Source: an uncultured Gammaproteobacteria bacterium (GTDB lineage Bacteria; Patescibacteriota; Microgenomatia; Levybacterales; GWA1-39-11). From it: a stretch of DNA of 64,000 nt. The position numbers and the translations under genes were made by a program. The stretch covers positions 25,256-89,255 of the forward strand of contig CAZVGS010000001.1 in NCBI GenBank assembly GCA_964627245.1, in the 5' to 3' direction. Of the stretch, positions 1 to 64,000 are shown in pieces; the stretch's first letter is position 1, and the number at the start of each line of letters is the position of its first letter. Below the pieces are notes generated by a model, which ran no database searches, was not told the origin of the DNA, and was given only the letters and a program-made list of their open reading frames with translations.

Positions 1-1559
1 CTCTCTTCACGCTGTTCAAATTCGGGTTTGCCTACTCCAAGGATCGAGAACAAGACTTCGGTTATGCCCTTAGCGTAAAAGAAATCTTTTTTCCGGTCTT
101 TGATAAGAAAGGCAAGGTGCTGAATTTCTTCAGGCAATCCATCAGCCTTTTTTTTATATATATTTGAAATCTCAAACAACATAATTTTCTCACGTATTTT
201 ATTCTGCTGCGCGACCTCGAAAAGACTTGGCAGGAGACTTTGCCTCATGTAAGCTTTGTCTTCCGTAAGAGGGTTTTTGATTTTGACGGCGCTTTCAATA
301 GGGCCATCAAACAATTCTTCAGGCACGAGCGAATAAGTATAAGTTTCGGCAAAACCCCAGTATTTGAATGCTTCTTTTACTTTCTGTGTCCAATAGAACT
401 CATTCCTATCCTGGTGATAAAATGCTTGTGAAGGAGAGGAAGGCAATGAGTTGGGTATTTTATGATAGCCGTAAATTCTTGCAATCTCCTCAACTATATC
501 TTCTTCAATTTCAATATCATTTAACCTTGCTGAAGGCACGGTTAGCATGAGAGTGTCACCTTTATCATCTACAGCAAATCCTAGAGCTTTTAGAATAGAA
601 AGAATTGTTTTTTTCTCAATTTCAATGCCGATAAGCCGGCTAATAGTCTGAATGTCAATCACTACTCTTTTCTCTTTTGGTTTGTTAGGATAAATATCAA
701 TTACCGGACTTATAACTTTTGCATCGGCATTCATTTCTAAAAGCTCAACTCCTCTTAACAAAGTCGGCATCATAAGCTCAGGGTCTACTCCTTTTTCGTT
801 CAAAACAGCCGCTTCCGTTCTTATGCCAAGGTTCATTGAGGTATTTCTAAGAAGGGATGTGTTATTGTTGTCTAGAAATAAAACAACACGTTTTGTATTG
901 TCGGTGACTACACTGTTTGCGGTACCCATGATCCCTAAAAGATCAATTATTTCTCCCTGTCCGTTGTCAGCAACTATATCATTCCCCGGGAGTGTGTGTT
1001 CTTTTTCATCTAGCGTTACAATGCGCTCTCCTTTTTTTGACTTTCTTATTATTAATGTGTGATCTTTAAGTCTGTCATAATCAAATACGTGCGAGGGGTG
1101 CCCTATTTCACGCATAATGTAATTTGTTACATCAACTACGCTGTTAATGCTTCTTATCCCTGTCTTTTCGAGTCTGTCAGAAATTAGCTTTGGTGACGGC
1201 TTGAGATTTACTTCAAGTACTACAGCAAGGATCCGGTTAACAAGTTCGGGATCGTTTTGTATATTAAGCAGACTGCTTTGATGAACAACTTCAAGTCCCG
1301 TTACCGTTTTTTTTCCTACATATACCGCGCTATACCCTGCAAGAGGTAAAACAGCCGCCGCCTCTTTTGCAATTCCCTGGATACTCATCAAATCAGGTCT
1401 ATTGGTAGTAACCTCGATATCAAAAACATAGTCATCGTCTACCTTCTCAACTCTTTCAATCGAAACACTCGCAAGACTCATGGCAGCAGCAAATTGCGTT
1501 GCAGTAGCGTTGGTTTTGAGATAGTCCTTAAGCCAGCTGTTTGGTATTAGAATGTTCAT
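1..1559 (-). CDS. pheT: Phenylalanine-tRNA ligase beta subunit, N-terminal part (3' end runs off window)
   Basis: Own translation of the minus strand from ATG at 1559 gives MNILIPNSWLKDYL..., a PheT-like N-terminus (established family). The frame stays open to position 1. It is not in the ORF track because no stop lies within the window. Classic position downstream of pheS. Confidence 0.85.
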   Translation of the reverse strand, partial: MNILIPNSWLKDYLKTNATATQFAAAMSLASVSIERVEKVDDDYVFDIEVTTNRPDLMSIQGIAKEAAAVLPLAGYSAVYVGKKTVTGLEVVHQSSLLNIQNDPELVNRILAVVLEVNLKPSPKLISDRLEKTGIRSINSVVDVTNYIMREIGHPSHVFDYDRLKDHTLIIRKSKKGERIVTLDEKEHTLPGNDIVADNGQGEIIDLLGIMGTANSVVTDNTKRVVLFLDNNNTSLLRNTSMNLGIRTEAAVLNEKGVDPELMMPTLLRGVELLEMNADAKVISPVIDIYPNKPKEKRVVIDIQTISRLIGIEIEKKTILSILKALGFAVDDKGDTLMLTVPSARLNDIEIEEDIVEEIARIYGYHKIPNSLPSSPSQAFYHQDRNEFYWTQKVKEAFKYWGFAETYTYSLVPEELFDGPIESAVKIKNPLTEDKAYMRQSLLPSLFEVAQQNKIREKIMLFEISNIYKKKADGLPEEIQHLAFLIKDRKKDFFYAKGITEVLFSILGVGKPEFEQREE

Positions 1560-1582
1560 AATCTATTAGTCATTAGTCATTG

Positions 1583-2650
1583 TTAGAACTGTTCCAAAAA
1601 AGAAAGATCATTTGTGTAAAGAGTTCTCAAGTCATCAATCTTAAGCCCCTCTTTCATCATAAGTACTCTTTCAACTCCCCAGCCAAAAGCAAAACCGGTA
1701 TACTTTTCCGGGTCAATTTTGCCGGATTTCAAAACATTAGGATGCACCATCCCGCTGCCTCCCATCTCAAGCCACCCTTCTTTGCAAAGCCTGCACCCGG
1801 ATCCGTTGCAGACACCGCATGTAACATCAATTTCAAAAGATGGTTCTGTGAATTGAAAGTGGTAGGGTCTTATTCTGAATGTTCTTTGCTCTCCAAAATA
1901 GGATTTTACAAAAAACTCAAGCACCCCTTTAAGATGAGATATATTTATTCCCTCCCCTACGACAAGCCCTTCAAATTGATGAAACATCTGCGTATGCGAC
2001 ACATCGGACTGCCTTCTGTAGCATTTTGCTATATTGAGCATTTTTATAGGAAGTTCTCCCTTAAGCATTTCTCTTACTTGGCCTGATGATGTATGAGGAG
2101 TGAGCAAAACAGGACCCAGCTTCTCGTCAGAAGGTGCATCAATGAAGAATGTCTCCCAATCATCCCTGGCCGGATGGTTTTCGGGGAAATTAAGAGCACC
2201 AAATGCATACCAGTCATATTCCACTTCAGGATAGCGCACTCGCAAAAAACCGATTTTCTCAAAAATCGATGTGATCTCCTCCATGGCCTGTGTTACCAAA
2301 TGCAAAGAACCTATAGGCGGTTTATTTCCGGGAAGTGTTACGTCAAAAAAAGTCTTTTGTCCGGATGACTGATTTGTCTTATGTTCCTGCTTAAAAAGCG
2401 GCTTTTTGAGCTCTTTTCTCCTGTCATTTATTTGCTCCTCAAGTGTTTTTTTTATTTCATTTGCGAGTTTTCCGATTTCTGCCCTTTCGTCCTCAGCTAA
2501 TTTAGGAAGCTCTTTCATGGCAATGGTCAGCTTTCCTTTTTTACCAAGGTAACTTAGGTAAATTTGCTCTATCTCATCTCCTTCTGATGAAAGAATTTGA
2601 GACATCGCCTCATTTTTGATTTGAATTAACCGTTCATCCATTTTTAGCAA
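1583..2650 (-). CDS. pheS: Phenylalanine-tRNA ligase alpha subunit
   Basis: 355 aa. Class II aaRS motifs are present (FPENHPARD, GLVVGEG, GFAFGWGVERV). Adjacent to pheT. Confidence 0.92.
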   Translation of the reverse strand: MLKMDERLIQIKNEAMSQILSSEGDEIEQIYLSYLGKKGKLTIAMKELPKLAEDERAEIGKLANEIKKTLEEQINDRRKELKKPLFKQEHKTNQSSGQKTFFDVTLPGNKPPIGSLHLVTQAMEEITSIFEKIGFLRVRYPEVEYDWYAFGALNFPENHPARDDWETFFIDAPSDEKLGPVLLTPHTSSGQVREMLKGELPIKMLNIAKCYRRQSDVSHTQMFHQFEGLVVGEGINISHLKGVLEFFVKSYFGEQRTFRIRPYHFQFTEPSFEIDVTCGVCNGSGCRLCKEGWLEMGGSGMVHPNVLKSGKIDPEKYTGFAFGWGVERVLMMKEGLKIDDLRTLYTNDLSFLEQF

Positions 2651-3086
2651 TAACTCCGCTTACTAACTCCAAGGTATCTTCAAGCGTTCTTAATTTTACA
2701 ATCTGATGCAGGCTGTACCACTTGGCGTCAGCCGTTTCCTCATCGGTTATTGTACTAATTGTACCAGATACAATTTCAGCTCTAAAGCCGTTAAGAATGT
2801 ATATTTTCCCGCGGTAGGGATGAGATAGAGTGTAAGGCTCGGCAGAAGTCAGTTTTACCTTAAAACCTGTCTCCTCGAATACCTCGCGAAGACACGCTTC
2901 TTGCAAAGTCTCCCCCTTTTCTACAGCACCGCCGGGAAGCTGCCAGCAAAGATGAATGGATTTGTCATGAGGTGCATTCCGCTGCGTTAAAAGAATTTTA
3001 TTATTTCTAATTATTACGCCTACTGCAACTTCCACAGTTTTTTTGTCCATATACAAAAAAAGCCTCCGGATTGGAGGCTTTGTCAA
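2634..3086 (-). CDS. NUDIX hydrolase (MutT-like)
   Basis: Nudix box GGAVEKGETLQEACLREVFEETGF (GX5EX7REUXEEXGU). The real start may be M13 (MDKKTVEV). Confidence 0.85.
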   Translation of the reverse strand: MTKPPIRRLFLYMDKKTVEVAVGVIIRNNKILLTQRNAPHDKSIHLCWQLPGGAVEKGETLQEACLREVFEETGFKVKLTSAEPYTLSHPYRGKIYILNGFRAEIVSGTISTITDEETADAKWYSLHQIVKLRTLEDTLELVSGVIAKNG

Positions 3087-3100
3087 AGATTTATCAAGCG

Positions 3101-3454
3101 TTATTTACCCTTGAAGGCCTCTTTGACAATATTACTAAAAACTTCCCTATTCTCGTTTATTAAATTTGCCATTATTTTTCTATCAAGTTCTATTTTCTGG
3201 TCTTTTAATGCTTTTATAAATCTATTGTAGGAGTACCCTTCTTCTTTAACCGCTTGTCCGATTCTGGTTATCCAAAGGCGCCTAAAATCCCTTTTCTTTC
3301 TTTTTCTCCCGTGGTAAGCGTACTGATCGGCATGTAAAACAGCCTCAGTCGCTGTTTTTATAAGTCTTGATCTTGTGCCCCTGTAACCCTTTGCAAGGTC
3401 AAAAATCTTGTTGTGTTTTTTACGGGATATTACTCCCCTTTTAACTCTTGACAT
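3101..3454 (-). CDS. rplT: 50S ribosomal protein L20
   Basis: MSRVKRGVISRKKHNKIFDLAKGYRG... is a typical L20 N-terminus. Start chosen at M7 of the tracked ORF. Confidence 0.93.
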   Translation of the reverse strand: MSRVKRGVISRKKHNKIFDLAKGYRGTRSRLIKTATEAVLHADQYAYHGRKRKKRDFRRLWITRIGQAVKEEGYSYNRFIKALKDQKIELDRKIMANLINENREVFSNIVKEAFKGK

Positions 3455-3537
3455 ATTATTTTTCAAAAGCAAGCTCTGCTTACTCTACTCATATTTCTTT
3501 TGCTATTGTCTTATAGCTATTGTCTTCTGTCTACTAT

Positions 3538-3735
3538 TTATGCTTCTCCAAGCAAATGCCTTATCTTCTTTGCAAATGCTCCTTCAACCTGCTTAATTTC
3601 TTTTTGAGCTCTTAAGGTCTTTTTAGACTTTTTTGATCTCAAATGGCTTCTCATCTGCGATCCCCTCAAAACTTTTCCGGTTTTGGTTACCTTAAATCTC
3701 CTCCTTACACTTCTTTTTATTTTAAGTTTGTACAT
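3538..3735 (-). CDS. rpmI: 50S ribosomal protein L35
   Basis: 65-aa basic protein MYKLKIKRSVRRRFKVTKTGK... in the conserved infC-rpmI-rplT context. Confidence 0.9.
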   Translation of the reverse strand: MYKLKIKRSVRRRFKVTKTGKVLRGSQMRSHLRSKKSKKTLRAQKEIKQVEGAFAKKIRHLLGEA

Positions 3736-3751
3736 ATCAATTTATATTTTC

Positions 3752-4285
3752 TTACTTATTCTTAGTAAGCATCATTACCATTTGTCTTCCTTCCATCCGG
3801 GCTTCCCGTTCTACTTTTGCCAGTTCACCCAGCTTTTCAAGTACCATATCAAGCTTGCCTCGTCCAATTTCCGTGTGTCCCATCTGTCTTCCGGTAAATC
3901 TTACCGAGAATTTAACTTTGTTGCCCTCTTCCAAAAACTCCTTCGCCTTTTTTAACTTTATGTCCAAATCGTGCTCTCCGATAAAAGGCCCAAATCTTAT
4001 CTGCTTTGTCTCAGAGCCCTTTACTCCTTTCTTCTCCTCCTGCTTTTTCTTTTTAAGCTGGTAAAGAAATTTTGAGTAATCGATGAGCTTTGCTACCGGC
4101 GGCTTTGCCAGCGGCGCTACTTCAACAAGATCAATTCCCAATTCTTCTGCTTTTGCAAGCGCTTCTTTTATAGGAAGAATTCCTATCATAGCTCCGCGGT
4201 CGTCCAAAACTCTTACCTCTGAGGCTCGGATTTGATAATTTTTCCTGTAAAAAACTTTTTGTCTGAACTTATTGTTTTGTCTCAA
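3752..4285 (-). CDS. infC: Translation initiation factor IF-3
   Basis: IRASEVRVLDDRG...IDLVEVAPLAKPPVAKLIDYSKF matches IF3 N- and C-domain signatures. The operon position also fits. Confidence 0.9.
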   Translation of the reverse strand: MRQNNKFRQKVFYRKNYQIRASEVRVLDDRGAMIGILPIKEALAKAEELGIDLVEVAPLAKPPVAKLIDYSKFLYQLKKKKQEEKKGVKGSETKQIRFGPFIGEHDLDIKLKKAKEFLEEGNKVKFSVRFTGRQMGHTEIGRGKLDMVLEKLGELAKVEREARMEGRQMVMMLTKNK

Positions 4286-5516
4286 TTTCTTTTTGAATTT
4301 GTTGTATAAACTTTTCTAATTCGACACTGCCAAGGTCTTTTCCGTCCCTCGCTCTTACAGAAACAAATTTAGATCCTTTCTTGGACTTTTCTTCTTCCTG
4401 ACCGCCTATTATACACATGTAGGGTACTTTTTGTAAAGTAGCCTCACGGATTTTTCCTCCAAGTGTGTCATTGGAAAAATTTCTCTCCACCCTTATGCCT
4501 GCATTTTTTAAGTCGGCAAAGACACTTTGGGCGTATTTTTCAAATTTTTCCGATACGGGAAGAACCGTCACCTGCACCGGTGCAAGCCAAACAGGAAAAG
4601 CGCCATTATAATGTTCGATTAGAAAAGCCATAACACGCTCAATAGCACCTATTGAGGATCTGTGAATTACAATGGGTTGTTCTAAAGTGCCTTTTTCGTT
4701 TATGTAAGTCAGATTAAATCTTTTAGGCATAACAAAGTCGTACTGTACTGTAAAAGCGGTATCTTCTTTACCGTTGGTGTTTTTCATTTGAACGTCAATC
4801 TTGGGGCCGTAAAAAGCTGCTTCATCTTCAGCCTCAACGAAATGAGCCTTTCTTTTCTTAAGAACTTTCCTAAGAGTTTCTTCAGCAGTATCCCAGGCTT
4901 TGTCGTCTTTGAAATACTTCTTGCTGTCCTTTCTATTTCCTAGTGACAAGCGGTAGTGATATTCCTTTCCTTGCTTAAGGTTAAAGACTCCGGCGATGTA
5001 CTCAATCAAATCCAAAACAGAATCAATTTCTCCTTCGGCGTTTTCCTTCTGGGTTATAATATGAGCATCTGCCAGGCAAAATGTCCTAACTCTTTGAAGA
5101 CCCATAAGCTCTCCCGACTGCTCAAATCTATAAAGCTTTGCAAGTTCAGCGTATCTTACGGGAAGTTCACGGTAAGAATGAGGGCGCGAAAGATATAGTT
5201 CAAAGTGATGGGGGCACGTCATTGGCCTGAGCATAAATTCCTCGTCCTCAATTGTAATAGGAGCATACATTGAGTCTTTGTAGTAGGGATAGTGTCCCGA
5301 TTTTTTGTAAAGCTCAAGCTTTGCTATATCGGGCGTATAAACATGCAAATAATCTCTTTTTAGCTCTTCATCCACAATAAATCTTTCAAGCTCCCGCCTT
5401 ATAGCAGAACCTTTGTGGGTAAATAAGGGAAGTCCCTTTCCAACGGTGTCTGAAAATGCAAAAAGCCCAAGCTCCCGCCCAAGTCTTTTGTGATCATTAG
5501 GTGCCAATTCATCCAT
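4269..5516 (-). CDS. thrS: Threonine-tRNA ligase, catalytic plus anticodon-binding domains only (no N-terminal TGS/editing region)
   Basis: 415 aa and begins at the DHKRLGRELGLF region, which lies just after the editing domain in full-length ThrRS. Class II motifs HIITQKEN and FYGPKIDVQ are present. A TATAAT sits 9 nt upstream of the ATG with no SD, so the mRNA is probably leaderless. Confidence 0.88.
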   Translation of the reverse strand: MDELAPNDHKRLGRELGLFAFSDTVGKGLPLFTHKGSAIRRELERFIVDEELKRDYLHVYTPDIAKLELYKKSGHYPYYKDSMYAPITIEDEEFMLRPMTCPHHFELYLSRPHSYRELPVRYAELAKLYRFEQSGELMGLQRVRTFCLADAHIITQKENAEGEIDSVLDLIEYIAGVFNLKQGKEYHYRLSLGNRKDSKKYFKDDKAWDTAEETLRKVLKKRKAHFVEAEDEAAFYGPKIDVQMKNTNGKEDTAFTVQYDFVMPKRFNLTYINEKGTLEQPIVIHRSSIGAIERVMAFLIEHYNGAFPVWLAPVQVTVLPVSEKFEKYAQSVFADLKNAGIRVERNFSNDTLGGKIREATLQKVPYMCIIGGQEEEKSKKGSKFVSVRARDGKDLGSVELEKFIQQIQKEIETKQ

Positions 5517-5570
5517 ATAGAATGTAAATTATACCTTAGTCAGCCTCAAATTGAAAGTCATGAAAATTTG

Positions 5571-5792
5571 TTAAAAAGGAAAAATTGAATTGTTCTTTGC
5601 AACATGTTCGCTGATCGAACTGACAAAATCACCGACAATTGGCACAAGATCAATTTTCGACAGGAAGTAAAGTAATATCCCGATGATAACGGCAGAACCG
5701 ACCCAAACCCCTAATGACCATACCACTCCGCCCAAAAAATTGTCCAAAAGCATTTTTCCCCGGGATCTGTATATTTTTTCATTAGGTTCCAT
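5571..5792 (-). CDS. Small hypothetical membrane protein (one TM)
   Basis: 73-aa ORF with a hydrophobic core VVWSLGVWVGSAVIIGILLYFL. No recognised family. Confidence 0.4.
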   Translation of the reverse strand: MEPNEKIYRSRGKMLLDNFLGGVVWSLGVWVGSAVIIGILLYFLSKIDLVPIVGDFVSSISEHVAKNNSIFPF

Positions 5793-5829
5793 ATTTACAT
5801 ATTATCCATTAAACTCATTCATAACAAGT

Positions 5830-6408
5830 CTAATTTTCAAAACCCAGATCAACTGCTATAGCCTGCATCGAAGCCAAAACAATCCCAACGAACTCTTTTA
5901 CTGTAAACCCAAGTTTTGGCTCACAAGCGGCAATTTGTGTTCTGTCAACGCTCTTTGCGAAAGACTGATCCTGCATTTTGGTAATTACCGTATCAACAGT
6001 AACCAGATTCAGCCTTTTTTCTCTTTGTTCAAGACCGCAGCTTATGATAAATCCAGTAAGCTCATCGCAGGAGTAAAGAGCCCAATCCATTGCAGAAACC
6101 GGTTGTTGTCCGGTGTAACGGTAGTTGTGGGATTTAATCGCATACATTATTTCTTTTGGTAAAATCTTGCCGAGTCTTTCTTCAAGGTAGAATGTATGCT
6201 TCTCGGGGGTTTTTCTTGTAATTTCATAGTCCGCGTCGTGAAGTAGACCTGTAATGCCCCAATATTCTTCATTGGCAAATTTTTTTGTGCGGGCAGTGTA
6301 AATCCTGCAAATTGCCCGCATTGCAGCCTCGACTGCCAAGTGGTGTCTTATCAGGTTGTTGGCTTTTGTATATAACTGAAGTGTCTGAAATGCCTCAAGC
6401 CGGGTCAT
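5830..6408 (-). CDS. HD-domain phosphohydrolase
   Basis: An H..HD motif (HHLAVE...GLLHDADY) is present. Start set at MTRLEAFQ, because the tracked N-terminal extension overlaps the tRNA-Val fragment repeat. Confidence 0.7.
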   Translation of the reverse strand: MTRLEAFQTLQLYTKANNLIRHHLAVEAAMRAICRIYTARTKKFANEEYWGITGLLHDADYEITRKTPEKHTFYLEERLGKILPKEIMYAIKSHNYRYTGQQPVSAMDWALYSCDELTGFIISCGLEQREKRLNLVTVDTVITKMQDQSFAKSVDRTQIAACEPKLGFTVKEFVGIVLASMQAIAVDLGFEN

Positions 6409-6452
6409 AATACTAGTATTTAGTATTATGACCCAAGTTTCAAGTGATTTTG

Positions 6453-6490
6453 TGGACCCGACAGAACTCGAAGTCTTAGACCTTTGCAAT
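6453..6490 (-). repeat. Partial duplicate of the 3' ~38 nt of tRNA-Val(GAC), a pseudo-tRNA fragment
   Basis: tgtggacccgacagaactcgaa is identical to 6567-6588. The next ~16 nt are near-identical and end in ...cctttgcaat. The 5' half of a tRNA is absent. Confidence 0.7.
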
Positions 6491-6568
6491 GTGATGCGCC
6501 GGTATGAAATAGCTAGTGCCCTTGGGGTACAACGCTCGCGTTGCCCTGTTTGAAAAAACTAACTGCTG

Positions 6569-6643
6569 TGGACCCGACAGAACTCGAATCTGTGACCTTT
6601 GCAATGTCAATGCAACGCTCTAACCAACTGAGCTACGGATCCA
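6569..6643 (-). tRNA. tRNA-Val (anticodon GAC)
   Basis: Reverse complement reads GGATCCGTAGCTCAGTTGGTTAGAGCGTTGCATTGACATTGCAAAGGTCACAGATTCGAGTTCTGTCGGGTCCA. Cloverleaf folded by hand. Anticodon loop TTGACAT. Confidence 0.85.
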
Positions 6644-6774
6644 TTTTTTAGATCCGCAAACTCTGTTTACGGATCCGCTTGCTTCGCAAGCATTTTCTAT
6701 AGACCATGTATTGTCAATATTTAGCTTGTGTATTATACAAATAAATCCAACCGGCAACAATGTTTTTACTCAAT

Positions 6775-7158
6775 TTAGCTTGCTGCATCTGCCAAGCCCT
6801 GCATCTCGTGATTTACTCCAATATTTTCAATTTTTTCGCTGCTGATTCTTAACGCTCCTCTGCCTTCCGGACAAGAAACAACGTTGTTTTGCATAACCAA
6901 ATTCTTGTTACATCCTTCTGATAGCGACAAAAGCGGGCATTGTGATCCAATAACGCTTCTCTCCCTCTCCTTTTTAACAGACATGCACACATTGACAACT
7001 TTTCCTTTCATAAGTTCTCTTGCGTCGCCAAGCGCTACCTGCATCATCAAGTATTTCTCATCCATTATAAGTTCAGGCAATTTTTCACTAGGATTTCTAT
7101 AAATTCCTCTGGGTTGTTTTCTTATATCTGCAAGACTATATCTATCTTTCTCATTCAT
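6775..7158 (-). CDS. Hypothetical protein, 127 aa, four Cys
   Basis: ORF with a strong SD (AAAGGAGGTAAAAAT-ATG). It is preceded by a leader terminator and a consensus promoter. No family recognised. Confidence 0.5.
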   Translation of the reverse strand: MNEKDRYSLADIRKQPRGIYRNPSEKLPELIMDEKYLMMQVALGDARELMKGKVVNVCMSVKKERERSVIGSQCPLLSLSEGCNKNLVMQNNVVSCPEGRGALRISSEKIENIGVNHEMQGLADAAS

Positions 7159-7188
7159 ATTTTTACCTCCTTTCTTTTAATTTCCCAC

Positions 7189-7233
7189 AAAAAAACCTCC
7201 GCTTAAGTGTTTGGAGTTCTCCAAACTGCGAAG
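7189..7233 (-). terminator. Intrinsic terminator/attenuator hairpin in the leader of the 6775-7158 ORF
   Basis: Minus-strand read: CCTTCGC-agTTTGGAGaaCTCCAAAcactta-GCGGAGG followed by TTTTTTT. It sits ~15 nt upstream of the SD. A second CCTTCGC...GCGGGGG pair lies upstream and could form alternative pairings. Confidence 0.6.
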
Positions 7234-7321
7234 GTCAAATTTGTAAAATTACAAAACCTAACCCCCGCTAAGCGAAGGTAAACCAATAAGTTCTAAATAG
7301 GTTCTGCAATTTCATTAAATA

Positions 7322-7350
7322 AATTTTAGTTCAATTTGTGCTTACTGTCA
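7322..7350 (-). promoter_or_regulatory. Sigma70-like promoter (TTGACA-17-TAAAAT) for the 6775-7158 ORF
   Basis: Minus-strand read: cccTTGACAgtaagcacaaattgaacTAAAATtta. Exact -35 box and 17-nt spacer. Confidence 0.55.
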
Positions 7351-7357
7351 AGGGTAT

Positions 7358-7597
7358 TTACTGCTTTCTTATTTCAATTGCTTGTTCTTTTGGCATCACT
7401 ATAGCCAATCTGGCATTTACATATTCTTCTAAAGCCGGCTCTCCCCAAGTAGACACAATTGCTTGACTTGAAACTTGAATTCCCCGCTGTGCCAATTCTG
7501 TTGCAGATCTCACTACAATGGCACTTCGTACAGAGTCACGGCAGTCCGGTGCAAACCTCATTTCAGCTGGACTAATATTTTTATACTGTTCTGACAT
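7358..7597 (-). CDS. Hypothetical protein, 79 aa
   Basis: ORF with a strong SD (GAAAGGAGGTAAAAT-ATG). It has the same leader module as the ORF at 6775-7158. Confidence 0.5.
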   Translation of the reverse strand: MSEQYKNISPAEMRFAPDCRDSVRSAIVVRSATELAQRGIQVSSQAIVSTWGEPALEEYVNARLAIVMPKEQAIEIRKQ

Positions 7598-7618
7598 ATT
7601 TTACCTCCTTTCTGCCAC

Positions 7619-7645
7619 AAAAAAACCTCCCGTTTGGGAGGTTAG
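7619..7645 (-). terminator. Intrinsic terminator/attenuator hairpin in the leader of the 7358-7597 ORF
   Basis: Minus-strand read: CCTAACCTCCCaaacGGGAGG followed by TTTTTTT, then GTGGCAGAAAGGAGGTAAAAT-ATG. Confidence 0.6.
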
Positions 7646-7734
7646 GCAATTTTCAACTACTTTCCCTCCACACTACTACACTCCGAGAAGGAGTACTCTA
7701 GTAATGTGTAGGTATTTTGATTTCATTTAGTATA

Positions 7735-7763
7735 TATTAATAAATTTTCCTTATTCCTGTCAA
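7735..7763 (-). promoter_or_regulatory. Sigma70-like promoter (TTGACA-17-TTAATA) for the 7358-7597 ORF
   Basis: Minus-strand read: ctgTTGACAggaataaggaaaatttaTTAATAtatact. Confidence 0.5.
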
Positions 7764-7822
7764 CAGTAAGCACCCCCCCATTGTCTATACTTGCCTAGTG
7801 TCTTTTATCTATTGCTACCAAT

Positions 7823-8497
7823 CTATCCCGCTTGAGTGGCAACGGATCTGTCGTGGTGCAATGTATAACTTGTGCCTCCCTTTTTTGCCATTGAATGGTA
7901 AGACTTTTCCTGCTTCCGGCTTCTAAATAACTTGGCATACACTACCCCGTCTTGCACCTTGTCCTTCATCTTCATAACTAGCTTCAAAAAACCTTCAAAG
8001 AAAGTTAAATGATAAATACCGGGTTTTTCAGGCGGAGTATCAATAGCTACATCCCTAAATACATTTTCCAGCTCATCAGAAGAGGTCTTCAGGTTACGCA
8101 GTTCTGCCAAAATTGACTCAAGCTGTCTTCTTATCACAATGCTTGTTTCATCTTCATTCTTGCCTTCGGTATTTCTTTTGAATTCCGAAAAATATGACAA
8201 ATGCTCAGAAGTTATCTTTACTTTTTCTGACTTTTCCTCCCTTTGGGCATGTTCTTCCGCTTTTTTACCTAGACTTACAGATTTCCCTGGAGTTAGCTCA
8301 AAGCCAAAAACCTGATTCAAGACAACGTTAAATTCACTCTTTGCCTCACTTGCCACAGCATCCTTTGCACTTTTTATTGCCTCAGTATTTATTATAGGAG
8401 TCTTTTTTGCTCCCTCAAAAACTTTCTTAATAATTTGGGAGGTATCATGCTGTCTTTCCTCTCCTGAATATTTTGATGTAGTACCCGCCTTTTTCAT
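7823..8497 (-). CDS. Hypothetical Lys/Glu-rich protein, 224 aa
   Basis: Long ORF with no recognised motif. Confidence 0.45.
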   Translation of the reverse strand: MKKAGTTSKYSGEERQHDTSQIIKKVFEGAKKTPIINTEAIKSAKDAVASEAKSEFNVVLNQVFGFELTPGKSVSLGKKAEEHAQREEKSEKVKITSEHLSYFSEFKRNTEGKNEDETSIVIRRQLESILAELRNLKTSSDELENVFRDVAIDTPPEKPGIYHLTFFEGFLKLVMKMKDKVQDGVVYAKLFRSRKQEKSYHSMAKKGGTSYTLHHDRSVATQAG

Positions 8498-8554
8498 AAA
8501 ATTACACTGAAATTATAGCACTTAGCTTCAAATTTGGCAATTGCCTGAGGAGAT

Positions 8555-9412
8555 TTATAAATTTGACAGAAAGGTCACTGTTTTTTGCTGTCTTATTATT
8601 GAGGCGACAAGATATGGGTTTTTCATTATTTCCTCACGCTCTTTAGGGTTTTCTATCGAATTTAGCGCTTTCTCAATGTCTTCTTTCTCGACAGTAACTT
8701 TCTCCTCATCTGCAACTTTTCTCAGGAAAAACTCCAGCTCTAAGTCTCTTTTAGCTTTTTCCTTGTACTCATCCCGCAGTTTGTCGCCGTCAAGGTTTTT
8801 AGAATTGAGATATTGATCAAGAGTCAGTCCAAGCTTTTTTAGCTCATCAAGAAGTTGTGATAAAAGACGTGATGTCTCACTCTCAACAAGTATTTGCGGG
8901 ATTTTAATATCAGCCTCTCCTATTGCAGCTGTTAGTATTTCATCAAGGTCAGTCTTTTTCTCTTCCTTTCCGGGGACGACAATTTTTGAGTTTGAACTCA
9001 CTTTTTTTACAGCTTCCTTATAATTATTCAGCTTTACCTCAGGCTCTTCACACGTTGAAGCTGTAAAAACTATATCTGTGCCGTCAGTGAAGACCTCAAT
9101 GTGTATCTGCGGACTCAAAATCGGATTCAGATTATTTTTCTTAATAGCCTCATTGTAAGCATGCCCTATGACTTTTTTAAGCATCTCCTCTCTTACAAGC
9201 TCCATGTTGAGTTTTGCTTTTGCAACGTTTTTTGGCGCTTGTCCGGGTCTAAAACCTGCAACCTTTACGTTTTTTATAAGCTCGTTTTCAACTTGATCCT
9301 GAGCTTTTCTTGCATCACTCCATGGAACAATAACCGTCAACTCGAGAGTGCCGTCAGCTTTTCTGTTAAGACCTTCTTTATGTGTTTTTGTAACGGGTTT
9401 TTTTTCTGCCAT
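8555..9412 (-). CDS. tig: Trigger factor, short form (N-terminal ribosome-binding domain plus C-terminal domain, no PPIase domain)
   Basis: GFRPGQAPKN matches the GFRPGK signature of the trigger factor N-domain. 285 aa against ~430 aa for canonical trigger factor. Confidence 0.75.
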   Translation of the reverse strand: MAEKKPVTKTHKEGLNRKADGTLELTVIVPWSDARKAQDQVENELIKNVKVAGFRPGQAPKNVAKAKLNMELVREEMLKKVIGHAYNEAIKKNNLNPILSPQIHIEVFTDGTDIVFTASTCEEPEVKLNNYKEAVKKVSSNSKIVVPGKEEKKTDLDEILTAAIGEADIKIPQILVESETSRLLSQLLDELKKLGLTLDQYLNSKNLDGDKLRDEYKEKAKRDLELEFFLRKVADEEKVTVEKEDIEKALNSIENPKEREEIMKNPYLVASIIRQQKTVTFLSNL

Positions 9413-9471
9413 AAGTGAGAATTATACAAGATTTCGAGCTCATTGTAAAGCTTATGGGATGAATAGTAAGC

Positions 9472-10407
9472 TTAAAATAACTGTATTGCTCCAAATGCAA
9501 TAAAGAGAGCAACAAGCACAAATGCCTCGTTTCTCGAAAGAACTTTATTTGTTCTTGAAAAGACATATAAAAGTCCGAAAGCAAGCAAAAGAGTTACGAA
9601 TGCAGGCAGAAAATGATCAGTAACCACAACTTTTCCCCGCCCAAGAAGACCAAAAATACCAAAAAGTAAAGTGTTGGCTGCTCCGCTTCCGATATAATCT
9701 CCAAAAGCCACGTCCTTTTTGCCTGAAAGAACCGATTTAACAGCAAGTGAAAGTTCAGGCAAGTTTGTCCCTACAGAAATGATTATGAGGCTGATAAAAA
9801 AAGTCGATAGATTTAAGTATTGACCGAAGTAAATTGCACCATCGACAATATATCTGCTCGCAACGATAACAAGTCCTACGCCCAAGACCATCTGCAATAT
9901 GTCTTTAACGGAGTAAGATTTATGATCCAATAGTACTGCATTGTCACGTTCAAGTAGCCCTTTTTCGCGCTGTATCATAAAAAGGAGAAAGAAATATGAA
10001 GATATTAAAATAACTGATTCGACAATAGTAATTCTGCCATCCAGAACAAAAAAAGGCGGTAAAAGCATTATTCCGAAGGAAAGAAGAAGGTTACGGTCGT
10101 TTATACTTTGCTCAAATTTCAGTCCGCGTCCTAAAATTGCCAGAAAAGGTATTGCAAAGAGGAACAAAACAGGTATCCCCCCTATCAAATTCCCTATCCA
10201 TATATCCGGTTTGCCTTCCGAAACCGCTGTCAATCCCACACCGAATTCCGGCATCGAAGTAAGAAGACCCAAAAATAAAAATGAAAACGCAAACGAAGAA
10301 ACTTTAAGTCTTCTTGAAAATTTATCTGCTGAAGCAACTATTTTACCAGCTCCGTACCATACCATCAAAAAAGACCCCAAAAAAACAAAAAGCTGCAAAA
10401 AAGCCAT
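9472..10407 (-). CDS. Ca2+/cation antiporter of the CaCA (YrbG-like) family
   Basis: Polytopic membrane protein with two alpha-repeat motifs: GLLTSMPEFGVGLTAV and SVGTNLPELSLAV. Confidence 0.75.
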   Translation of the reverse strand: MAFLQLFVFLGSFLMVWYGAGKIVASADKFSRRLKVSSFAFSFLFLGLLTSMPEFGVGLTAVSEGKPDIWIGNLIGGIPVLFLFAIPFLAILGRGLKFEQSINDRNLLLSFGIMLLPPFFVLDGRITIVESVILISSYFFLLFMIQREKGLLERDNAVLLDHKSYSVKDILQMVLGVGLVIVASRYIVDGAIYFGQYLNLSTFFISLIIISVGTNLPELSLAVKSVLSGKKDVAFGDYIGSGAANTLLFGIFGLLGRGKVVVTDHFLPAFVTLLLAFGLLYVFSRTNKVLSRNEAFVLVALFIAFGAIQLF

Positions 10408-10482
10408 ATATTCAGTATAGATTATTTTCTTTTATGAGAAAGTGTGTGAAGAAGCGGGAAATTGAGGTATAATATCCAGAAT

Positions 10483-10517
10483 GCGGGTGTGGTGAAATGG
10501 TATACACGCTAGTTTTA
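10483..10517 (+). repeat. Partial duplicate of the 5' half of tRNA-Leu(TAG)
   Basis: GCGGGTGTGGTGAAATGGTATACACGCTAGTTTTA matches the tRNA 5' end through the anticodon-loop start with two differences. A TCACGCaagGCGTGA hairpin follows. Confidence 0.7.
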
Positions 10518-10547
10518 TCACGCAAGGCGTGACGAGAAAATAATTAG

Positions 10548-10630
10548 GCCCGGGTGGTGAAATGGTATACACGCTAGTTTTAGGAACTAGTGCTTTTACG
10601 AGCGTGGAGGTTCAAGTCCTCTCCCGGGCA
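10548..10630 (+). tRNA. tRNA-Leu (anticodon TAG), long variable arm
   Basis: GCCCGGGTGGTGAAATGGTATACACGCTAGTTTTAGGAACTAGTGCTTTTACGAGCGTGGAGGTTCAAGTCCTCTCCCGGGCA. Perfect 7-bp acceptor stem. Confidence 0.85.
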
Positions 10631-10738
10631 CAAATTATTTTCGACTGAACTAAGGAGCGTGAATTGAGCTGCACACTGCTTCAGAGACCCAGTCCTTTCA
10701 CCCGCGCTGGTTTTAGCTTCTAACTCCCAGCTTCTAAA

Positions 10739-11263
10739 TTAAATGGTAAGCTCAAGCTCTGTAAGCTCAATAAGGGTAAGTTCTGCTTCAAATTTTGCCA
10801 TAAAGTTTTTTACCCTAGGTACCCAAGTTGTGCTTTCGGCATAAATAGGACCAATTTGCTCAACAGTTGTTGCACCGCGTGAAGCATACTTTTCCTTAAA
10901 GGCTTTATTAATTACCTCAATTCCATGCTCGTATGAGTCGAAATAAATTTGTCCGCCACCCCAGCCATAAGAATTATGAGAACCGGGCATCTGCCTTTTT
11001 CCAAATGAAGACTCAAGTCCCGCGATTGCAGGCAGCAGCTTCCAGTCAATACCGTATTTATCGGCAGTATTTACATACACTGAAGCATATGGAGCAAGCG
11101 GAGAGTTATTTTTTTCAAAAACTCTTTCAAGTGCCTGCGCACGTAAGTCAGGGCTTTTAATAACCGTAACTTGAGTATCAAGCGGTTTTGTTATAGAAGT
11201 AGCCTCCGCAGCTGAAGCGGCAAAAACTACTGTTATTATGAGCAGTTGAATTATTTTCTTCAT
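10739..11263 (-). CDS. Secreted peptidoglycan hydrolase, glucosaminidase (FlgJ/AcmA-like) domain
   Basis: N-terminal signal peptide. DWKLLPAIAGLESSFG resembles the glucosaminidase-domain motif. Confidence 0.65.
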   Translation of the reverse strand: MKKIIQLLIITVVFAASAAEATSITKPLDTQVTVIKSPDLRAQALERVFEKNNSPLAPYASVYVNTADKYGIDWKLLPAIAGLESSFGKRQMPGSHNSYGWGGGQIYFDSYEHGIEVINKAFKEKYASRGATTVEQIGPIYAESTTWVPRVKNFMAKFEAELTLIELTELELTI

Positions 11264-11350
11264 ATTTGGGAAAACCTTTTTGGTAGGTAATCCTAAATAT
11301 GCGGTTTGAGAGGAGCCAAACCGAAGTTATGTGGATGATCCAAAAAAAAA

Positions 11351-11390
11351 TCCTAAAGTAGTTTTGGGCTACCTTAGGATCTAAAGTGAA
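11351..11390 (-). terminator. Intrinsic terminator of the 11521-12165 gene
   Basis: Minus-strand read: ATCCTAAGGTAGcccaaaaCTACTTTAGGAT followed by TTTTTTTTT. Confidence 0.65.
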
Positions 11391-11418
11391 TTATATACAA
11401 TAACTATGGGTTTGTCAA
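11390..11418 (-). promoter_or_regulatory. Consensus sigma70 promoter (TTGACA-17-TATAAT) for the 10739-11263 gene
   Basis: Minus-strand read: cTTGACAaacccatagttattgtaTATAATtcac. Both hexamers are exact. Confidence 0.65.
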
Positions 11419-11520
11419 GTGTCTAACTATAAGACAAACACAGAAGATTTCAAAGAAATTTCATGGGTTTCTCAAGGGGTTAACTATGGGACTTTAGCCT
11501 CAAATGAGTAATAGTTTGAT

Positions 11521-12165
11521 TTAGATTGATGCCTTTAGGCGTGTCATTATCATGCTCACGACTTCCGACCACTTACCGGTGTCGCTTGGAGTATACTTCT
11601 TCACAATATCCTCAGGGTGAACCAATCCTTGCTGGACGTATTTCTTAGCTAATGTAGATGTAACAGTTGATATAGCTTCATCGTAACTTGAAAAGCGTGT
11701 TACTTTACCTCCATATATTCCAAAACCCCAGCAGTTGTGGGAATCTTTAATAATTTTCTTACACAAAGTGCTTTCCTGCATCGCAATTGCGGGTAACAAG
11801 CGGTAGTCTATATTATGTTTGTCCGCTTCTTCTATTATCGTTTTTGCGTGTCCTTCAAGCGGAGAGTCATATTGTGCGAAAAATTCATCTAAAGATTCTT
11901 GTCTTCCGTCTTCCGTTTCAAAATTGACGGCGCTTAATTCGGAGTCTTCAGGCACTGCTTGAAACTGAGGTTTGTGAAGCTGGCGTGATATATAGCCATT
12001 GCTCTGATATTTTACGGTCAATGAGTAAAGCACCATGAAAAGTAAAAATGTAGGAATTATGAGCATATATCCGGTAACGAAGAAAAATCTCTTAAAACTG
12101 TTATGCCGATTTTGAGGTATAACTTCATCTTCAACTGCAGTATCAACGCTCCCGGAATGATCCAT
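11521..12165 (-). CDS. Membrane-anchored glucosaminidase-domain protein, paralog of 10739-11263
   Basis: IDYRLLPAIAMQESTLCKK resembles the glucosaminidase-domain motif. N-terminal TM segment. Confidence 0.6.
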   Translation of the reverse strand: MDHSGSVDTAVEDEVIPQNRHNSFKRFFFVTGYMLIIPTFLLFMVLYSLTVKYQSNGYISRQLHKPQFQAVPEDSELSAVNFETEDGRQESLDEFFAQYDSPLEGHAKTIIEEADKHNIDYRLLPAIAMQESTLCKKIIKDSHNCWGFGIYGGKVTRFSSYDEAISTVTSTLAKKYVQQGLVHPEDIVKKYTPSDTGKWSEVVSMIMTRLKASI

Positions 12166-12259
12166 GTCCTTAATTAAACATGTGAAAAGTTAAAAATCAA
12201 GAAGGCTAAAATACTCTTAATAGGACAAACTGGTATAAGTATTTGATACAATAACTTGT

Positions 12260-12285
12260 CGCCCGAGTGAGATCGCCACTCGGGA
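12260..12285 (+). repeat. Hairpin built from a copy of the tRNA-Leu(CAG) 5' acceptor sequence
   Basis: GCCCGAGTGagatcgcCACTCGGG lies 11 nt upstream of the tRNA. The first 9 nt equal the tRNA 5' end. Confidence 0.5.
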
Positions 12286-12296
12286 ACATGTAAGCC

Positions 12297-12379
12297 GCCC
12301 GAGTGGTGAAACGGTATACACGCAGTGTTCAGAACGCTGTATCCTTATGGGTGTGGAGGTTCAAATCCTCTCTCGGGCA
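12297..12379 (+). tRNA. tRNA-Leu (anticodon CAG)
   Basis: GCCCGAGTGGTGAAACGGTATACACGCAGTGTTCAGAACGCTGTATCCTTATGGGTGTGGAGGTTCAAATCCTCTCTCGGGCA. Anticodon loop TTCAGAA. Confidence 0.85.
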
Positions 12380-12482
12380 CTCAAGAAATCTAAGTAACTT
12401 GTTAGGTTTTGCGTTAAGGCTTTATTTATCGGGGCAGATTGCTATAGCATGTCTTTTTTAGTACAATAAGTAACGTTCATTT

Positions 12483-12568
12483 GGGCTTGTGGTGAAATGG
12501 TATACACGCAGCCTTGAGGTGGCTGTGCCAGTAATGGTGTGGAGGTTCAAGTCCTCTCAAGCCCACCA
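12483..12568 (+). tRNA. tRNA-Leu (anticodon GAG) with encoded CCA
   Basis: GGGCTTGTGGTGAAATGGTATACACGCAGCCTTGAGGTGGCTG...GGAGGTTCAAGTCCTCTCAAGCCCACCA. Confidence 0.85.
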
Positions 12569-12598
12569 AATAGTTCAGTTGAATGAAAACATATTTTG

Positions 12599-12671
12599 GG
12601 GCGATTAGCTCAGCTGGTAGAGCGCTTCGTTTACACCGAAGATGTCAGGGGTTCGAGCCCTCTATCGCCCA
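12599..12671 (+). tRNA. tRNA-Val (anticodon TAC)
   Basis: GGGCGATTAGCTCAGCTGGTAGAGCGCTTCGTTTACACCGAAGATGTCAGGGGTTCGAGCCCTCTATCGCCCA. Confidence 0.85.
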
Positions 12672-12729
12672 CAGAAAGAAAGACCAACATCATTTATAGA
12701 TAAGATAAACTTATCTTCTTGAAAGTTAA

Positions 12730-12802
12730 GCCAAGATTGCCAAGTTGGTCAAGGCGCGTGTCTGAAGAACACGTTATCCGGGTTCGATTCCTGGTCTTGG
12801 CA
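12730..12802 (+). tRNA. tRNA-Phe (anticodon GAA)
   Basis: GCCAAGATTGCCAAGTTGGTCAAGGCGCGTGTCTGAAGAACACGTTATCCGGGTTCGATTCCTGGTCTTGGCA. Confidence 0.85.
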
Positions 12803-12821
12803 CTAATAGTTTGTTTTTTTT

Positions 12822-12893
12822 GCGGCGGTAGTTCAGTGGTAGAACGCTTCCTTGCCAAGGAAGAGGTCGCCAGTTCAAGTCTGGTTCGCCGCT
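12822..12893 (+). tRNA. tRNA-Gly (anticodon GCC)
   Basis: GCGGCGGTAGTTCAGTGGTAGAACGCTTCCTTGCCAAGGAAGAGGTCGCCAGTTCAAGTCTGGTTCGCCGCT. Confidence 0.85.
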
Positions 12894-12934
12894 CAGAGCT
12901 TTTGTGCAATTGATTTATTTACAGAATCGTCGGA

Positions 12935-13999
12935 TTATCGTAGTGGTGATTTTTTTTGTGCTTTTTGAAAAAGAGCTAAAGCATCTTTTCCTCTGTTTTT
13001 ATTAAGAAGGTTAATGATAGAGTCCCAAGCGTATTTATTCTTATGTATTCCCAATCTAATTCTTAGAATATCATGCAGACTAGGATCAACTAAAGTTATT
13101 TCGTATACTTTTCCTCTTTTTTTATCTTGCTCTCCTTTACGGATATGTGGTTCTAAATATGCTGACAGTGCAGTTTCAACGCTTACTTCACTTACGATTT
13201 CGTCCCAAAGCTCACATGCGGACTCATAATCATCATCTTTCAGGCTATTTTTTTTCGGTGAATCGGTCTGTATGATAGACTCTGTAAAATAATCTGTTGC
13301 GGCCTCGTCTAGATAGTTTGGAAGAGTAGAGTCTGACAAAGCGTGCCATAGTTCATGTGTAGCAGTTGCGATTTGCTCGTTTTCATTCTTCTCAATTACA
13401 GCGGTGTCAAGAATAACAAATTGATACGGCTTACATTGAACGCCATAAATCTTACCAAAGCCAGAATTCAAAGCCTTTTGGGTTGATTTTTTGTATCCAG
13501 CCAGGCCAACGTGATCTAGGCCATCAACGACAATGGTTCCCTTGTGAAATTCCCCAAGATGTTCGGTTTTGTGCTTCGGCAAAAGGTGATGATATTTATC
13601 ACCTATCAATTGAGCTGATCTTTCAATCAACGCTTTACCTTTATCCTGAAATTCTTGACTTGCTAGTTCTACCTTCTTAAAATCATCCCAACCTAATTCT
13701 TCCAGTTTGAAGTCTTCGGCATCTAATTCCGGTGAAAATTCTATTTTGCGGTTGTCAAATATGGGATGATCAAATGTAATTCTGGTTTTTTTCTTTTTAC
13801 CGCTTACTCTTTCTTGAAAGTACAATCTATTCTGCTTGTCAAGGACTCTTAGTCCGAGGAAAAAACTTTCATAAAGGAGTTTTTGTGGGTCTTTATGTAG
13901 TCTTTCTGCTGCACTATTAAGATGTCTATTAATATCAAAAGGTACATCTAATAAGTATTGCGTTTCTGTTGGTCCTCGTCTTCTAAATTGCTCCAGCAT
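12935..13999 (-). CDS. Hypothetical protein with an HExxH zinc-metallopeptidase-like motif
   Basis: 354 aa. ATHELWHAL is followed ~17 residues later by LDEAATDY, a possible third Glu ligand of gluzincin type. No family assigned. Confidence 0.5.
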   Translation of the reverse strand: MLEQFRRRGPTETQYLLDVPFDINRHLNSAAERLHKDPQKLLYESFFLGLRVLDKQNRLYFQERVSGKKKKTRITFDHPIFDNRKIEFSPELDAEDFKLEELGWDDFKKVELASQEFQDKGKALIERSAQLIGDKYHHLLPKHKTEHLGEFHKGTIVVDGLDHVGLAGYKKSTQKALNSGFGKIYGVQCKPYQFVILDTAVIEKNENEQIATATHELWHALSDSTLPNYLDEAATDYFTESIIQTDSPKKNSLKDDDYESACELWDEIVSEVSVETALSAYLEPHIRKGEQDKKRGKVYEITLVDPSLHDILRIRLGIHKNKYAWDSIINLLNKNRGKDALALFQKAQKKSPLR

Positions 14000-14066
14000 G
14001 AATATATAATTTATTCTTGTAAATTTTGGCGTTGTTTTCCAATTGATTTTAGCATATTATTTTAAA

Positions 14067-14531
14067 ATGAAGCATTTAGTATTGTCGTCAATTGCCTTTC
14101 GCAATAACGAAAAAATTCCCTCAAATTATACATGCGATGGTGAAGACATCAATCCTCCTTTTACTTTTGAGAATGTTCCTGAAGAAGCAGAAAGCCTGCT
14201 TTTTTTAGCGGAAGATCCTGACGCGAAAGGTAAAACTTGGCTTCATTGGGCAGTTATTAATATTAGCCCTACAGCTACAGGTATCAACGAGGACTCTGTG
14301 CCTGTTGGTGGAAATGAGATAGTGTCGGATTTTGGAAACATTGGGTATGGTGGACCCTGTCCATCGACTGGCATGCATAGATATCACTTTAAGTTATTTG
14401 CCCTTGACAGGGAACTTGATTTATCCGAAGATGCAACCTTGGCGGAAATTTATGATGCCATAGATGGTGCCGTTTTGGATACGGCTGAAATAGTTGGCCT
14501 TTATTCAAGAGATGGAAGCATTAATGGTTAG
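14067..14531 (+). CDS. PEBP/YbhB-YbcL family (Raf-kinase-inhibitor-like) protein
   Basis: GPCPSTGMHRYHFKLFALD matches the PEBP signature region. Start chosen at MKHLVL. Confidence 0.75.
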   Translation: MKHLVLSSIAFRNNEKIPSNYTCDGEDINPPFTFENVPEEAESLLFLAEDPDAKGKTWLHWAVINISPTATGINEDSVPVGGNEIVSDFGNIGYGGPCPSTGMHRYHFKLFALDRELDLSEDATLAEIYDAIDGAVLDTAEIVGLYSRDGSING

Positions 14532-17263
14532 GCGTGCATCATGCTTTCAGAAAAATATTTGCGTCTGATCCACTTAACAAACTCTGTTGCAACTACGAAG
14601 AAACCTACACCTACCATAAGCTTTGCCCAATCCTGTATTCCAAGTGAGACTTGCTCAAAAATGCCCTTCAGTATTGGGGTGTACATTCCAATAAGCATTA
14701 GTCCCAGAGAGACAGTAACTCCCATAACCAGACTCTTATTTGCAAATACATCTTTACTTAGAAGGGTTAGTTTGGTAGATCTAGCGTTAAATGCTTGCGT
14801 TAGCTGAACCAGGACAAGCATTGCAAAAGCCATGGTTCTGGCTTTCTCTATCGATGCGTTGCCCGCAGATACTTCTGTAAGAAATACTGCAAGCATGAGG
14901 CCTGCCATTAAAGCGCCGTGTAATAGTATAAAAACAACATCTGCTTTTCTGAAAATACCCTTCTTAGGATCCCTTGGTAATTTTTCCATTGCTTTAGGAT
15001 CAAGTTTGTCAAAGCCGAGTGCTAGTGCTGGCGGCGTGTCTGTGACTAAATTAAGCCAGAGTATTTGAACAGGAGTAAAAGGGAGAGGTATGCCTGCTAT
15101 GGTCGCGAAAAGTATCCCAAAAACATTACTAAAATTGCAGGAAAGCAGGTATCTAATAAATTTTCTTATATTAGCAAAGATTCTTCTACCCTCCTCGACA
15201 GCACTTACTATTGTTGCAAAATTGTCATCAGCCAGGACAATATCAGCCGCTTGACGGGTAACATCTGTTCCTTCTTTGCCCATAGCCACACCCACGTTTG
15301 AATGCTTGATAGCAGTAGCGTCATTAACTCCATCTCCTGTCATAGCAACTATATAGTTCATTTTTCTAAGTGTTGTAATGAGCATTAGCTTATTTTCAGG
15401 GCTTACCCTTGCAAATACCCTGGGAAATTTTTCAAGCTTCATCAGATCATGTTCGGAAAGATGGTCAAGCTCGTTCCCTGCCATAACTTTATCTGTCTGC
15501 GGGTCAAAAATACCAAGCTGAGCTGCAATATTTGAAGCCGTAGCAGGATGGTCTCCGGTTATCATGATTACCCTAATCCCTGCTGTTCTGCATTTAGCAA
15601 CTGCCTCTTTTGCTTCCGGTCTCGCAGGATCCAGAACCCCCACCATGCCTACCAGTGTCATGCCTGATTCAACTGTCGAAGGTTCAAAATCCACAGGAAT
15701 TTGTGTCAACTCCCTTCTAGCTAGAGCTAACACTCTTAGACCTCTGTTTGCCATATCTTGATTGATCTTTTTGTAATGATTTTTTTCTCCATCAAGAGGA
15801 ATTATTTGCCCATCCTTTAAGAAATGAGTGCAAGCATTAAGAACCTCCTCAGGCGCCCCTTTTGTAAGGACAGTGGGTTTTCCATTCAACTCAAAAACCA
15901 TTGACATTCTCTTTCTGTCCGAATCAAATGGAAGTCCTTCAATAAATTTACTTCTCTTTTCAATATCTTCCTTTTTAACGTCCAGTTTGTGCGCGAGAAC
16001 CTGCAGGGCTATTTCTGTTGTATCGCCTACCCCTTCCCAAGTGCCCTCTTCGTCCTGCTGAAGAACCGAGTCGTTACACAAGGAAGCAATTAAAAGTGCT
16101 GTTTTTAGGTCTTGCGGCATATCGCGTACAGGCTTATCATCACAATATATCGAGCCTTCAGGTCTTATTCCTACTCCCGAAACCGTATAGAGCTTGTCTC
16201 CTACCCAGAGATCCGTTGCTACCATCTTTCCCTCTGTTAATGTTCCAGTCTTATCTGAGCAAATAACATTAACCGCTCCTAAAGTTTCAACAGCGGGGAG
16301 GCTTCTAACAATTGCATTGCGCTTTGCCATTCGCTGCACGCCAATTGCCATTGTTACTGTGACAACTGCAATAAGTCCCTCCGGTATAACGGCAACGGCA
16401 AGACTTATGACAGTGAAGAGCTGTTCGTTAAGATCTCTGCCCTGAAGCGCCCCTATTACAAAAATTACTGCAGCAACAACAATAGCAGCAAGCACGATCA
16501 GCTTTCCAAGAGCGGTCAAATTCCTTTGGAGTGGGGTAGGTTTTTCGTAAGGAGTTGCCAGTGTTTTGGCAATTTTACCAATTTGTGTTTGTGCGCCAAC
16601 AGCTACCACTACCCCTCTTCCGTGACCGCTAGTTGTTACGGTTCCCATGAAAGTCATATTGAGTCTTTCACCAACCGAAACTTTATTTTCTATCACATCG
16701 CGAGAATCTTTCTGAACAGGAACCGACTCTCCCGTAAGTACAGATTCATTGATCTCAAGTCCAACCGATTCTGTAAGTCTTAAATCGGCAGGAACAATAT
16801 CTCCCTCCTCAAGAACAACTATATCTCCTCTGACTATTTCAAATGTCTGGATCTCTTCAATCTGTCCGTTTCTCACTATCTTAGCGGTTGGTGCTGCCAT
16901 TTTTTTAAGAGATGCAAGTGTCCTTTCTGCCTTGTATTCTTGATAAAACCCAATTGCTGCATTGATCAGAACAACAACTCCGATTAAAATAGCGTCTTTT
17001 ACATCTCCAAGAATAAATGACAAAACAGTAGCTCCAAGAAGGATATATATAATGAAATTTGTAAACTGCCTAAATAGTAAATGCAATACTGAAACTTTCT
17101 GGGGCTCAGGGAGCCTATTCTCCCCTTCGTTGGCAAGTCTTTTCTTTGCCTCGTCAACAGTCAGCCCTTCTTCGGGGTCTGTATTAAGTCCTTTTATGAT
17201 ATCAGCAGATGTCTGGGTATAAAACTCATGTTCTGAGGTAGAATTCTGGACAGAAAGGTTCAT
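14528..17263 (-). CDS. P-type cation-transporting ATPase, type II (Ca2+-ATPase-like)
   Basis: Phosphorylation motif ICSDKTGTLT and hinge motif MTGDGVNDA, plus an N-terminal cation-ATPase domain. ~910 aa. Start chosen at MNLSVQN. Confidence 0.9.
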   Translation of the reverse strand: MNLSVQNSTSEHEFYTQTSADIIKGLNTDPEEGLTVDEAKKRLANEGENRLPEPQKVSVLHLLFRQFTNFIIYILLGATVLSFILGDVKDAILIGVVVLINAAIGFYQEYKAERTLASLKKMAAPTAKIVRNGQIEEIQTFEIVRGDIVVLEEGDIVPADLRLTESVGLEINESVLTGESVPVQKDSRDVIENKVSVGERLNMTFMGTVTTSGHGRGVVVAVGAQTQIGKIAKTLATPYEKPTPLQRNLTALGKLIVLAAIVVAAVIFVIGALQGRDLNEQLFTVISLAVAVIPEGLIAVVTVTMAIGVQRMAKRNAIVRSLPAVETLGAVNVICSDKTGTLTEGKMVATDLWVGDKLYTVSGVGIRPEGSIYCDDKPVRDMPQDLKTALLIASLCNDSVLQQDEEGTWEGVGDTTEIALQVLAHKLDVKKEDIEKRSKFIEGLPFDSDRKRMSMVFELNGKPTVLTKGAPEEVLNACTHFLKDGQIIPLDGEKNHYKKINQDMANRGLRVLALARRELTQIPVDFEPSTVESGMTLVGMVGVLDPARPEAKEAVAKCRTAGIRVIMITGDHPATASNIAAQLGIFDPQTDKVMAGNELDHLSEHDLMKLEKFPRVFARVSPENKLMLITTLRKMNYIVAMTGDGVNDATAIKHSNVGVAMGKEGTDVTRQAADIVLADDNFATIVSAVEEGRRIFANIRKFIRYLLSCNFSNVFGILFATIAGIPLPFTPVQILWLNLVTDTPPALALGFDKLDPKAMEKLPRDPKKGIFRKADVVFILLHGALMAGLMLAVFLTEVSAGNASIEKARTMAFAMLVLVQLTQAFNARSTKLTLLSKDVFANKSLVMGVTVSLGLMLIGMYTPILKGIFEQVSLGIQDWAKLMVGVGFFVVATEFVKWIRRKYFSESMMHA

Positions 17264-17340
17264 TATATTATCATAAAAGAAAATGAAAAAAATGTACATG
17301 GCATAGTCCGAATAATCTGATATAATTTTTCTTTACATCC

Positions 17341-18261
17341 ATGGGCGCGCAAACAAACCTTCTCTTACTTTTTGGTGTGATAATTGTTGGTTTTTTGGCT
17401 TTGGATTTGGGATACTTTAACAGAAAAGCTCATAAAATCGCTCCAAAATCAGCATTGATTCAGTCCCTCTTTTGGGTGGCAGTTTCCTTTGCTTTTGCTT
17501 TCCTGATATTTCTTTATATGGGACAAAAGCTTGCTGTTGAGTTCATGAGTGCTTACGTGACCGAAAAGATGCTTTCAGTCGACAATTTATTTGTCATAAT
17601 GCTTATTTTCAATTTCTTCAAGATCGAGGAAAAATTCCATCATAAAGTACTTTTCTGGGGAATTATGGGAGCGATTGTTTTTAGAGCTGTTTTTATTCTG
17701 CTGGGCGCTTACATAATTCACAATTTCCATTGGGTTTTGTACATTTTTGGAGCTATCTTAATCTATACTGGGATAAAACTCTTTACAGATAAAAAAGAAG
17801 AGCATGTGGATTTTAACAATAACCGCGCAGTAAGGCTTACAAGAAAGTTTTTTCCGCTAACAAGCGATTACCATAATGGAAAATTTATAAGCAAAAAGAA
17901 TGGCAAAATACTCTTCACTGAACTGGTTTTGATAATTGTTTTGGTTGAAGCAACTGATATTGTTTTTGCAATCGACTCGATACCGGCAGCATTTGCGATA
18001 AGTCAAAACCCTTTTGTCGTATTTACGTCAAACATTTTTGCAATTATGGGTCTTAGGGCTCTTTTCTTCTTGCTGCAAAATGTTATGGGGAAGTTTCACC
18101 ACCTTCAAAAGGGCTTATCTTTTATACTCGTTTTTATTGGAGCAAAAATGTTACTTGGCCTATTTCACCTGCACTTAGATTCTCTATTGTCATTTGGTGT
18201 GATAATGGCTGCTTTAGGCGCCTCTCTTCTGTTGTCTATCGTGTTTCCGAAGGAGGTATAA
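17341..18261 (+). CDS. TerC family integral membrane protein
   Basis: EKMLSVDNLFV matches the TerC signature. Multi-TM. An extended -10 (TGATATAAT) sits 14 nt upstream. Confidence 0.8.
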   Translation: MGAQTNLLLLFGVIIVGFLALDLGYFNRKAHKIAPKSALIQSLFWVAVSFAFAFLIFLYMGQKLAVEFMSAYVTEKMLSVDNLFVIMLIFNFFKIEEKFHHKVLFWGIMGAIVFRAVFILLGAYIIHNFHWVLYIFGAILIYTGIKLFTDKKEEHVDFNNNRAVRLTRKFFPLTSDYHNGKFISKKNGKILFTELVLIIVLVEATDIVFAIDSIPAAFAISQNPFVVFTSNIFAIMGLRALFFLLQNVMGKFHHLQKGLSFILVFIGAKMLLGLFHLHLDSLLSFGVIMAALGASLLLSIVFPKEV

Positions 18262-18364
18262 TTATAAATAAAGTCAATAAACAGCAGAACAATTTGATAC
18301 TTCACTAAAAAAACTCCTTTTCTTGAAGCTGGCATTAATTTTGAGTATAATTGAGTGTTAATAT

Positions 18365-18435
18365 TGGGATGTCGTCTAATGGTAGGACAACAGCCTTTGG
18401 AGCTGTTTATTTTGGTTCGAGTCCAAGCGTCCCAG
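18365..18435 (+). tRNA. tRNA-Gln (anticodon TTG)
   Basis: TGGGATGTCGTCTAATGGTAGGACAACAGCCTTTGGAGCTGTTTATTTTGGTTCGAGTCCAAGCGTCCCAG. U1:A72 and G73 are typical of tRNA-Gln. Confidence 0.8.
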
Positions 18436-18518
18436 CACAAGTTAACGCTAAATGGTTTCAAGCTCAAATTTGACTTAAGCATTTAGTATGCTAGTATTTA
18501 GATAAGTCTTGCCTCATT

Positions 18519-19685
18519 ATGAAAAAGACTCTTTTTGTACTAAGCACTTTCCTTCTCAGTTTTTTCTTGTTCTCCTCTCAAGCATTTTCCCAAGAAACTA
18601 CAAAAACAACCACTTTGCCAGAGAATGAAACCATCAATAGAGACTACTTCGCCGGCAATGAACGCGTAATAATTTCAGGAATTGTTAACGGCGATATATA
18701 TTCCGCAGGTGCAGAGGTAACTTTTGACGGAACAACATCCTCAGATCTTATAACTATGGGAGGGAATATTACAATTTCCGGACAAATTGACGGGGATGTC
18801 AGGCTTGCCGGGGGTAATGTTACCTTCTCAGGAGCTGAAATTGCAGGAAACGTAACAGTTGCAGGAGGAGACGTTCTTATAGACCAAGCTACTAATATAG
18901 GAGGCTCGATAGTGGCTCTTGGAGGCAACTTACAGTTTATGGGGCCGATAGGCAAAAATCTTGTTGTTGCAGGGGGAAATGTAACGGTTGGAAATAGTAT
19001 TAATGGTGACATCTGGTCGCCTGGGGTCGGAAGTCTGAGACTTATGAATGGAGCTAGTGTAAATGGACAGCTGACCTATACATCAAGCGAAGAAGCGCTT
19101 ATTTCAGACGGGGCCACAGTCTCCGGGGTAACTGAAAGAAGAGAACCTCCCGTTGATAAGCAGGATGCTAATGAAGCTGCCGGAAAAGGTATGGCAGGAC
19201 TTGCAGGACTATTTCTCTTCATTCTTCTTGGAGACCTTTTAATGTCAATATTATTAGGGCTTGCCCTGGTCTTTTTTATGCCGAATTTTGTAATAAGAGC
19301 GGCTGGCAAAGCCATAACAAGTGTCGGTAATTCTTTTTTAATCGGCCTGGTCGTTGCAATTGTTGCACCAATTGCCCTTCTGCTTTTTATGCTGACCTTA
19401 GTAGGTATTCCTTTGGCTTTGGCATTATTTGTCATATTCTTCCTGGTTCTTTGGTTTGCCAAAGTTCTAGGTTCTATCGCTTTAGGCAGGAGAATACTTA
19501 CTGTAAAAAAGACTGAAAGCTCCTACAAAGCCGTATTTTTGGGGGTTGTTTTATACTTTGTCCTGGGAATAATTCCTGTCATTGGAAGCCTGCTTCAAGG
19601 ATTTATAGCCTTAACCGGTCTTGGCTCCTTGGCTATCAGCAAAAAAGAATATTACAATGAGTTAAGAACTAAAAAAATTCTTTAA
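18519..19685 (+). CDS. Signal-peptide protein with bactofilin-like beta-helical repeats and a C-terminal multi-TM region
   Basis: N-terminal signal peptide. The repeated pattern G(D/N)VxhxGxhxGNVTVAGG is typical of polymer-forming (bactofilin/CcmA-like) domains. Six hydrophobic segments in the C-terminal third. Confidence 0.55.
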   Translation: MKKTLFVLSTFLLSFFLFSSQAFSQETTKTTTLPENETINRDYFAGNERVIISGIVNGDIYSAGAEVTFDGTTSSDLITMGGNITISGQIDGDVRLAGGNVTFSGAEIAGNVTVAGGDVLIDQATNIGGSIVALGGNLQFMGPIGKNLVVAGGNVTVGNSINGDIWSPGVGSLRLMNGASVNGQLTYTSSEEALISDGATVSGVTERREPPVDKQDANEAAGKGMAGLAGLFLFILLGDLLMSILLGLALVFFMPNFVIRAAGKAITSVGNSFLIGLVVAIVAPIALLLFMLTLVGIPLALALFVIFFLVLWFAKVLGSIALGRRILTVKKTESSYKAVFLGVVLYFVLGIIPVIGSLLQGFIALTGLGSLAISKKEYYNELRTKKIL

Positions 19686-19783
19686 TTACGCATAGCCTCA
19701 GGCCCTCTTCGCTGTGATTGATAAATTTATAGATAGACAAGTTATAAATAGTAGCAATAAAGTAACTTTGTTATAATTTCCTA

Positions 19784-20872
19784 GTGAAAAAATTTATTTT
19801 GCTATTCTTGGTAGTTCTTTTTCTGATAACACCGGTATCATCTTTTGCGCAAAGCAGCCCGGAATACATAGAAGCTAAAGTTATAGGAATTTCTGAGGAA
19901 AGTACAATTATAGAAAGCGACGGGTTTAAGCATCCTTACCAAAAACTCCAGTTTCTAGGGCAATCAGGATCCATGAAAGACAAAACATTCACGCTTGAAA
20001 ATGGATACTACAATCAAAGCACAATAGTAAGGTACAAAGTTGGAGATAAATTGGTCTTAACAAAAACTAAAGACCCATCAGGCAACAATCAGATACTAAT
20101 AGCTGACTACGTAAGAACTACTCCTCTTTTGCTTTTAGCAGTAATTTTTGTTCTGGTAACGGTTGTTATAGGGGGAAAAAGGGGGACTTTTTCTCTTGTT
20201 GGCATGGTACTCACCTTTGGTGCAATTTTCGTCTTCGTTCTGCCTCAAATTTCAGCAGGCCAAAATCCGATAGTAATAACAAGCGTTGCCGCGCTCGTTG
20301 TAATCCCCGTAACTTTTTTACTCGCTCACGGCTTTAACATAAAAACCTTTTGTGCAATTGGAAGTACATTTATTGTTCTTATATTTACGGGCTTTCTTTC
20401 CCAAATATTTATGAATTACACGCATCTCACAGGCTACGTAAGTGAAGAAGCGGCCTTTCTAAATACCATAAAGCAAGGCAGTCTTGATGCCCGCGGACTG
20501 CTTTTTGCAGGAATAATTGTGGCTCTTCTTGGGATACTTGAAGACATAACAATTTCCCAGTCAGCAATAGTCGTGCAGCTCGAAAAAGCCAATAAAAAGC
20601 TTTCCATAACCGATCTTTTTAGAAGAGCAATGGATATTGGAAAAGATCATATAGCTTCAATGGCAAACACATTAATTCTTGTTTATGCCGGCGCCTCACT
20701 CCCCCTACTATTGCTCTTTGTTAACAGCAGTGTGCCGATTGCGCAAGTTTTTAACTCGGAAATAGTTGCTGAAGAAATAGTAAGAACCCTAACTGCAAGT
20801 ATCGGACTTATTGTAGCAGTTCCAATAGCAACCCTTCTTACAGTACTGGTCGTCAAAAGAAAGTCTTTTTAA
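19784..20872 (+). CDS. YibE/F-like family membrane protein
   Basis: Signal peptide, a soluble N-domain, then polytopic TM segments containing GILEDITISQSA. Confidence 0.6.
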   Translation: MKKFILLFLVVLFLITPVSSFAQSSPEYIEAKVIGISEESTIIESDGFKHPYQKLQFLGQSGSMKDKTFTLENGYYNQSTIVRYKVGDKLVLTKTKDPSGNNQILIADYVRTTPLLLLAVIFVLVTVVIGGKRGTFSLVGMVLTFGAIFVFVLPQISAGQNPIVITSVAALVVIPVTFLLAHGFNIKTFCAIGSTFIVLIFTGFLSQIFMNYTHLTGYVSEEAAFLNTIKQGSLDARGLLFAGIIVALLGILEDITISQSAIVVQLEKANKKLSITDLFRRAMDIGKDHIASMANTLILVYAGASLPLLLLFVNSSVPIAQVFNSEIVAEEIVRTLTASIGLIVAVPIATLLTVLVVKRKSF

Positions 20873-21177
20873 GAATTGTTTATATTTATAACTGAGCCTA
20901 GGCTAATTTTGTGCTTTTCAATTTCCCCATTTTTAAGCTCCAAAACCCTAAAAAACCACGGATTCCACAAAAAAACTCTATTGGGCTTTAAGCCATTCGC
21001 TAATTTAACAACCAAATTTTTATCGTCCAGAATAACTACATCAATGGGAAACTTCAAAAAAAAAGTATGAATTCCCCATCTTGTCTCAAAATAAATATTT
21101 TCGGCTTTTTCTTTTCCCAAAAGACCCTTTGATTTTTGATCAAAGTTTTTAAGAAATTTTGCATTTACTTTTATCAC
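20869..21177 (-). CDS. DUF192 (COG1430) family protein
   Basis: GLLG...ETRWGIHTFFLKFPIDVV matches the DUF192 core. Confidence 0.65.
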   Translation of the reverse strand: MIKVNAKFLKNFDQKSKGLLGKEKAENIYFETRWGIHTFFLKFPIDVVILDDKNLVVKLANGLKPNRVFLWNPWFFRVLELKNGEIEKHKISLGSVININNS

Positions 21178-21218
21178 AAAATGAGTTTATCATAATAAAT
21201 ACTGTTATAATATAGGAT

Positions 21219-22178
21219 ATGAAATTAGTTGATGATGTAGTAATTACGGTTGAAGCCGGTAACGGGGGAAATGGCGCCACAATTACCAAGCAGATGTACG
21301 CCAGTAAAAAAACCACTCCTGACGGCGGAAATGGAGGTAATGGCGGAAATGTGTATTTTAAGGCAGACAAAAATATCTCGGATCTTTCCCAGTTTCAGTA
21401 CAAAAAAAAGATAAAAGGAATTGATGGAACAATGGGCAAAAGAAAAGATTTGGACGGAAAGAACGGCGAGGATCTTACTGTTCTGGTGCCATTCGGCACA
21501 ACAATCAAAAACGAAACGACCAAGGAATATGTAGAGCTATTGACTGATTTACCGTTTTGCGTTGCGTACGGTGGACATGGGGGCATGGGCAATCATGACT
21601 ATGCTCCTGATATTAAGAATTTCGGGCCTAGGATTGCCGAAGGGTCAAAAGGAGACTCATTCACACTGCATTTAACCTTAAGTCTTATTGCTGATATTGG
21701 GCTTGTTGGGCTTCCGAATGCCGGAAAAAGCTCTATACTGGAAGCTCTAACAAACGCCACTCCTAAAATAGCCGACTACCCTTTCACTACTCTTTCACCA
21801 AATTTAGGCGTTTGTAAAGATAAAGTAATTGCCGATATCCCCGGACTTATTGAGGGAGCTTCAAAAGGCAAAGGACTTGGAATTTCATTTTTGAAGCACA
21901 TCGGAAAGACAAAGGTTCTATTCCACTGCATAGATTCAACCGAAGAGGATGTCTCAAGGGTTTACAAGCTTGTAAGAGACGAATTTTCAGAGTTTGATAA
22001 AAAACTGCTTGATAAAGAGGAAATTATACTTTTAACAAAGGTCGATCTTGTTGAGAACAAAACTATTCAAAAGAAGACAAAAGAGTTACAGAAATACAAA
22101 AGAAAAATTGTTCCTGTTTCAATTTACGACCAAAAAAGCCTCGACACATTAATGGAAATTGTCTTAAGTTTTACTTAA
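21219..22178 (+). CDS. obg: GTPase Obg/CgtA
   Basis: Gly-rich N-terminal Obg fold (GGNGGNGG). G-domain motifs GLPNAGKSS and DIPGLIEGA. Confidence 0.9.
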   Translation: MKLVDDVVITVEAGNGGNGATITKQMYASKKTTPDGGNGGNGGNVYFKADKNISDLSQFQYKKKIKGIDGTMGKRKDLDGKNGEDLTVLVPFGTTIKNETTKEYVELLTDLPFCVAYGGHGGMGNHDYAPDIKNFGPRIAEGSKGDSFTLHLTLSLIADIGLVGLPNAGKSSILEALTNATPKIADYPFTTLSPNLGVCKDKVIADIPGLIEGASKGKGLGISFLKHIGKTKVLFHCIDSTEEDVSRVYKLVRDEFSEFDKKLLDKEEIILLTKVDLVENKTIQKKTKELQKYKRKIVPVSIYDQKSLDTLMEIVLSFT

Positions 22179-22202
22179 GAGAAATTCTGTTAGAATATCT
22201 TC

Positions 22203-22871
22203 ATGAGAATTCTGATCGTTGAAGATGAAGAAAAAATAGCAAACTCCCTAAAGTTAGGTCTGACACAAGAATCCTACGCAGTTGATGTTAAAAATGACGG
22301 GCAAGAGGGCTACGAGATGGCCTCTTATGAACCTTACGACCTTATTATCCTGGATCTGATGCTTCCGTCTATGGACGGTTTTGAGATCTGCAGGAAGCTG
22401 CGGGAAGAAAAGAACGTTACTCCCATTCTTATGCTGACAGCCCGGGGAGAAATTGAAGATAAAGTGAAAGGTCTTGATATCGGGGCAGATGATTACCTTC
22501 AAAAACCGTTCGCATTTAATGAGCTTTTAGCACGCATAAGAGCGCTTGCAAGAAGACCCAGAAAAACAACCGGATTAACGCTTGCAGTTGAAGACTTGAC
22601 TCTAGACACGGTTACGTCAGAGGTAAAAAGAGGAGGCAAGGCAATTCCATTATCAGGCAAAGAGTTTGCTCTTTTGGAGTATCTCATGCGCCACAAGGGG
22701 ACAATTGTCAAAAAAGATCAAATAATAAGTCATGTTTGGGATTACGACTCTGATGTTATGCCCAATTCTGTTGAAGTTTATATAACCCATCTGAGAGGAA
22801 AGGTCGATAGACCTTTTAAGGGCAAAAAATTAATAACAACAATAAGAGGCTTCGGATACAAAATAGGCTAA
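22203..22871 (+). CDS. OmpR-family response regulator
   Basis: Receiver domain (MRILIVEDEE...DLIILDLMLP) followed by a winged-helix trans_reg_C domain. Confidence 0.9.
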   Translation: MRILIVEDEEKIANSLKLGLTQESYAVDVKNDGQEGYEMASYEPYDLIILDLMLPSMDGFEICRKLREEKNVTPILMLTARGEIEDKVKGLDIGADDYLQKPFAFNELLARIRALARRPRKTTGLTLAVEDLTLDTVTSEVKRGGKAIPLSGKEFALLEYLMRHKGTIVKKDQIISHVWDYDSDVMPNSVEVYITHLRGKVDRPFKGKKLITTIRGFGYKIG

Positions 22872-22872
22872 A

Positions 22873-23883
22873 ATGTTCAGATCGGCACGGCTAAAACTAA
22901 CAGGATGGTACTTACTCATGATAATGTTCGTGAGTCTTTTTTTCTCTGTTGTAATATATGCCAACGTCGACCGCGAACTCTTCAGGCTTGAGCAGATCCA
23001 GCAAATTTCCAAGCAAAGAGCTGAGGAATACTTCGGCTATGCCCCGCCCGCACGGGTTACGACAATAATTGAGGCCAACCTTATCGATGAAGCGCGCGAT
23101 AGGCTTTTGACTGACCTTGCGGTTCTTAACGTCTGCATTTTCTTTGCTGCTGCTTGGGTAGGCTTTTTCTTAGCAGGAAGAACGCTTACACCGATTAGAA
23201 AAATGATTGACACGCAGTCGCGCTTTTTAGCGGATGCTTCTCACGAGTTAAAGACCCCTCTTACCACTCTCAGAACCGAAATTGAAATATATCTGAGGGG
23301 AAAAAAGCATTCACTTCAGGACTCTGAAAAAATTATTCAAAGCAATCTTGAGGAAGTAGTAAGACTTCAGAAGTTAACGGATAATTTGATGGAGTTAACT
23401 ACATTGGAAAAAATCGGAAAAAATATTCCTTTTGAGAAAATTGACATCGTTGAGGTTATGAATGAAGCATCAGACAGCCTCAAAAAGCTGGCAGTCAAAA
23501 AAAAGATAGAAATAATTGAAAGGTATAAAAAAGCTTATATGTACGGGCACAAGAAAAGTCTAGTAGAACTTTTTACTATTCTTTTGGATAATGCTATAAA
23601 ATATAGCCATGAAAAGTCTAAAGTCACTCTTAGCTGTGGCATAAAAAAAGGCTATGTTGTAATTAAGGTTGAAGACCGGGGTATAGGAATTCTCGAGGAA
23701 GACATAGACCATATTTTTGACCGTTTTTACCGCGCAGACAAATCAAGAAATATCTCAAAAATCCCGGGCTATGGACTTGGTCTTTCTATAGCAAGGGAAA
23801 TTGTAAAGCTTCACAATGGCCGGATCTACGCAAAAAGGCTAAAGAAAGGAACTCTATTCACCGTTGAGCTCCCTAGGGCTTAA
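22873..23883 (+). CDS. Sensor histidine kinase
   Basis: N-terminal TM segment, H-box ADASHELKTPLTTL, and a HATPase region. Forms a two-component pair with the upstream regulator. Confidence 0.88.
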   Translation: MFRSARLKLTGWYLLMIMFVSLFFSVVIYANVDRELFRLEQIQQISKQRAEEYFGYAPPARVTTIIEANLIDEARDRLLTDLAVLNVCIFFAAAWVGFFLAGRTLTPIRKMIDTQSRFLADASHELKTPLTTLRTEIEIYLRGKKHSLQDSEKIIQSNLEEVVRLQKLTDNLMELTTLEKIGKNIPFEKIDIVEVMNEASDSLKKLAVKKKIEIIERYKKAYMYGHKKSLVELFTILLDNAIKYSHEKSKVTLSCGIKKGYVVIKVEDRGIGILEEDIDHIFDRFYRADKSRNISKIPGYGLGLSIAREIVKLHNGRIYAKRLKKGTLFTVELPRA

Positions 23884-24138
23884 CCTTAAATCTCTTTCAT
23901 TTGCTAGAGTAATTTTATTCGCTCTATTAAGTTTTTTTATTTTCGCTTCGCGGGTGAGTGCTTCAGAAAGACTCTGACAAGTCTCATAATAAACAAGCTT
24001 CACAGGGCGTCTTCCCGAAGTATATTTTGCGCCTCCGGAGAGTATCCCATTGTGCTCCTTTACCCTTTTTTCAAGGTCTTTTGCAATACCGCAGTATAGT
24101 GTTCCGTCACTGCATTTTAGAAGATAAACATAATACAT
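23854..24138 (-). CDS. GIY-YIG nuclease family protein (UPF0213/YhbQ-like)
   Basis: MYYVYLLKCSDGTLYCGIAKDLEKRVKEHN matches the GIY-YIG core. Confidence 0.75.
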   Translation of the reverse strand: MYYVYLLKCSDGTLYCGIAKDLEKRVKEHNGILSGGAKYTSGRRPVKLVYYETCQSLSEALTREAKIKKLNRANKITLANERDLRLSPRELNGE

Positions 24139-24230
24139 AGCTCATTATAAACTTTCTTCAAAAGCAAAGGCAGGCCTTCCAAAATGACCTATTTTGTGCT
24201 ATAATAGTATATCTTCGAAAGTAAAACACC

Positions 24231-24503
24231 ATGCAGACAAAAAATTCAAATCCATGTACCCGTTGCGGAAAAGAAAGAATTGAGGGTAAAAAATATAAAG
24301 AAGAAATAGCAACTTTTTTCGGCACATCAACCATTGTTCATGTTGATACTATTTGTCCTGATAAGGAGTGTCAGGAAATTGTTGAGTCGAAGCTTGAAGC
24401 GCTAAAGCAAAAATCAGATGAAATGAAGCTTGAAAAGCAAAAAAAGCTTGATGTTGCCGCCGCCGCAAGAAAAGAAAAAGCTCTCCAAAAACTCAAAAAC
24501 TAA
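24231..24503 (+). CDS. Small zinc-ribbon-like hypothetical protein
   Basis: 90 aa with CxxC at 9/12 and CPDKEC at 42/47. An extended -10 TGcTATAAT lies upstream. Confidence 0.45.
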   Translation: MQTKNSNPCTRCGKERIEGKKYKEEIATFFGTSTIVHVDTICPDKECQEIVESKLEALKQKSDEMKLEKQKKLDVAAAARKEKALQKLKN

Positions 24504-24631
24504 TTTTTTTAGAAATCAATTTCTCTATAAATAAATAATTGTTGTGGTTTGTTATTGCGTGAAAAAATTATAAATTTTGCGTGAAATATTTTTTAATAGA
24601 CTTTGATAACAAATGTTACAGAAGATGTATA

Positions 24632-24660
24632 TTGTGTGAAATATTTTCACGTCATATAAC
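24632..24660 (+). promoter_or_regulatory. Putative promoter (TTGTGT-17-TATAAC) of the TasA-like gene with a palindromic operator in the spacer
   Basis: The 15-bp perfect palindrome GTGAAATATTTTCAC (24636-24650) lies between the -35 and -10. Upstream direct repeats TTGCGTGAAA sit at 24555 and 24577. Confidence 0.45.
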
Positions 24661-24720
24661 TTTGATGATAGTTCTTTACAACAACTTGCCCACTGTAAAG
24701 ATAGATAAATTTTCTGCCCT

Positions 24721-26085
24721 ATGTCAAGATTTTTTACTGCCAGGATTTTATTGTCTTTTGCAATTCTTACGGGTGCAATTGCTGTAGTAGTTGCTGCAAC
24801 ATTCGCATTCTTGTCGGATACCGAAACCTCCACAGCTAACTTTTTAGAAGCCGGAGATATAGATCTTAAGATAGATAACACAAGTTACTACAATGGCGCT
24901 CAAAGTCCGACAACAACTTGGGATCTTGATGACCTGGACACACACTTATTCTTTAATTTTCAAGATCTTAAACCCGGAGACTGGGGAGAGGATACGATTT
25001 CAATCCATGTAAATACAAATGATGCATGGGCTTGTTTCAACTCGACATTAACCTCTGATGATGACGTCAGCTCAAATGAACCCGAACTGCTTGTTGATGT
25101 ACCTGAAGATAATAATGATGATTTTGACGGTGAACTGGGCAGCAATATCGACTTTCTGCTTTGGGTAGATGATGGCGACAATGTACTTGAACAAGGAGAA
25201 AGCGATAACAATATAATAGCTTTTGGAAAAGCAAATTCTGTTCTACAGAACATGTCAGAAAGCCTCGCAGATTCAGTTTCGGGACTAGTAGTAGATGACG
25301 GACAGCCTTTAAGCGGGGGCCAAACCTATTACATCGCGAAGGCATGGTGCTTTGGAAATATGACTCTTGCTCCACTCCCTGAAGGACAAGGGGTAAATCC
25401 AACTGTTGACGGTGGAATTTTGTGCGATGGCTCAGGTTTTGATAACTCCACTCAAACAGATAAGCTTACTGCAGATATTTCTTTTACAACAGTGCAATTC
25501 AGAAATAACCCTGACTTTGTCTGCTTTGAAGAGCCTCAATTTGCCTGCGGAGAAGAATCGGATCCAATATACGCTGTAGCATTTTCAGAAAACAATCAGG
25601 GTCTAAGAAAAAATGGCACTGCAATTTTGCCTGATAGAACTGATCCGAATGTCGCTTTGGGTGTTCCGCAAAGCGCAGGAATTGCAAATGACGCCCCTGT
25701 AGTTGCAGGTTCATTTTTCAGTCTTGGTTTTCCGCACGCAAATAACCTCAATACTCCCGGAAGCATAGTTTTTGATATGGGTGAGACTTTTTATCCTAAC
25801 AATGGCGGAGACGACATCATGGTGTATGAGGTAACTGGCGGAACTTACCCCGTTGAAACAGTTAAAGTTGAAGCAAAGCTAGAAACCGGTGACTCCTGGA
25901 CTAATCTTGGCACTATTAACCGAGACGGGGGCGTTGAAATGTCACCGCTTACGTCAGCCCGCTACATAAGACTTACCGAAGCAAGCAATATAGCACCATT
26001 TGAAGCAACGGCCGACGGATATGATCTGGATGCAGTTAAAGCATTATGCACACCCGAAAACCAAATCGACCCGGGAGGGCAATAA
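24721..26085 (+). CDS. TasA/camelysin-like secreted protein with a SipW-cognate signal peptide (paralog 1)
   Basis: N-terminus ...AATFAFLSDTETSTANFLEAGDIDLKID and the DLKPGD motif parallel Bacillus TasA/CalY (established family). The protein is acidic and D-rich. Confidence 0.75.
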   Translation: MSRFFTARILLSFAILTGAIAVVVAATFAFLSDTETSTANFLEAGDIDLKIDNTSYYNGAQSPTTTWDLDDLDTHLFFNFQDLKPGDWGEDTISIHVNTNDAWACFNSTLTSDDDVSSNEPELLVDVPEDNNDDFDGELGSNIDFLLWVDDGDNVLEQGESDNNIIAFGKANSVLQNMSESLADSVSGLVVDDGQPLSGGQTYYIAKAWCFGNMTLAPLPEGQGVNPTVDGGILCDGSGFDNSTQTDKLTADISFTTVQFRNNPDFVCFEEPQFACGEESDPIYAVAFSENNQGLRKNGTAILPDRTDPNVALGVPQSAGIANDAPVVAGSFFSLGFPHANNLNTPGSIVFDMGETFYPNNGGDDIMVYEVTGGTYPVETVKVEAKLETGDSWTNLGTINRDGGVEMSPLTSARYIRLTEASNIAPFEATADGYDLDAVKALCTPENQIDPGGQ

Positions 26086-26150
26086 ATTTGAAAATTAACC
26101 ATGAGAAACACGAAAAACTCTTAATGAGTTGGCAGGAAAGGAGGTGAAAT

Positions 26151-27692
26151 ATGACAAAATTTTTAAATACTAGAATTTTACTATCAGGAGCAACAATTTT
26201 AACAGCATCAGCTGTTATTATTGGTGCAACTTTCGCATTCTTTTCAGACACTGAGACTTCTAGTGGCAACACATTTGCCGCCGGTGGTATTGATCTTCTA
26301 GTAGACAGCCAAGCACATTATGCAGGACTTACATGTATCGAAGGCGTATGGGTTGAAGATCAAGCTGAGGAATCAACACGTCCTGATTTAATAGGCTTGC
26401 CATGTTCAGGAACTTGGACCCTAACCGATCTAGGACCTGCTCATACCTTCTTTAACCTCGGAGATCTCAAACCGGGGGACGAAGGAGAGAATACTATATC
26501 TCTTCATGTTGAAAACAACGACGCATACGTTTGTGCTGTAGTTAACAACTTGGAGGATAATGACAATGGTCTTACTGAGCCTGAAGAAGACGATGGCGAT
26601 ACTACAGGAGGTGATGGAGAGGGAGAATTGTCTGCTGCTCTCAGATTCTTTGCATGGGCTGACACAGGCCCAAATGACATCTTCGATGGAGATGATCCGC
26701 TTGAAGGAGACAACATTTGGCAAGAAGGCGAACAGCCTCTATTCTCCAATGGAGAAGGACCTGCAAGTGATGTTTTGGGAGGAGTTTCATACCCTCTTTT
26801 TACGCCTAGTACAAATTCCTTACCAGCAGGAGACACAGCATATGTTGGTCTTTACTGGTGCTTTGGGGAAATTTCGATTGGTGCTGGCACACTTACCTGC
26901 AATGGTGAGCTTGTCAACAACATCACACAGACTGACAGCATGACTGCTGATCTTAGCTTCTATGTTGAACAGGCAAGAAATAACGAGGACTTTACTTGTC
27001 CTACACCTGACCAAATAGAACCTGACAACAATATTACAGTTGTTGTTGAAGAAGAAGATCTTGAAACGGCAAGTCTTGTAACAGCTAAAACGAACGGTAG
27101 TTGGTTTTTCTATAACGATACAGCAGATTCAATCATGACGATTGATCAGTTCCTAGGTGACGGAGGAGAAAACCACATGGATGAAGTTGCAGGCGTCGGC
27201 AGTGCAAAAATGGTACTGCATGAAGCTTCAGCTCGTTACAACATTGCTACCTATAAGTACAGTGATATTAAGCTTGCTGACATAGATGAACTTTCATATC
27301 GAATATATGATGGTTCGGCTTCAAGCCAAACTCCATACCTTCACTTTAATGTTGACTTCAACAATAGTGATACATGGCAGAATCGCTTAGTAATGGTTCC
27401 TTCAGGTGTAGCTTCTGAAACATGGGCTACAGTTGATGCAATCGATGGAGGTAGTGCAATGTGGACATACTCCGGTGCAAACTGGCCAGCTGGCTTAGTT
27501 GACGGCACTGGTTCTACGCCAGGCACGACCCCACGTTCTTGGGATGACATTCTAGCGAATTATCCTGATGCGGAAACCCGCTCAACAGATTCATTCTTAG
27601 GTGTTAGGGTAGGTCACCCTGGGCCTGATGGTGAAATCGGATATGTGGATTGGATTAACTTCAACGGTGAAGTGTCTAATTTCGAGAACTAA
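26151..27692 (+). CDS. TasA/camelysin-like secreted protein with a SipW-cognate signal peptide (paralog 2)
   Basis: GATFAFFSDTETSSGNTFAAGGIDLLVD and DLKPGDEGENTISLHV are paralogous to the first ~280 aa of 24721-26085. Strong SD AGGAGGTGAAAT-ATG. Confidence 0.75.
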   Translation: MTKFLNTRILLSGATILTASAVIIGATFAFFSDTETSSGNTFAAGGIDLLVDSQAHYAGLTCIEGVWVEDQAEESTRPDLIGLPCSGTWTLTDLGPAHTFFNLGDLKPGDEGENTISLHVENNDAYVCAVVNNLEDNDNGLTEPEEDDGDTTGGDGEGELSAALRFFAWADTGPNDIFDGDDPLEGDNIWQEGEQPLFSNGEGPASDVLGGVSYPLFTPSTNSLPAGDTAYVGLYWCFGEISIGAGTLTCNGELVNNITQTDSMTADLSFYVEQARNNEDFTCPTPDQIEPDNNITVVVEEEDLETASLVTAKTNGSWFFYNDTADSIMTIDQFLGDGGENHMDEVAGVGSAKMVLHEASARYNIATYKYSDIKLADIDELSYRIYDGSASSQTPYLHFNVDFNNSDTWQNRLVMVPSGVASETWATVDAIDGGSAMWTYSGANWPAGLVDGTGSTPGTTPRSWDDILANYPDAETRSTDSFLGVRVGHPGPDGEIGYVDWINFNGEVSNFEN

Positions 27693-27709
27693 ATTCTGTT
27701 ACTCTAGCC

Positions 27710-27765
27710 CTGCTGTCCAGGGCTAGAGGGCAGACCGGAGGAAAGGAACGTTTTTTCCGGTCTTC
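27710..27765 (+). terminator. Two consecutive stable hairpins after TasA-like paralog 2
   Basis: CTCTAGCCCTGctgtcCAGGGCTAGAG (11-bp stem), then AGACCGGA...TCCGGTCT. There is no clean U-tract. Confidence 0.4.
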
Positions 27766-27772
27766 CTATTAA

Positions 27773-28807
27773 ATGGGCAAAGTCATTAAGCTTTTTACAA
27801 TCCTTTTTTCCATTGTTTTAATTGCATCTGCATTTTTTGTGGCAATGCTGGCATTTCCTATCTTTGGCAATCAGGCTCTAATTGTGCGCTCGGGATCAAT
27901 GGAGCCTACCATTGGAGTCGGATCAGTCGTTGTAGTTAGACAAAGCAACACTAGCACCTACCAAGAAGGTGATGTCATATCCTTCCGTTATGACAAAGAC
28001 ACGATAATAACCCACAGGATTTTTGAAGTTATAAAATCTCCAAATGGTAATATTTCTTACAAGACAAAAGGGGATGCTAACGAAGAGGAAGATAACTGGG
28101 TTGTTGCTTCAGAAGATATTCTAGGAAGGAACTATTTCACAATTCCGGAATTCGGTAAGTTGCTCGCCTTCGCACGCTCAAAATATGGTTTTCCTTTACT
28201 GATAATCTTTCCCTCAAGTCTTGTCATCTTGCTTGAGATTGTAAGCATCATAAAAGAAGTTAAAAAAGGAAAAAAGAAAAAAGAGTTAATTCACCCGCTG
28301 GTTTTTCCAAAGGATAACGCAGTAGACTACCAAACGGTCTTTACAAAGAAAAATTTTGGTCTTTTGAAGGTCTTACTGCCCTTCGTGGTTTTTGCATTTT
28401 TTATCCAAAGTACATCTGCATTCTTCTCCGATACCGAAACGTCCTCGAATAATTACTTTCAGGCAGCAACGACTTTTGGAACACCCACCCCTACACCTTC
28501 CGTGCCGGTCACTCCAACGCCTACAAATACTCCCACCCCAACACCTACCCCGGGTGGCGGGTGCGGGTCAAGTATTATTATTTCTGGGAATGGAGCGTGG
28601 TCTATCAACAAAGCTTATATAAAATGTATTCTTGAAAATTCCGTTACCCAGACGAATAACACAAATGTTAATACAAACGTAGAGACAAATTCTGATACCG
28701 GCGAAAATTCTTCAAATGGAAATGACGGAGGAGACAACAATACCGAAAGCGGGAACGCAAGTAATACTGTTGAGGTAACAGTCGAAGGCTCAGTAAATGA
28801 AAACTAG
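27773..28807 (+). CDS. sipW: SipW-type signal peptidase I (aa 1 to ~170) fused in frame to a small SipW-substrate-like domain (aa ~196-344)
   Basis: Catalytic Ser motif SGSMEPTIGVG and a His in ITHRIFEV, with TM segments at both ends as in SipW. A second hydrophobic stretch then leads into AFFSDTETSSNNYF, a PT-rich linker and a short C-terminal domain. No stop codon separates the two parts. Confidence 0.7.
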   Translation: MGKVIKLFTILFSIVLIASAFFVAMLAFPIFGNQALIVRSGSMEPTIGVGSVVVVRQSNTSTYQEGDVISFRYDKDTIITHRIFEVIKSPNGNISYKTKGDANEEEDNWVVASEDILGRNYFTIPEFGKLLAFARSKYGFPLLIIFPSSLVILLEIVSIIKEVKKGKKKKELIHPLVFPKDNAVDYQTVFTKKNFGLLKVLLPFVVFAFFIQSTSAFFSDTETSSNNYFQAATTFGTPTPTPSVPVTPTPTNTPTPTPTPGGGCGSSIIISGNGAWSINKAYIKCILENSVTQTNNTNVNTNVETNSDTGENSSNGNDGGDNNTESGNASNTVEVTVEGSVNEN

Positions 28808-29334
28808 CTTACAGGCTTTGCGACTACTACGAAGCGCTTGGAGTCCAGAAATCCTGTGCAGGTGTAAAGAGTGATCCTGGTGTCATTGGTAGAGTTAATA
28901 ATATAACTTTCTGAAGGTTCTACAACTGCAGTATATTCCACCTCAAATTCTCTCTTGTCCCCATTTTTAAGTGTAATAAATATCCTTTCTCCCGGTCTTA
29001 CGGACGGTAGGTCTTTCAGCAAACTCTCCCAGTTGTGCCCATACAATACGCTATTTCCCTTTTGTCCGGGCTCAGGCGTAGAAGCAAGGTAGGAAATGCC
29101 TTTATGAGTTGTTTCCCAATTACTGCCCTCTTTTATTGCGGGAACTATCGGCAATTGCAGATTTATTGAAGGAATTTCAATAGTATTTGGCGGGGTTATG
29201 CTTTTCTGGAGATTACCAGGCTTATTCTCAAAGGATAAAGGCTTTGGGGAGTGACGTAAATACACTAAGTAAAATCCAAAAAACACAAGAATAATTCCTG
29301 TGAGAGTTAACAATCTGGAAATTAAGCGCAACAT
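28804..29334 (-). CDS. Sortase (class E-like)
   Basis: N-terminal TM anchor. Active-site signature RITLYTCTG (TLxTC) and His motif VLYGHN. Confidence 0.8.
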   Translation of the reverse strand: MLRLISRLLTLTGIILVFFGFYLVYLRHSPKPLSFENKPGNLQKSITPPNTIEIPSINLQLPIVPAIKEGSNWETTHKGISYLASTPEPGQKGNSVLYGHNWESLLKDLPSVRPGERIFITLKNGDKREFEVEYTAVVEPSESYIINSTNDTRITLYTCTGFLDSKRFVVVAKPVS

Positions 29335-29363
29335 AGTGACTGAGTGCTCACCTATGTAAGCTA

Positions 29364-29960
29364 TTAGTTAGCTTTTCTCCTCAAGAGGATACCCGTGAGA
29401 GTCAAAAGAACTCCCGCACCAAAAGTTTCAGCAATAAATAGGAGGTTACCTGTAGAAGCAAGGCTTGTACCTTGAGCAGACTGGACAATTGATCCTAACC
29501 CATCAGATCTTCCATCAGTACGTCCATCTGTTCTGCCGTCTCCTCCGCCTGAATTCGTGGTAGACGAAGACTTGCAAGAGTAAGTGATGTTCTTTGCCAA
29601 ATATGAGCCTTCAGAAAGACCCCATGCGGTTCCGTCTGGAATAAATATCCAGCCTTCTTTTTGAAGAACCTTAATTTCATCCTGAGTTAGATTTGATGTA
29701 TTTAACCAATTTGTCTGGATACCTTCTCCATTCTCGCCGCAAAAACACTGCATTGCTTTACCATTTTCCTGCAAGTGTACAGCATCGGATCCTATTTTTG
29801 AGCCAACACCAGGAATGCCGTGTGTTCCATTGTCATAATTTGCGATTACTTCACCTTTTGGCGAAAGACACGAAGGGAATTCAGAGATTTGCTCAGAGTG
29901 AGCGCTTCCTGCGAAGACAAGAAATGCAATTGATAGAAGAAAAAACGATGACTTCTTCAT
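29364..29960 (-). CDS. Sortase-substrate surface protein with an LASTG sorting signal
   Basis: Signal peptide. C-terminal LASTG, then a hydrophobic stretch and RRKAN. GDGRTDGRTDGRSDG repeats. Start chosen at MKKSSFF, just downstream of the consensus promoter. Confidence 0.7.
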   Translation of the reverse strand: MKKSSFFLLSIAFLVFAGSAHSEQISEFPSCLSPKGEVIANYDNGTHGIPGVGSKIGSDAVHLQENGKAMQCFCGENGEGIQTNWLNTSNLTQDEIKVLQKEGWIFIPDGTAWGLSEGSYLAKNITYSCKSSSTTNSGGGDGRTDGRTDGRSDGLGSIVQSAQGTSLASTGNLLFIAETFGAGVLLTLTGILLRRKAN

Positions 29961-29970
29961 AACTGGAGGC

Positions 29971-29999
29971 ATTATAGTATATAACTACAGGTTTGTCAA
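29971..29999 (-). promoter_or_regulatory. Consensus sigma70 promoter (TTGACA-17-TATAAT) for the LASTG-protein gene, near-leaderless
   Basis: Minus-strand read: gcTTGACAaacctgtagttatatacTATAATgcc. The ATG lies ~10 nt after the -10 with no SD. Confidence 0.6.
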
Positions 30000-30000
30000 G

Positions 30001-31251
30001 CTAGAATGGTAGGGGTATTTTAAGAAGCAGTATAAGCAGTCTTTCAATAGACGAAGGGTTGCTTTTGATGAGTTTTATGTTGTCATTATGAAGGTGAAGA
30101 TCCACTTTTGAGTGCTCGTACCCCTCTGCCATAATAGTTGCTTGACTTGTGTTCTTGAGGCTTGGGATCGCAAAATTTCCGTCCTTATCTGTCTTATATG
30201 CTCGATTCTCAACATTAATTGTAGATCCTAGGCCTTTTCCAATATAATCCGTTACCTGTCCTGCAAATACAAAGGGACTATAAGACTTTGCGATTGTATC
30301 AACTGCAACCCTTTTGTAACCGGATTCCTCCCATACTTCAGTTGAACCGCCTGTATTAGTCCAGTAGTTCATGCCCATTAAATGGATGTTTTTTGACATT
30401 AGCTCAAATGCTTCCGTGAGCCACTCATTTTGCTCAACCTCAGACATTTCTCCGTGAATATCGGGAATTGGAGCCCCAAATTCTCCAAGAACAACTTTCC
30501 CCCCGCTTCTTAGTGCGTATTCAGTAACATCCTGGTTGAGCTTTTCAGGCGTTAGTACATAGTGATCAACAACAACAAGACCCCCCAGCTTTGACGTGGT
30601 ATCCTCATCCATAATAAGCTTTGCGACATCTCCATTCATTGAATTAAATCGCGTGTCCACCTTTTTACCAATTTTTGCAAATGCCCTTTTTGTGATTTCG
30701 TATTCTTTGATCAGAAACTCCTTGTGACCTTGTGCATCATTGTTGTGCCTTGGATCACCCGGCCCTCCGTTCTCACACTCAGGACAAGCACTGAACACAT
30801 CTCCGTCGGCAAAAAGACCCGGGTTGTTCAAAATGAATTCCTCAACAAGCCTGGCATGAGTGTCGCGGTCAATTTTGTCATACGAGAACCACCCTTCCCA
30901 GCCTGAAAAATTTCCCCGGAACCACACATTTAAGCCATACCTTCTCGCATAACTTACCCATCTTTTAAGAAACGGCCCAAACTCCTCATCATATGGCGTT
31001 GCTATTGAAACGTGCGTTGCACTTACATCTGCGATTTGCTTAATCTGACGCTCAATTACAACATCAAAAGTGGAGTCATTATTTTTTTCGCGCGCAAGAT
31101 CCCGGGAATACTTCATAGTGTCAACAGATTGAAAATCCCAAAAACGCGTTTTCTCCTGAAGACTTATCCGAGAATTACTGACACTAACCCCAATAACAAT
31201 TGAAAAAAGTGTTATGCAAATTGCCAAGAACGTTACGATTTTTTTATTCAT
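30001..31251 (-). CDS. Membrane-anchored glycoside hydrolase (TIM-barrel, GH5-like) with a C-terminal beta-sandwich domain
   Basis: N-terminal TM. The NEW..E region and VVLGEFGAP resemble GH5 catalytic-residue regions. The family call is tentative. Confidence 0.5.
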   Translation of the reverse strand: MNKKIVTFLAICITLFSIVIGVSVSNSRISLQEKTRFWDFQSVDTMKYSRDLAREKNNDSTFDVVIERQIKQIADVSATHVSIATPYDEEFGPFLKRWVSYARRYGLNVWFRGNFSGWEGWFSYDKIDRDTHARLVEEFILNNPGLFADGDVFSACPECENGGPGDPRHNNDAQGHKEFLIKEYEITKRAFAKIGKKVDTRFNSMNGDVAKLIMDEDTTSKLGGLVVVDHYVLTPEKLNQDVTEYALRSGGKVVLGEFGAPIPDIHGEMSEVEQNEWLTEAFELMSKNIHLMGMNYWTNTGGSTEVWEESGYKRVAVDTIAKSYSPFVFAGQVTDYIGKGLGSTINVENRAYKTDKDGNFAIPSLKNTSQATIMAEGYEHSKVDLHLHNDNIKLIKSNPSSIERLLILLLKIPLPF

Positions 31252-31254
31252 ATA

Positions 31255-32745
31255 TTATTTTGCTATACCTATTACATCCTGCTTTACCTTCGGAACGGTT
31301 ACAAAACCCTCTTTTGATACATGAGAGGTTGCCGCATGTTTTAAGTTTACAGGATTGTACCATTTCATTTGCGTTATATCAGCTTTGAGTCTGATTGTAC
31401 CAGCTTTGTTAGCGTCCGGAATATAAATTATTGTTGTACTTTTACCTGAGGCTGCAATAGCTCCGCTTTGCTTATTTAGCCTCATAAGACTCAGGTCGGG
31501 TCTTAAGTCCTCCCACTTTTGCTTTTGAAGAAATGCTTTTGAAATCCCCAGTTGAAAGGCGCCAGGAAATCTCAAAGCTTTTTTGTAAGAAGAATTGCCC
31601 CAGTGACCCATGAAATTATCTCCCTTTGCTATCTGCCAAACCCCATGTGCCCCATATGAGTGCCCCTTTGCGCCGGAAAGAGCACATGCCCAAAAGGCAA
31701 GGCGTTGATGGTATGCTCCAAAATTACCCATTATTCCCTCATACCAGGGTTCCAAATTAATGATAATTTTCTTCGAGCTTTCTATTGCTTCCCTCATAAA
31801 TTGAAGCCTGTTAACATCATGACCGGACTGAATTGAATTAACGTCAATCATGCCGCCAAAATATGTATCCGCTTTGACCATACCGCTTACGTGTGCAGTC
31901 AAAAGCGAATTGTTGTAATTGATTTTTCTGAGGTTAGAAAGCGCGCTTTTCCACTTATGGATTCTTTGAGACAAATTCTTTTTAGGCGCTTTTTTGAATT
32001 TCTTGAGTAACGAATAGACATTTTCGTTAGTGCTTAGAATTCTTTTGAAAATGTCCTTCACTCTGCCTGTTTTTTCTCCATAAAAGACATCTACCTCACC
32101 GGAAAGTGAGAAAATAGCCGGATAATAGCCGTAGCGCGCAAAAACTTCATTAGCAAAGTCATTAAATTTTCTAACTCCAAATAAATCTATATGATGACCC
32201 CACCCCAGAAATAGCATCGGCAAAAGTTCTGCCTCACAAATTTTATCAATTCTTTTATCAAGCGCGTCAAAATAACTCTCATTTACTGAAAAATCTTTAC
32301 GGAATGGATGACCATTGTCGTTATGGGCTTCTTCTGAGAAGAAAGGAATTTCAGGGGGCACACCAACAACAAGTTGTATGGCATTAAAGCCCTGCTTTTT
32401 GCGTTTTATTATGTACTTTTCAAATTCTTCATTTGAAATTCTTTTTGTGGCACCATACCAGATAGTGTCAGACAAAAGAAATATGGATTTTCCACCCAGC
32501 TTAAAGTAATCCTTTCCGCTTGAAAGCAACAGTTTGACTGAAGTCTTTCTTAGCACAAAAGCGCCCTCTTCCTTTGCTGTTCTATAGATATATGACCCTT
32601 TTTCACCTGAAAAACGGAAATAAGATTTGCCATCCGCCTTTTGAAAAATCAAAGCTGTGTGCTTTGTTCTGCCTGTTATTAATACCGTTGTATTTTTGCC
32701 GTAACTTTTACTCAAAGCTACTTCTATTGGCTTACAATTGAGCAT
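31255..32745 (-). CDS. Putative glycoside hydrolase (DUF4038/GH140-like) with a C-terminal collagen-binding-like domain
   Basis: TIM-barrel-like core with IINLEPWYEGI. Tentative family call. Confidence 0.4.
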   Translation of the reverse strand: MLNCKPIEVALSKSYGKNTTVLITGRTKHTALIFQKADGKSYFRFSGEKGSYIYRTAKEEGAFVLRKTSVKLLLSSGKDYFKLGGKSIFLLSDTIWYGATKRISNEEFEKYIIKRKKQGFNAIQLVVGVPPEIPFFSEEAHNDNGHPFRKDFSVNESYFDALDKRIDKICEAELLPMLFLGWGHHIDLFGVRKFNDFANEVFARYGYYPAIFSLSGEVDVFYGEKTGRVKDIFKRILSTNENVYSLLKKFKKAPKKNLSQRIHKWKSALSNLRKINYNNSLLTAHVSGMVKADTYFGGMIDVNSIQSGHDVNRLQFMREAIESSKKIIINLEPWYEGIMGNFGAYHQRLAFWACALSGAKGHSYGAHGVWQIAKGDNFMGHWGNSSYKKALRFPGAFQLGISKAFLQKQKWEDLRPDLSLMRLNKQSGAIAASGKSTTIIYIPDANKAGTIRLKADITQMKWYNPVNLKHAATSHVSKEGFVTVPKVKQDVIGIAK

Positions 32746-32753
32746 AGACGATC

Positions 32754-34061
32754 CTATTTATAGGAGGGTGTGAAATTCGGAAAGGAGAAATTGAAATTGA
32801 ATGAAAACCGCTTTTTTACTGGTGCGGTAAGTCCAAGAAGAACAGTTGCGGGATTTACTTCTAAAGTAACATCCGACATCCTTACAGCCTCTCCTCTTTT
32901 AATGTCTTTTAAGAGTATAGCGTTTTTTGCTAGGCCTACCGGTAATGTATTAGAATTCTTTTTGAAATTTGAAATTTGCCCATACACCATATCTCCGCCT
33001 ATCCCGTCCAGCCTATCCCCTGCCTTCAAATTTTTCTTTGCAACTGTCATGGTTGTAGTCTTTTGGTGTGAATTGTTTATCGTCACTTCTTTGTATAAAG
33101 CAGCAGAAGCTATAGTTTGCATAACCTCAAGGTGGCACAAGTGATAAGGTTCAAATAGTAAATAATACGGCCCATCTCCGAGGCTGAGGTATCTTAGGTA
33201 CTTCACTTGGTTTGGGTCTTTATGTTTTGCTATTACGAATATTCCGGGAAATAGGTTGAGGCCAATTACATAATCCACTATTCCTCCTTTAGGAATTTTT
33301 TTGAAGTCAAATTTCTTAAGTATGTCTTTAAGCTCGTCCACTCTTGTCCCTACCATGCCGTCCTTCATAACTTTCATTCCATAGTAGTTTGCGACCAAAT
33401 TCATCTCAATTGACTGCTTTGTTCCATCTGTAAAAGAAACAGTTTGCCTGACATTCAGCCCCTTGTCATCTGCCCATTTCTGCATTTTAGACTGCGTCGC
33501 ACGCTCGTCCATGTAACGTTTCATATTTCCGGCAACAATTACCTCAAAACCCATAAGACGCGCTTGCGAGATGAGGCGTGTTAGACTCCCGGGCTGGTCA
33601 CCCAAAACATCGGTTATCAGAACACCCTTTTTATCAGCCAAAGCTTTTAGCTTGTGGCCTACGGTTGCCTGAAGCTCGGGGTTCATTGTGATCAAGTGCT
33701 TCTTTGAATTAATAGTGGCCAATGCAATTTGTGTTCCGTAATCGACCGTTCCGGACACTTCAAGAACAACGGCATTTTTGTATTGCTTTATAAGAGTAAT
33801 ATCTGAAGAAACAGCAATAATTCCATGTGCTGTGAGCTCTTTAACCTCAAAAATTGACGCTACTGCCAATGCCTTTATGCCGTTTTTGTTAAGATATTCA
33901 ACGGCTTCATCAGCACGCCTTGTAATAATAAGGGGAATTTTGATATACGGACTCTTTGAAGCAGAGGAGATAAATCCAAATCCCATAAACCCAAGACCGC
34001 ATACAATAACTTCAAGCGGTTTTTCGAGTCTTTCAAGGTCATGAATGAGCTTCGCGTACAT
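32754..34061 (-). CDS. NAD(P)-binding dehydrogenase with a C-terminal SAF domain (COG4091, homoserine-dehydrogenase-like)
   Basis: N-terminal Rossmann motif VIVCGLGFMGFGF. C-terminal SAF-like region LLKDIKRGEAVRMSDV. Confidence 0.6.
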   Translation of the reverse strand: MYAKLIHDLERLEKPLEVIVCGLGFMGFGFISSASKSPYIKIPLIITRRADEAVEYLNKNGIKALAVASIFEVKELTAHGIIAVSSDITLIKQYKNAVVLEVSGTVDYGTQIALATINSKKHLITMNPELQATVGHKLKALADKKGVLITDVLGDQPGSLTRLISQARLMGFEVIVAGNMKRYMDERATQSKMQKWADDKGLNVRQTVSFTDGTKQSIEMNLVANYYGMKVMKDGMVGTRVDELKDILKKFDFKKIPKGGIVDYVIGLNLFPGIFVIAKHKDPNQVKYLRYLSLGDGPYYLLFEPYHLCHLEVMQTIASAALYKEVTINNSHQKTTTMTVAKKNLKAGDRLDGIGGDMVYGQISNFKKNSNTLPVGLAKNAILLKDIKRGEAVRMSDVTLEVNPATVLLGLTAPVKKRFSFNFNFSFPNFTPSYK

Positions 34062-34102
34062 GTGTAAATTATAACCTATAGTAGAAGCTAAATCAAGTGC
34101 TT

Positions 34103-35716
34103 TTACCTTTGATTGGGGAACATCTCAGAAGTATTCAATTGATTTACGTATTCATCTTTTATCTCATAGATATCTGCAAAAGGATACTTTTCTACCAAAT
34201 TGTACTTCTGCAAAGCCTTATTCTCGGCAAGCTCTTTGAAAGTTAGGTCATTCACGTCATTTGTGCGCATGATGATCCACCTTGCCCATCTATCAGGCGC
34301 TGACGTGGCTGCGATCCAGTAAGCCCCTGTTCCTTCATGAATAAATTTCTTCATTTGAAGTCCGGATGAAAAAATGATGGCATCATGTGAGGCGGCAGAA
34401 ATAAGGACAAAACCCTCCTTACCGGTGATATTTTTCCTCATCCAGCCTGAAACTTCAGACACGTTCTTTTGAGATGAGCCAACCCTTGCATCATCAATCG
34501 TTACGGCATCCTGGCTTGTAAAAGTAAAAACGCTTACAAGAAGTATGAGCCCGACGAGTACGTATTTCAGCTTTTGCGAAACGCCGACCAAGTATCCGGT
34601 AAAAATTGCAATAGCCGGTGCAAGCATGATCCCGTAGCGCACATTGAACCAAGTATTTCCTGATAATCCTTGAATAAATAGCACGGATTGACCTAAATAC
34701 AAAGCAAGAATGTTGAAAATTAGAGGTGCAAGAAGTGAAAATGAAGCAAGCTTGACCCCTGATGAGAATTTCTTATTAAGAAAGAAAAATATACTTCCCA
34801 ATAACCCAAGCAGGACAATAAATGTGTTGCTGTTGAACAAAAGTGCGTGTGTATAAACCTTTATTGAAAAGAGCAAATTCCCCTTCGTGGCAAGGTTGCC
34901 TGCCTCTTCAAGCTGGGTCTGTTGCGTATAGGCAGAGTAAGGACCGTAGATAAAATATAGAGGATCTTTGAAAATTACCAAATTCCACAAAAACCACAAT
35001 GCAACACCAAGGCTCCCAAGAGTCATAAAGAAGATGGTTCTACCCTCAGCTGTCTTAAAACCTGATTTTTTTAGAGTATGCAAAAAGATAAGAACCGTCA
35101 TCATAAATAATAAGAACCACCCGTCGTATCTTATGAGTGTTGCAAGCATTACCCAAAATGAAGCCATTACAAGGTTAAGAAGTTTTTCTCTTTGATACCA
35201 GACGAGAAGCTCAAAAGATGCAGCTGTCATAGTGGCAATAAGCAAAAGCTCAGTCATGGCGGTTGACTGAAGGTACAAGATGTTAAGGTTGGCACAAAAA
35301 ACAACAACTGCAGTGAGTCTTCCAAGAGCCGGGACACTAAGCCTTTTTAGGTAATAATAGATCATCATACCTGTGGCTACAAAAGACACCATGGACTGTA
35401 ATGCGCCTGAAAGACCGGAATGCCACATAAAGTCATTCCAGATTGTCGGCACCATGAGCAGATGAGGTAAAGGAAGCCAAACGGAACCTAGCTGAGCAAA
35501 ACCCGGCTTTAGACTCTCAACAACGCGCCTGCCGATATCCAAATGGGATCTGGCATCGTTATACGAGAGTCCCAGTCCGTTACTAAAGTAGACAGCATAG
35601 GAAAAAACTGAGATTACCGTAAGAATATACAGCAAAATCTGAAAGTCGTACTTCTCAAAAAACCTCAATAGACGTTTTACAGCCTTGAAAGGAATTGGGA
35701 AAATTAGTCCGTTCAT
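34103..35716 (-). CDS. Polytopic membrane protein, probably a GT-C-fold glycosyltransferase, with a C-terminal extracytoplasmic domain
   Basis: ~11 predicted TM segments followed by a ~130-aa soluble C-terminus. Sits in the glycosyltransferase operon. Family not resolved. Confidence 0.4.
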   Translation of the reverse strand: MNGLIFPIPFKAVKRLLRFFEKYDFQILLYILTVISVFSYAVYFSNGLGLSYNDARSHLDIGRRVVESLKPGFAQLGSVWLPLPHLLMVPTIWNDFMWHSGLSGALQSMVSFVATGMMIYYYLKRLSVPALGRLTAVVVFCANLNILYLQSTAMTELLLIATMTAASFELLVWYQREKLLNLVMASFWVMLATLIRYDGWFLLFMMTVLIFLHTLKKSGFKTAEGRTIFFMTLGSLGVALWFLWNLVIFKDPLYFIYGPYSAYTQQTQLEEAGNLATKGNLLFSIKVYTHALLFNSNTFIVLLGLLGSIFFFLNKKFSSGVKLASFSLLAPLIFNILALYLGQSVLFIQGLSGNTWFNVRYGIMLAPAIAIFTGYLVGVSQKLKYVLVGLILLVSVFTFTSQDAVTIDDARVGSSQKNVSEVSGWMRKNITGKEGFVLISAASHDAIIFSSGLQMKKFIHEGTGAYWIAATSAPDRWARWIIMRTNDVNDLTFKELAENKALQKYNLVEKYPFADIYEIKDEYVNQLNTSEMFPNQR

Positions 35717-37224
35717 GCTTTTTTCTCCTTTCTGTAGAAAGACAGCAAAAGAAGTGTCAGCCCAATCCCAAGAACAGAGGCAAAATGTGCGATAGTATAG
35801 CTATAGGCATTCATGTAGGGCGAAAGAAAGATATTGTAGATAAGAGAGCTTGATTGATTTTTCTCAAGCATAGAAAGATTGTATTCAGGCGTATGAGGAA
35901 TTGGCTGTGGTAACGCAATGGCCTCTACTTTTGGCGGGATAGCATTGGTTGTCATGACACCAAGCGTACTTAGAAAAGAACTGTATGCAAAAAGCGCAAC
36001 AACACAAACCAGAAGCAAATATCTGATCCTTTCAAAACTAAGAACCAACGGAACTGCACTGCAAAGAATTGCCGCGGCCGGTATTAAATATCTGGGACCA
36101 TATGACCACCCGCCCCAAGGATCTCCAAACATAGTATAAAGCACTATATTAAGAAGAATTACAGAAGAAGCTGTAGCAGCAGCAATGGCATGGCTTTTTC
36201 TGCGGTATGAAATTATAAGTCCTAAAATTCCAATCAGAACAATAGGACTGTAGTAAAGCCAAGACCTCTCATCGCTTAGAGTTAACACATAAAATCCCTG
36301 CATCTGCTCACGGGTATCAAAAGGCAAAAGGAGCCCTCCCCTGTCAGTCAAGTCACCGCTAGGTCTGTTGGAAACCGCCGTACCTACTGCAAAAACATCT
36401 GTTCTTCCAACTGATTGAGCCAGAGAAGTATAACTTCCAAGAGTTATTTTGTTATACATGCCAAAGGCAATAAGCACGGGTATTAGTCCTACAAGAAGTC
36501 CAAATAGTGCAAAATTTATTTTAAGCTTAAATTTATCAAGGCTTTTTGAAACAATTACAATTTTCGAAAGCAAAAGTAATCCGGCTGGGATCATAAGAAT
36601 CAGTGCTGGAATATCCACAAGCAAAGCAACCCCGCAAAGAAATCCAAAAAGTACAGATCTCATAAAATTAACCTTTGAAACCGCTATCAGTATTCCCAAG
36701 AGAACAACGGTAACGCTCATGTGGTGCTGGGTTAGGGTTTGGGAATAGGCAAGTGCATTTGTAGCAAAAGTGAATGCAAAAGCTCCAAAGAGACTACCCC
36801 AAAAAGAGGCGCCAAGTCTTTTTGCAAGACTTGCTACTAAAAAGAAGTTGGCAACCGCAAAAAGAGCGGTTGCAAAATACGCTCCCAATTGCGGAGCTGA
36901 AAAGTACTGACCTAGGAGATAAAATGGAACCGCTGCAAATGACACGCCGGGAGTAAAAATAGAGAAAAATTTTCCGCCGCTTGCAACAACGTCAGGAGAT
37001 GCGAATTTTGCTTGCTCAAAGTTGAGCTCAAAAGTGCCGTTTTTAACTATAGCTTCTGTAAGTGCGTAGCGTGCAGTACTATTTGAAGACTCAAAAGGTC
37101 CGCTCACGCGTATGTCGTAACCCGATTGAAAAGCAATAGGGTTCCCGCGGTTACCTTTTACAGCAAAAGCTATAAGTGCAACCACTACCAAAGCAAGAAT
37201 GATAATTACTATTTTTCTAAACAT
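35713..37224 (-). CDS. Polytopic membrane protein, GT-C-like (PMT/ArnT-type) candidate
   Basis: N-terminal TM, a periplasmic segment, then ~10 TM segments. Operon context. Confidence 0.4.
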   Translation of the reverse strand: MFRKIVIIILALVVVALIAFAVKGNRGNPIAFQSGYDIRVSGPFESSNSTARYALTEAIVKNGTFELNFEQAKFASPDVVASGGKFFSIFTPGVSFAAVPFYLLGQYFSAPQLGAYFATALFAVANFFLVASLAKRLGASFWGSLFGAFAFTFATNALAYSQTLTQHHMSVTVVLLGILIAVSKVNFMRSVLFGFLCGVALLVDIPALILMIPAGLLLLSKIVIVSKSLDKFKLKINFALFGLLVGLIPVLIAFGMYNKITLGSYTSLAQSVGRTDVFAVGTAVSNRPSGDLTDRGGLLLPFDTREQMQGFYVLTLSDERSWLYYSPIVLIGILGLIISYRRKSHAIAAATASSVILLNIVLYTMFGDPWGGWSYGPRYLIPAAAILCSAVPLVLSFERIRYLLLVCVVALFAYSSFLSTLGVMTTNAIPPKVEAIALPQPIPHTPEYNLSMLEKNQSSSLIYNIFLSPYMNAYSYTIAHFASVLGIGLTLLLLSFYRKEKKA

Positions 37225-38131
37225 ACTGAATTTTTTTTGTTGATACGGCCATGGTCCATTTTGCTGTTAATAGCCGTTCAGCTTTATGCGCTAGAATCTT
37301 TGTGTAAAGGTTTAATATAAAGATAAAAACACAATGCACCGGATGCTTAATAAAGGTTACTATGTATATTCGCAAGAGTAAACTCATATCAATTGAGTAT
37401 TCCTGTTCAAGCAAAGAATTAGGGAAATACTTTTTTAAGCGAAGCGGAGCTGCCCTAAACCTTGTATTTTGCACTATTTGGTCTCTCAGGTTTTGAGGTG
37501 ATCGAAAACTAACGATTGCACTTTTAACAAACTTGTATCTAAATCCCATAGAAAGGTTAGAAAAGTATGCAAACTCATCGTTTGCAATCATGTCCACAGG
37601 GATTGAAAGCTTTTTATAGACTTCCTTTTTGAAAGACAGAAGTCTGCCGTCAGCAGAAAGGGGATTCTCTCCATTTCTCACAAGGGGTCTTAGTTTTATG
37701 TAAGCCTCAACTGTATGGTTCACCGCCGCTTCGATAAAGGTTTTTGCTTCGGCTGGCATTGGGTTTCCTCCACACATTCCATATTTTGATTTATTAAGCA
37801 ATGGCTTCACAATATCCCTGACAACATATTTGTGAGAGAATACTACATCAGCATCGGACTGAACCAAAACGTCTGCTTTAACCTTTGAGTAGATCGCATT
37901 TAAGTTTGATGATTTACCCTTTCTTTTCTTATTAACCAAAACTTTAATTCTTGAATCTTTCACTTTGCTTATCTGTTTTAATGTTCTATCCTCCGAACAG
38001 TCGTCTATAACTAGAATTTGGTTGATTACAAATCCTTCTTCCTTCTGCGAAACAACCGACTTCAAAAAATTCAAGATATTATCTTCTTCATTGTAAGCAC
38101 TAATAGCAATTGATACAGTTATTTTTTTCAT
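37217..38131 (-). CDS. Glycosyltransferase family 2
   Basis: ISAYNEEDNI...VIDDCSEDRT...SDADVV matches the GT-A DxD architecture. Confidence 0.85.
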   Translation of the reverse strand: MKKITVSIAISAYNEEDNILNFLKSVVSQKEEGFVINQILVIDDCSEDRTLKQISKVKDSRIKVLVNKKRKGKSSNLNAIYSKVKADVLVQSDADVVFSHKYVVRDIVKPLLNKSKYGMCGGNPMPAEAKTFIEAAVNHTVEAYIKLRPLVRNGENPLSADGRLLSFKKEVYKKLSIPVDMIANDEFAYFSNLSMGFRYKFVKSAIVSFRSPQNLRDQIVQNTRFRAAPLRLKKYFPNSLLEQEYSIDMSLLLRIYIVTFIKHPVHCVFIFILNLYTKILAHKAERLLTAKWTMAVSTKKIQYV

Positions 38132-38132
38132 A

Positions 38133-39290
38133 TTAAATTATCTCCTTAACATAGTTAACCAACTGCTTTGCTACCGCTTTGGGCGTAAATTTTTTACGGA
38201 AAAGCTTGTACCCATTTTTAGCTATTTTTACCCTTAAGGCTGGGTTATTTTTTAGTTCAACAATTGCTTTTGCTAAAGCCTTTGGATCAGCAGGCTTTAC
38301 AAGATACATATTGTCTTTGTGCTTAAACATACTTCTTGTTACAGGAGCATCCGCAGTCATAACTACTCTGCCAAGAGAAAGCCCTTGGTAGACTTTATTA
38401 GGAATTATTCTATCAACGCTTGGGTGCTTTTGAAGAAAGCCCAAAAATATATCTGCGGATTGCATGACTGGCAAATGCTCACTCACTGGAACATTGTGAT
38501 AGAACTTTAAGTTTTTAAGCTTAAGTTTTTCAGCAAGATTCCTATTTTTTTCGTAGGTGTTGCCTTGACCAACAAAGGAAAATGTAACATTTTTGTCATT
38601 TCTCAAAAGATGCGCTGCCTTAACAATGTGTTCTACTCCATGAACCGGACTGTATAGGCCGTAATATACAACATGCACTTTCTTACTTTTCGTATTTTTG
38701 TAAGGTGTGTACTTATAGCCTGCATCATCAGCACCAATTGGAAGAACTCTCAGCTTCTTCTCGTTTAGATTAAAATCCCGCTTCAAATGCTCATATTGAA
38801 AAGGGGTGTCTGCAAAAACCATGTCGCAGGCCTTGTAACATAGTGCCTCGGCAAGCTTTATGGACCTACCCAGAAGTGATGTTCTTTTTAGAATCCCTTG
38901 CTCGTCGGAAAATCCATTGTAAATTATAAGCAAAGGGTTGAATACAAGTTTTTTCCCAAAAATCTTTGCGAATGGATAGGCAAGGAATACATCAAAATGC
39001 CCAGGATAACCAACATATATTGCATCGGTTTTAGCAAATTTGTCAAAATTTCTGAAAATTTCAACAAAAATCTTATACTTCCTTAGGATCCGCTGAAGCA
39101 ATTTCACAAATGACATCTCATTTTTCTCAGTTAATTTTGTAACTTCTATATGCGAGTTTATCTCAACAACTTTGATATTGTTTTCCGCAAGACCGCGAAG
39201 CATCATTTTATTTGATGTGTAATTCTTATCGTATGTACCAAAAAAGCAAATTTTCATATTAATTAAAAGCCTTAGAGCTCTTGCTGACAC
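38133..39290 (-). CDS. Glycosyltransferase family 4 (GT-B)
   Basis: GT4-like two-Rossmann layout. EX7E-like C-terminal region (MTADAPVTRSMFKHKDN). Confidence 0.75.
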   Translation of the reverse strand: MSARALRLLINMKICFFGTYDKNYTSNKMMLRGLAENNIKVVEINSHIEVTKLTEKNEMSFVKLLQRILRKYKIFVEIFRNFDKFAKTDAIYVGYPGHFDVFLAYPFAKIFGKKLVFNPLLIIYNGFSDEQGILKRTSLLGRSIKLAEALCYKACDMVFADTPFQYEHLKRDFNLNEKKLRVLPIGADDAGYKYTPYKNTKSKKVHVVYYGLYSPVHGVEHIVKAAHLLRNDKNVTFSFVGQGNTYEKNRNLAEKLKLKNLKFYHNVPVSEHLPVMQSADIFLGFLQKHPSVDRIIPNKVYQGLSLGRVVMTADAPVTRSMFKHKDNMYLVKPADPKALAKAIVELKNNPALRVKIAKNGYKLFRKKFTPKAVAKQLVNYVKEII

Positions 39291-40161
39291 TCCATGTAGA
39301 AGTTGTCATCCTCTCAACTCTAGCGTTAATTTTCATTTTTATAAGAATCCCAAAATATATTAAAAAAGTGAGCGGATATCTAACCAAATACTTTATGGAA
39401 TGCTTAATAACTATTGACCTAGGCAGTCTTATTTCTGACTTCAAAAAAGTACTGCCAAAAACTCGCTTTAATTGTTTGTAGGAGTTAAAAAACCTAACAC
39501 TTTGTTTTTTGTGATCCTGTAGAGTCTGCGGAAGACGGTAATATACATTGGCGTTTCTTGCAAAGCGGTATGTATACCCATTGGCAATTGCAAAAAGGTA
39601 TGAAAATGCGTCTTCGGCTACAATACTCTCATCAAATTTCATTTTTTTATAGAGTCTTTTAGTAAGAGCCCTTGCTCTTCCATGGCACGTATAGATGTTG
39701 TCGCCATTTTTATAATCCTCAAAAATTTCCTTTTTCAGGTTCATGCTAATTTTGAGAACCTGTTCAAGCTTCGAATGTGCCCAGTACTCTTTGACCCTTG
39801 CGGATGTCAGGTCAGCATCTTTATTAAGAACTGGGTCAATAAGCTTGCACAAGAGCATAGGATCCTTAATCAGAATGTCTGCATCAAGATGTACAAGAAT
39901 GTCTGAAGTTGTCTCTTTTGCTATTAAATTAAGAGCATATGCCTTTCCTCTTCTTTTCTTATTCTCGAAAAGCACTATTCTTTTATCTTTAATTGCCCGT
40001 ACTTTTCTAACAGTGCTGTCTGTACAATTGTCAGCGACAACAACTAGTTTATCTATGTCATATGTCACATTTTTTTGACTTAAGACGGAAAACACAAGGC
40101 TTTGGATGTTAGCCTCTTCGTTATATGCCGGTATGCCGATAGTTATGGTAGTTTTTTTCAT
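39259..40161 (-). CDS. Glycosyltransferase family 2
   Basis: MKKTTITIGIPAYNEEANI...VVADNCTDST...LDADIL. Start chosen at MKKTTIT. Confidence 0.85.
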   Translation of the reverse strand: MKKTTITIGIPAYNEEANIQSLVFSVLSQKNVTYDIDKLVVVADNCTDSTVRKVRAIKDKRIVLFENKKRRGKAYALNLIAKETTSDILVHLDADILIKDPMLLCKLIDPVLNKDADLTSARVKEYWAHSKLEQVLKISMNLKKEIFEDYKNGDNIYTCHGRARALTKRLYKKMKFDESIVAEDAFSYLFAIANGYTYRFARNANVYYRLPQTLQDHKKQSVRFFNSYKQLKRVFGSTFLKSEIRLPRSIVIKHSIKYLVRYPLTFLIYFGILIKMKINARVERMTTSTWSVSKSSKAFN

Positions 40162-40163
40162 AA

Positions 40164-41081
40164 TTACATAAAAATTCCTATTTTTGAGGAAAACGTTAGT
40201 TCCCATTTTCCATTTTTTGACGCAGCCTTCCTTAGCGGAAATAGTCTAATAAATAGATTCATAGCAACCGATCCCGTTGTATATACAGGGTTCTTAAGAA
40301 AGAATTTAATGGTTGATCCTAAAAGCAACCTTCTTGGCATGTAATACTCTTTCATTATTTCTTCACCAATTGTTTGTCTGACACTTTTTTTATCTTCAGT
40401 AGTTGACCGCAACCCAAGAACTCTCCAGTCATGGAGTGTACTTACTGTTCTCATGTAGACTTCGGCTTTCTTACAGAATACGTAGCCGTTCTTATTATTT
40501 TGGGTTGCTTTCGCATAAAGATAATTTTGATCAGAAATAGTGTTTTTTGGATAAAAGATATTCCTTGCAAACTCGGTTCTTACCAATTGGGCTGCACCCA
40601 TTAGTGAATAAATGTTGTTTCCGCGATTCAATTTCATGACAGCATCCTCAAAACTTTCATAAGAGTAGTTACTGAGAATTCCAAAAAAGCTCTTCTGGTG
40701 TACTGGTATAAAGCGTGCACCAACGACATTCACATTCTTCTCAATCTTCTCAACCAAATTTTTTATAGTATCAGTATTCTTAAGAACAACATCGCCATCC
40801 AAAGACAATATAAAATCCCCTGTAGCAATCCTATAAAGTTCATTTAGTCTTTGTGCTTTACCCTTCCTTCGCCCATCAGCCAAAAGAGAAATATTTGGGT
40901 GTTGGTTTGCAAAATCTCTCACAACATCTTTTGTACCATCATGAGAACCATCATCGAGCACCAAAATTTCCTTAATGGAAAAATTACTTCCTTTTTGCCT
41001 ATAAATCGATTCCAAAAGATTGAGAATGTTTCTTTCTTCATTAAGTACTGGTATGGCGACTGTTATAGTTACTTTTTTCAT
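40164..41081 (-). CDS. Glycosyltransferase family 2
   Basis: MKKVTITVAIPVLNEERNI...VLDDGSHDGT...LDGDVV. Start chosen at MKKVTIT. This leaves a 1-nt gap to the upstream gene. Confidence 0.85.
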   Translation of the reverse strand: MKKVTITVAIPVLNEERNILNLLESIYRQKGSNFSIKEILVLDDGSHDGTKDVVRDFANQHPNISLLADGRRKGKAQRLNELYRIATGDFILSLDGDVVLKNTDTIKNLVEKIEKNVNVVGARFIPVHQKSFFGILSNYSYESFEDAVMKLNRGNNIYSLMGAAQLVRTEFARNIFYPKNTISDQNYLYAKATQNNKNGYVFCKKAEVYMRTVSTLHDWRVLGLRSTTEDKKSVRQTIGEEIMKEYYMPRRLLLGSTIKFFLKNPVYTTGSVAMNLFIRLFPLRKAASKNGKWELTFSSKIGIFM

Positions 41082-41082
41082 A

Positions 41083-43545
41083 TTAATTTCTATTGAACGA
41101 CGGTAGTGATATGCTTGGGATAATTCCCTTTGACTTCTGTCGTGCTTCGATATTTGTGAGATTGTAAAATTTTTGGGCATTTTTCTTCCAGCTAAATTCT
41201 TGTGCCCATGCATATGCCTGCTCAGAAAACCTTAATCTTACATTTTCCTTCAAAAATAGCTTTTTTATCGTTCTTTCAAACTCGTCTATATTGTTAAGCG
41301 CAACTAAAAAGCCTGTTTTGTTATGAAGAACAGAATCCCTGAGACCATTGACCCTTGATGCTATGACCGGCGTTTTATAGGCATTTGCTTCAATAACAGT
41401 AATTCCCCACCCTTCAACCGATGAAGGCTGGACGGCAGCCCAGCTTTGTGAAAGTAACTTTGCTTTCCTTCTCTCGCTGACCTTTCCTGCAAATATTACA
41501 TTTTTCTGGATGTTAAGACCTTTAACAAGCTTTTTAAGCGTTGTCAGACTTTCCCCTTCCCCGGCAATGGTAAATTTGGCGTTGGGAATGTCAGCTAGAA
41601 TTCGTGCAAAAGCCTTTATTGCAACATCCACATTCTTGTAGTTCTTAAGTCTTCCAAGGTACAGCAATGACGGATAAGAAGTCTTAGGATGCATCTTTCC
41701 GCTTAATGTGATACCGGGATTGACTATTTGTATATTCTCCGGCTTTGCAATTTTTGCCCGTAAAATTTCATTTCTTGAGGACTTTGAGACGGTAACCACA
41801 ATGCTGTTTCTATAAATAAATGGCATCGCTTTTCCTTCTAAAAATTTAGCCACGTATGACAATGGGAATTTAAGGTGCTGCATAAAAATGTCTTGATGAA
41901 CATGATGGATGAGTAAAATGACTTTTCTCGTGCTAAAAAGAGGAGCAAAAAATGGAATTCCGTTTTCCGAGTCGATAATAACGTCATAGGAATTTCTTAA
42001 CTTGAATATATAGTAGACCGCAGCCCAAAAGTACACGGTGTAAAACCCCCCGCGTCTAAGAATAAGAATTCCGTCAATGACTTCATTTGTTCTGCATTTT
42101 CCGTCATTTCCACAAAAAATTGTTACGTTGTTGCCTGCCTTTTTCCATTCACGGGCGAGTTCACGGATGTATACCTCGGCTCCGCCGGACCACAAATGCT
42201 TTGTATCCCGCCAGTTAAATATAAGTATGTTTTTTCCATCGGTCGGAGCCAGGGGTATGGGTCGCAAAAGATCCGGTATAAGCCGTATGTTGCTCCACAA
42301 AGCATAAAGCCTTGTATTGAGCATATGAACGGTAAGTGTTACTCCGAGGCTCACAAAGCCTAAAAATGCCATAACAACAGCAATTTCTCCTACATTGCTG
42401 TGAAATGTTGCTATTAAGATTACTTGTACTGTTGCTAATATGAAGCCGAGAATTGGAAGCATGTGATACCCTTTAATTTGATGGTATGAAATGATATTGG
42501 AGGCCACTGTAAATGCAACCATTCCGGCGGTGTAAAGCCCGATATATGGCAGTATGCTTTGCGCCCTATCTCCGAATAGCAACGGCACTGTTACATCCTT
42601 GAAGGCCGAGATCACAACAAAAGCAGCAAAGCTTGACAGGAAAGTACCTATTAGAAGCTTGTTAAAAACGTTTGACTTTTTGCCCCTTCCTTCTTCAAGA
42701 CTTACCATTGGAAGTATAAATTGCGAAAGCAAAGACCCGGCAAAGTACACCATTTTTCCTATAAGAGAAAGGAGGGCATAATGCCCGGCCTGGTCTGCAG
42801 GCAGGAAATGCTTAGCAAGAATGACATCAGCAGTTATATAAAGTACTGCCGAAGCCCTTGTCAGGGCGCTTGTTGCCACGAATTTGTAGGGAAACTCATT
42901 TTTAATTTCTACTTTCTTTAGTCCTGCCTTCACAGTTCTTGTAAAGTAAGCGATAAGTGCGAATGTTACAAATGAGGAAATTGGAAGTCCCAAATATACA
43001 TATTCTCCCAAATTATTTTCGGCAAGAATAATAACAACAAGAAGCTTAGCCAAAGCATCAATAACGCCGATTGCTGCTAGTCTTCCAAAGAGTAAATTAC
43101 CGCGGATAAAACCCCCATCAATTGCAGATACCAAACCCATTATCCAAATCGGGGAAATCGCAAGAAGCGGAACTATACTATCAAGCTTGAAAAACTCCTT
43201 CAGCAAGGGAGTTGAAAGTGTCCAAAGCACAGTCACTATAAGAGCACTAAGAGCTACTCTTTTTCTCATATACTTCCAAAATTCTTTAGCCGGAATTTTG
43301 AACTTTCCTAAAATGTAAGCGCTTCTATACGTCACACTTCTCCCAAGGGCGTTTATAGGAATATCAAAGAGTGAAAAAATACTTCCAAGAAGGCTTATGG
43401 TTGCAAAATCCTCAATGCTTATGGATCTGCCAAGGTACACGTTATAAACAAAATTTATAAAATTGGCAAAAATTGTTGATCCAATAAGAACAAGCCCCCT
43501 TGTTTTGACCGAGTCTCTTTTTATAATTTTTTTAAGTAAATTCAT
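41083..43545 (-). CDS. Fusion of a Wzx/RfbX-like polysaccharide flippase (N-terminal, ~12 TM) with a GT4 glycosyltransferase (C-terminal)
   Basis: aa 1 to ~420 is a MATE-like polysaccharide-biosynthesis membrane domain. aa ~440-828 is GT4 (NILIFNWRDTKHLWSGGAEVY...EGWGITVIEA). Start could be 43569 (first M) or 43545 (M9). Confidence 0.7.
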   Translation of the reverse strand: MNLLKKIIKRDSVKTRGLVLIGSTIFANFINFVYNVYLGRSISIEDFATISLLGSIFSLFDIPINALGRSVTYRSAYILGKFKIPAKEFWKYMRKRVALSALIVTVLWTLSTPLLKEFFKLDSIVPLLAISPIWIMGLVSAIDGGFIRGNLLFGRLAAIGVIDALAKLLVVIILAENNLGEYVYLGLPISSFVTFALIAYFTRTVKAGLKKVEIKNEFPYKFVATSALTRASAVLYITADVILAKHFLPADQAGHYALLSLIGKMVYFAGSLLSQFILPMVSLEEGRGKKSNVFNKLLIGTFLSSFAAFVVISAFKDVTVPLLFGDRAQSILPYIGLYTAGMVAFTVASNIISYHQIKGYHMLPILGFILATVQVILIATFHSNVGEIAVVMAFLGFVSLGVTLTVHMLNTRLYALWSNIRLIPDLLRPIPLAPTDGKNILIFNWRDTKHLWSGGAEVYIRELAREWKKAGNNVTIFCGNDGKCRTNEVIDGILILRRGGFYTVYFWAAVYYIFKLRNSYDVIIDSENGIPFFAPLFSTRKVILLIHHVHQDIFMQHLKFPLSYVAKFLEGKAMPFIYRNSIVVTVSKSSRNEILRAKIAKPENIQIVNPGITLSGKMHPKTSYPSLLYLGRLKNYKNVDVAIKAFARILADIPNAKFTIAGEGESLTTLKKLVKGLNIQKNVIFAGKVSERRKAKLLSQSWAAVQPSSVEGWGITVIEANAYKTPVIASRVNGLRDSVLHNKTGFLVALNNIDEFERTIKKLFLKENVRLRFSEQAYAWAQEFSWKKNAQKFYNLTNIEARQKSKGIIPSISLPSFNRN

Positions 43546-43546
43546 A

Positions 43547-45790
43547 TTAAAAGATAATTGAAATAGCATATCTCACAGGCTTTAGAATGATTTTAGGAAT
43601 GTCAAACTCCTTATTTGTTTTTTTGGATTTTCTTATCAGGTGAAGTCCGTGAACTGTTTTTTCCCAATAATGGGGCTTGAATATAAGCTGGTGAAGCGCC
43701 ATAAACCCGGCAATACTTATAGCAATCCAATAAATTGGAATGAGAAATGTGTACTTAATAATCCCGTACTCCTTTCTTTTCATAGCACCAACCATGTAGT
43801 AATACATAAAGAAGAAGTTCCCGAAGACAAGTGATGTTACAGCCATATAAAAAACAATTGAAGGATAAAGCCTTTCAATCGACGGTCCCACAAATGAATA
43901 CAATGTGAAGTAGGAAATTGTTGCGACCCACAAAAATGGATTTATGAGTATAAAAGCAATCTTGCCACCTATGATTAAGTGAAAAATCGGAAAATGTCTG
44001 CCGTGCTCTTTTGCAAATTTAAGACTTTCTCTGGTATGGACAAGATAAGTTTGCATATATCCTTTAATCCACCGTGATCTTTGTCTAATCCAATTTCCCC
44101 ATTTAGAATTTGCTTCCTCCAGAGTGGTCGACTCAATAATCGCCGTTTTATATCCCAGCTTGAATAGTCTCATTCCAAGATCTGCATCTTCAGTTACATT
44201 GAATGGATCCCACCCTTCAAGTCTGTGAAGATCTATTGTCCGGAAATGATTGGAAGTTCCACCAAGCGGAATACTCGTATTGATAGACTGAAGACCTGTG
44301 AGGCTCACATCAAACCATAAAGAATACTCAGCTGTGAAAAACCGTGTTAATAAATTTTGATAAGGATTATAGTAATTCAGCTTTGCCTGAAGACAGATAA
44401 CATTTCTCGGTACTTTTTGGAAAGCAAGATAGGCTTTTTTCAGCTGTTGAGGTTCGGGCTTATCCTCGGCATCAAAAATAACAAGATATTCTCCCTTTGC
44501 AAAAGATAGACCGTAGTTGCAAGCCTTCGGCTTGGTTTTTGGCTGGGAGTCAGGGACAACTACAGCCCTTACGTAGGATGGTAAATGCATTTTCTTTACT
44601 TTGGCTATTGATTCCCTATCGTCTTCTTCAAGAAGAAGCATGACGTCAAGCTTCTCCTTAGGCCAATTAAGTTGATCAATTGAGCGCAAGAAATGTGGAA
44701 TAACGTGAGCTTCACGATAAAGAGGGCAAAGAATTGTGTAGATTGGAAGAGTGTCATTCTCCAGAGCATTTAAGGTAGTCGGATGTATATCGATTTCCTG
44801 TGTATTTCTTAGACTTTTAAGAACAAGGTATAAATTAAACAATGTGTCCGAGAAGTAAATAAAGCTTAACGTTGCGACTAGAATGGATAGAGTCAGCATC
44901 GGATTTGCAACCATCCCTACCAAAAATATTACAAAAAGCAAACGGATGAAATTTTTTTGTTTTGTAGTAAATGTTGTAATAGAGCTCGCCTTATGAGAGA
45001 GGGTTGTATGAGTGACATAGTGTCTTTTTTTATGTCTCAACCCGGCTCCTCTCATGGAGCCGTCAATTTTAGAATTAAATGCTTGAGGACCGACCTTATT
45101 TAGCTTGAGCCGGATTGCGTTTCCGCCTATTTCAAATATTGTTTTTATTGCCCCGACATTTGACGATCCCGAACTTCTTTTTTCAAAGCTTATTTCGTGG
45201 TTATTAATTTCGTAGCCAGCCTCTGTTGCCTTGTACAAAAATTCCAAGTCAAATGTCCATGCCGAACTGGGATAGACCCGTACAACATCAATTACTTCCT
45301 TCCTAAACAACTTCAATCCGGATTGGATGTCATGGTCAAGACCAAAGAGGGTCTTTCCGAATCCAAATCTAAATCCACGGCTTAACACTTTTCTAAAAAA
45401 GCTGTCCTTATATTTTTTCCTATTAGCAACAACAATGTCACAGGCTTTAAGTTTTTCAGCCATTTCAAAAACAGCTTCAGGAGGATATTGCAGATCTGCA
45501 TCGATAAATGCGATATTCTCGTATTTAGCGTAAGAGAAGCCCTCCAACAAGGAGTAAGACTTTCCTCTTTTTCCCCTTTTTAGGTAAAATGAAACTGGAT
45601 ATATAGTTGAGAGAACTGAGGCAATTTGTCTGGTTTTGTCTGTCGAGTGATCGTCCACAACAATTATTTCAAAATCGTAACCTTTGTTAAGAAGGGTAAT
45701 ATTGATCCGTTCAACAAGAGCAGTAATATTTTCTTCCTCGTTACGGGTTGGAACAATAATTGACAACTCTTTTTTGATTTTTTTGTTCAT
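43547..45790 (-). CDS. Tandem GT2: a Dpm1-like GT2, TM segments, then a processive GT2 synthase (cellulose/chitin-synthase-like)
   Basis: N-domain LSIIVPTRNEEENI...VVDDHSTDKT...IDADLQ. C-domain VIFDAEDKPE, VTEDADLGMRL (TED) and QRSRWIKG (QxxRW), with multiple TM segments. Confidence 0.75.
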   Translation of the reverse strand: MNKKIKKELSIIVPTRNEEENITALVERINITLLNKGYDFEIIVVDDHSTDKTRQIASVLSTIYPVSFYLKRGKRGKSYSLLEGFSYAKYENIAFIDADLQYPPEAVFEMAEKLKACDIVVANRKKYKDSFFRKVLSRGFRFGFGKTLFGLDHDIQSGLKLFRKEVIDVVRVYPSSAWTFDLEFLYKATEAGYEINNHEISFEKRSSGSSNVGAIKTIFEIGGNAIRLKLNKVGPQAFNSKIDGSMRGAGLRHKKRHYVTHTTLSHKASSITTFTTKQKNFIRLLFVIFLVGMVANPMLTLSILVATLSFIYFSDTLFNLYLVLKSLRNTQEIDIHPTTLNALENDTLPIYTILCPLYREAHVIPHFLRSIDQLNWPKEKLDVMLLLEEDDRESIAKVKKMHLPSYVRAVVVPDSQPKTKPKACNYGLSFAKGEYLVIFDAEDKPEPQQLKKAYLAFQKVPRNVICLQAKLNYYNPYQNLLTRFFTAEYSLWFDVSLTGLQSINTSIPLGGTSNHFRTIDLHRLEGWDPFNVTEDADLGMRLFKLGYKTAIIESTTLEEANSKWGNWIRQRSRWIKGYMQTYLVHTRESLKFAKEHGRHFPIFHLIIGGKIAFILINPFLWVATISYFTLYSFVGPSIERLYPSIVFYMAVTSLVFGNFFFMYYYMVGAMKRKEYGIIKYTFLIPIYWIAISIAGFMALHQLIFKPHYWEKTVHGLHLIRKSKKTNKEFDIPKIILKPVRYAISIIF

Positions 45791-45791
45791 A

Positions 45792-45980
45792 TTAGTGAGT
45801 AACTCTGTGATTCTTAACAAAGCCTTCCAGGGCATTTTTTTCAACCCTGTAATGACCACCAAATTCCACTGCAGGCAAGTCTCCTTCTTTGATATATTTG
45901 TAAATTGTGAGAACAGAAAGCTTGAGGTGAGATGCTACCTCTTGCACGGTTAGTAGTTCGTTAATCTCGTTATATCCCAT
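45792..45980 (-). CDS. Excisionase-family helix-turn-helix DNA-binding protein (MerR-like fold)
   Basis: 62 aa. LTVQEVASHLKLSVLTIYKYIKEGDLPAVEFGGHYRV matches the excisionase/Xis-type HTH domain. Sits at the head of the glycan operon. Confidence 0.7.
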   Translation of the reverse strand: MGYNEINELLTVQEVASHLKLSVLTIYKYIKEGDLPAVEFGGHYRVEKNALEGFVKNHRVTH

Positions 45981-46093
45981 ATTAAATAGTTATAAGATGT
46001 GAATTATAACTACTCTAGCCTATATTGTCAACTATAGGGTATCTATTAGGAATAATCAGTTATATTAAGTAGTGCCAGGTAAGGTTTGGCGAG

Positions 46094-47488
46094 CTAAACG
46101 CTAAAGAAGTTTTGTTTTGTATTCAACCAGAAATTCTCCTGACGGGTCAAATATTTGACGTCAGCTGAGTTGTCTAGCATAAATTTTATAGCCTCCTCAA
46201 GATAAAGTGTGTTTTGAGAACCCTTGACTAAAATAATTGCATCCTGGGGTAATTCTTCTTTCAAATGAAGCCCTGCCTGAACTGCATTCTTATACCACAC
46301 AACATTTTGTGTCCGGTTCTTACGGCCGGAGTATGATTTAACAACAGGAACAATATATTCTTGGGTCAATGGTCCTACACAATAAAGCTGATCTACGCAT
46401 TTGGCAATCGCATGGGCAACTTCTTCATGCTCTCCTTTTGCCTCATTTCCTAGCTCCCGCATATCTCCCATCAAAAAAACTGTCGGTTTTTTCGTCTTGT
46501 TTTTCAATATTTTTAATAGCGATAGAAAAGAAAGCACAGTGGATTTTGATGAATTGTATGAGGAATCGATAATTATAGAATTTTTAATTCCCTTCAAAAG
46601 GGTAGATCTTCCTTTAGGTAGTGCAAAATTTTTCTCCAGAGACTCTTTTATCTGAGAGTATGAAAGACCAAGCGCGTGGCATGCTAAGATAACTGCGCCA
46701 AATCCTTCTTGCGATACTGGAGGTAGCAACATATCCGAAAATGATAACTCAAGAGTACTTCTTTTTTGCCTTGAGTTAACCAAATAAGTAAATTTGGTCC
46801 TTTTTAGTGAAATATCATACCCGTTGAATGATATTGTATTCTTCTTTTCTTTTCCGAATGTAAGAAGAGTTACTGTCGCCCTGTCAGCATTTTTTTCGAT
46901 ATTTTTTGAAAGCAGGTGGTCATCACTATTATAAATGCCTATCTTCGTATATCCGTTTGTAATAATTTTACTATCCTCCTGTGCAATCTTTCCGACTAAA
47001 AAATCAAGCGAATTTTTGTATTTTTTCTGCAAAAGCTTCTCAAACTGTAAAGTATGAGTGGCAGTTGCATTAAGATCAATTGCCATATCAGGCTTAATAA
47101 TTGTAAGCAAATATGACATATTTTTCGGAGGTTCGGGATCGTCTATTCCCATCTCCACGACCAAATATTGGATTCCCTTGAGGTTAAAAATTCGAACAGG
47201 CGCTTTTAGCAACGTTTTTAGCCAATTTTTTTTATTAAACCCGTCAATTTCAATACCAAGAATTCCAAGAGGAATTCCGGTTTCTGAATTTCCGCTTACT
47301 ACCTTAACTAAAAAGTAGTCTTTCAAAACGGCAAATAAAGCATTTCTTGTGGAAGACTTGCCAACGGATCCGGCCACTCCAATAACATACGGTTTGTGAA
47401 TATAAAGGGCAAGCCTCGCCCAAAATCGCAAGTAGTATAAAACACACCAAACTGCAAAATTACGCATAAGGATATTATACAGCCTCAA
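46094..47488 (-). CDS. Mur ligase family protein (MurF-like)
   Basis: P-loop VIGVAGSVGKSST and MGDMRELG (MurF-like GDMxELG signature). Confidence 0.65.
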   Translation of the reverse strand: MRLYNILMRNFAVWCVLYYLRFWARLALYIHKPYVIGVAGSVGKSSTRNALFAVLKDYFLVKVVSGNSETGIPLGILGIEIDGFNKKNWLKTLLKAPVRIFNLKGIQYLVVEMGIDDPEPPKNMSYLLTIIKPDMAIDLNATATHTLQFEKLLQKKYKNSLDFLVGKIAQEDSKIITNGYTKIGIYNSDDHLLSKNIEKNADRATVTLLTFGKEKKNTISFNGYDISLKRTKFTYLVNSRQKRSTLELSFSDMLLPPVSQEGFGAVILACHALGLSYSQIKESLEKNFALPKGRSTLLKGIKNSIIIDSSYNSSKSTVLSFLSLLKILKNKTKKPTVFLMGDMRELGNEAKGEHEEVAHAIAKCVDQLYCVGPLTQEYIVPVVKSYSGRKNRTQNVVWYKNAVQAGLHLKEELPQDAIILVKGSQNTLYLEEAIKFMLDNSADVKYLTRQENFWLNTKQNFFSV

Positions 47489-47545
47489 TCAATTTTAGCC
47501 TAATTTCGAAATAATACTTGACTAACATTTGTCATCTAATATATA

Positions 47546-48043
47546 TTGGTACTCATGGATGATACAAAAGACGAAGTCGTAATTGACGGACAACTTGAGG
47601 AGACGTCTCAGGAAAATCTACCCGTAGCAACGGTGGAACAAGCTCAACCTGAAAATCAAGCGGAGCTTGTCGTGAGCCTCACGAATTTAATTAATTCTAA
47701 TTTGACGGAAATTGAGAATATTGAAAAAGAAATTTCCCAAACAAAAGAAATGGTTGATAGCGTGCTGGCCAATGATGAAACTTATCAAAAACATGCTGAA
47801 GCCTCAAAGGAAGCATCGAGAATAAAAGGAAACACAAAGAAGGAAATTTTCAAAAGACCAGACGTCAAGCACGTTGTTGAAAAGTTGACCGAGCTGAAAG
47901 ACAATTTGTCAGATACTCGGGGGGAGTTATCAAATTACATACAGGAATACGCTCAAGCATCAGGTCAAAATTACTTTGAGGCCGAAGATGGAACAATCCA
48001 GGAGATTGTTTACGTTGCAAAGCTCCGCAAAAAATCCGCATAA
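47546..48043 (+). CDS. Acidic hypothetical protein
   Basis: 165 aa, Glu/Asp-rich. A TTGACT/TATATA promoter abuts the ATG, so the mRNA is probably leaderless from MDDTKDE. Confidence 0.4.
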   Translation: MVLMDDTKDEVVIDGQLEETSQENLPVATVEQAQPENQAELVVSLTNLINSNLTEIENIEKEISQTKEMVDSVLANDETYQKHAEASKEASRIKGNTKKEIFKRPDVKHVVEKLTELKDNLSDTRGELSNYIQEYAQASGQNYFEAEDGTIQEIVYVAKLRKKSA

Positions 48044-48192
48044 TTTGCTTTTTGTCTTTTCCAATTAATATAAGGTCATCTTTTTTAGTGAACGTAATGA
48101 TAAATTTAGACTAATCAAGCTATCAGATCAGAAAATTCAAGTGCATAAAATTTGAGTTGAAAAAAAATAGAAAAATCGCATAAAGAAAAATT

Positions 48193-48288
48193 ACAAAAAA
48201 AATACCGCAGGTTAATGAATATCATTCTGAAATTTTTCAGAACCTTTCGCTGAATTACTTCAGCACAATATTCATACCACCTGCGGTA
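48193..48288 (-). terminator. Large compound hairpin followed by a U-tract after the RRM-protein gene
   Basis: ACCGCAGGT...ACCTGCGGT (9-bp outer stem) encloses two inner hairpins (GCTGAAgtaatTTCAGC and TTCTGAAAaaTTTCAGAA). On the minus strand it is followed by TTTTTTTTGTAATTTTT. Confidence 0.5.
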
Positions 48289-48295
48289 CAATTTT

Positions 48296-48649
48296 TTAAT
48301 TTCTGTCCCAGCCTCCTCTGTCTCCTCCGCGTCTATCGTCTCGTCCTCCGCGTCTATCAAATCCTCCTCTTCCGCCTCCAAAGCCTCCGCCTTGTGGTCT
48401 CTCCTCTCTAGGTCTTGCAACTGAAACAAAAATTGTTCTGTCTCCCATTGCCGATTTATCAAGAGCAGTTATTGCTTCTTGAGCTTTAGCATCATCTTCA
48501 AGTTCTACGAACCCAAAGCCTTTGCTTCTTCCGCTATCTCGGTCTGTAATTAGAGTTGCAGATAATACATTTCCGTACTCGGAAAATATAGTCTTCAATT
48601 CATCTTCTGTTGTTTGGTATGGTAAATTACCAACATAAAGTTTTGTCAT
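48296..48649 (-). CDS. RRM-domain RNA-binding protein with a Gly/Arg-rich tail
   Basis: RNP-2 LYVGNL and RNP-1 KGFGFVEL. RGG repeats at the C-terminus. Confidence 0.9.
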   Translation of the reverse strand: MTKLYVGNLPYQTTEDELKTIFSEYGNVLSATLITDRDSGRSKGFGFVELEDDAKAQEAITALDKSAMGDRTIFVSVARPREERPQGGGFGGGRGGFDRRGGRDDRRGGDRGGWDRN

Positions 48650-48927
48650 AAAATGTTCACCACCTTTCTTTTTCGGATAATTAGTTTATGTGTGTCTATA
48701 GGTACTGAGGCTAAATGCGGAACTTTCCTTCTTAGCTATTGTATTATAGCATAAATAAATTAGTTGCGATATCAAAGTATCCGAGAATATATTGCTTGTA
48801 CTTTTTTTACTCAATTTTTTGCTTCAAAATTTTGCGTGAAGCGCTATATTTTTCATGAGAGTAAAATGTTGTAAGTATATAGTTTTGCGCTTATTGACAA
48901 TAAATTTTTTTGATCATATCATGAAGT

Positions 48928-48988
48928 AGTTTTGGGCTGCCTTAAATTACAACCCGGTTCTTGTATAAAGACTGGGTTGTTTTTTGTT
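48928..48988 (+). ncRNA. Candidate small RNA: plus-strand promoter then ~60 nt ending in an intrinsic terminator
   Basis: TTGACAataaatttttttgatcaTATCAT (48893-48921). A predicted transcript GAAGUAGUUUUGGGCUGCC... follows. It ends with an AACCCGG/CTGGGTT hairpin and a GTTTTTTG U-tract on the plus strand. No ORF. Confidence 0.3.
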
Positions 48989-49620
48989 TAGGTGGATTTT
49001 TTTGTTAAAACGAGTGACCAAGCAAAAGGATGTTTGCTTTTTACTACAGTCAAGCCTTGCTTTCTAAGAAATTTTTCAAATCCCCACGCGCTCCAGTGAT
49101 TTATATGTTCGGGGTGATTTCCAAAATTTCTAATATATTTTCCCCTCATGAAGTTAGCACCTATAAAAAGGGGCTCATTTGGAACTGAAAAGATAAGGTA
49201 TTTTCTCGTCACTCTTTTAATTTCTTCAACTGCCCGCTCAGGATTTTCTAGATGCTCCAAGACCTCGGTGCAAAGCGATAAATCAAAGCTGTTGTCTTTA
49301 TATTTAAGATCATAAATATCTCCTTCAAAAAGACTAAGATGAGGGTAAATTTTCTTTCCTATTTTAATGGCATCTTTGGAGTAGTCAATACCCTCGTTTT
49401 TATTACCGATTTTCTTCTCCTCAAGTTTTTTCAGAGTAAAACCCTCACCACAACCCACATCAAGAATACTCTGCGCTTTAAGAGGCTTTATCATCTTAAA
49501 AAGAGTCTTGTAGAAATTGTCAATCAAAGCCCTCTGGATGGGATTTTGATTTTGATGTTTTAGGAAGTTTGTTGTTTCGGGCACAAGTGTCATTATAAAG
49601 CTTTTGATGCTTACCATCAA
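48988..49620 (-). CDS. Class I SAM-dependent methyltransferase
   Basis: Motif I ILDVGCGEGFTLKKL and an acidic motif II. Possibly starts at M10. Confidence 0.8.
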   Translation of the reverse strand: MMVSIKSFIMTLVPETTNFLKHQNQNPIQRALIDNFYKTLFKMIKPLKAQSILDVGCGEGFTLKKLEEKKIGNKNEGIDYSKDAIKIGKKIYPHLSLFEGDIYDLKYKDNSFDLSLCTEVLEHLENPERAVEEIKRVTRKYLIFSVPNEPLFIGANFMRGKYIRNFGNHPEHINHWSAWGFEKFLRKQGLTVVKSKHPFAWSLVLTKKST

Positions 49621-49651
49621 TCACAAACAAAAATTGCTATACTGTATTTTT

Positions 49652-50611
49652 ATGAAGGTACTTGGCAATTTTCTATTCTGGTTTATTGTTATTCTTATAA
49701 CTTCAAACATCATACTCATGGTTTTTTCTTATAAAGGCACCAGCCTGAATATTAATACTTTAGCTTCCCCTTTACCTAAAATTATAACTGACACCTTCAA
49801 TAGAAATTCTTTTTTTTGGCAGCCTAATTTTACTGCTAAAGCAAGCTCTTCTGAGAATTTGGGACTTACAGCTATGAGCGCGATTTCCTACGATACTGCA
49901 ACAGACAAGCTTTTGTATGAAAAAAAATCGGGAGAAAGACTGCCAATGGCCTCTTTAACAAAAATTATGACTGCCATAATTGCACTTGAAAATTTAAATC
50001 TTTCTGAAAAAGTAGTTGTTACAAAAAACGCTTCTGAAATAGGGGAAGGAACAATGGGTCTTTCGGATGGTGAAAGTCTTACAGTAAATGAACTACTCTA
50101 TGGACTGCTTCTTCAATCTGGGAATGATGCAGCTGAAACCATTGCCCAAACCAGTAAGTTTGGCAGATCCCGTTTTTTACATTTAATGAATAAAAAGGCA
50201 GAAGACCTGGGCCTTTCAAACACTAGATTTACCAACCCCTCAGGTCTTGAGGGAGATGGAGAACAGTACTCCACCGGAAAAGATCTTGTCGTTTTGACAA
50301 ATTATGCTATGAAAAACCCGGAATTTGCAAAAATTGTAGGAACATATGAGTACGTTATCCCACAGACTCAAGAACATAAAGAATTTCATCTCTTCAACGA
50401 AACCAATCTATTAACAACCTACCCCGGGGTTAAGGGTGTCAAAACAGGATATACTTATGAGGCAGGACTTTGCCTTGTTACCTACTTGGACTATGAGGGA
50501 CACAAAATTATCGCAGTGCTTCTGAATAGTCAAAACCGCCGCGAAGAAATGGCAGAACTTCTGGACTACAGCCTAAGAGAACTTGAAATAGAACCGCCAG
50601 AAAGAAGCTAA
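49652..50611 (+). CDS. D-alanyl-D-alanine carboxypeptidase (peptidase S11, PBP5-like)
   Basis: SxxK (ASLTKIM), SGN (LQSGND) and KTG (VKTGYT) motifs. Start chosen at MKVLGNF to avoid a 5' overlap with the divergent gene. Confidence 0.8.
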   Translation: MKVLGNFLFWFIVILITSNIILMVFSYKGTSLNINTLASPLPKIITDTFNRNSFFWQPNFTAKASSSENLGLTAMSAISYDTATDKLLYEKKSGERLPMASLTKIMTAIIALENLNLSEKVVVTKNASEIGEGTMGLSDGESLTVNELLYGLLLQSGNDAAETIAQTSKFGRSRFLHLMNKKAEDLGLSNTRFTNPSGLEGDGEQYSTGKDLVVLTNYAMKNPEFAKIVGTYEYVIPQTQEHKEFHLFNETNLLTTYPGVKGVKTGYTYEAGLCLVTYLDYEGHKIIAVLLNSQNRREEMAELLDYSLRELEIEPPERS

Positions 50612-50648
50612 TTTTTTATACATTAAGTCTTTCCTCAAAAACCTTTTT

Positions 50649-50731
50649 GTGCCTGAGGTGGGACTCGAACCCACATCGGGAAACCCGACACGCTCTTAAG
50701 GCGTGCGTGTATACCATTCCACCACTCAGGC
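50649..50731 (-). tRNA. tRNA-Leu (anticodon TAA)
   Basis: Reverse complement reads GCCTGAGTGGTGGAATGGTATACACGCACGCCTTAAGAGCGTGTCGGGTTTCCCGATGTGGGTTCGAGTCCCACCTCAGGCA. Confidence 0.85.
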
Positions 50732-50773
50732 GCTTAAGTATTTTAGTATTAGTAAGACCTAAAAACAACCTTG

Positions 50774-51373
50774 TTACTTTATGTTGTTTTTCAGAAATTC
50801 AATTATTCTTTCGTGATAATTATAAAAGATCCACATGTTAAGAATTATTAACCCGGGAAATACTATTCCTTTTTCAATAAAACTTCCGGTATGAAATCTC
50901 AATGCCTTAACAGGAGGAATACCGAATTTTATTGGAATCGGGAAAAACCACGGAACACCGCCATGCGTAAAGCTATCTGCAACCAAATGTGACACCACGC
51001 CAATCATAAAAGACCACCACACAACATTACCATCAACTATCAGCACATTTGAAGTCAAAGTCAAAAACAGTTTTGAAATAACACCAAAAAAAACAATTCC
51101 CAAGACAGAATGAGAGATGTGTCTATGACCTCCGAATATTGGGGCTAAAACCTTACCCAACAATCTTCCAAGCCTCACCCTTTTCCAGAGTGTGCCTGTT
51201 GACTGGTCTATATCAGGCGCAAGTCCGCCTATCATATTGGCCGAAAAGGCTATAAAGGCTGTGGCCAAAGTCATTTGTCCAACCGGCTGGGTCGCTACAA
51301 TAAAAGACATAGCAGTAAATGCAGTAAGGTCATGAGTTCTTCCGGTCATACTAATCCTTGAGGTTTTCTTCAA
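50774..51373 (-). CDS. Membrane-bound metal-dependent hydrolase (DUF457/YdjM-like)
   Basis: His-rich TM protein: HRHISHS...HLVADSFTHGG. Confidence 0.6.
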   Translation of the reverse strand: MKKTSRISMTGRTHDLTAFTAMSFIVATQPVGQMTLATAFIAFSANMIGGLAPDIDQSTGTLWKRVRLGRLLGKVLAPIFGGHRHISHSVLGIVFFGVISKLFLTLTSNVLIVDGNVVWWSFMIGVVSHLVADSFTHGGVPWFFPIPIKFGIPPVKALRFHTGSFIEKGIVFPGLIILNMWIFYNYHERIIEFLKNNIK

Positions 51374-52238
51374 AAAAAGCGTCTAAAAGCTCCAAATACT
51401 TGTCAGGGTTTTTAATGTAGGTTTCGACATGTCCGGTATTTGGAAATGTAACTCTTTTTGCGTTTGTTACCATATTGAAAAGTTCTTCTGAATTAGAAGG
51501 CGCGATTAAAGTATCGCTTTCTCCATGAAGGAACAGAAGCGGAGTATTGCCAAGCAAAGAGATTTTATCAATAGGTCTTACCCTATCAATGTCTATATCA
51601 AAAAATAGCCTGGCTGCCAAAAAAGACCCGGGGTATAAAAAGCGAGGCACACTATGATCATCTTCCATTATATTTGAAACTATACTTTTGATTTCTGAGG
51701 CCGGGCTATCAAGAACTACAGCACCTGCATCCTTAATATCATTTCCGGCCATGATTGTTGCAATTGCACCCAATGAGTCACTAATAATCCCAATACTCTC
51801 AGGCTTGAACTCCTGCTTAATCAAATAATTGAAAGCCCCTGCAACATCATCTGCCTCATGCTGACCAAAACTTATCCTGACTTTTTGAGATTCTCCTATT
51901 CCTCGGAGGTCAAACATCAAAAGAGAATACCCTTGCTCATAAAAATGCTTTGCTATTTCAGGTGCCCCGTAGACCTCATTGGCTCTATTTTGGTTCCCCG
52001 CCCCGTGTACAAAAATTATCGCTTTGTCATTAACTCCTCTAAAATACCAGCCAGCAAGCTGAACATTATCCTTTGACCGGAAAACAACGTCTGCCACCCT
52101 TTCACCTATGAGCTTTTTGTCGTACTTAATAGGAGTTTCAGCGGGCGATGTCAGTGTTGATGCTATATACAAACTAACCCCGCCGTAGAGTGAAAGAAGA
52201 AAGACTATTACAGCTGAGATAAGTACTGTTAACCCCAT
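51351..52238 (-). CDS. Alpha/beta-fold hydrolase
   Basis: N-terminal TM. Nucleophile elbow GIISDSLGA (GxSxG) and a C-terminal His. Confidence 0.7.
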   Translation of the reverse strand: MGLTVLISAVIVFLLSLYGGVSLYIASTLTSPAETPIKYDKKLIGERVADVVFRSKDNVQLAGWYFRGVNDKAIIFVHGAGNQNRANEVYGAPEIAKHFYEQGYSLLMFDLRGIGESQKVRISFGQHEADDVAGAFNYLIKQEFKPESIGIISDSLGAIATIMAGNDIKDAGAVVLDSPASEIKSIVSNIMEDDHSVPRFLYPGSFLAARLFFDIDIDRVRPIDKISLLGNTPLLFLHGESDTLIAPSNSEELFNMVTNAKRVTFPNTGHVETYIKNPDKYLELLDAFFEENLKD

Positions 52239-52253
52239 ATTAAGATATTATCA

Positions 52254-53456
52254 CTAATCCCAGTCTTTCCGATAGTACTTTTTACCTTTGAGGCTTTTTG
52301 GAAGATATTCCTGCTCCGCTTTTTTTCCGGTTTCTTTTTCAACTTTCCAAGCGTATCTTGTGTGATCCTTCCCGTATCCCAGCCCTTTCATAACCTTATT
52401 TGAGGCGTTTCTAAGGTGAAAAGGTATTTCGGGTAAATTTTCTATCTCAACATCGTTTAAGGCTTCAAATATACCATTTGTCGATGCAATAGATTTCTTA
52501 GCAGAAGCCAAAAAAGTAGCGCACTGGGAAAGTATAAGCTGCGACTCAGGCATTCCTATCATGGTTACAGCAGACATTGCACTTGTTGCAACGACAAGAG
52601 CAGTAGGCTGGGCATTTCCAATATCTTCTGAGGCAAAAATGACCATTCTGCGCGCAATAAATAAAGGGTCCTCCCCCGCTTTTATCATCCGTGCCAAATA
52701 GTGAAGGGTTGCATCAGGATCGCTTCCCCTCATAGACTTTATAAAGGCCGATATTGTGTCGTAGTGATAATCCCCTTTTTTGTCATAATAGACAGCCCTT
52801 CTCTGAACCGCTTCTTCAGCTACTTCAAGGTCAAGCTTATCTGCTAAAATTACTGCCTGCTCAACAGCATTTATGGCAAATCTGGCGTCACCATTGGAAT
52901 AATTAACTATATGATCAACAAATTCCTTGCCGTACTTCACCTTAGGATAATTTTTTAATGCTTTTAAGACAACCTTTCTTATGTCCTTATTTTCTAAAGA
53001 TTTCAAAACAAAAAGACTTGATCTTGAGAGAAGAGGCGCATTTATCCTGAACCCTGGGTTTTCAGTGGTTGCACCTATCAAAACAATCGTCCCGTTTTCA
53101 ACATGAGGCAAAAAAGCATCCTGCTGGGATTTATTAAACCTGTGTATCTCATCGACAAACAAAATTGTCTGCTTTCCCATTTTCCCGACCTCGCGTGCCT
53201 TTTCGATAACTTTTCTGACATCCGCAACTCCTGAGGTGACGGCAGAGAAAAAAACAAAGTCCGCTTTGACTGAATTTGCAATAACAGTTGCCAGGGTTGT
53301 TTTGCCGGATCCGGGAGGTCCCCAAAACATCATCGAAGTTATTTTCCCCGATTCTATCATTGATCTTATCGGCTTACCCTTACCGACCAAATGCTCTTGA
53401 CCGATAATCTGAGTGATCTTTTGAGGGCGCAAAACCTCTGCCAAGGGTTTTTCCAT
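52254..53456 (-). CDS. rarA: Replication-associated recombination protein A (AAA+ ATPase)
   Basis: Walker A FWGPPGSGKTT and Walker B ILFVDEIHRF, plus a MgsA C-terminal region. Start chosen at MEKPLAEV. Confidence 0.88.
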   Translation of the reverse strand: MEKPLAEVLRPQKITQIIGQEHLVGKGKPIRSMIESGKITSMMFWGPPGSGKTTLATVIANSVKADFVFFSAVTSGVADVRKVIEKAREVGKMGKQTILFVDEIHRFNKSQQDAFLPHVENGTIVLIGATTENPGFRINAPLLSRSSLFVLKSLENKDIRKVVLKALKNYPKVKYGKEFVDHIVNYSNGDARFAINAVEQAVILADKLDLEVAEEAVQRRAVYYDKKGDYHYDTISAFIKSMRGSDPDATLHYLARMIKAGEDPLFIARRMVIFASEDIGNAQPTALVVATSAMSAVTMIGMPESQLILSQCATFLASAKKSIASTNGIFEALNDVEIENLPEIPFHLRNASNKVMKGLGYGKDHTRYAWKVEKETGKKAEQEYLPKSLKGKKYYRKDWD

Positions 53457-53536
53457 AGGGTAATTGTACCACCAACAGCAAGCTGTCTCGTGGCATAACA
53501 CATTCTATGCTGAATTTTTGGTAAAATAGGATTCTC

Positions 53537-53608
53537 GGGCCCATGGCTCAATGGTAGAGTACTTCCATGGCATGGAAGGGGTTAGGAGTTCGAATCTCCT
53601 TGGGTCCA
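53537..53608 (+). tRNA. tRNA-Ala (anticodon GGC)
   Basis: GGGCCCATGGCTCAATGGTAGAGTACTTCCATGGCATGGAAGGGGTTAGGAGTTCGAATCTCCTTGGGTCCA. The G3:U70 alanine identity pair is present. Confidence 0.85.
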
Positions 53609-53664
53609 CAAAGGTAGTTTCTTTCAGGTAACTTATTGACAAAAAAGAATGCGCGTGACATAGT

Positions 53665-54159
53665 ATGGACATGGAAAATCAGGCTCCAGCTCCAAAATCT
53701 TCATCAAAAACACCCATTATCCTCATTTCCGTGGTAGTTTTGATAATAATTGTCGGAGCTATTGTTTTCGCAATGTCCAACAAGCAGGAGGTTAACCAGA
53801 CAGCGGTTGACCAGACACCTGCTCCTACTTCCCAAGAAGTTGAAGCAACATCAGCAGGAGTTGAGTACAACAATGGCACCTATGACGCAGTAGGCAACTA
53901 CACTTCTCCCGGCGGAGAAGAGACCATCGACGTTACCCTGACACTTGCAGATGGCGTTATAACTGATGCAACAGTTGCATCAAATGCTACACGCCCAATT
54001 TCAAAACAAATGCAGTCCGCATTTATTGAAGGGTTCAAAGAACAGGTTGTTGGAAAAAACATTGATGAGGTCAATGTTACCAAGGTTTCAAGTTCATCAC
54101 TTACTCCAAAAGGATTTATGGACGCACTGGAAAAGGTTAAAACTCAAGCATCTGCTTAA
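53665..54159 (+). CDS. FMN-binding domain protein (membrane-anchored, extracytoplasmic)
   Basis: N-terminal TM, then a ~110-aa domain ending ...VTKVSSSSLTPKGFMDALEK. This resembles FMN_bind domains, which are flavinylated at a Thr/Ser. Confidence 0.6.
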   Translation: MDMENQAPAPKSSSKTPIILISVVVLIIIVGAIVFAMSNKQEVNQTAVDQTPAPTSQEVEATSAGVEYNNGTYDAVGNYTSPGGEETIDVTLTLADGVITDATVASNATRPISKQMQSAFIEGFKEQVVGKNIDEVNVTKVSSSSLTPKGFMDALEKVKTQASA

Positions 54160-55010
54160 TGCACTCCTTCTCATTTGAGGCAATCGGAACCCAATGGACA
54201 GTAGATATACCCGAAGAAAATAACCGCCTCATACAAGAAATACTTAGACTAATTGCTTCATTTGACAATACATACTCAAGATTCCGTAAAGACTCAACCA
54301 TCTCTAAAATTTCAAATAAGATCGGCAGGCACAAAGCACCCGCTGATTTTTTACCGCTTAAAGAAATTTATGAGAAACTTTATTTTCTAACGGACGGCCT
54401 TTTTACTCCGCTTGTCGGCTCACTTCTTGAGGATGCAGGATACGACAGCACTTACTCATTAATACCTAAAACCCTCAAGCCTATAGGAGAATTGGGAAAG
54501 TCAGTGATTTTTGCAGACTTAAATATTGATACTCTAGAGCCAATTACCCTTGATTTTGGGGCTTGCGGAAAAGGTTATCTCGTCGACAAAGTTGCTCATT
54601 TAATAAGCAAAAAAGGTGTAAAAAATTATTGCATAGATGCCGGAGGGGACATACTTGTCAAAGACACAGAAGTAACCCGCATTGGTCTTGAGCATCCCGA
54701 GGATGCCGGCAAGGTCATTGGTGTTGCTGAAATTAAGAATATGAGCATTTGCTCATCCTCAGGAAATAGAAGGAAGTGGGGGTCATATCACCATATATTA
54801 AATCCTAAGACGCTAAAACCTGCAGATGAGATCATAGCAACTTGGGTTGTAGCGGAAAAAACTATAGATGCAGACGCTTTAGCCACGGCTCTTTTTTTAC
54901 TGCCAAAGCCCGAAAGATACAAAGACTTCAAATTTGAGTATGTAATGTTGTATAAAGATTATAGTGCCATAAAATCACTAAATTTCCCAGGGCAATTATT
55001 TACAGCATGA
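54159..55010 (+). CDS. apbE: FAD:protein FMN transferase (ApbE family)
   Basis: MHSFSFEAIGTQWTVDI..., GACGKGY and IDAGGD are typical ApbE segments. Confidence 0.85.
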   Translation: MHSFSFEAIGTQWTVDIPEENNRLIQEILRLIASFDNTYSRFRKDSTISKISNKIGRHKAPADFLPLKEIYEKLYFLTDGLFTPLVGSLLEDAGYDSTYSLIPKTLKPIGELGKSVIFADLNIDTLEPITLDFGACGKGYLVDKVAHLISKKGVKNYCIDAGGDILVKDTEVTRIGLEHPEDAGKVIGVAEIKNMSICSSSGNRRKWGSYHHILNPKTLKPADEIIATWVVAEKTIDADALATALFLLPKPERYKDFKFEYVMLYKDYSAIKSLNFPGQLFTA

Positions 55011-56518
55011 ACCCGATTGATAATTTTCTCAACCGTTTTACAATGTACAGAGTGGTTGAGTATGGGTTGCTAACACTCACATGCTATTCATTCATTTTAA
55101 GCTTACTGAGCTCAATCTCATTCAATCCCTTAGAACTATTTACTACTCTTGCATCACTCACTTTTGCTTGCTATTTTTCAAATTTATTATTCGGAAAGCT
55201 CTTCAAAGTACCAATTAATGCTGAATCATCAATAATAACTGCTCTTATTTTGTTTTTTCTGCTTTGGCCGTCCAGCCAGATAGAAAGCGTATTACTCTTT
55301 CTTGCAGCCGGATTAATTGCAATGGCTTCAAAATATATTATTGCTTTTCGGGGAAAACACATATTCAATCCTGCAGCTGTCGCTGTTTTTTTGCTTATGT
55401 TCTTAAATAACGGCGCGATATGGTGGATTGCAACGCCATTTATGCTGCCTGCAGTACTTGTTGTGGGTCTGCTTATTGTTAGAAAAATACGAAGATTTAC
55501 CATGTTTTTTACTTTCTTAACAGTAAGCTTGTTAACTTTTCTTGGTTTTGTGGCACTTAATGGTAAAGACCCTATTGATGAATTAAAGATCTTTTATTTT
55601 TCTTTTCCGGTAGTTTTTTTGGGTACAGTTATGCTCACAGAACCGCTAACAACTCCTCCTACTAAAAAACTTCAAATCATTTACGCTGCAATTGTCGGAG
55701 TTATATTTTCTCTTCAAACTCCTCTTGGTCATTTCTATCCGACTCCTGAGGTAGCCATCCTTGTTGGTAATTTATTTTCATTTGCGGCAAGTCCGAAGTA
55801 CAAATTGAAGCTAAAACTTCTTAATAAAGTTGAAGTCGCAAAAAAAACACTTGAGTTTTCTTTCGAAAAACCCGCCAATTTTAGTTTTAGCCCCGGCCAG
55901 TACCTGGAATGGACATTGCCTATTCTAAGAACCGACGGAAGAGGAAATAGGCGCTATTTTACAATTGCATCCTCACCTACCGAAGACAAATTAAGACTTG
56001 CTGTCAAGCTCAACACTCCTTCAAGCACTTTCAAAAAGTTTCTCTCAAATCTTAAAGACAGCCAATTTATAACAGCAGGAAGTCTAGCGGGCGATTTCAC
56101 TCTAAAACATTCAAAAAAAAATAACTTGGTATTTATAGCCGGCGGAATTGGAATTACTCCTTTCAGAAGTATTATCAAAGAGCTGGTAGACAATAAAGAC
56201 ACAAGGAGGGTTGTCCTTTTCTACAGCAATAAAACTTCGGAGGAAATAGCCTATCAGGAATTTCTTGGGGATGCTTCTCAAAGAATCAATCTTGAAGTCG
56301 TGTACGTTCTAACCGAAACTGAAAACATACCCTCAAATTTTAGAGGAGAAAAAGGAAGAATAACAAGCCAAATGCTTTCAAAATACATAAAAAACACAGC
56401 AGATTGTGATTATTTTCTCTCAGGACCTATATCGATGGTTAACGGTTACAAAAGTCTGCTTAAATCAATGAATGCTAACGGAAAAAATATTTTTACCGAC
56501 TATTTTCCCGGGTTTTAG
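55007..56518 (+). CDS. Membrane-anchored ferredoxin-NADP-reductase-like oxidoreductase (polytopic N-domain plus FAD/NAD(P)-binding C-domain)
   Basis: ~8 TM segments (aa 1-280). Then RRYFTIASSP (RxYS FAD motif) and GGIGITPFRSII (NAD(P) motif). Confidence 0.7.
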   Translation: MNPIDNFLNRFTMYRVVEYGLLTLTCYSFILSLLSSISFNPLELFTTLASLTFACYFSNLLFGKLFKVPINAESSIITALILFFLLWPSSQIESVLLFLAAGLIAMASKYIIAFRGKHIFNPAAVAVFLLMFLNNGAIWWIATPFMLPAVLVVGLLIVRKIRRFTMFFTFLTVSLLTFLGFVALNGKDPIDELKIFYFSFPVVFLGTVMLTEPLTTPPTKKLQIIYAAIVGVIFSLQTPLGHFYPTPEVAILVGNLFSFAASPKYKLKLKLLNKVEVAKKTLEFSFEKPANFSFSPGQYLEWTLPILRTDGRGNRRYFTIASSPTEDKLRLAVKLNTPSSTFKKFLSNLKDSQFITAGSLAGDFTLKHSKKNNLVFIAGGIGITPFRSIIKELVDNKDTRRVVLFYSNKTSEEIAYQEFLGDASQRINLEVVYVLTETENIPSNFRGEKGRITSQMLSKYIKNTADCDYFLSGPISMVNGYKSLLKSMNANGKNIFTDYFPGF

Positions 56519-56555
56519 GATTGACTTTATAAAGATATTCACATAGTATTTTGTT

Positions 56556-57071
56556 GTGAAGAAAATTGTAATTGCCCTCTCCTTGTTGTCTGCTTTACTC
56601 CTTATTGCTCTCGTTTTTGTTTTATTTAACAAACAGATCAACATTACTATTCCTCAAATAAATTTTTCAAATTTGAAAATGCCCGATGTAACACCCTTAC
56701 CCACAAACACAATGCTTGATGAACTTTCCGAAAATTCCATCGACAAAGATGTAAACGGAAGCAAAAGAATAGAAGCAAAAGGCATAACAATGGGAGGAAT
56801 CAAGCAAGGAGTAATCGAAGCCTCAAATTTTAAGTTTACTCCCGATGCCATACAAGTCAATGAAGGCGATACTGTAGTTATTACGATAAAAAACGTTCAG
56901 GGATTGCACGATTTCGTTATTGATGAGTTAGGAATTAAGACCAAAACACTTAAAGAAGGTGAATCTGAAGAAATTACATTTGTTGCTTCAAAAAAAGGTA
57001 CTTTCAACTTTTACAGCTCTATCGGTCAGCACAGGGTAATGGGAATGGAAGGAACCATGATAGTTAACTAG
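56556..57071 (+). CDS. Cupredoxin-fold protein lacking the canonical Cys ligand
   Basis: N-terminal TM. FKFTPDAIQVNEGDTVV...HDF...FYSSIGQHRVMGMEGTMIV aligns to plastocyanin/azurin-type His..Cys..His..Met sites with Ser in the Cys position. The protein has no Cys at all. Confidence 0.6.
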   Translation: MKKIVIALSLLSALLLIALVFVLFNKQINITIPQINFSNLKMPDVTPLPTNTMLDELSENSIDKDVNGSKRIEAKGITMGGIKQGVIEASNFKFTPDAIQVNEGDTVVITIKNVQGLHDFVIDELGIKTKTLKEGESEEITFVASKKGTFNFYSSIGQHRVMGMEGTMIVN

Positions 57072-57999
57072 CTTTTCTATCCTCAAATCTCTTCTTAACT
57101 ACCTCAAATACATCTTTAATCCTGGTTGTGACCACTTCAAAAGTCGTTCTTTTCTTACAGATAAATTCTAAATTTTCTATGTCATCTTTTGAAGGTGTTA
57201 ATACATCAGTGGTTTGAGGGTACATGATAGATTTTGAATTTACGCTGTGATCAAGACCCAGCGCGTGCCCAAATTCGTGAGTTAGGGTGTGAAGGAACTC
57301 TTCGTGTGAAACGTCAATATAAATGCTGATCTTCCTGCTCTTCCCATCCTGCTCGTAGAGTCCTTCTTCAGGCTTTGTTACCAAAACTCCCTGATAATCA
57401 TCAATCGTATTATTTAGATATCTTGCGTTTGAATTATAGTCACTAGTCTCTTGTCCTAAAGCCTGAGCCTCAGCTGTCAAAGCTTCTGCCTCCCTCTTTA
57501 ACTCCTCCTGCCTTGCAATCAGCTTATCAAACTCTTCCTTAGGAGCACCCCCTTGTGAATTCCAGTAAGAAATGTCCGCGTTAAGTGACTTTACTTTTTG
57601 TTCAAACTCTAGCTTTCTTGTCTTGTAGTCTTCGATCTTGGGGTCAATCTCACTCTGCTTTTGCTTTAAGTCCTCACTCAAATCGTTGATTTTACTTGTT
57701 AATTCCTGCCTATTGTCATAAACCATGTTTATGGTAAAAGATGATTTAGGGTCGTACTGCAGTAAGTTTTTATTAAGTGCCTTATTCCAAATTCCGGCTG
57801 CAATCTTAGTGTCTTCCAATAACTCCTCAGCTGTAGTATTAAATCCCGAGTCAATTGTTCCGATTGAGTAAGTTATGGGCGTATCGCACGGTGAATAGTA
57901 GAAGACGCTGTTAAAAGCAGATTGAACTTGAGATCTAAAGAAAATAGCTGAAAGAACCGACACCAATAAAATAAAAATAGCTATAAAAATCTTTCTCAT
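57064..57999 (-). CDS. Secreted metzincin zinc metalloprotease (matrixin/M10-like)
   Basis: HEFGHALGLDHS (HExxHxxGxxH) followed by a Met-turn SIMYP. N-terminal signal/TM. Coiled-coil middle region. Confidence 0.8.
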   Translation of the reverse strand: MRKIFIAIFILLVSVLSAIFFRSQVQSAFNSVFYYSPCDTPITYSIGTIDSGFNTTAEELLEDTKIAAGIWNKALNKNLLQYDPKSSFTINMVYDNRQELTSKINDLSEDLKQKQSEIDPKIEDYKTRKLEFEQKVKSLNADISYWNSQGGAPKEEFDKLIARQEELKREAEALTAEAQALGQETSDYNSNARYLNNTIDDYQGVLVTKPEEGLYEQDGKSRKISIYIDVSHEEFLHTLTHEFGHALGLDHSVNSKSIMYPQTTDVLTPSKDDIENLEFICKKRTTFEVVTTRIKDVFEVVKKRFEDRKAS

Positions 58000-58047
58000 A
58001 ATTAATTTTAATAGCTTCCTTTACTAATGTCTATTATCCGACTTATT

Positions 58048-58917
58048 TCAGCGCTCCTCATCGAAGTAACTGTCAAAGTTAGACTCTTTCAAGTATTCGT
58101 AGCTCTCAGAATTTACTTCTCCGCGCTGCGCGCTCTCAGAAGCGTGTCGATGAATATCAGGGAGCAGAGAATGTAGGGATGATATTGCAATAAAAGTCAA
58201 CAGTATGCCACCAAGAAGTGCAAAAGTCTCAGCAAGCGCAAATCCCTTTCTGTTTTCGTGGTGGATTTCAGGTATAAGGTTTGATAAGGAAATGTAAAGG
58301 AAAAACCCAGCAGCAATTGCAACGAATACAACAGAAAGACTAGTAAAAGAGGATCCTAAATAAAAAGTAATAATTGCTCCAACTACCGAAACCGAAGCAC
58401 TTAAGACATTGATGAATAAGATATTTTTTCTCGCAAGACCCTTCTTAAGAAGTACCCCAAAATCCCCTATTTCTTGAGGAATTTCGTGTGCCCCAACAAC
58501 AAGTGCAGTAATTATACCTACTGGCATATTAATCAAAAAAGCTGATGCAATAGCAATTCCATCGACGAAATTGTGAATAGTATCTCCTATCACTATCATT
58601 GCAACAATAGGCTCTCTCGAACCTACTTCATCATGTGTGTGCTGCCAATGAAGAATTCTCTCAAGTAAATAAAAAACAACAATTCCAACTAGCGTAAATA
58701 GATAAAAATTGCTAACTCCGATTGTTTCTTCAGATTGATGAAGACCTTCCGGTAAAATTTCAAAAAAAACAGCTCCCAAAAGAGTTCCCGCAGCAAAAGA
58801 GGACAAAATATGAGCTATTTTAACTACTTTTTTGTTCAATAGTAAAAGTATGCCCCCGGCAAGCGAAAATACACTGCCGATAATTACAAACAAAACAATA
58901 TATGCTAATAAATTCAT
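58048..58917 (-). CDS. ZIP-family metal (Zn2+) transporter (ZupT-like)
   Basis: HNFVDGIAIA and HEIPQEIGDFGVLL are ZIP signature helices. Confidence 0.85.
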   Translation of the reverse strand: MNLLAYIVLFVIIGSVFSLAGGILLLLNKKVVKIAHILSSFAAGTLLGAVFFEILPEGLHQSEETIGVSNFYLFTLVGIVVFYLLERILHWQHTHDEVGSREPIVAMIVIGDTIHNFVDGIAIASAFLINMPVGIITALVVGAHEIPQEIGDFGVLLKKGLARKNILFINVLSASVSVVGAIITFYLGSSFTSLSVVFVAIAAGFFLYISLSNLIPEIHHENRKGFALAETFALLGGILLTFIAISSLHSLLPDIHRHASESAQRGEVNSESYEYLKESNFDSYFDEER

Positions 58918-59333
58918 AGGTTGTTATTTCTACATTCTTTACAAATTCCAAAAAACTCTAAAGAATGGTTTTCTGTCTTAAATCCAAGCTTTTCCTCCAA
59001 TTTTCTTTCAGCTCTTTTCATAGAACATCTTCCAACGTCCTCGATCTTACCGCATTTATTGCAGATAGCGTGGTGATGATCTTTTCTCATTATCTCATAG
59101 TAGAATTTCTTTTTTTGCAATTGAAGTCTTCTTACAACATCTTTGTCGATGTAATTTTCAATTATCCTATAAATTGTTGCCTGGTCGGCGTCTACATGGC
59201 TCTTTGCTACTTCTTTATATATTGAGGCTATATCAAGAGGTCCTTGATGCTCTTCCAGGATCTTTAGTACAGCAATTCTTGCAGGGGTAATACGAAGCCC
59301 TATGCTTTTTATAGTCTCTTTTTGAGAAATCAT
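58914..59333 (-). CDS. Fur-family metalloregulator (probably Zur)
   Basis: Winged-helix N-domain and a C-terminal HHHAICNKCGKI...C metal site. Start set at MISQKE, directly after the promoter. The tracked upstream extension would cover the promoter. Confidence 0.8.
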   Translation of the reverse strand: MISQKETIKSIGLRITPARIAVLKILEEHQGPLDIASIYKEVAKSHVDADQATIYRIIENYIDKDVVRRLQLQKKKFYYEIMRKDHHHAICNKCGKIEDVGRCSMKRAERKLEEKLGFKTENHSLEFFGICKECRNNNL

Positions 59334-59339
59334 GAATAA

Positions 59340-59368
59340 ATTATATGCAAATGATTTGCATTTGTCAA
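59340..59368 (-). promoter_or_regulatory. Consensus promoter (TTGACA-17-TATAAT) with a perfect Fur/Zur-box-like palindrome in the spacer; leaderless fur-zip operon
   Basis: Minus-strand read: TTGACAaATGCAAATCATTTGCATATAATttattcATG. The 17-bp palindrome ATGCAAAT-G-ATTTGCAT spans 59345-59361. The -10 lies 6 nt before the ATG. Confidence 0.65.
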
Positions 59369-59467
59369 TCACCCTTATACACATTAACAGACCAGCAATG
59401 TGGTCTGTTAATGATTATGTAGTGCATAATAAGTATGCACTGTTGCTTTACAAAGCAAATCTTTCAA

Positions 59468-59644
59468 CTAAACGCTAACTGAATCGTATGCGTCTTTAGA
59501 AACAAAGCGGGTCAAATTCCTTCCATCTGATGTCTTTCCTTTTACTGCGTATTTAGTCTGTCCTTTTACTTGGTAAGTGGTTTTTTCGGTAACTTCAGCG
59601 TCAACTTTGCTTCTTGTTTTTACATCGTAGAATTGCATTTTCAT
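59468..59644 (-). CDS. Unannotated small ORF (58 aa), Lys-rich
   Basis: Own translation: MKMQFYDVKTRSKVDAEVTEKTTYQVKGQTKYAVKGKTSDGRNLTRFVSKDAYDSVSV. SD GGAGGTGA 9 nt upstream. A TTGACA-17-CATATT element lies ~120 nt upstream. It falls below the ORF-track length cutoff. Confidence 0.45.
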   Translation of the reverse strand: MKMQFYDVKTRSKVDAEVTEKTTYQVKGQTKYAVKGKTSDGRNLTRFVSKDAYDSVSV

Positions 59645-59922
59645 AATGTCAAATCACCTCCTTTGTCGTTATGGTAGGTTCAATTTAAATACTGATTTAA
59701 ACTGAATAGGTTCAATTTTTAATATTTTGAACTTAACTAGCTTCAAAATATTTTCATTTGAACTTACCTTACTAATATGCACGTTCAAATCCAATTTGTC
59801 AAGTGTCTATGAGCGTATTGAAAAATCTTTGATCTTTTTTTGTAAGCATTTGTTATGTTTATAGTATTTTAGCTTGTGTTTGTGTTGGGCAACTATTAAA
59901 ATAGGAGAAAGTTATACGTTTC

Positions 59923-59996
59923 CGGGGAGTAGCTCAGTTGGCTAGAGCGCGCGGTTTGGGACCGTGAGGTCGGAGGTTCAAGTCCTCTCTCCCCGA
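59923..59996 (+). tRNA. tRNA-Pro (anticodon TGG)
   Basis: CGGGGAGTAGCTCAGTTGGCTAGAGCGCGCGGTTTGGGACCGTGAGGTCGGAGGTTCAAGTCCTCTCTCCCCGA. C1:G72 is typical of tRNA-Pro. Confidence 0.8.
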
Positions 59997-60127
59997 CATT
60001 TGCTTTTCCTATTACTCTACAAACTCTAGATAACATACTTAATAGTCTGACCCCTTTTTATTTACTTGACACTTCAACTCAATCGTGCCTAAGATATTAG
60101 TAGATCTAATGGAAGGAGGTGAATAAT

Positions 60128-60346
60128 ATGAAGAAACTTCCAATGATTGCATGGTGGTTGGCTATAGTTGGAGCCCTTAACTGGCTCTTAGTAGGACTTG
60201 GTAGCGCGTTAGGACTTGATAACTGGAACTTAGTTAACCTAATTCTCGGAAGCTGGCCCGGGCTTGAAAACCTCGTATATATACTTGTCGGTGTTTCAGG
60301 ACTCTGGCTTCTTTGGGATGAGTTGATGGGAAGCAAAAAAAGGTAA
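60128..60346 (+). CDS. DUF378 family small membrane protein
   Basis: MKKLPMIAWWLAIVGALNWLLVGL... matches DUF378. Strong SD GGAAGGAGGTGAATAAT-ATG. Confidence 0.7.
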   Translation: MKKLPMIAWWLAIVGALNWLLVGLGSALGLDNWNLVNLILGSWPGLENLVYILVGVSGLWLLWDELMGSKKR

Positions 60347-60493
60347 ATTTTTACCTGCCCATTGAATTCATTTCAGCAAAAAAAGCGATCCGGATTTATT
60401 CCCTAAAAAATTCTTGTTTCGCTTTTTTTGTAATGTTATAATAACTGTTCAAACAGATTAAAGTTTGTTTGTAGTGAGTGTGAGGAGAAACAA

Positions 60494-60540
60494 GCGCGGG
60501 ATTTGGTTAGTTTTTACAGAGTAAAAACCAAACTAATCCA
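60494..60540 (+). repeat. Partial duplicate of the tRNA-Gly(TCC) 5' end plus an imperfect hairpin
   Basis: GCGCGGGATTTGGTTAGTTTTTACagaGTAAAAACCAAACTAATCC. The first 10 nt are identical to the tRNA 5' end at 60556-60565 (gcgcgggatt), which is followed there by AGTTTAC. Confidence 0.5.
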
Positions 60541-60557
60541 AGCGAAGTGAAACGAGC

Positions 60558-60631
60558 GCGGGATTAGTTTACCGGTAAAACATCAGATTTCCAATCTGAG
60601 GTAAGGAGTTCGATTCTCCTATCCCGCTCCA
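60558..60631 (+). tRNA. tRNA-Gly (anticodon TCC) with encoded CCA
   Basis: GCGGGATTAGTTTACCGGTAAAACATCAGATTTCCAATCTGAGGTAAGGAGTTCGATTCTCCTATCCCGCTCCA. Confidence 0.85.
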
Positions 60632-60736
60632 AGAATTGGTAAGGGAGAATATCACGAAGTGATTTCATCCCGCTTCAAGAATTCAACACCCTATTCCTTG
60701 TAAACTTCCTCAATTCGTCCTAAAATATAAAAGTCC

Positions 60737-62197
60737 TTGATGAATATTCCATCCAAAAATATCCCAACAGTATTTATAATTTTTGGCGCAACCGGAGATC
60801 TAATGGCCAAAAAAATTGCCCCTGCCCTATTTCATCTGTATACCAACAAAAAATTCCCAAATCTCTTCAAAATTGTTGCTTTCTCAAGACGGGATTTATC
60901 GCTGGAAGACTTCAAAGAGCACATCCGCTCAATACTCAAGTCTCACAAAAAGAAAGCCAAAGAGAGTGACATAGAGGCCTTTTTAGAATACTTCTTGTAT
61001 CAAAAAGGGGATTTTGAGAAGGTAGACGCTTACAACACCTTGGCTGAAGACTTGGGCAGAATTGACGGTGAATGGCGCGCTTGTTCTAATAAGCTTTTTT
61101 ATCTCGCAGTCCCGCCAAGCAACTACAAATCTATATTTGAACACCTTAAGACGTCAGGTCTAACATTGCCCTGCGGACCCGATGAAGGCTGGACAAGAGT
61201 AATAGTTGAAAAACCCTTTGGAAAAGACGCAAAGTCCGCCTTAGAGCTTGATATGCTTTTGTCAGAACTCTTCTTAGAAGAACAAATATACAGAATTGAT
61301 CACTATCTGGGAAAAGATATTTTGCAGAATATCTTGTCTTTTAGATTTAATAACGACCTTTTTGAGGATTCATGGAGTAACAAATATATAGAAAAAATTG
61401 AAATCAAATTCTTAGAAAGTTTTGGAATTGAAGGAAGATCTACTTTCTACGACGGCGTCGGAGCTTTAAGGGACGTAGGGCAAAATCATATGCTTCAGAT
61501 GCTCGCTTTTATAACTATGGACAAACCTTCCTCATATATCGCGGAGGATGTTAGAGAAAAAAGGTTTGACGTCTTAAAAAAACTCGTCCCGTTAAATCCG
61601 GAAGGTATAAAAAAACTTACCTACAGAGGCCAATATAAGGGTTACAAGAATACAAAAGGCGTCGAAGGACACTCGGATACCGAGACCTACTTTAAGGTTG
61701 TAGCAACCTTGGATAACGATAGGTGGCTGGGGGTACCAATTATTTTAGAGGCGGGCAAAAATCTAGAGAGAAGAAAGGAAATAATTGTAACTTTCAGACA
61801 CCGAACTCCTTGTCTTTGTCCTGACGGTGGACACTACAAGAACAGGGTTCTTTTTACCTTGGAGCCGAAAGAGGGAATAACAGTGGAATTCTGGGCAAAA
61901 AAACCGGGACTTGATTTCGTGATGGAAAAGCAAAAATTGTCATTTTTATTCCGTGATCAAAGAAAAAAAGTGCAATACGTTGAAGAATATGAAAGATTGC
62001 TTCTTGACTGCATTTCAGGAAACCAGATACTTTTTGTTTCAACCAATGAAGTGAAAGCGATGTGGGATTTCATAGATCCTATAATTGAAGGCTGGGAAAG
62101 AAATGAGGTACCGCTTGCTGAATACAAGCCTAGTTCAAAAAAAATTCTTTCCGACTCTTTAACTGTTGAAAAAAATGTGATAGAGTCTGACATATAA
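60737..62197 (+). CDS. zwf: Glucose-6-phosphate 1-dehydrogenase
   Basis: NADP motif IFGATGDLMAKK and active-site RIDHYLGKD. 486 aa. Confidence 0.92.
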   Translation: MMNIPSKNIPTVFIIFGATGDLMAKKIAPALFHLYTNKKFPNLFKIVAFSRRDLSLEDFKEHIRSILKSHKKKAKESDIEAFLEYFLYQKGDFEKVDAYNTLAEDLGRIDGEWRACSNKLFYLAVPPSNYKSIFEHLKTSGLTLPCGPDEGWTRVIVEKPFGKDAKSALELDMLLSELFLEEQIYRIDHYLGKDILQNILSFRFNNDLFEDSWSNKYIEKIEIKFLESFGIEGRSTFYDGVGALRDVGQNHMLQMLAFITMDKPSSYIAEDVREKRFDVLKKLVPLNPEGIKKLTYRGQYKGYKNTKGVEGHSDTETYFKVVATLDNDRWLGVPIILEAGKNLERRKEIIVTFRHRTPCLCPDGGHYKNRVLFTLEPKEGITVEFWAKKPGLDFVMEKQKLSFLFRDQRKKVQYVEEYERLLLDCISGNQILFVSTNEVKAMWDFIDPIIEGWERNEVPLAEYKPSSKKILSDSLTVEKNVIESDI

Positions 62198-63121
62198 ATG
62201 AAAAAAAGAATTGGAATAGTAGGCCTTGGCCGAATGGGCGGAGGAATTGCTCAAAATTTGCTCGACCACAAGTGGGAAGTAGTGGGATATAACAGGACGC
62301 CATCCGTTACCCGCGAGCTCGAAAAAGCAGGGCTGGAAGGCGCTTACTCACTCAAAGAACTTACAGGCAAACTCAAATCCCCCAGAGTTGTATTTCTGAT
62401 GTTAACAGCAGATGGTGCAAATGATGAGGTAATTTTCGGCAAAGATGGCCTTAGCACAGTGCTTTCCAAAGGCGACATAATAATAGATGGAGGTAATTCA
62501 TACTACAAGAAAGCAATTGAAACTTCGGAAAAACTTAAGAAATTTGGAATAACATTTATGGATGCAGGTATTTCCGGCGGACCCGGAGGAGCCCGGAATG
62601 GAGCCTGCAGTATGGTGGGCGGAGATAATAAAACCTTTGAATATATAGAGAATCTTTTTAAGGACATCTCTGTACCCAGTGGATACATGCATTTTGAGGG
62701 TGTCGGCGCAGGCCATTTTGTAAAAATGGTTCACAATGGAATTGAATACGGCATGATGCAGTCCATTGCTGAAGGATTTGAAATAATGAGAAAATCACCC
62801 TACAAACTTAATCTTTTGAATGTAACTGAAATTTATCAGCACGGAAGTGTTGTGACAAGCAGACTTGTTGGCTGGCTTCAGGATGCATTCAAAAAATACG
62901 GGCAGGACTTAAAGAATGTTTCAGGCTCGGTAGGTTATACGGGTGAAGGAGAATGGACTGCCAAAGCCGCAAAAGAATTTGGGGTTTCTGCTGAAGTAAT
63001 TGAGAAAAGCTTCAAATTTAGAGTTAAATCTCAAAAAAATCCTTCCTTTACTGGAAAAGTATTAACTGGAATGCGCAATATGTTTGGTCATCATTCCATT
63101 GAAAAAGGCAAAATGACCTAA
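62198..63121 (+). CDS. gnd: 6-phosphogluconate dehydrogenase, decarboxylating (short YqeC-type)
   Basis: N-terminal GIVGLGRMGGGIAQNL Rossmann motif and a 6PGDH-like middle region. Start is adjacent to the zwf stop. Confidence 0.85.
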   Translation: MKKRIGIVGLGRMGGGIAQNLLDHKWEVVGYNRTPSVTRELEKAGLEGAYSLKELTGKLKSPRVVFLMLTADGANDEVIFGKDGLSTVLSKGDIIIDGGNSYYKKAIETSEKLKKFGITFMDAGISGGPGGARNGACSMVGGDNKTFEYIENLFKDISVPSGYMHFEGVGAGHFVKMVHNGIEYGMMQSIAEGFEIMRKSPYKLNLLNVTEIYQHGSVVTSRLVGWLQDAFKKYGQDLKNVSGSVGYTGEGEWTAKAAKEFGVSAEVIEKSFKFRVKSQKNPSFTGKVLTGMRNMFGHHSIEKGKMT

Positions 63122-63212
63122 ACTCCATTTGAGTTAACACCTTTTATTTAGTAAAATATAGGCTGATAGTATTTTTCTCCACAAGAGGAACCTTGTGAAA
63201 AAAATATATTTT

Positions 63213-63285
63213 GCCTCCGTAGCTCAATGGATAGAGCACATCGGTTCTAACGATTAGGTTGGGGGTTCGAGTCCCTTCGGAGGTA
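63213..63285 (+). tRNA. tRNA-Arg (anticodon TCT), tentative
   Basis: GCCTCCGTAGCTCAATGGATAGAGCACATCGGTTCTAACGATTAGGTTGGGGGTTCGAGTCCCTTCGGAGGTA. The hand fold needs a C27/U43 mismatch and G1/U72 wobble. Confidence 0.6.
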
Positions 63286-63387
63286 CAAGAAAAGCAATGT
63301 AATTCAAGCAACCAGCTTTGCTGGGAAAATACAAGTTTTGCTTCACTCAACTTGCATCTACCCCTTCTTAGCAAAGCAAAAAAAAAT

Positions 63388-63465
63388 GGTGGATGTAGCT
63401 CAGTTGGTTAGAGCGCAAGATTGTGGATCTTGAGGTCGCCGGTTCGAGCCCGGTCTTCCACCCCA
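63388..63465 (+). tRNA. tRNA-His (anticodon GTG) with encoded G-1 and CCA
   Basis: G-GTGGATGTAGCTCAGTTGGTTAGAGCGCAAGATTGTGGATCTTGAGGTCGCCGGTTCGAGCCCGGTCTTCCACCCCA. A G-1:C73 pair is present. Confidence 0.85.
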
Positions 63466-63529
63466 AGTTTTTTAGCCTCGATTTTTTATACCCAAAACCT
63501 CAAGTTCGAACCTTTGGTATAATTCTCTA

Positions 63530-64000
63530 ATGACAGCATTCTATTTAGTGAGACATGGACAGAAAGAGGCAATTCCTTTTGACCCACCACTAACAGCGGT
63601 CGGTGTAAAACAAGCAGAAGTTACAGCAGAACTCTTGAAAGCTGTTTCATTTAAGGAAGTTCTCGCTAGTCCCAAGCTGAGAACTAAACAAACCGCAGAG
63701 ATTATAGCCAAATCTCACTCTCTGAATGTAATTACTGATGAGAGATTGATAGAGCGTCTTGAATGGGAAAACGATGAGTCTTTTGACGAGTTCATAGAAG
63801 AATGGAACAAAACAGATATTGATAGGTCTTATCATCCCAAAAAAGGCATGTCTTCAAAGACAAATGGTGAAAGAATGAAAAATATTCTGGATGAGCTGGC
63901 TGAGAAATATAAAGATGGGAATATTCTTATTGTTTCACATGGAGGCACAATAGGTGACCTATTAAGGAATTTATTTACAGAGGAAGCTATTGAGCATAAG
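63530..64000 (+). CDS. Histidine phosphatase family protein (phosphoglycerate-mutase-like), 3' end runs off window
   Basis: Own translation from ATG at 63530 gives MTAFYLVRHGQKEAIPFDPPLTAVGVKQAE...SHGGTIGDLL. The RHG motif and a C-terminal His are present. Confidence 0.75.
   Translation, partial: MTAFYLVRHGQKEAIPFDPPLTAVGVKQAEVTAELLKAVSFKEVLASPKLRTKQTAEIIAKSHSLNVITDERLIERLEWENDESFDEFIEEWNKTDIDRSYHPKKGMSSKTNGERMKNILDELAEKYKDGNILIVSHGGTIGDLLRNLFTEEAIEHK

Follow-up and report, generated by a model that had tools for sequence, protein, structure and literature searches.

Two look-alike cassettes, designated as A and B, lie on the minus strand of the window (the whole stretch of DNA analyzed, 64,000 nucleotides), downstream of the stop codon of a DUF5660 gene (7823). 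All the features that the original prediction had placed in them were located. Each cassette includes a promoter, a structured leader and a hairpin followed by U7, and ends in a shared module and a small ORF, designated as the cargo. The features of cassette A are as follows.

7763-7595, minus strand: cassette A, with promoter, structured leader, hairpin-U7 and the shared GUGG/GAAAGGAGGUAAAA module
7734..7763, minus strand: promoter A, TTGACA at 7763-7758, an 18-nt spacer and TAATAT at 7739-7734; 10 of 12 consensus matches
7676..7726, minus strand: putative leaderless mini-ORF A, MKSKYLHITRVLLLGV followed by TAG; its ATG is 7 nt past the -10 box
7693-7685, minus strand: predicted control codons A, Leu12-14 (CUC CUU CUC)
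7665..7712, minus strand: hairpin P1 of leader A, segment 1 paired with segment 2
7643-7624, minus strand: terminator A stem, segments 3:4, AACCTCCC-AAAC-GGGAGGTT; as RNA, AACCUCCC-AAAC-GGGAGGUU
7625-7619, minus strand: T7/U7 tract of A; the terminator unit spans 7619..7643
7599..7618, minus strand: post-terminator module A, GUGG at 7618-7615, then the extended SD at 7613-7599, AGAAAGGAGGTAAAA (RNA AGAAAGGAGGUAAAA)
7358..7597, minus strand: cargo A ORF, 79 aa, ATG at 7597

The base of P1 in leader A sequesters GGAGG (7669-7665), whose alternative partner is the CCUCC of the terminator. The terminator hairpin alone has a folding energy of about -13.4 kcal/mol. It is the first terminator past the DUF5660 stop codon, and it may well also end the DUF5660 transcript. 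Cassette B follows downstream.

7351-7156, minus strand: cassette B, with promoter, structured leader, hairpin-U7 and the shared GUGG/GAAAGGAGGUAAAA module
7323..7351, minus strand: promoter B, TTGACA at 7351-7346, a 17-nt spacer and TAAAAT at 7328-7323; 11 of 12 consensus matches
7268..7315, minus strand: putative leaderless mini-ORF B, MKLQNLFRTYWFTFA followed by TAG; its ATG is 7 nt past the -10 box
7288-7280, minus strand: predicted control codons B, Tyr10-Trp11-Phe12 (UAU UGG UUU)
7245..7313, minus strand: long hairpin P1 of leader B, with segment 1, ACCUUCGC, at 7279-7272 and segment 2, GCGGGGGU, at 7268-7261
7278-7272 and 7235-7229, minus strand: CCTTCGC repeats of leader B
7268-7262 and 7202-7196, minus strand: GCGGGGG and GCGGAGG of leader B, respectively
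7189..7236, minus strand: terminator B, with segment 3, ACCUUCGCA, at 7236-7228, an inner hairpin at 7226-7209, segment 4, GCGGAGGU, at 7202-7195, and U7 at 7195-7189
7161..7188, minus strand: post-terminator module B, GUGG at 7188-7185, a spacer and the extended SD at 7175-7161, AGAAAGGAGGTAAAA (RNA AGAAAGGAGGUAAAA)
6775..7158, minus strand: cargo B ORF, 127 aa, ATG at 7158

The stop codon of mini-ORF B lies in the loop separating segments 1 and 2, and in leader B an antiterminator would result if segment 3 paired with segment 2 instead. Both promoters had been described as TTGACA-17-TAnAAT-like; this holds for B, but the promoter of A has an 18-nt spacer and the -10 box TAATAT. The GC hairpin with U7 between promoter and SD is present in both cassettes, and their 3' ends, described as nearly identical, match exactly over two blocks, one of 16 nt and one of 15 nt. 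The 3' arm of the terminator was rightly called SD-like; in some related loci it is apparently the SD of an ORF directly past the U-tract. What the earlier reading missed is an ATG exactly 7 nt past each -10 box, which opens the mini-ORFs.

This arrangement is not expected by chance. The window contains two occurrences of the pattern GGAGG-T6..-GTGG-N(2-30)-AAGGRGGT, whereas shuffled sequences give an expectation of 0.00. In a generic scan of the 64-kb window, cassettes A and B were the only sites on either strand that combine a promoter with an ATG 5-9 nt past the -10 box, an 8-40-codon ORF and a hairpin plus T-run.

A search of metagenomes with one narrow pattern, which imposed the CCUCC/GGAGG sequences of the segments, recovered about 60 loci with the same architecture. 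The 35-nt module, for which a scan for further copies had been suggested, is common to this whole family and is not a local duplication. Mini-ORF A has homologues in L005, L006, L083, L107, L109 and L110, and mini-ORF B in L006, L067, L083, L106, L107, L109, L110 and L112; promoter A is kept in L006 and L109. Five of these loci were fetched by protein homology only, L106 and L107 through cargo B and L109, L110 and L112 through DUF5660, and they too have these A and B leaders behind tig-DUF5660. Segments of a different sequence also occur, namely CCCCGC/GCGGGG in L008 and CGCC/GGCGG in L043. GUGG or AUGG past the U-tract is also seen in copies outside the search pattern, and a near-perfect SD with a start codon follows 2-30 nt past the terminator in almost every copy, including those found independently of the pattern. 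The possibility that the GUG/AUG past the U-tract opens a second tiny ORF coupled to the cargo was rejected, as no regular length, phase or stop was seen among 42 cassettes; a clear coupling to the cargo start was observed in single cases only, such as L111. The pattern scan of viral contigs gave no match, and genome contigs searched with the DUF5660 protein yielded at least two loci, both distant. The lineage shows a short trigger factor, DUF5660/DUF5665 genes and an origin from samples of 0.1-µm groundwater filtrates. In the literature searches, no description of this attenuator family and no paper mentioning DUF5660 were found.

The position and frame of the mini-ORF are conserved in the family. 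Among 48 cassettes chosen by RNA features alone and with a promoter that matches the consensus at 9 or more of 12 positions, the first ATG is located 6-9 nt past the -10 box in 30 and exactly 7 nt past it in 17. The frame of this ATG has no stop codon farther than 10 nt ahead of segment 2 in 37/37 cassettes, versus 14/37 for frame +2. The stop codons of these 37 cassettes fall into two groups, one located in the loop that separates segments 1 and 2 and the other 6-27 nt downstream of the first base of segment 2. Substitutions in the mini-ORFs number 11, 15 and 18 at codon positions 1, 2 and 3, with no clear third-position bias. Toward their N-termini, the peptides are rich in K, N and Q.

Several relatives have a recognizable metabolic gene downstream, and the codon run of the leader agrees with it. 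The leaders VYFYF, FYFYF, IYFYF and GFYFT are found upstream of pheS(-pheT) in L015, L035, L043, L046 and L058, NIMMI upstream of metG (L032), CYYYF upstream of an aminotransferase and tyrS (L082), TTTT upstream of thrS (L104), and IIDIII upstream of ilvA and ridA (L111, reached through DUF5660 homology alone). In total, the codon run agrees with the downstream aminoacyl-tRNA synthetase (aaRS) or biosynthesis gene at nine loci for five amino acids. Thus, the translating ribosome is the likely sensor. At the pheS loci, a small ORF is interposed between the attenuator and pheS, pheS has no SD, and it may have its own -10-like box; therefore, the attenuator may not control pheS directly.

From these observations, cassettes A and B are probably ribosome-mediated transcription attenuators in which the leader peptide is made from a leaderless RNA. 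Transcription would start at, or within one base of, the A of the ATG 7 nt past the -10 box, and the RNA would therefore open with the mini-ORF of 15-16 codons, whose 3' end overlaps the first of four segments. These segments could pair either as 1:2 and 3:4, with 3:4 and U7 forming the intrinsic terminator, or as 2:3, the antiterminator. If no ribosome is present, 1:2 would form, followed by 3:4, and transcription would terminate. A ribosome at the stop codon, in or beside segment 2, would mask segment 2 and likewise leave 3:4 to terminate. The terminated RNA would be about 110 nt long for A and about 125 nt for B. When the required aminoacyl-tRNA is in short supply, a ribosome stalled 13-27 nt before segment 2 would cover segment 1 and let 2:3 pair, and the resulting read-through would reach the downstream ORF with its 11-15-nt near-perfect SD. 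By the codons at which the ribosome would stall, A is predicted to be of a Leu type and B of an aromatic (Tyr-Trp-Phe) type.

The hairpins with U7 might instead be plain terminators of DUF5660 and the 79-aa ORF, with fortuitous promoters and mini-ORFs and no conditional read-through. The position of terminator A as the first terminator after the DUF5660 stop codon agrees with this, as does the modest enrichment of promoter-like sites in the region (14 found versus 9.0 expected). Such an origin would leave unexplained the sharp 7-nt peak in the spacing between -10 box and ATG, the frame open to segment 2 in every one of the 37 cassettes, and the two additional complementary segments upstream of each terminator. 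Promoter, mini-ORF and terminator are moreover kept together at many unrelated loci, with codon runs that match the genes, and plain termination is considered very improbable.

Mutually exclusive pairings like those of classical attenuators had been proposed and were recognized as the alternative between 1:2/3:4 and 2:3. Minimum free energy (MFE) folds show 1:2 with 3:4 in some leaders and 2:3 with 1:4 in others, and for ten B-type leaders RNAalifold gives 2:3 with 1:4 as the consensus. Among these ten leaders, helix 5 (1:2) is 95% paired and helix 6 (3:4) is 100% paired. Pairing in the ten-leader alignment reaches 71%, against at most 51% in slid-register controls. Covariation is weak, with almost none in the CCUCC/GGAGG segments, because the segments are highly conserved.

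Folding with the ribosome footprint masked gives leader B the predicted switch: with the A site at Trp11 or Phe12 the 2:3 antiterminator is formed, and with the A site at Thr13 through the stop codon the terminator is formed again. Across 41 leaders, the MFE structure contains the terminator in 95-100% of cases with the A site beyond segment 2 or at most 12 nt before it, and in only 20-56% with the A site 18-24 nt before it. Of the 205 codons in this stalling window, 49 encode F, 27 T, 24 Y, 18 I and 16 L. Leader A behaves differently from leader B. Its 2:3 helix is weaker, 5 bp versus 8 bp in B; the antiterminator of A consists of GGAGG:CCUCC only, about -7 kcal/mol versus about -13 kcal/mol for the terminator, which appears in the MFE structure at every ribosome position tested. 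Regulation of A would therefore have to be kinetic. The placement of Leu-Leu-Leu in A fits the stalling position if GGAGG at 7669-7665 is taken as segment 2.

For read-through, the original prediction had named a riboswitch, protein or small RNA as the effector. Its argument from a terminator placed between promoter and SD stands, but the effectors it named are not supported. In the window and 11 related loci, only tRNAs reached the Rfam threshold, and no riboswitch, T-box or other cis-regulatory family did, including for either leader. The matches below the threshold were to RF01859 Phe_leader, with 19.7 bits and an E-value of 4.1 for leader A of the window and 41.1 and 35 bits for the best relatives, against a gathering score of 55. 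Control of read-through by a metabolite riboswitch, an RNA-binding protein or a small RNA, with the mini-ORF untranslated, would suit the strong structure of the leaders; the folding check on both gave z = -4.1 and -5.4 relative to shuffled versions. A library search is also blind to novel riboswitch classes. The only sub-threshold family is nevertheless a leader-peptide attenuator, and what is conserved is the reading frame, the codon run and the four segments, rather than a core resembling a ligand pocket. We give this kind of control almost no credence.

The gene next to the attenuator is an orphan ORF, small and either fast-evolving or swapped; in the window it is the sole identifiable cargo. 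Cargo A and cargo B are near-orphans with two homology matches each, and neither has a recognizable link to Leu or aromatic amino acids. Cargo A is a divergent relative of a small DPRxxAT..GFSME.G.YID family. The ORF in its slot is unrelated in L006 and L109, so that mutually unrelated ORFs of 79 aa, 74 aa and 236 aa are found behind the conserved leader A. Cargo B belongs to a rare small 4-Cys family lacking a Pfam domain, with 15 cluster representatives among 1.84 billion proteins. Relative to L006, it shows 16, 7 and 27 changes at codon positions 1, 2 and 3, a third-position bias as expected of a coding sequence. AlphaFold2 models of cargo B had a pLDDT of 34 from the single sequence and 49.6 when an alignment of 13 sequences was supplied, values that do not justify a fold search. 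By eye, the cargo proteins show no consistent enrichment or depletion of the sensed amino acid.

The swapping of the ORF behind a retained leader A, together with one synonymous and eight non-synonymous codon changes between cargo A and its counterpart in L005, would also be expected if the leaders were stand-alone genes for a trans-acting sRNA, a functional peptide of 15-16 aa, or both, with independent or incidental ORFs. Attenuator-derived sRNAs and trans-acting leader peptides are documented for Sinorhizobium in PMC6614838 and PMC7298713. The near-perfect SD and start codon 2-30 nt past the terminator in almost all copies tie the ORFs to the leaders, and cargo B and an 8-member MSPE(I/V)R family are conserved coding genes that always lie behind such leaders. 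A function in trans would supplement attenuation and not supplant it; stand-alone leaders are quite improbable.

The ribosome might sense something other than amino acid supply through the same architecture, namely general translation stress, antibiotics that target the ribosome, tRNA damage or a sequence-specific arrest peptide, with the cargo serving a stress or conflict response. The window cargo and all 44 other first-cistron proteins gave no match to Pfam or PADLOC and have no metabolic link, the mixed F/Y/W runs are less specific for one amino acid than classical leaders, and the C-terminal YWFTFA of the B peptide is nearly invariant among relatives. There is a precedent in PMC12121999, which describes uORFs located ahead of a toxin-antitoxin pair and sensing antibiotics of several classes. 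The agreement between codon run and gene at nine loci for five amino acids is, in contrast, the signature of charged-tRNA sensing, and the peptides vary freely outside the run. Stress sensing thus seems unlikely, and sensing of aminoacyl-tRNA supply by the translating ribosome is preferred.

Under this attenuation, it is conceivable, as a tentative proposal, that the attenuators are tied to a hypervariable slot in which small, strongly translated ORFs without a Pfam or PADLOC match are swapped among close relatives while the leader, and any aaRS gene, stays. The window cassettes would be its pure form, a starvation-induced, fast-evolving repertoire, for example of effectors or regulators that a host-dependent bacterium with a reduced genome deploys when a given amino acid becomes limiting, rather than metabolic regulation.

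T-box riboswitches of Gram-positive aaRS genes respond to uncharged tRNA with conditional terminator read-through; unlike in T-boxes, sensing here would proceed through the translating ribosome and not by direct tRNA binding. The Phe attenuator peptides and their mechanism are known from E. coli pheL (the pheA leader, RF01859 Phe_leader) and pheM (the pheST leader). The leaders described here resemble them in a short leader ORF with a Phe/aromatic run ending in ..FTF(A/P) or ..YFTS immediately ahead of segment 1 or inside it, in the choice between 1:2/3:4 and 2:3 pairing, in a CCUCCC..GGGAGG-U-run terminator, and in pheST downstream in relatives of the window cassettes. They differ in that the leader ORF has no SD and lies at the predicted 5' end of the RNA, that behind the terminator there is always a small orphan ORF whose SD is very strong, and that the window has no Phe-related gene. 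Two groups of pheL are described in PMC3082878.

Leaderless leader peptides have been predicted in Deinococcus deserti, where 14 of them, rich in one amino acid and encoded by transcripts beginning with 5'-AUG, precede genes for aaRS or amino-acid biosynthesis, and transcription attenuation was proposed (PMC4007540). The likeness is one of architecture. The D. deserti cases lie directly before metabolic or aaRS genes; the present family has a conserved terminator-RUGG-SD module, interposed hypervariable small ORFs and members, such as those of the window, that have no metabolic gene. In mycobacteria, a ribosome stalled in the codon run of leaderless polycysteine short ORFs remodels the downstream RNA, and one amino-acid signal is common to several loci (bioRxiv 10.1101/834739). 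The present family shares putative leaderless sensory ORFs with them and includes members with Cys runs (CCCT and CCSF), but its regulated element is a canonical intrinsic terminator of hairpin and U7.

What is new is the family, with its leaderless form and its wiring, whereas the mechanism is a textbook one. If the interpretation is true, an uncultured bacterial lineage uses Yanofsky-type attenuation in place of T-boxes, and attenuators built on leaderless mini-ORFs are numerous, with about 60 loci from one narrow pattern. A family absent from Rfam would be added. The sensed amino acid would be readable from the peptide, which would provide a sequence handle for annotating regulation in metagenomes. 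The sensors would be wired to small orphan proteins that are swapped among relatives, and the genes that these bacteria express under amino-acid starvation would become directly testable.

The two cassettes of the original prediction, each with a promoter, a leader, a hairpin followed by U7, an SD and an ATG, were confirmed. The order in both is a promoter, a structured leader, a GC-rich hairpin with U7, GUGG, AGAAAGGAGGUAAAA and the ATG of a small ORF, which is the first cistron after the terminator and is designated here as cargo A or B. Each leader opens with a mini-ORF, a short leader-peptide ORF at the predicted RNA 5' end. The features are:

7763-7734, minus strand: promoter A, TTGACA-18-TAATAT, near-consensus sigma-70
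7726-7676, minus strand: mini-ORF A, MKSKYLHITRVLLLGV and a stop codon
7597-7358, minus strand: ORF A (cargo A), 79 aa
7351-7323, minus strand: promoter B, TTGACA-17-TAAAAT, near-consensus sigma-70
7315-7268, minus strand: mini-ORF B, MKLQNLFRTYWFTFA and a stop codon
7158-6775, minus strand: ORF B (cargo B), 127 aa

The 3' module common to both cassettes comprises two blocks, of 16 and 15 nt, that match exactly. The composite pattern (GGAGG, T-run, GTGG and SD) occurs twice in the window against 0.00 occurrences expected from shuffles, the folding z-scores of the leaders are -4.1 and -5.4, and a generic two-strand scan of the window returned cassettes A and B as the sole sites. These features exceed chance. 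For the cassettes, Rfam gave nothing but a chance-level Phe_leader match (19.7 bits, E = 4.1).

In both cassettes, the mini-ORF starts with an ATG exactly 7 nt past the -10 box, and no SD is present ahead of either ATG. The ATG would therefore be the 5' end of the transcript, and the RNA is predicted to be leaderless.

Both window ORFs are near-orphans in homology search, and in the few related contigs conservation is stronger in the leaders than in the ORFs that follow. The metagenomic locus L006 keeps both leaders (MNSKYLHITNALLLGV and MQKLNLFRTYWFTFA) with an unrelated 74-aa ORF behind leader A. L005 differs in its promoter and 5' part but still has a 16-codon ORF that ends in LLLGV and a stop codon. 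Further copies of the 3' module were sought in one metagenome scan, which returned 97 loci, about 60 of them with the same architecture: the promoter, an ATG around 7 nt past the -10 box, a mini-ORF that is 13-27 codons long and stops at a CCUCC-like segment, then a GGGAGG segment, the terminator, a strong SD and a small ORF. The search pattern fixes the GGAGG/CCUCC segment sequences, and copies were therefore also sought by pattern-independent routes. A generic scan of the same loci revealed tandem second cassettes and other segment sequences (CCCCGC/GCGGGG in L008, CGCC/GGCGG in L043, and UCCCCUU/AAGGGGA in L101). A- and B-type leaders were found in L106 and L107, fetched by cargo-B homology alone, and in L109, L110 and L112, fetched by DUF5660 homology alone. 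The synteny recurrent in relatives is tig (short trigger factor), DUF5660, the cassettes, tRNA-Val, an HD protein, DUF5665 and ThrRS. The short trigger factor, DUF5660/DUF5665 and the types of sample suggest that the DNA may come from a candidate-phyla-radiation (CPR)-like organism.

A third cassette type, absent from the window, directly follows DUF5660 in L107 (463-575), L067 (673-790) and L039 (604-485), with mini-ORFs MNRNFSITLTLTLLKG and MTLQLTKTRIFNLLKG. No separate SD precedes its cargo, which starts 12-17 nt past the terminator GGAGG, so the terminator hairpin would also hide the only SD-like sequence. Attenuator-like leaders at about 1085-1225 in L067 and 175-30 in L039 have no recognizable promoter, and their mini-ORF ATG or GTG overlaps the preceding cargo stop; they are possibly operon-internal, translationally coupled attenuators.

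Among 48 cassettes picked by RNA features and a promoter matching the consensus at 9 or more of 12 positions, the first ATG lies 6-9 nt past the -10 box in 30, and exactly 7 nt past it in 17. Four complementary leader stretches, segments 1-4, can pair either as 1:2 and 3:4, the latter being the terminator, or as 2:3, the antiterminator. In 37 of 37 cassettes, the ATG frame stays open up to 10 nt or less from segment 2, which frame +2 does in 14 of 37. The mini-ORF stop falls in the loop that separates segments 1 and 2 in 15 cassettes and 6-27 nt past the start of segment 2 in 22. The peptides vary freely except for a short run of repeated codons, as expected of attenuator leader peptides. This run matches the downstream gene at nine loci for five amino acids:

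Codon runs of mini-ORFs and genes downstream
VYFYF, FYFYF, IYFYF or GFYFT: small ORF, then pheS (and pheT); L015, L035, L043, L046, L058
NIMMI: small ORF, then metG; L032
CYYYF: small ORF, aminotransferase, then tyrS; L082
MTTTT: small ORF, then thrS; L104
IIDIII: ilvA and ridA directly; L111, which came only via DUF5660 homology

Such a match is the classical signature of charged-tRNA sensing by a translating ribosome, and, at the level of sequence, it is the decisive evidence. By extension from these relatives, leader A (...V L L L G V) is a predicted Leu sensor and leader B (...Y W F T F A) a predicted aromatic sensor. The B-type homologues have an aromatic run in nine of nine cases and a Trp codon in seven (not L021 and L112). 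Control of pheS and the other downstream genes by read-through is a candidate arrangement, and transcription from their own promoters is the alternative. In L015, L043, L046 and L061, pheS has no SD and a -10-like box is located 6-7 nt upstream, so pheS may itself be leaderless. In L111, an 18-codon ORF (5139-5195) starts from the AUG right after the terminator U7, with segment 4 (GGGAGG) at SD distance, and its UGA and the ilvA start codon share bases (AUGA), which suggests translational coupling on read-through transcripts.

In leader B, the final codons ACC UUC GCU constitute segment 1 and the stop codon is in the loop before segment 2 (GCGGGGGU), while the terminator is formed by segment 3 (ACCUUCGC) and segment 4 (GCGGAGGU) with U7. 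Across leaders, some MFE folds show 1:2 and 3:4, and others 2:3 and 1:4; the RNAalifold consensus of ten B-type leaders is 2:3 and 1:4. In the B-type alignment, helix 1:2 is 95% paired and helix 3:4 100% paired, a better structure than slid-register controls. Leaders were also folded with the ribosome footprint masked and the A site moved along the mini-ORF. In leader B, the terminator forms without a ribosome, the 2:3 antiterminator forms with segment 4 free when the A site is at Trp11 or Phe12, and the terminator is back from Thr13 to the stop codon. For 41 leaders, the MFE structure contains the terminator in 95-100% with the A site at most 12 nt before segment 2 or beyond, and in just 20-56% with the A site 18-24 nt before it. 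F, T, Y, I and L account for 134 of the 205 codons in this stalling window, and the N-terminal parts of the peptides are rich in K, N and Q.

Mini-ORF A extends through a long hairpin, and GGAGG (7669-7665), the only available partner for the terminator CCUCC, is tied up at the base of this hairpin. The 2:3 helix of leader A is only 5 bp long, and no ribosome position removes the terminator from the MFE structure. With segment 4 not yet transcribed, 2:3 forms for a ribosome on the Leu codons and is blocked for one on the stop codon. The modeled fit to attenuation geometry is weaker for A than for B.

The U-tract is almost always followed by GUGG or AUGG (window 7618-7615 and 7188-7185; L018, L042, L043, L068, L073, L075 and L083), even in copies outside the search pattern and in one copy whose segment 4 is not SD-like. 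The tiny ORFs from this GUG or AUG have no regular length or phase.

The attenuator idea was thus borne out by the alternative pairings, the masked folding and the match between codon run and gene in relatives. The sensor had been proposed to be a riboswitch, a protein or a small RNA. The leaderless mini-ORF and the codon runs point instead to the ribosome, and Rfam gave no model at threshold for the related loci, with Phe_leader as the sole sub-threshold match (41 and 35 bits versus 55). Most likely, the sensor would be the ribosome translating the leaderless leader peptide.

In all copies from the pattern scan, a small ORF preceded by a near-perfect SD forms the first cistron. A separate SD is lacking in three copies from other routes (L067, L107 and L109), and in L111, ilvA directly follows the terminator region in place of a small ORF. 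None of 44 first-cistron proteins had a match in Pfam or PADLOC, and they are mostly singletons, with one 8-member family. Among L015, L043 and L046, identity is 81-88% for the leaders and 78-81% for pheS, but about 60%, the random baseline, for the ORF between them. L109, whose DUF5660 is 88% identical to that of the window, keeps leader A with an unrelated 236-aa ORF as cargo. Judging from these comparisons, the first cistron is exchanged between close relatives. The 65-75-aa ORFs between the Phe-type leader and pheS are likewise unrelated when L061 is included with those three loci, with pheS DNA about 80% identical.

In the window, no cargo other than the two small first-cistron ORFs is identifiable. 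A search of 1.84 billion proteins gave 15 cluster representatives of the rare 4-Cys family that includes cargo B. The substitutions in cargo B follow a coding-type pattern, its counterpart in L109 is 62% identical, and its structure models were too poor in quality for use. Cargo A falls in a small family as a divergent member, and differs from that of L005 by 1 synonymous and 8 non-synonymous changes, which indicates relaxed or diversifying selection. In L008, the cargo (3043-3288) behind a Phe-type leader adjoins a distant DUF5660 gene and has a Cys-rich tail (..GADGCHSIACGALTGGPCTC) reminiscent of a RiPP precursor, a ribosomally made, modified peptide.

Around the cassettes, a stretch of about 42 nt from the tRNA-Val 3' half (22 nt exact) is repeated on the minus strand (6451-6492 versus 6567-6607). 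The tRNA-Val-GAC is at 6642-6568, minus strand, and the repeat is 116 nt downstream, just inside the start of the HD-protein ORF. It looks like an integration scar, an att-like duplication, and it is absent from the syntenic L083. A sub-threshold Rfam match to Plastid-ycf2 (6568-6642, plus strand), antisense to tRNA-Val, was rejected as an artefact of tRNA-like structure. The ThrRS-like gene (4269-5516, minus strand) encodes only 415 aa with the class II core and the anticodon domain, without the N-terminal editing or SAD region. It is preceded by a 73-aa DUF5665 gene (5571-5792, minus strand), and the pair recurs in relatives. In L083, DNA of much higher G+C (5140-4360, about 0.8 kb) with an opposite-strand ORF lies between DUF5660 and cassette A and looks like foreign DNA inserted at a hotspot; L005 shares this insertion junction and the variant leader-A promoter.

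Leaderless leader ORFs have precedents: they were predicted in Deinococcus deserti (PMC4007540) and reported in mycobacteria, with translational control (10.1101/834739). A literature search found no description of this attenuator family. The mechanism is textbook; as far as found, the family is new, and so are the leaderless form and the link to orphan small ORFs that are swapped between relatives.

Follow-up and report, generated by a model that had tools for sequence, protein, structure and literature searches.

A TasA/SipW-type gene set in a CPR bacterium with a signal peptidase fused to its apparent substrate

Does a group of five adjacent genes in a CPR (Patescibacteria) bacterium encode a TasA/SipW-type fibre system, and does the sortase beside it belong to that system? 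The genes lie in a 64-kb stretch of DNA (hereafter the window), where an earlier note had placed five genes that fit nucleotides 24721-29972 exactly. On the forward strand are ORF A (24721-26085, 454 aa) and ORF B (26151-27692, 513 aa), two paralogous TasA-like subunits, followed by ORF C (27773-28807, 344 aa), a SipW-type signal peptidase with a fused passenger. The reverse strand carries ORF D (28804-29334, 176 aa), a sortase, and ORF E (29364-29972), a sortase substrate of 202 aa, or 198 aa in the NCBI call, which starts from Met5 at nt 29960. The CPR origin proposed in the note was right, with every named close homolog coming from MAGs of such bacteria. No convincing intrinsic terminator was found between genes of the locus. 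When a custom motif HMM was run over the whole 64 kb, the SipW-type signal motif appeared in A, B, and C only, and the clustering of these genes is therefore not due to chance. On balance, we think that A-B-C is probably a TasA/SipW-type extracellular fibre operon with a TapA-like initiator fused to SipW, and that D and E are separate from it.

A and B are paralogous over their N-terminal ∼280 residues (36% identity, E=1e-42), and unrelated beyond them. Both contain TFA↓F(L/F)SDTETS and DLKPGD, and in both, residues 1-29 form a signal peptide with a predicted SipW cleavage site at A29↓F30. The conserved N-terminal strand comes next (FLSDTETSTANFLEAG in A; residues 30-47 in B), and then the TasA-like domain, which reaches to about residue 268 in A and forms a jelly-roll at about residues 48-290 in B, where a second all-beta domain (residues 295-513) follows. 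The profile searches that the note had proposed were positive for B, but fell short for A. B passed the SipW-cognate signal peptide model TIGR04088 (27.6 bits, cut-off 19) and also PF12389 (28.1 bits, gathering cut-off 22.5), with the latter alignment confined to residues 17-54, while A scored 20.9 bits against PF12389 over residues 12-151, slightly below the gathering score of 22.5, and NCBIfam reports no TIGR04088 match for it; the custom signal-motif HMM found A with E=6e-9. A precomputed PF12389 match is present in about half of 120 listed B homologs. Pfam names this family Peptidase_M73, camelysin metallo-endopeptidase, and A and B might accordingly be read as camelysin-type (peptidase M73) metalloproteases, but we reject this as very improbable because HExxH occurs in neither protein, and the closest match in fold is to a structural protein, the TasA fibre.

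The AlphaFold model of B has a mean pLDDT of 88.6, with residues 23-43 disordered, and when it was compared with the PDB by Foldseek, the TasA fibre 8AUR was the sole significant match, so that the TasA-type jelly-roll expected in the earlier note was found. Together with the profile matches, this places A and B among TasA-family proteins with SipW-type signal peptides, adjoining a SipW-type peptidase, as the note had supposed. Sequence comparison with the PDB gave nothing of this kind: phmmer searches of A and B returned nothing relevant and no TasA, and a profile of 95 homologs had no match at all. Aligned by hhalign with mature TasA (sequence verified against 8aur_A), the same profile gave a 25-residue match with a probability of 1.6%, in which the invariant Q274 of B falls on TasA Q232, named as a donor-strand pocket residue by Roske et al. 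(2023; PMC10151520). This weak alignment, and the disorder of the conserved N-terminal strand in the monomer model, are consistent with fibre formation by donor-strand exchange in A and B. A and B would be exported and then cut by SipW (C) after TFA at A29↓F30, baring the highly conserved, monomer-disordered strand F(F/L)SDTETSxxN.F.AG, which would enter the jelly-roll of the next subunit, as in Bacillus TasA, to build a fibre in which the C-terminal beta-sandwich differs between the subunits. A and B could instead be SipW-processed, non-polymerising lectin-like adhesins, secreted or on the surface, whose N-terminal segment is only an extended recognition site for the peptidase. We regard this as unlikely, although worth serious consideration, since conservation continues for ∼20 residues beyond the cleavage site, more than signal peptidases normally read; among B homologs, 13 residues between positions 27-49 are at least 90% conserved, compared with a mean column identity of 36%. 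In addition, the segment is retained even in passengers without a TasA-like domain, and among solved folds TasA in its fibre form comes closest.

The C-terminal domains of A and B had been described as long, D-rich, and different from one another. They are indeed unrelated, but their content of D+E is just 14.5-15.7%. Acidity and D content are highest at residues 100-170 of A and 125-200 of B (about 28% D+E), both within the shared N-terminal TasA-like domain. The C-terminal domain of A (25528-26082, forward strand, residues 270-454) is a conserved ∼175-aa module, which also forms the C-terminal end of TasA-like paralogs from 24 of 83 related TasA/SipW loci. It is possibly a discoidin/galactose-binding-like beta-sandwich, with sub-threshold matches to F5/8 type C in 10 of 19 members of the module (best E=7e-4), while a profile of the domain returned only noise from PDB sequences. 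In the proposed fibre, the C-terminal beta-sandwiches would probably be ligand- or sugar-binding. A similar C-terminal sequence, FVKYVRLTD...GFDLDAVEAL, was seen by eye, not by alignment, in the SipW-fused passenger P0142.

The peptidase part of C (27773-28297, forward strand, residues 1-175) comprises TM1, the catalytic domain, and TM2. It passes the archaeal-type signal peptidase I model TIGR02228 (99.8 bits, cut-off 51.85), and fails both the bacterial LepB-type model TIGR02227 (29.3 bits, cut-off 47) and the Bacillus SipW equivalog model NF046067 (121.7 bits, cut-off 190). By these model scores, C is of the enzyme type shared with Bacillus SipW, and is not an equivalog of it. Of the catalytic residues, H81, D101, and D107 do not vary among 79 homologs, and S42 is kept in at least 90% of them. 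The AF2 model has a pLDDT of about 90 or above over residues 1-150, and 88 at residues 161-170, and its best PDB folds are the human signal peptidase complex paralogs SEC11C (7p2q_A) and SEC11A (7p2p_A), at E=8.8e-7. The model score, the intact catalytic residues, and the SEC11-like fold bear out the earlier identification of a SipW-type signal peptidase. The class of the signal peptides and the gene order suggest that C may cleave the adjacent TasA-like proteins.

A third copy of the signal motif, overlooked in the earlier note, lies in C itself at residues 216-235. Behind the peptidase domain and a third membrane helix, C contains a second SipW-type cleavage motif, AFFSDTETSSNNYFQAA, so that it has an internal signal peptide (28358-28480, forward strand) consisting of TM3 (residues 196-218, also a helix in the AF2 model), a predicted cleavage site at A216↓F217, and the conserved strand FFSDTETSSNNYFQAATTFG. 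This internal copy passes TIGR04088 over residues 207-233 (20.5 bits, cut-off 19), and A216, D220, S224, N227, A231, and F235 are at least 90% conserved among homologs. The Lys-rich loops before TM3, seen in the sequence together with the AF2 helices, would place the motif on the active-site side of the membrane. What follows is a passenger of 128 aa (28421-28807, forward strand, residues 217-344), made up of a donor-strand-like N-terminus, FFSDTETS, which matches A and B, a Pro/Thr linker, and one ∼85-aa N/T/G-rich module flanked by Cys. The module had no family match in Pfam or NCBIfam, no sorting signal or further TM segment was found in the passenger, and its AF2 model is of low confidence (pLDDT mostly <55; 36-59 per 10-residue block).

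The architecture is widely conserved. The internal TM helix and motif are present in 114 of 120 SipW homologs, and among 70 SipW genes in independently fetched loci, at least 25 are fused, and in another 12 cases the element is encoded by the next gene downstream. The counts among the 70 genes were made with a crude regex that missed cases found by HMM (L037, L039, L080) as well as divergent motifs (L001, L003), and the fused fraction is thus a lower bound; for 33 of the 70 genes it found no fused or adjacent substrate, so that a partner is not demonstrably universal. We reject the idea that the fusion arose from a frameshift or from an error of assembly, the ORF being continuous and the architecture occurring in more than 100 independent assemblies. 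Standalone passengers with their own SipW-type signal peptide are also found (P0345, P0349, P0379), and the module occurs 2-5 times in tandem in other proteins. A peptidase fused to what appears to be its own substrate looks like a feature not reported before.

The passenger combines an N-terminal strand like that of the major subunits, a signal peptide that passes TIGR04088, and fusion to SipW, suggesting that it may be a self-processed, TapA-like fibre initiator. SipW would be made as a fusion with the third membrane helix, the second cleavage motif, and the passenger, and would cut itself at A216↓F217, in cis or in trans. The freed 128-aa passenger, little beyond a donor strand, a Pro/Thr tether, and a small head, would give its strand to the first subunit in the manner of TapA, starting or capping the fibre, and the fusion would tie the amount of passenger to that of the peptidase. 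Since the passenger has neither an Ig-like domain nor sequence homology to TapA, and matches no family, it is proposed to work like TapA rather than to be a member of the TapA family. The extension might also stay uncleaved, so that TM3 and a pseudo-substrate motif auto-inhibit or otherwise regulate the peptidase, or tether the fibre base by donating a strand while anchored. The mature passenger would have no other anchor, lacking both a sorting signal and a TM segment; TapA co-localises with the membrane (Roske et al., 2023; PMC10151520), and S. pyogenes SipA, a pilus-assembly peptidase homologue according to its PDB title, is among the best fold matches of C. Nevertheless, we consider an uncleaved extension improbable, because the internal motif passes TIGR04088 like genuine substrates and the catalytic residues are intact. 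Separate genes also encode this element behind an ordinary N-terminal signal peptide, a point in favour of a precursor that is cleaved in the normal way.

The proposal of a cleaved, TapA-like initiator can be set against the tapA-sipW-tasA system of Bacillus subtilis (8AUR), which shares with A-B-C a dedicated ER/archaeal-type SipW, substrates with a T-[WF]-A↓x-F-x-D signal/N-terminus and an LKPGD motif, the jelly-roll subunit fold, and a minor partner that is genetically coupled to sipW and has its N-terminal strand as its essential part. In B. subtilis, mature TapA starts AFHDI and mature TasA AFNDI, secreted TapA residues 44-57 alone are enough for biofilm formation, the tapA stop codon and sipW start codon overlap, and TapA is of low abundance, similar to SipW (Roske et al., 2023; PMC10151520). 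The CPR locus differs in its order, subunits then sipW then partner, and in having two subunit paralogs (other CPR loci have 1-4 motif-bearing genes). A and B are twice as long as TasA, with an extra C-terminal beta-sandwich and an acidic insertion, C scores 121.7 against the SipW equivalog cut-off of 190, and the passenger, unlike TapA, lacks an Ig-like domain and forms one polypeptide with SipW, in which it follows a third TM helix.

The sortase raised the second question. D matches PF04203 (87.4 bits) and TIGR01076 (51.3 bits, cut-off 39.35), and contains TLYTC, which fits the TLxTC active site of sortases; it is below every class-specific sortase cut-off, the best being class D at 51.9 bits vs 165. 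E has a Sec-type signal peptide, a Cys-containing domain, (DGRT)n, LASTG, a TM segment, and RRKAN, its C-terminus reading LASTG-NLLFIAETFGAGVLLTLTGILL-RRKAN. It has no match in Pfam, and LASTG is retained in 64 of 81 E homologs. The note had correctly recognised a sortase beside an LASTG-terminated protein on the opposite strand, given the PF04203 match of D and the LASTG, hydrophobic stretch, and RRKAN of E. It had further supposed that the TasA-like proteins and the sortase form a combined system; in such a system, E could for instance be the wall anchor of the fibre. D and C are convergent with a 4-nt overlap, and in the syntenic relative L084 the two gene sets likewise converge and overlap; of 83 related TasA/SipW loci, 8 have a sortase within 10 kb, and in L025 and L049 the SipW fusion has LPITG proteins immediately after it. 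We nonetheless give an integrated system only a slim chance, since no sorting signal was found in A, B, or C, passenger included, a sortase is nearby in only those 8 loci, and the 83 TasA loci yielded no homolog of E. Moreover, an E homolog is directly followed by a ∼175-aa sortase in all of L084, L085, and L086, and in the last two the pair sits inside glycosyltransferase clusters with no TasA or SipW. D and E are thus an independent two-gene cell-wall-anchoring cassette that merely neighbours A-B-C.

A similar neighbourhood is known from the sipW-bsaABCRSD locus of Clostridium perfringens, where the sortase gene srtB flanks sipW-bsaA and is dispensable for BsaA polymerisation (Obana et al., 2020; PMC7395162), a further argument against integration here. 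Both loci combine SipW with several secreted paralogs, have a neighbouring sortase gene and subunits without LPXTG, and have a two-component system, which in the CPR case may be tied to the operon. In C. perfringens, sipW heads the operon, which also includes the two-component system, whereas here an OmpR-type response regulator and a histidine kinase (22203-23883) are located 1-2 kb upstream, and may be linked to A-B-C. BsaA is a ∼23-kDa single-domain protein, unlike A and B, and a SipW-substrate fusion was not described (PMC7395162). The 217-bp gap upstream of A holds three forward-strand copies of TGYGTGAAAWATTT (24556-24646, spacing 22 and 55 nt), which are candidate regulator-binding sites. 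These are the only matches in 64 kb, with 0.39 expected, and the 14-mer showed no convincing conservation in the syntenic locus L084.

More distant comparisons concern the fibre itself. The archaeal bundling pili AbpA/AbpB (Wang et al., 2022; PMC9245690) have TasA-homologous jelly-roll subunits joined by donor-strand complementation, and a larger minor partner for which a role as initiator or adhesin has been proposed, both of which can be likened to the present system, but no dedicated signal peptidase at the locus, single-domain subunits, and far remoter sequence similarity. Chaperone-usher (type 1/P) pili resemble the proposed fibre in polymerising by donor-strand exchange and adhering through lectin domains; A-B-C includes no chaperone or usher, its lectin-like domain would be on every subunit rather than at the tip only, and its CPR host, unlike chaperone-usher organisms, is most likely monoderm.

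How widespread is the gene set? Relatives are encoded in the genomes of at least 458 CPR species, the homologs number more than 1,200, and in 68 of the 83 fetched CPR loci sipW directly follows the TasA-like genes on the same strand, so that the gene order, whose conservation the earlier note had proposed to check, is mostly kept. The TasA/SipW gene set is therefore common in CPR, not rare. The claim that such a system had not been characterised in these lineages holds insofar as we found no paper doing so in CPR, but the genes are not new as such: NCBI and JGI already annotate some homologs as TasA family or SipW-signal proteins, and Patescibacteria are listed among the phyla with PF12389 homologs (Wang et al., 2022; PMC9245690).

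For cultivated CPR bacteria, attachment to a host cell is a central part of their way of life, and it has so far been linked mostly with type IV pili. As a tentative proposal that we hold to be possible more than likely, the fibre-specific signal peptidase and the fibre initiator of CPR may be one self-cut polypeptide, a 'Rosetta-stone' fusion that would make SipW and its TapA-like strand donor a stoichiometric unit, and fibres with a lectin-like domain on every subunit may serve as an episymbiont attachment organelle, alongside or instead of type IV pili. Should the module prove to be a matrix-fibre operon of the ordinary kind, the result amounts to a correct annotation and no more. New candidate genes for host recognition would come from a second fibre system that is widespread and has interchangeable lectin-like heads. 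For Bacillus, too, the fusion of peptidase and substrate would have a meaning, as independent evolutionary evidence for the proposed coupling of SipW with a TapA-type initiator, and would back the idea that an initiator requires little beyond its N-terminal strand.

The gene layout reported in the earlier note for positions 24721-29972 proved exact. Three ORFs are read from the forward strand: A (24721-26085, 454 aa) and B (26151-27692, 513 aa), encoding TasA-like subunit paralogs, and C (27773-28807, 344 aa), encoding a SipW-type signal peptidase, separated by gaps of 65 nt (A-B) and 80 nt (B-C). ORF D (28804-29334, 176 aa), a sortase gene, and ORF E (29364-29972, 202 aa), encoding an LASTG sortase substrate, lie on the reverse strand, with C and D convergent and overlapping by 4 nt. 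Base composition is even across the window (GC ∼40%, no break seen), and the SipW-type signal motif occurs there in A, B, and C only. Upstream of ORF A is a 217-bp gap that carries three copies of TGYGTGAAAWATTT (24556-24646, +; spacings of 22 and 55 nt), compared to 0.39 expected, and no other match is present in the 64 kb. Since the nearby interval 22203-23883 encodes a histidine kinase together with an OmpR-type response regulator (the latter at 22203-22871), these repeats may be binding sites of that regulator. The window also holds 14 tRNA genes, six of them clustered in less than 600 nt (12297-12893, +).

Paralogy between A and B extends over the N-terminal ∼280 residues (36% identity, E=1e-42), and past this point the two are unrelated. 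B passed both TIGR04088, which models SipW-cognate signal peptides (27.6 bits; cut-off 19), and Pfam PF12389 (28.1 bits; cut-off 22.5), the latter with an alignment confined to aa 17-54, and A scored slightly under the PF12389 cut-off (20.9 bits) over a longer stretch (aa 12-151). Neither plain sequence searches nor profile searches of PDB sequences reached TasA. B was modelled with AlphaFold2 from 95 homologs. The model is confident (mean pLDDT 88.6) and consists of a signal-peptide helix (aa 5-27), a disordered stretch (aa 23-43), and a pair of all-beta domains, the first at about aa 48-290 and the second at aa 295-513. A Foldseek comparison of this model with the PDB placed the cryo-EM TasA fibre first (8aur_A; E=1.8e-5, probability 1.0), and no other match reached E≤1e-3. 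The core TasA/SipW identification was right, and we hold the family assignment with high confidence. A protease function for A and B is opposed by the lack of the HExxH motif, which was looked for in both proteins and found in neither.

Conservation in the B family is strongest in the disordered stretch of the model, where D33, E35, N40, and G45 are invariant, and T27, F30, F31, T36, S37, F42, A44, D48, and L49 are conserved in at least 90% of members; averaged across the full protein, column identity is 36%. Alignment of TasA TWA/AFNDIK with TFA/FFSDTE predicts SipW cleavage of A and B between A29 and F30; mature TasA begins at residue 28 (Roske et al., 2023, PMC10151520). SipW would cut both paralogs at this position, and the conserved strand bared by cleavage would insert in the next subunit in the manner of TasA. 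In hhalign, a weak match of 25 columns (probability 1.6%) placed the invariant B residue Q274 opposite TasA Q232, one of the conserved donor-strand pocket residues (Roske et al., 2023, PMC10151520), although taken alone this is only suggestive.

The acidic, D-rich runs had been assigned to the C-terminal domains, a placement that did not hold: they occupy residues 100-170 of A and 125-200 of B (∼28% D+E), inside an insertion of the shared domain, whereas the divergent C-terminal domains contain 14.5-15.7% D+E. The C-terminal domain of A is a discrete ∼175-aa module, which TasA-like paralogs carry in 24 of 83 related TasA/SipW loci, and that of B recurs in 30 of the 83. Repeated, sub-threshold F5/8 type C matches were obtained for 10 of 19 members of the A module. 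A and B could alternatively be lectins that do not polymerise; should they instead assemble as proposed, the fibre would display two kinds of C-terminal beta-sandwich head.

Homologs of B number over 1,200, and those with names all belong to CPR lineages (Moranbacteria, Kaiserbacteria, Parcubacteria, Minisyncoccia). A pattern scan confirmed at least 458 encoding loci, counting one genome per species. The order of TasA-like genes followed directly by sipW on the same strand was kept in 68 of the 83 loci, which have 1-4 motif-bearing ORFs each (mean 2.3). The novelty claimed for the system is smaller than supposed, because some homologs are already labeled "TasA family protein" or "SipW-dependent-type signal peptide-containing protein," and Patescibacteria are among the phyla listed with PF12389 homologs (Wang et al., 2022, PMC9245690); however, our literature search found no CPR paper beyond that phylum listing and none characterising the system.

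Sortase D carries a TLYTC motif and scores below every class-specific cut-off. E combines a Sec-type signal peptide with a C-terminus made up of LASTG, a hydrophobic stretch, and RRKAN; LASTG is retained in 64 of 81 E homologs. In all three other loci examined (L084, L085, and L086), an E homolog is directly followed by a sortase of ∼175 aa. The earlier note had combined this pair with TasA/SipW in one integrated system, and the two do stand together in L084, the closest and fully syntenic relative, alone among these three; in L085 and L086, the pair lies within glycosyltransferase and polysaccharide gene clusters. A sortase gene was found within 10 kb in 8 of the 83 TasA/SipW loci (a raw count), no E homolog was found in any of the 83, and sorting signals are absent from A, B, and the C-terminal part of C. 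Because the E-sortase pair recurs without TasA/SipW, sortases are rare near TasA loci, and sorting signals are missing, the proposed sortase link is not supported, and the genes form two side-by-side surface-protein units. In Clostridium perfringens, a sortase gene flanks sipW-bsaA and is dispensable for BsaA polymerisation (Obana et al., 2020, PMC7395162). Two relatives encode LPITG sorting-signal proteins directly downstream of a SipW fusion (L025, 12170-12988; L049, 11088-11885), with no sortase gene within 10 kb.

A perfect sigma-70 consensus (TTGACA, 17 nt, TATAAT; 12/12) abuts ORF E (29971-29999, −). Its −10 box ends 11 nt ahead of the Met5 start codon used by NCBI (29960), and therefore the E-sortase transcript would be nearly leaderless. 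Of three adjacent genes (30001-34061, −), one encodes a PF13204 glycoside hydrolase of the apiosidase-like type, another a DRL-type oxidoreductase that includes a SAF domain, and the third a 416-aa protein that lacks annotation; synteny of all three in L084 (3944-7880) suggests a cell-envelope or glycan-processing neighborhood.

Residues 1-175 of C form an ER/archaeal-type signal peptidase I (TIGR02228, 99.8 bits; cut-off 51.85), scoring 121.7 bits with the Bacillus SipW equivalog model, below its cut-off of 190. Among 79 homologs, S42 is at least 90% conserved and H81, D101, and D107 are invariant, and among solved structures the peptidase fold is closest to human SEC11C and SEC11A (E=8.8e-7) and next to Streptococcus pyogenes SipA. 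The peptidase is followed by a Lys-rich loop, a third predicted membrane helix (aa 196-218), and a second substrate motif, STSA/FFSDTETSSNNYFQAATTFG, which passed TIGR04088 (20.5 bits; cut-off 19). Beyond it lie a Pro/Thr linker and an ∼85-aa N/T/G-rich module. This SipW-substrate fusion was overlooked by the earlier note and is the part worth following up. The positive-inside distribution would put the internal motif and the active site on one side of the membrane, and SipW may also cut its own extension between A216 and F217, releasing residues 217-344 (the passenger); alternatively, the extension could stay uncleaved as a tether or regulator.

Of 120 homologs of C retrieved from databases, 114 have the internal helix and motif, ∼30-40 residues past the second helix of the peptidase; retrieval with full-length C biased this set towards fusions. 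Among 70 complete SipW genes from the 83 loci, fetched independently via TasA-like genes, at least 25 were fused likewise, three further fusions were detected by HMM alone, and 12 had the helix-motif element as the next downstream gene. Since the architecture recurs in both sets, an assembly artefact is rejected as the origin of the fusion. One relative has tandem SipW genes, a fused 355-aa form and then a plain 180-aa form (L002, 9428-11096).

Passengers differ among C homologs, comprising lamin-tail domains, RTX repeats, or the N/T/G module, and some passengers stand alone, each behind an N-terminal SipW-type signal peptide of its own (proteins P0345, P0349, and P0379). The N/T/G module (28640-28804, +; aa ∼290-344 of C; also in P0335, P0342, and P0376) follows the pattern I-S/T-G-N-G-A-x-S ... 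N-T-G-x-N ... N-T-G-G ... T-G-x-A, is single in the passenger, and is repeated 2-5 times in tandem in many proteins of ∼200 and ∼410 aa. A search returned 352 representative matches at E≤1e-3, and no family match in Pfam or NCBIfam. In many Parcubacteria-type loci (L005, L006, L011, L044, L063, and L077), the fused passenger is a small TasA-like domain (SYFNDxE...LDF) with a long, very acidic E/P/T-rich tail, resembling TapA with its folded domain and disordered C-terminus.

The CPR system shares its family, and would share its working, with the Bacillus tapA-sipW-tasA and C. perfringens sipW-bsa operons, but differs in gene order, in two-domain subunits with an acidic insertion, in multiple paralogs with exchangeable heads, and in the SipW-substrate fusion. 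Family, fold, context, and architecture are shown by the analysis, and we regard the mechanism as a whole as somewhat favored. Mature TapA and TasA begin with AFHDI and AFNDI, respectively, secreted TapA residues 44-57 alone support biofilm formation, and the TapA C-terminal region is dispensable (Roske et al., 2023, PMC10151520). Release of the CPR passenger by SipW self-cleavage would mirror TapA, and the product would in essence be a flexibly tethered donor strand; a role for the passenger as initiator is a more tentative proposal, which we rate at a little under even chances. In Bacillus, the stop codon of tapA and the start codon of sipW overlap, and TapA is as scarce as SipW (Roske et al., 2023, PMC10151520); the fusion would hard-wire the stoichiometry of the peptidase and a TapA-like protein.

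Follow-up and report, generated by a model that had tools for sequence, protein, structure and literature searches.

The locus lies on the forward strand of a 64-kb window, the whole stretch of DNA that was analysed. It consists of two genes for TasA-like proteins followed, after a short spacer, by one open reading frame in which a SipW-type signal peptidase is joined in frame to its own candidate substrate. This fusion is genuine. All 344 codons of the frame at 27773-28807 (+) are open end to end, with neither a stop nor a frameshift, in agreement with the earlier note, which had described an ORF running on without a stop. An identical protein (P0001) is encoded on a 225,696-bp NCBI contig. 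No second SipW gene is present within the 64-kb window. The features of the locus are the following:

24721..26085, +, TasA-like subunit 1, 454 aa; PF12389 at 20.9 bits over residues 12-151, just under the cut-off
26151..27692, +, TasA-like subunit 2, 513 aa; signal peptide ...GATFA|FFSDTETSSGNTFAAGGIDL
27702..27763, +, two tandem hairpins in the 80-nt spacer before the fused gene
27773..28807, +, whole fused ORF, 344 aa plus stop
27773..28282, +, SipW-type (ER/archaeal-type, S26B) signal peptidase domain, residues 1-170; TIGR02228
27896-27898, 28013-28015 and 28073-28075, +, catalytic codons of S42, H81 and D101
residues 8-30 (TM1) and 140-163 (TM2), +, membrane helices of the peptidase domain
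28262..28363, +, basic cytoplasmic loop, residues 164-197; 9 K/R versus 3 D/E
28364..28420, +, internal SipW-type signal peptide; h-region 198-211 LKVLLPFVVFAFFI, c-region 212-216 QSTSA
between nt 28420 and 28421, +, predicted cleavage after A216
28421..28480, +, TasA-type donor-strand-like segment, residues 217-236 FFSDTETSSNNYFQAATTFG
28481..28552, +, Pro/Thr linker, residues 237-260; 10 T and 10 P of 24
28553..28804, +, Asn/Gly/Ser/Thr-rich module, residues 261-344, 84 aa

Both upstream ORFs match the camelysin/TasA family of Pfam (PF12389), subunit 1 just under the cut-off. Subunit 1 aligns with the TasA-like family and consists of an N-terminal SipW-type signal peptide, the strand FLSDTETSTANFLEAGDIDL, a jelly-roll region and a C-terminal domain, the last of which is related to the tail of another fused SipW (P0019). 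In subunit 2, a jelly-roll domain of about 290 aa is likewise followed by a C-terminal domain. An AF2 model of its N-terminal 295 residues reached a mean pLDDT of 85.8, with residues 31-43 (FFSDTETSSGNTF) disordered in the monomer. PDB sequence searches with subunit 2 and with its family profile returned no match, and its tie to TasA is one of fold comparison only. Both upstream proteins have a TasA-like fold with an N-terminal donor strand.

The first half of the fused protein, residues 1-170, is a complete SipW with flanking membrane helices, as had been proposed from its motifs. The NCBIfam model of archaeal-type signal peptidase I (TIGR02228) matches residues 8-156 with 99.8 bits (cut-off 51.85), and Pfam PF10502 scores 25 bits against a cut-off of 22.9. 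The catalytic residues S42 (in SGSMEPT), H81 (in ITHR) and D101 (in KGDAN) are invariant in an alignment of 87 fused homologues. AF2 predicts this part with a pLDDT above 90 and places helices at residues 2-27 and 139-172. The best PDB matches of the model in Foldseek are human SEC11C/A (7p2q_A and 7p2p_A), followed in third place by SipA of Streptococcus pyogenes (4n31). [quoted passage not shown] By motif, score and fold, the domain belongs to the ER/archaeal-type signal peptidases I (SipW, SEC11; MEROPS S26B). The model of Bacillus SipW, NF046067, covers residues 23-169 with 121.7 bits, below its equivalog cut-off of 190; judged by these scores, the fused protein is SipW-type, yet no equivalog of Bacillus SipW.

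At the other end of the protein, the Pro/Thr linker was as described before, whereas the terminal module is somewhat smaller than the approximately 90 aa first given and is not chiefly Asn/Thr-rich, Thr ranking only fourth in its composition (21% Asn, 14% Gly, 13% Ser, 11% Thr). A Pfam search with this Asn-rich tail (residues 261-344) gave no match, and its pLDDT in AF2 is below 55. Over 53 aa it shares 47% identity with a module of the LTD protein encoded in a related locus (L003).

Conservation and origin of the fusion

A word-indexed search yielded 315 homologues, the best 120 of which were aligned. About 116 of these best 120 carry SipW and the motif in one ORF, and all but about four show, past the peptidase, a third hydrophobic segment followed by A[FY]FSDTETS..N.FQAA..F. 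Among 116 further sequences from an exhaustive search of 50%-identity cluster representatives, 101 have the motif downstream of SipW. Overall, the D-x6-N core is found beyond residue 150 in 210 of 236 homologues. The earlier note had left it to a comparison of orthologues whether they are fused or two genes: fused genes make up about 89% of the 236, and separate genes are found in other Patescibacteria. Linker lengths vary among the fused homologues, and the number of residues after the motif ranges from 14 to 290 among the best 120 and from 14 to 618 overall, with tails made of LTD, RTX-like, larger or other domains. Since the minimal fused forms end only 14-26 aa past the motif, the strand is their only conserved extracellular element. 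Named homologues carry only the labels "signal peptidase" or "signal peptidase I".

This conservation bears on the trivial explanation that a missed stop or a frameshift in sequencing or assembly joined two genes. Such an error may occur in the family, as the one close "unfused" match, P0060 (locus L004), has its tail in the +1 frame and looks frameshift-split in an assembly full of broken genes. For the window, however, three homologues (P0003, P0005 and P0015) with 43-55% identity cover 99-100% of the query, so that the reading frame holds to the last residue, and independent assemblies of differing origin show the fusion throughout the clade. We consider an artefact extremely improbable and rejected it on the conservation of the single-ORF architecture.

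For a view of the gene neighbourhood, 80 loci were taken from species-representative genomes. Fused genes are found in records labelled Levybacteria (L006, L007), Chisholmbacteria (L018), Minisyncoccia (L020), Patescibacteria group (L027, L069) as well as Woesearchaeota and Nanoarchaeia (L035, L084); these are MAG labels and should be treated with care. In many other Patescibacteria, a separate motif gene directly follows sipW, often overlapping or abutting it, and encodes a pre-protein that begins with this signal peptide and motif. In a locus of Candidatus Roizmanbacteria (L010), an in-frame TAA-ATG alone parts sipW from the tail gene: the junction reads SipW...YFRNG*MNRKILFLIFLVAAFGIIAAKFIFSFFTDTAVSSSNTFAAAAEFPTPIP...LTD (RNG-TAA-ATG-MNRKILF), and the signal peptide end and strand of the tail gene read ...FIFS|FFTDTAVSSSNTFAAAAEFPTP...LTD. 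Such split pairs have the elements of the fused gene in an unchanged order, namely a SipW, an FF[ST]D..S..N.F.AA..FP strand, a Pro/Thr linker and a variable extracellular domain, but differ in being two genes, separated in L010 by a single TAA and the following ATG, and in having the signal peptide at the N-terminus. Because the tail is a separate gene right after sipW elsewhere, parted from it by only TAA-ATG in L010, the fusion is a recurrent joining of neighbouring genes, sipW and its substrate gene normally lying next to each other.

In a rough neighbour-joining tree of the SipW domain, drawn without support values, every member of the clade around the window is fused and L010 is the sister of this clade. 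The remaining fused cases are interspersed with split ones, a pattern suggestive of repeated fusion or fission. Orthologues with a stop between peptidase and substrate, named in the earlier note as evidence against a fusion, do exist in some lineages, such as that of L010; as the window clade is entirely fused, these stops tell of the origin of the fusion and of no error here. Nine related loci carry "strandless" downstream proteins that could, very tentatively, be TasA-like acceptor domains, with sub-threshold PF12389 matches and an hhalign probability of 16% (E 0.0016). The 64-kb window has no such protein.

The two-gene versions in other lineages could also be taken to mean that two proteins are made from the one ORF, the tail arising additionally, or only, by internal initiation, for instance at TTG codon 198. 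Of the two leucine codons considered as such a start before, codon 198 (28364-28366) is an in-frame TTG, whereas codon 197 is CTT. In a scan of 40 long ORFs, only 9 had a Shine-Dalgarno motif; with these motifs so rare in this genome, the missing one at the TTG is uninformative. No start-type residue is conserved at the position of codon 198 across homologues, however, and the resulting n-region would be minimal, consisting of M-K only. Moreover, the frame is kept across hundreds of diverged sequences with differing linker lengths, which would be needless for independent genes. We therefore regard internal initiation as quite improbable.

The predicted internal signal peptide and the donor-strand-like segment

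Over the 64-kb window, the motif profile matches exactly three ORFs, namely the fused ORF with 63.9 bits and the two upstream TasA-like ORFs with 34.7 and 27.3 bits. This bears out the proposal that a further hydrophobic segment past the peptidase is followed by the motif of the two upstream proteins: FFSDTETSSNNYFQAATTFG at residues 217-236 matches the start of the mature protein in both of them, and the common motif is not due to chance.

Hydropathy places the hydrophobic segments of the fused protein at about residues 8-30, 140-163 and 198-211. With an N-tail charge of +2 (two K/R) and the basic loop before the third segment, the positive-inside rule would put the catalytic domain and everything past residue 216 outside, on the same side of the membrane. 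The loop itself, residues 164-197, corresponds, when compared with the split L010, to the C-tail of SipW together with the n-region of the internal signal peptide. In the AF2 model, residues 196-214 form a helix (pLDDT 60-80), while the motif has a pLDDT of 55-64 and the rest is unstructured. The model of the SipW-dependent-type signal peptide, TIGR04088, matches residues 207-233 with 20.5 bits (cut-off 19). A signal peptide of this type is internal here, running from residue 198 after a complete peptidase; only split orthologues such as L010 have it at the N-terminus. In fused proteins, the site is preceded by an uncharged stretch with a median of 17 residues, the length of a signal peptide rather than of an anchor.

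The predicted cleavage site was compared with that of TasA by aligning the sequences on the invariant Asp and reading the positions against the TasA site. Position -3 is T, S or A in 90% of the fused proteins versus 99% of the free TasA-like proteins, and position -1 is A or S in 93% versus 99%. The register of the A216 site is that of TasA, T25-W26-A27|A28, and past the site F-F-S-D-T-E-T-S-x-x-N-x-F-x-A is common to fused and free TasA-like proteins. The core of the internal segment, FFSD.E.S..N.F, is thus as in bona fide SipW substrates. In the 87-protein alignment, D220 and N227 are invariant, and S224, A231 and F235 are at least 90% conserved. Both P1' and P2' of the A216|F217 site are aromatic. 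According to one study, LepB-type peptidases handle an aromatic P2' poorly, and TasA, with Phe at P2', is cut by its dedicated SipW (PMC10269814); the aromatic residues fit a SipW-specific site. We infer that SipW probably cuts at A216|F217, in cis or in trans, giving a product of 128 aa. The released tail would have the new, non-tryptic N-terminal peptide FFSDTETSSNNYFQ....

The same segment can be read as a tether that is never cut. The third helix would then be a stable anchor and the strand would stay on SipW, so that the enzyme anchors or chaperones the first TasA-like subunit in cis and the fibre base is kept where the subunits are processed. TapA colocalises with the membrane and is suspected to associate with SipW (PMC10151520), in the C. 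perfringens model the signal peptides keep the subunits in the membrane while strands are exchanged (PMC11580942), and cleavage of the forms with very short tails would free a peptide of only 35-45 aa. An uncut segment would, however, leave no obvious reason for small residues to be kept at -3 and -1 at 90% and 93%. Furthermore, with a median of 17 residues the hydrophobic stretch is short, this segment serves the split orthologues as an ordinary N-terminal signal peptide, and the strands of TasA and TapA begin at a free mature N-terminus. On this evidence a permanent tether seems rather unlikely.

A further explanation holds the motif to be a pseudo-substrate that sits in the groove of SipW, either with a regulatory or autoinhibitory role or as a tethered product, with a tail that has no role in fibres. 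The signal-peptide part would remain on the enzyme whether cut or uncut, and the motif is more variable in the fused proteins than in the free subunits. But conservation reaches 15-19 residues past the site (N227, A231, F235) and covers the equivalent of the TasA donor strand; contact with the groove of a signal peptidase is expected to end well short of such a distance. In addition, the tails bear extracellular adhesin-type domains (LTD, RTX-like repeats) and the split versions are ordinary secreted proteins, which makes a pseudo-substrate improbable.

The mature N-terminus of TasA is at residue 28, and residues 28-38 form the donor strand that is put into the next subunit (PMC9674648). The N-terminus of TapA resembles that of TasA and is thought to give the first strand, only the N-terminal part of TapA being needed (PMC9674648, PMC10151520). 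In free TasA-like proteins, the strand is followed by A-G-x-[IVL]-D, which leads into the jelly roll. The fused consensus departs from them after position +11. As the AG.IDL entry is absent and A-A-x-x-F-[PG] plus the linker stands in its place, the fused tail would be a strand without an acceptor domain. Consistently, Pfam gives no PF12389 (TasA/camelysin) match on the fused protein, and the tail is no TasA/camelysin member: acceptor jelly roll, AG.IDL and LKPGD are all missing from it, and only 84 aa are left past the linker. No similarity to TapA is detectable beyond the strand. A TapA-like strand donor has a mature N-terminus that mimics the TasA donor strand, cannot itself accept a strand in a TasA-type groove, and speeds or nucleates polymerisation of the major subunit; by its sequence, with the core of the local TasA-like proteins and no acceptor domain, the tail appears to have the first two of these properties. 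As far as computation reaches, the tail's status as a substrate is supported.

Proposed processing and fibre assembly, and known systems

We lean, if only slightly, towards a cleaved internal signal peptide whose processing releases a TapA-like strand donor that primes or caps TasA-like fibres. The protein would pass the membrane three times: the N-terminus and the basic loop would lie inside and the catalytic domain outside, and the third segment would run from inside to outside. This short third segment would act as an internal SipW-type signal peptide, and the active site of the same or a neighbouring SipW would cut ...QSTSA|FFSDTETS.... The spent signal peptide would remain on the enzyme as a third helix, where it might block the substrate groove. 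The freed 128-aa protein would be extracellular and have a TasA-type donor strand as its new N-terminus. This strand would fill the empty groove of the first TasA-like subunit and turn the two upstream subunits into their polymerising form, as TapA does in Bacillus subtilis. Since a strand-only protein can donate a strand and cannot accept one, it would be found at one end of the fibre, staying on as a cap or anchor. Within-locus co-variation between the fused strand and the TasA strands, tested in 16 loci, was not significant, with a p of about 0.10 for the variable positions at -3..+12 and of 0.79 for the same test at +3..+12.

A more far-reaching version makes SipW itself a platform for fibre assembly, with one built-in primer strand per molecule, a single-turnover cut in cis and direct hand-over of the strand to the next TasA-like subunit. 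Such a platform seems doubtful to us. If true, it would tie processing and initiation one-to-one to the number of fibres at a membrane site, and would work like a minimal usher or chaperone that serves donor-strand fibres where cells lack an outer membrane. The fusion itself appears to have arisen repeatedly, in Patescibacteria and in DPANN-labelled archaea.

[quoted passage not shown] The window differs in its order, two tasA-like genes followed by SipW and strand donor as one polypeptide, in the internal position of the signal peptide as the third membrane pass, in a tail without a TapA-like Ig domain and in its Patescibacteria-type host. In B. subtilis, the stop of tapA overlaps the start of sipW, and TapA and SipW are similarly low in abundance, which hints at an association (PMC10151520). 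The fusion fits this translational coupling and similar low abundance. It also fits the model for C. perfringens, where SipW cleavage and the exchange of strands at the membrane are linked (PMC11580942). The sipW-bsaA-bsaB-bsaC operon of C. perfringens and the sipW-calY1-bc1280-calY2 operon of B. cereus likewise combine SipW with two TasA-like subunits and accessory proteins (PMC11580942, PMC10151520). A VWA-domain protein is encoded in these loci, as in the related loci L003 and L004; no peptidase-substrate fusion has been described in them, unlike in the window.

Outside fibre operons, the self-cleaving proteins of clan SF (LexA, lambda cI and UmuD; family S24) have the same peptidase fold. 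These proteins include a site for self-cleavage, which takes place in cis or in trans. They differ in that they are soluble, use a Ser-Lys dyad and, in the case of repressors, are inactivated by the cut, whereas the window encodes a membrane protein with Ser-His-Asp whose product would be a secreted fibre component. S. pyogenes SipA/LepA, another protein of the signal-peptidase fold, is devoted to the assembly of pili, which are built by sortase; it is catalytically inactive, whereas the window protein retains all catalytic residues. According to the PDB title of 4n31, SipA is a homologue of signal peptidases without which pili do not polymerise.

As a fusion that is conserved and has evolved repeatedly, the gene provides "Rosetta stone" evidence for a joint physical action of SipW and the strand-donating initiator of TasA-type fibres, a link that has so far only been hinted at for TapA and SipW in Bacillus subtilis. 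In the literature searched, we found no earlier description of a SipW or other signal peptidase fused to its substrate in this system, and, as far as we know, signal peptidases and their substrates are not usually joined in one protein. The locus offers a simple system for studying how a donor-strand fibre starts at the membrane without a chaperone-usher machine and for asking whether an ER-type signal peptidase can process itself. Moreover, it suggests that TasA-like fibres whose ends vary and resemble adhesins (LTD, RTX-like) are widespread on the surface of Patescibacteria. The Patescibacteria concerned are ultrasmall and probably host-attached, and DPANN archaea perhaps bear such fibres likewise.

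The spacer before the fused gene is a feature in its own right. Its tandem hairpins have a minimum free energy of -41.9 kcal/mol (z -4.98), and none of 200 shuffled sequences was equally stable. They may attenuate transcription, and we speculate that through them the fusion could be expressed at a lower level than the major subunits.

Extracellular modules and the genes that follow sipW

P0019, a fused SipW of Levybacteria, carries a tail domain related to the C-terminal domain found in TasA-like subunit 1 (window 25561-26082; 36% identical over 69 aa, pairwise E 8e-7). A module matching the Asn-rich tail of the fused protein in the window lies within the LTD protein of the related locus L003. 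Free subunits and fused tails thus draw on the same extracellular modules, which are shuffled between them. The product of the gene that follows the sipW module, whether this module is fused or split into sipW and a separate strand-only gene, often carries an ordinary A-x-A signal peptide:

L001 9380-10483, A-x-A signal-peptide protein after the sipW module
L003 6765-8072, the same; also in L006-L010, L018, L041 and L084

The mature proteins start with [VI]GDL.[VI] and carry the motifs PGD and GNEFQ..FDL, followed by LTD or RTX-like domains. The motif-bearing parts resemble a TasA-like domain without donor strand, with a weak hhalign match to that domain (E 0.0016, probability 16%). By analogy with FimH, these proteins may represent acceptor-only end subunits. 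Two related loci also encode a protein upstream of the TasA-like gene that is reminiscent of BsaC from the sipW-bsaA-bsaB-bsaC operon of C. perfringens:

L003 3680-4822, VWA-domain protein with TasA-like N-terminal parts
L004 3681-4847, the same

Spacer hairpins and a second SipW

A pair of hairpins occupies the 80-nt stretch that separates TasA-like subunit 2 from the fused sipW. They may serve for attenuation or termination and so set how much major subunit is made relative to peptidase:

27702-27763, two nearly perfect tandem hairpins (RNA MFE -41.9 kcal/mol, z -4.98)

At L086, where the close homologue P0004 is encoded, there are two SipW genes, one fused and the second unfused:

L086 8127-8669, unfused 180-aa SipW paralogue directly after the fused SipW, with SGSMEPA, ITHR and KGDAN present

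This paralogue is a candidate for processing the fused protein in trans. The 64-kb window itself has no second SipW.

Neighbouring sortase and other features of the window

Convergent with the fused ORF, and sharing 4 nt with its 3' end, lies a sortase gene, adjoined by the gene of its likely substrate, as indicated by the C-terminal end of the encoded protein:

28804-29334 (-), sortase
29364-29972 (-), 202-aa protein with the C-terminal order LASTGN, hydrophobic segment, RRKAN

No sortase signal was seen on the TasA-like proteins. L086, the locus of the closest relative, also has a sortase, 2.5 kb upstream.

Of the 40 long ORFs across the window, just 9 carry a Shine-Dalgarno-like motif. The starts of several ORFs directly follow TATAAT-like boxes, which suggests that leaderless or SD-independent initiation is frequent. 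The window holds 14 tRNA genes, five of them clustered, and a small ORF that, by eye only, looks like a GIY-YIG-type nuclease:

12297-12894, five-tRNA gene cluster (Leu-CAG, Leu-GAG, Val-TAC, Phe-GAA, Gly-GCC)
23854-24138 (-), 94-aa ORF starting MYYVYLLKCSDGTLYCGIAKDLEKRVKEHN, candidate GIY-YIG-type small nuclease domain protein
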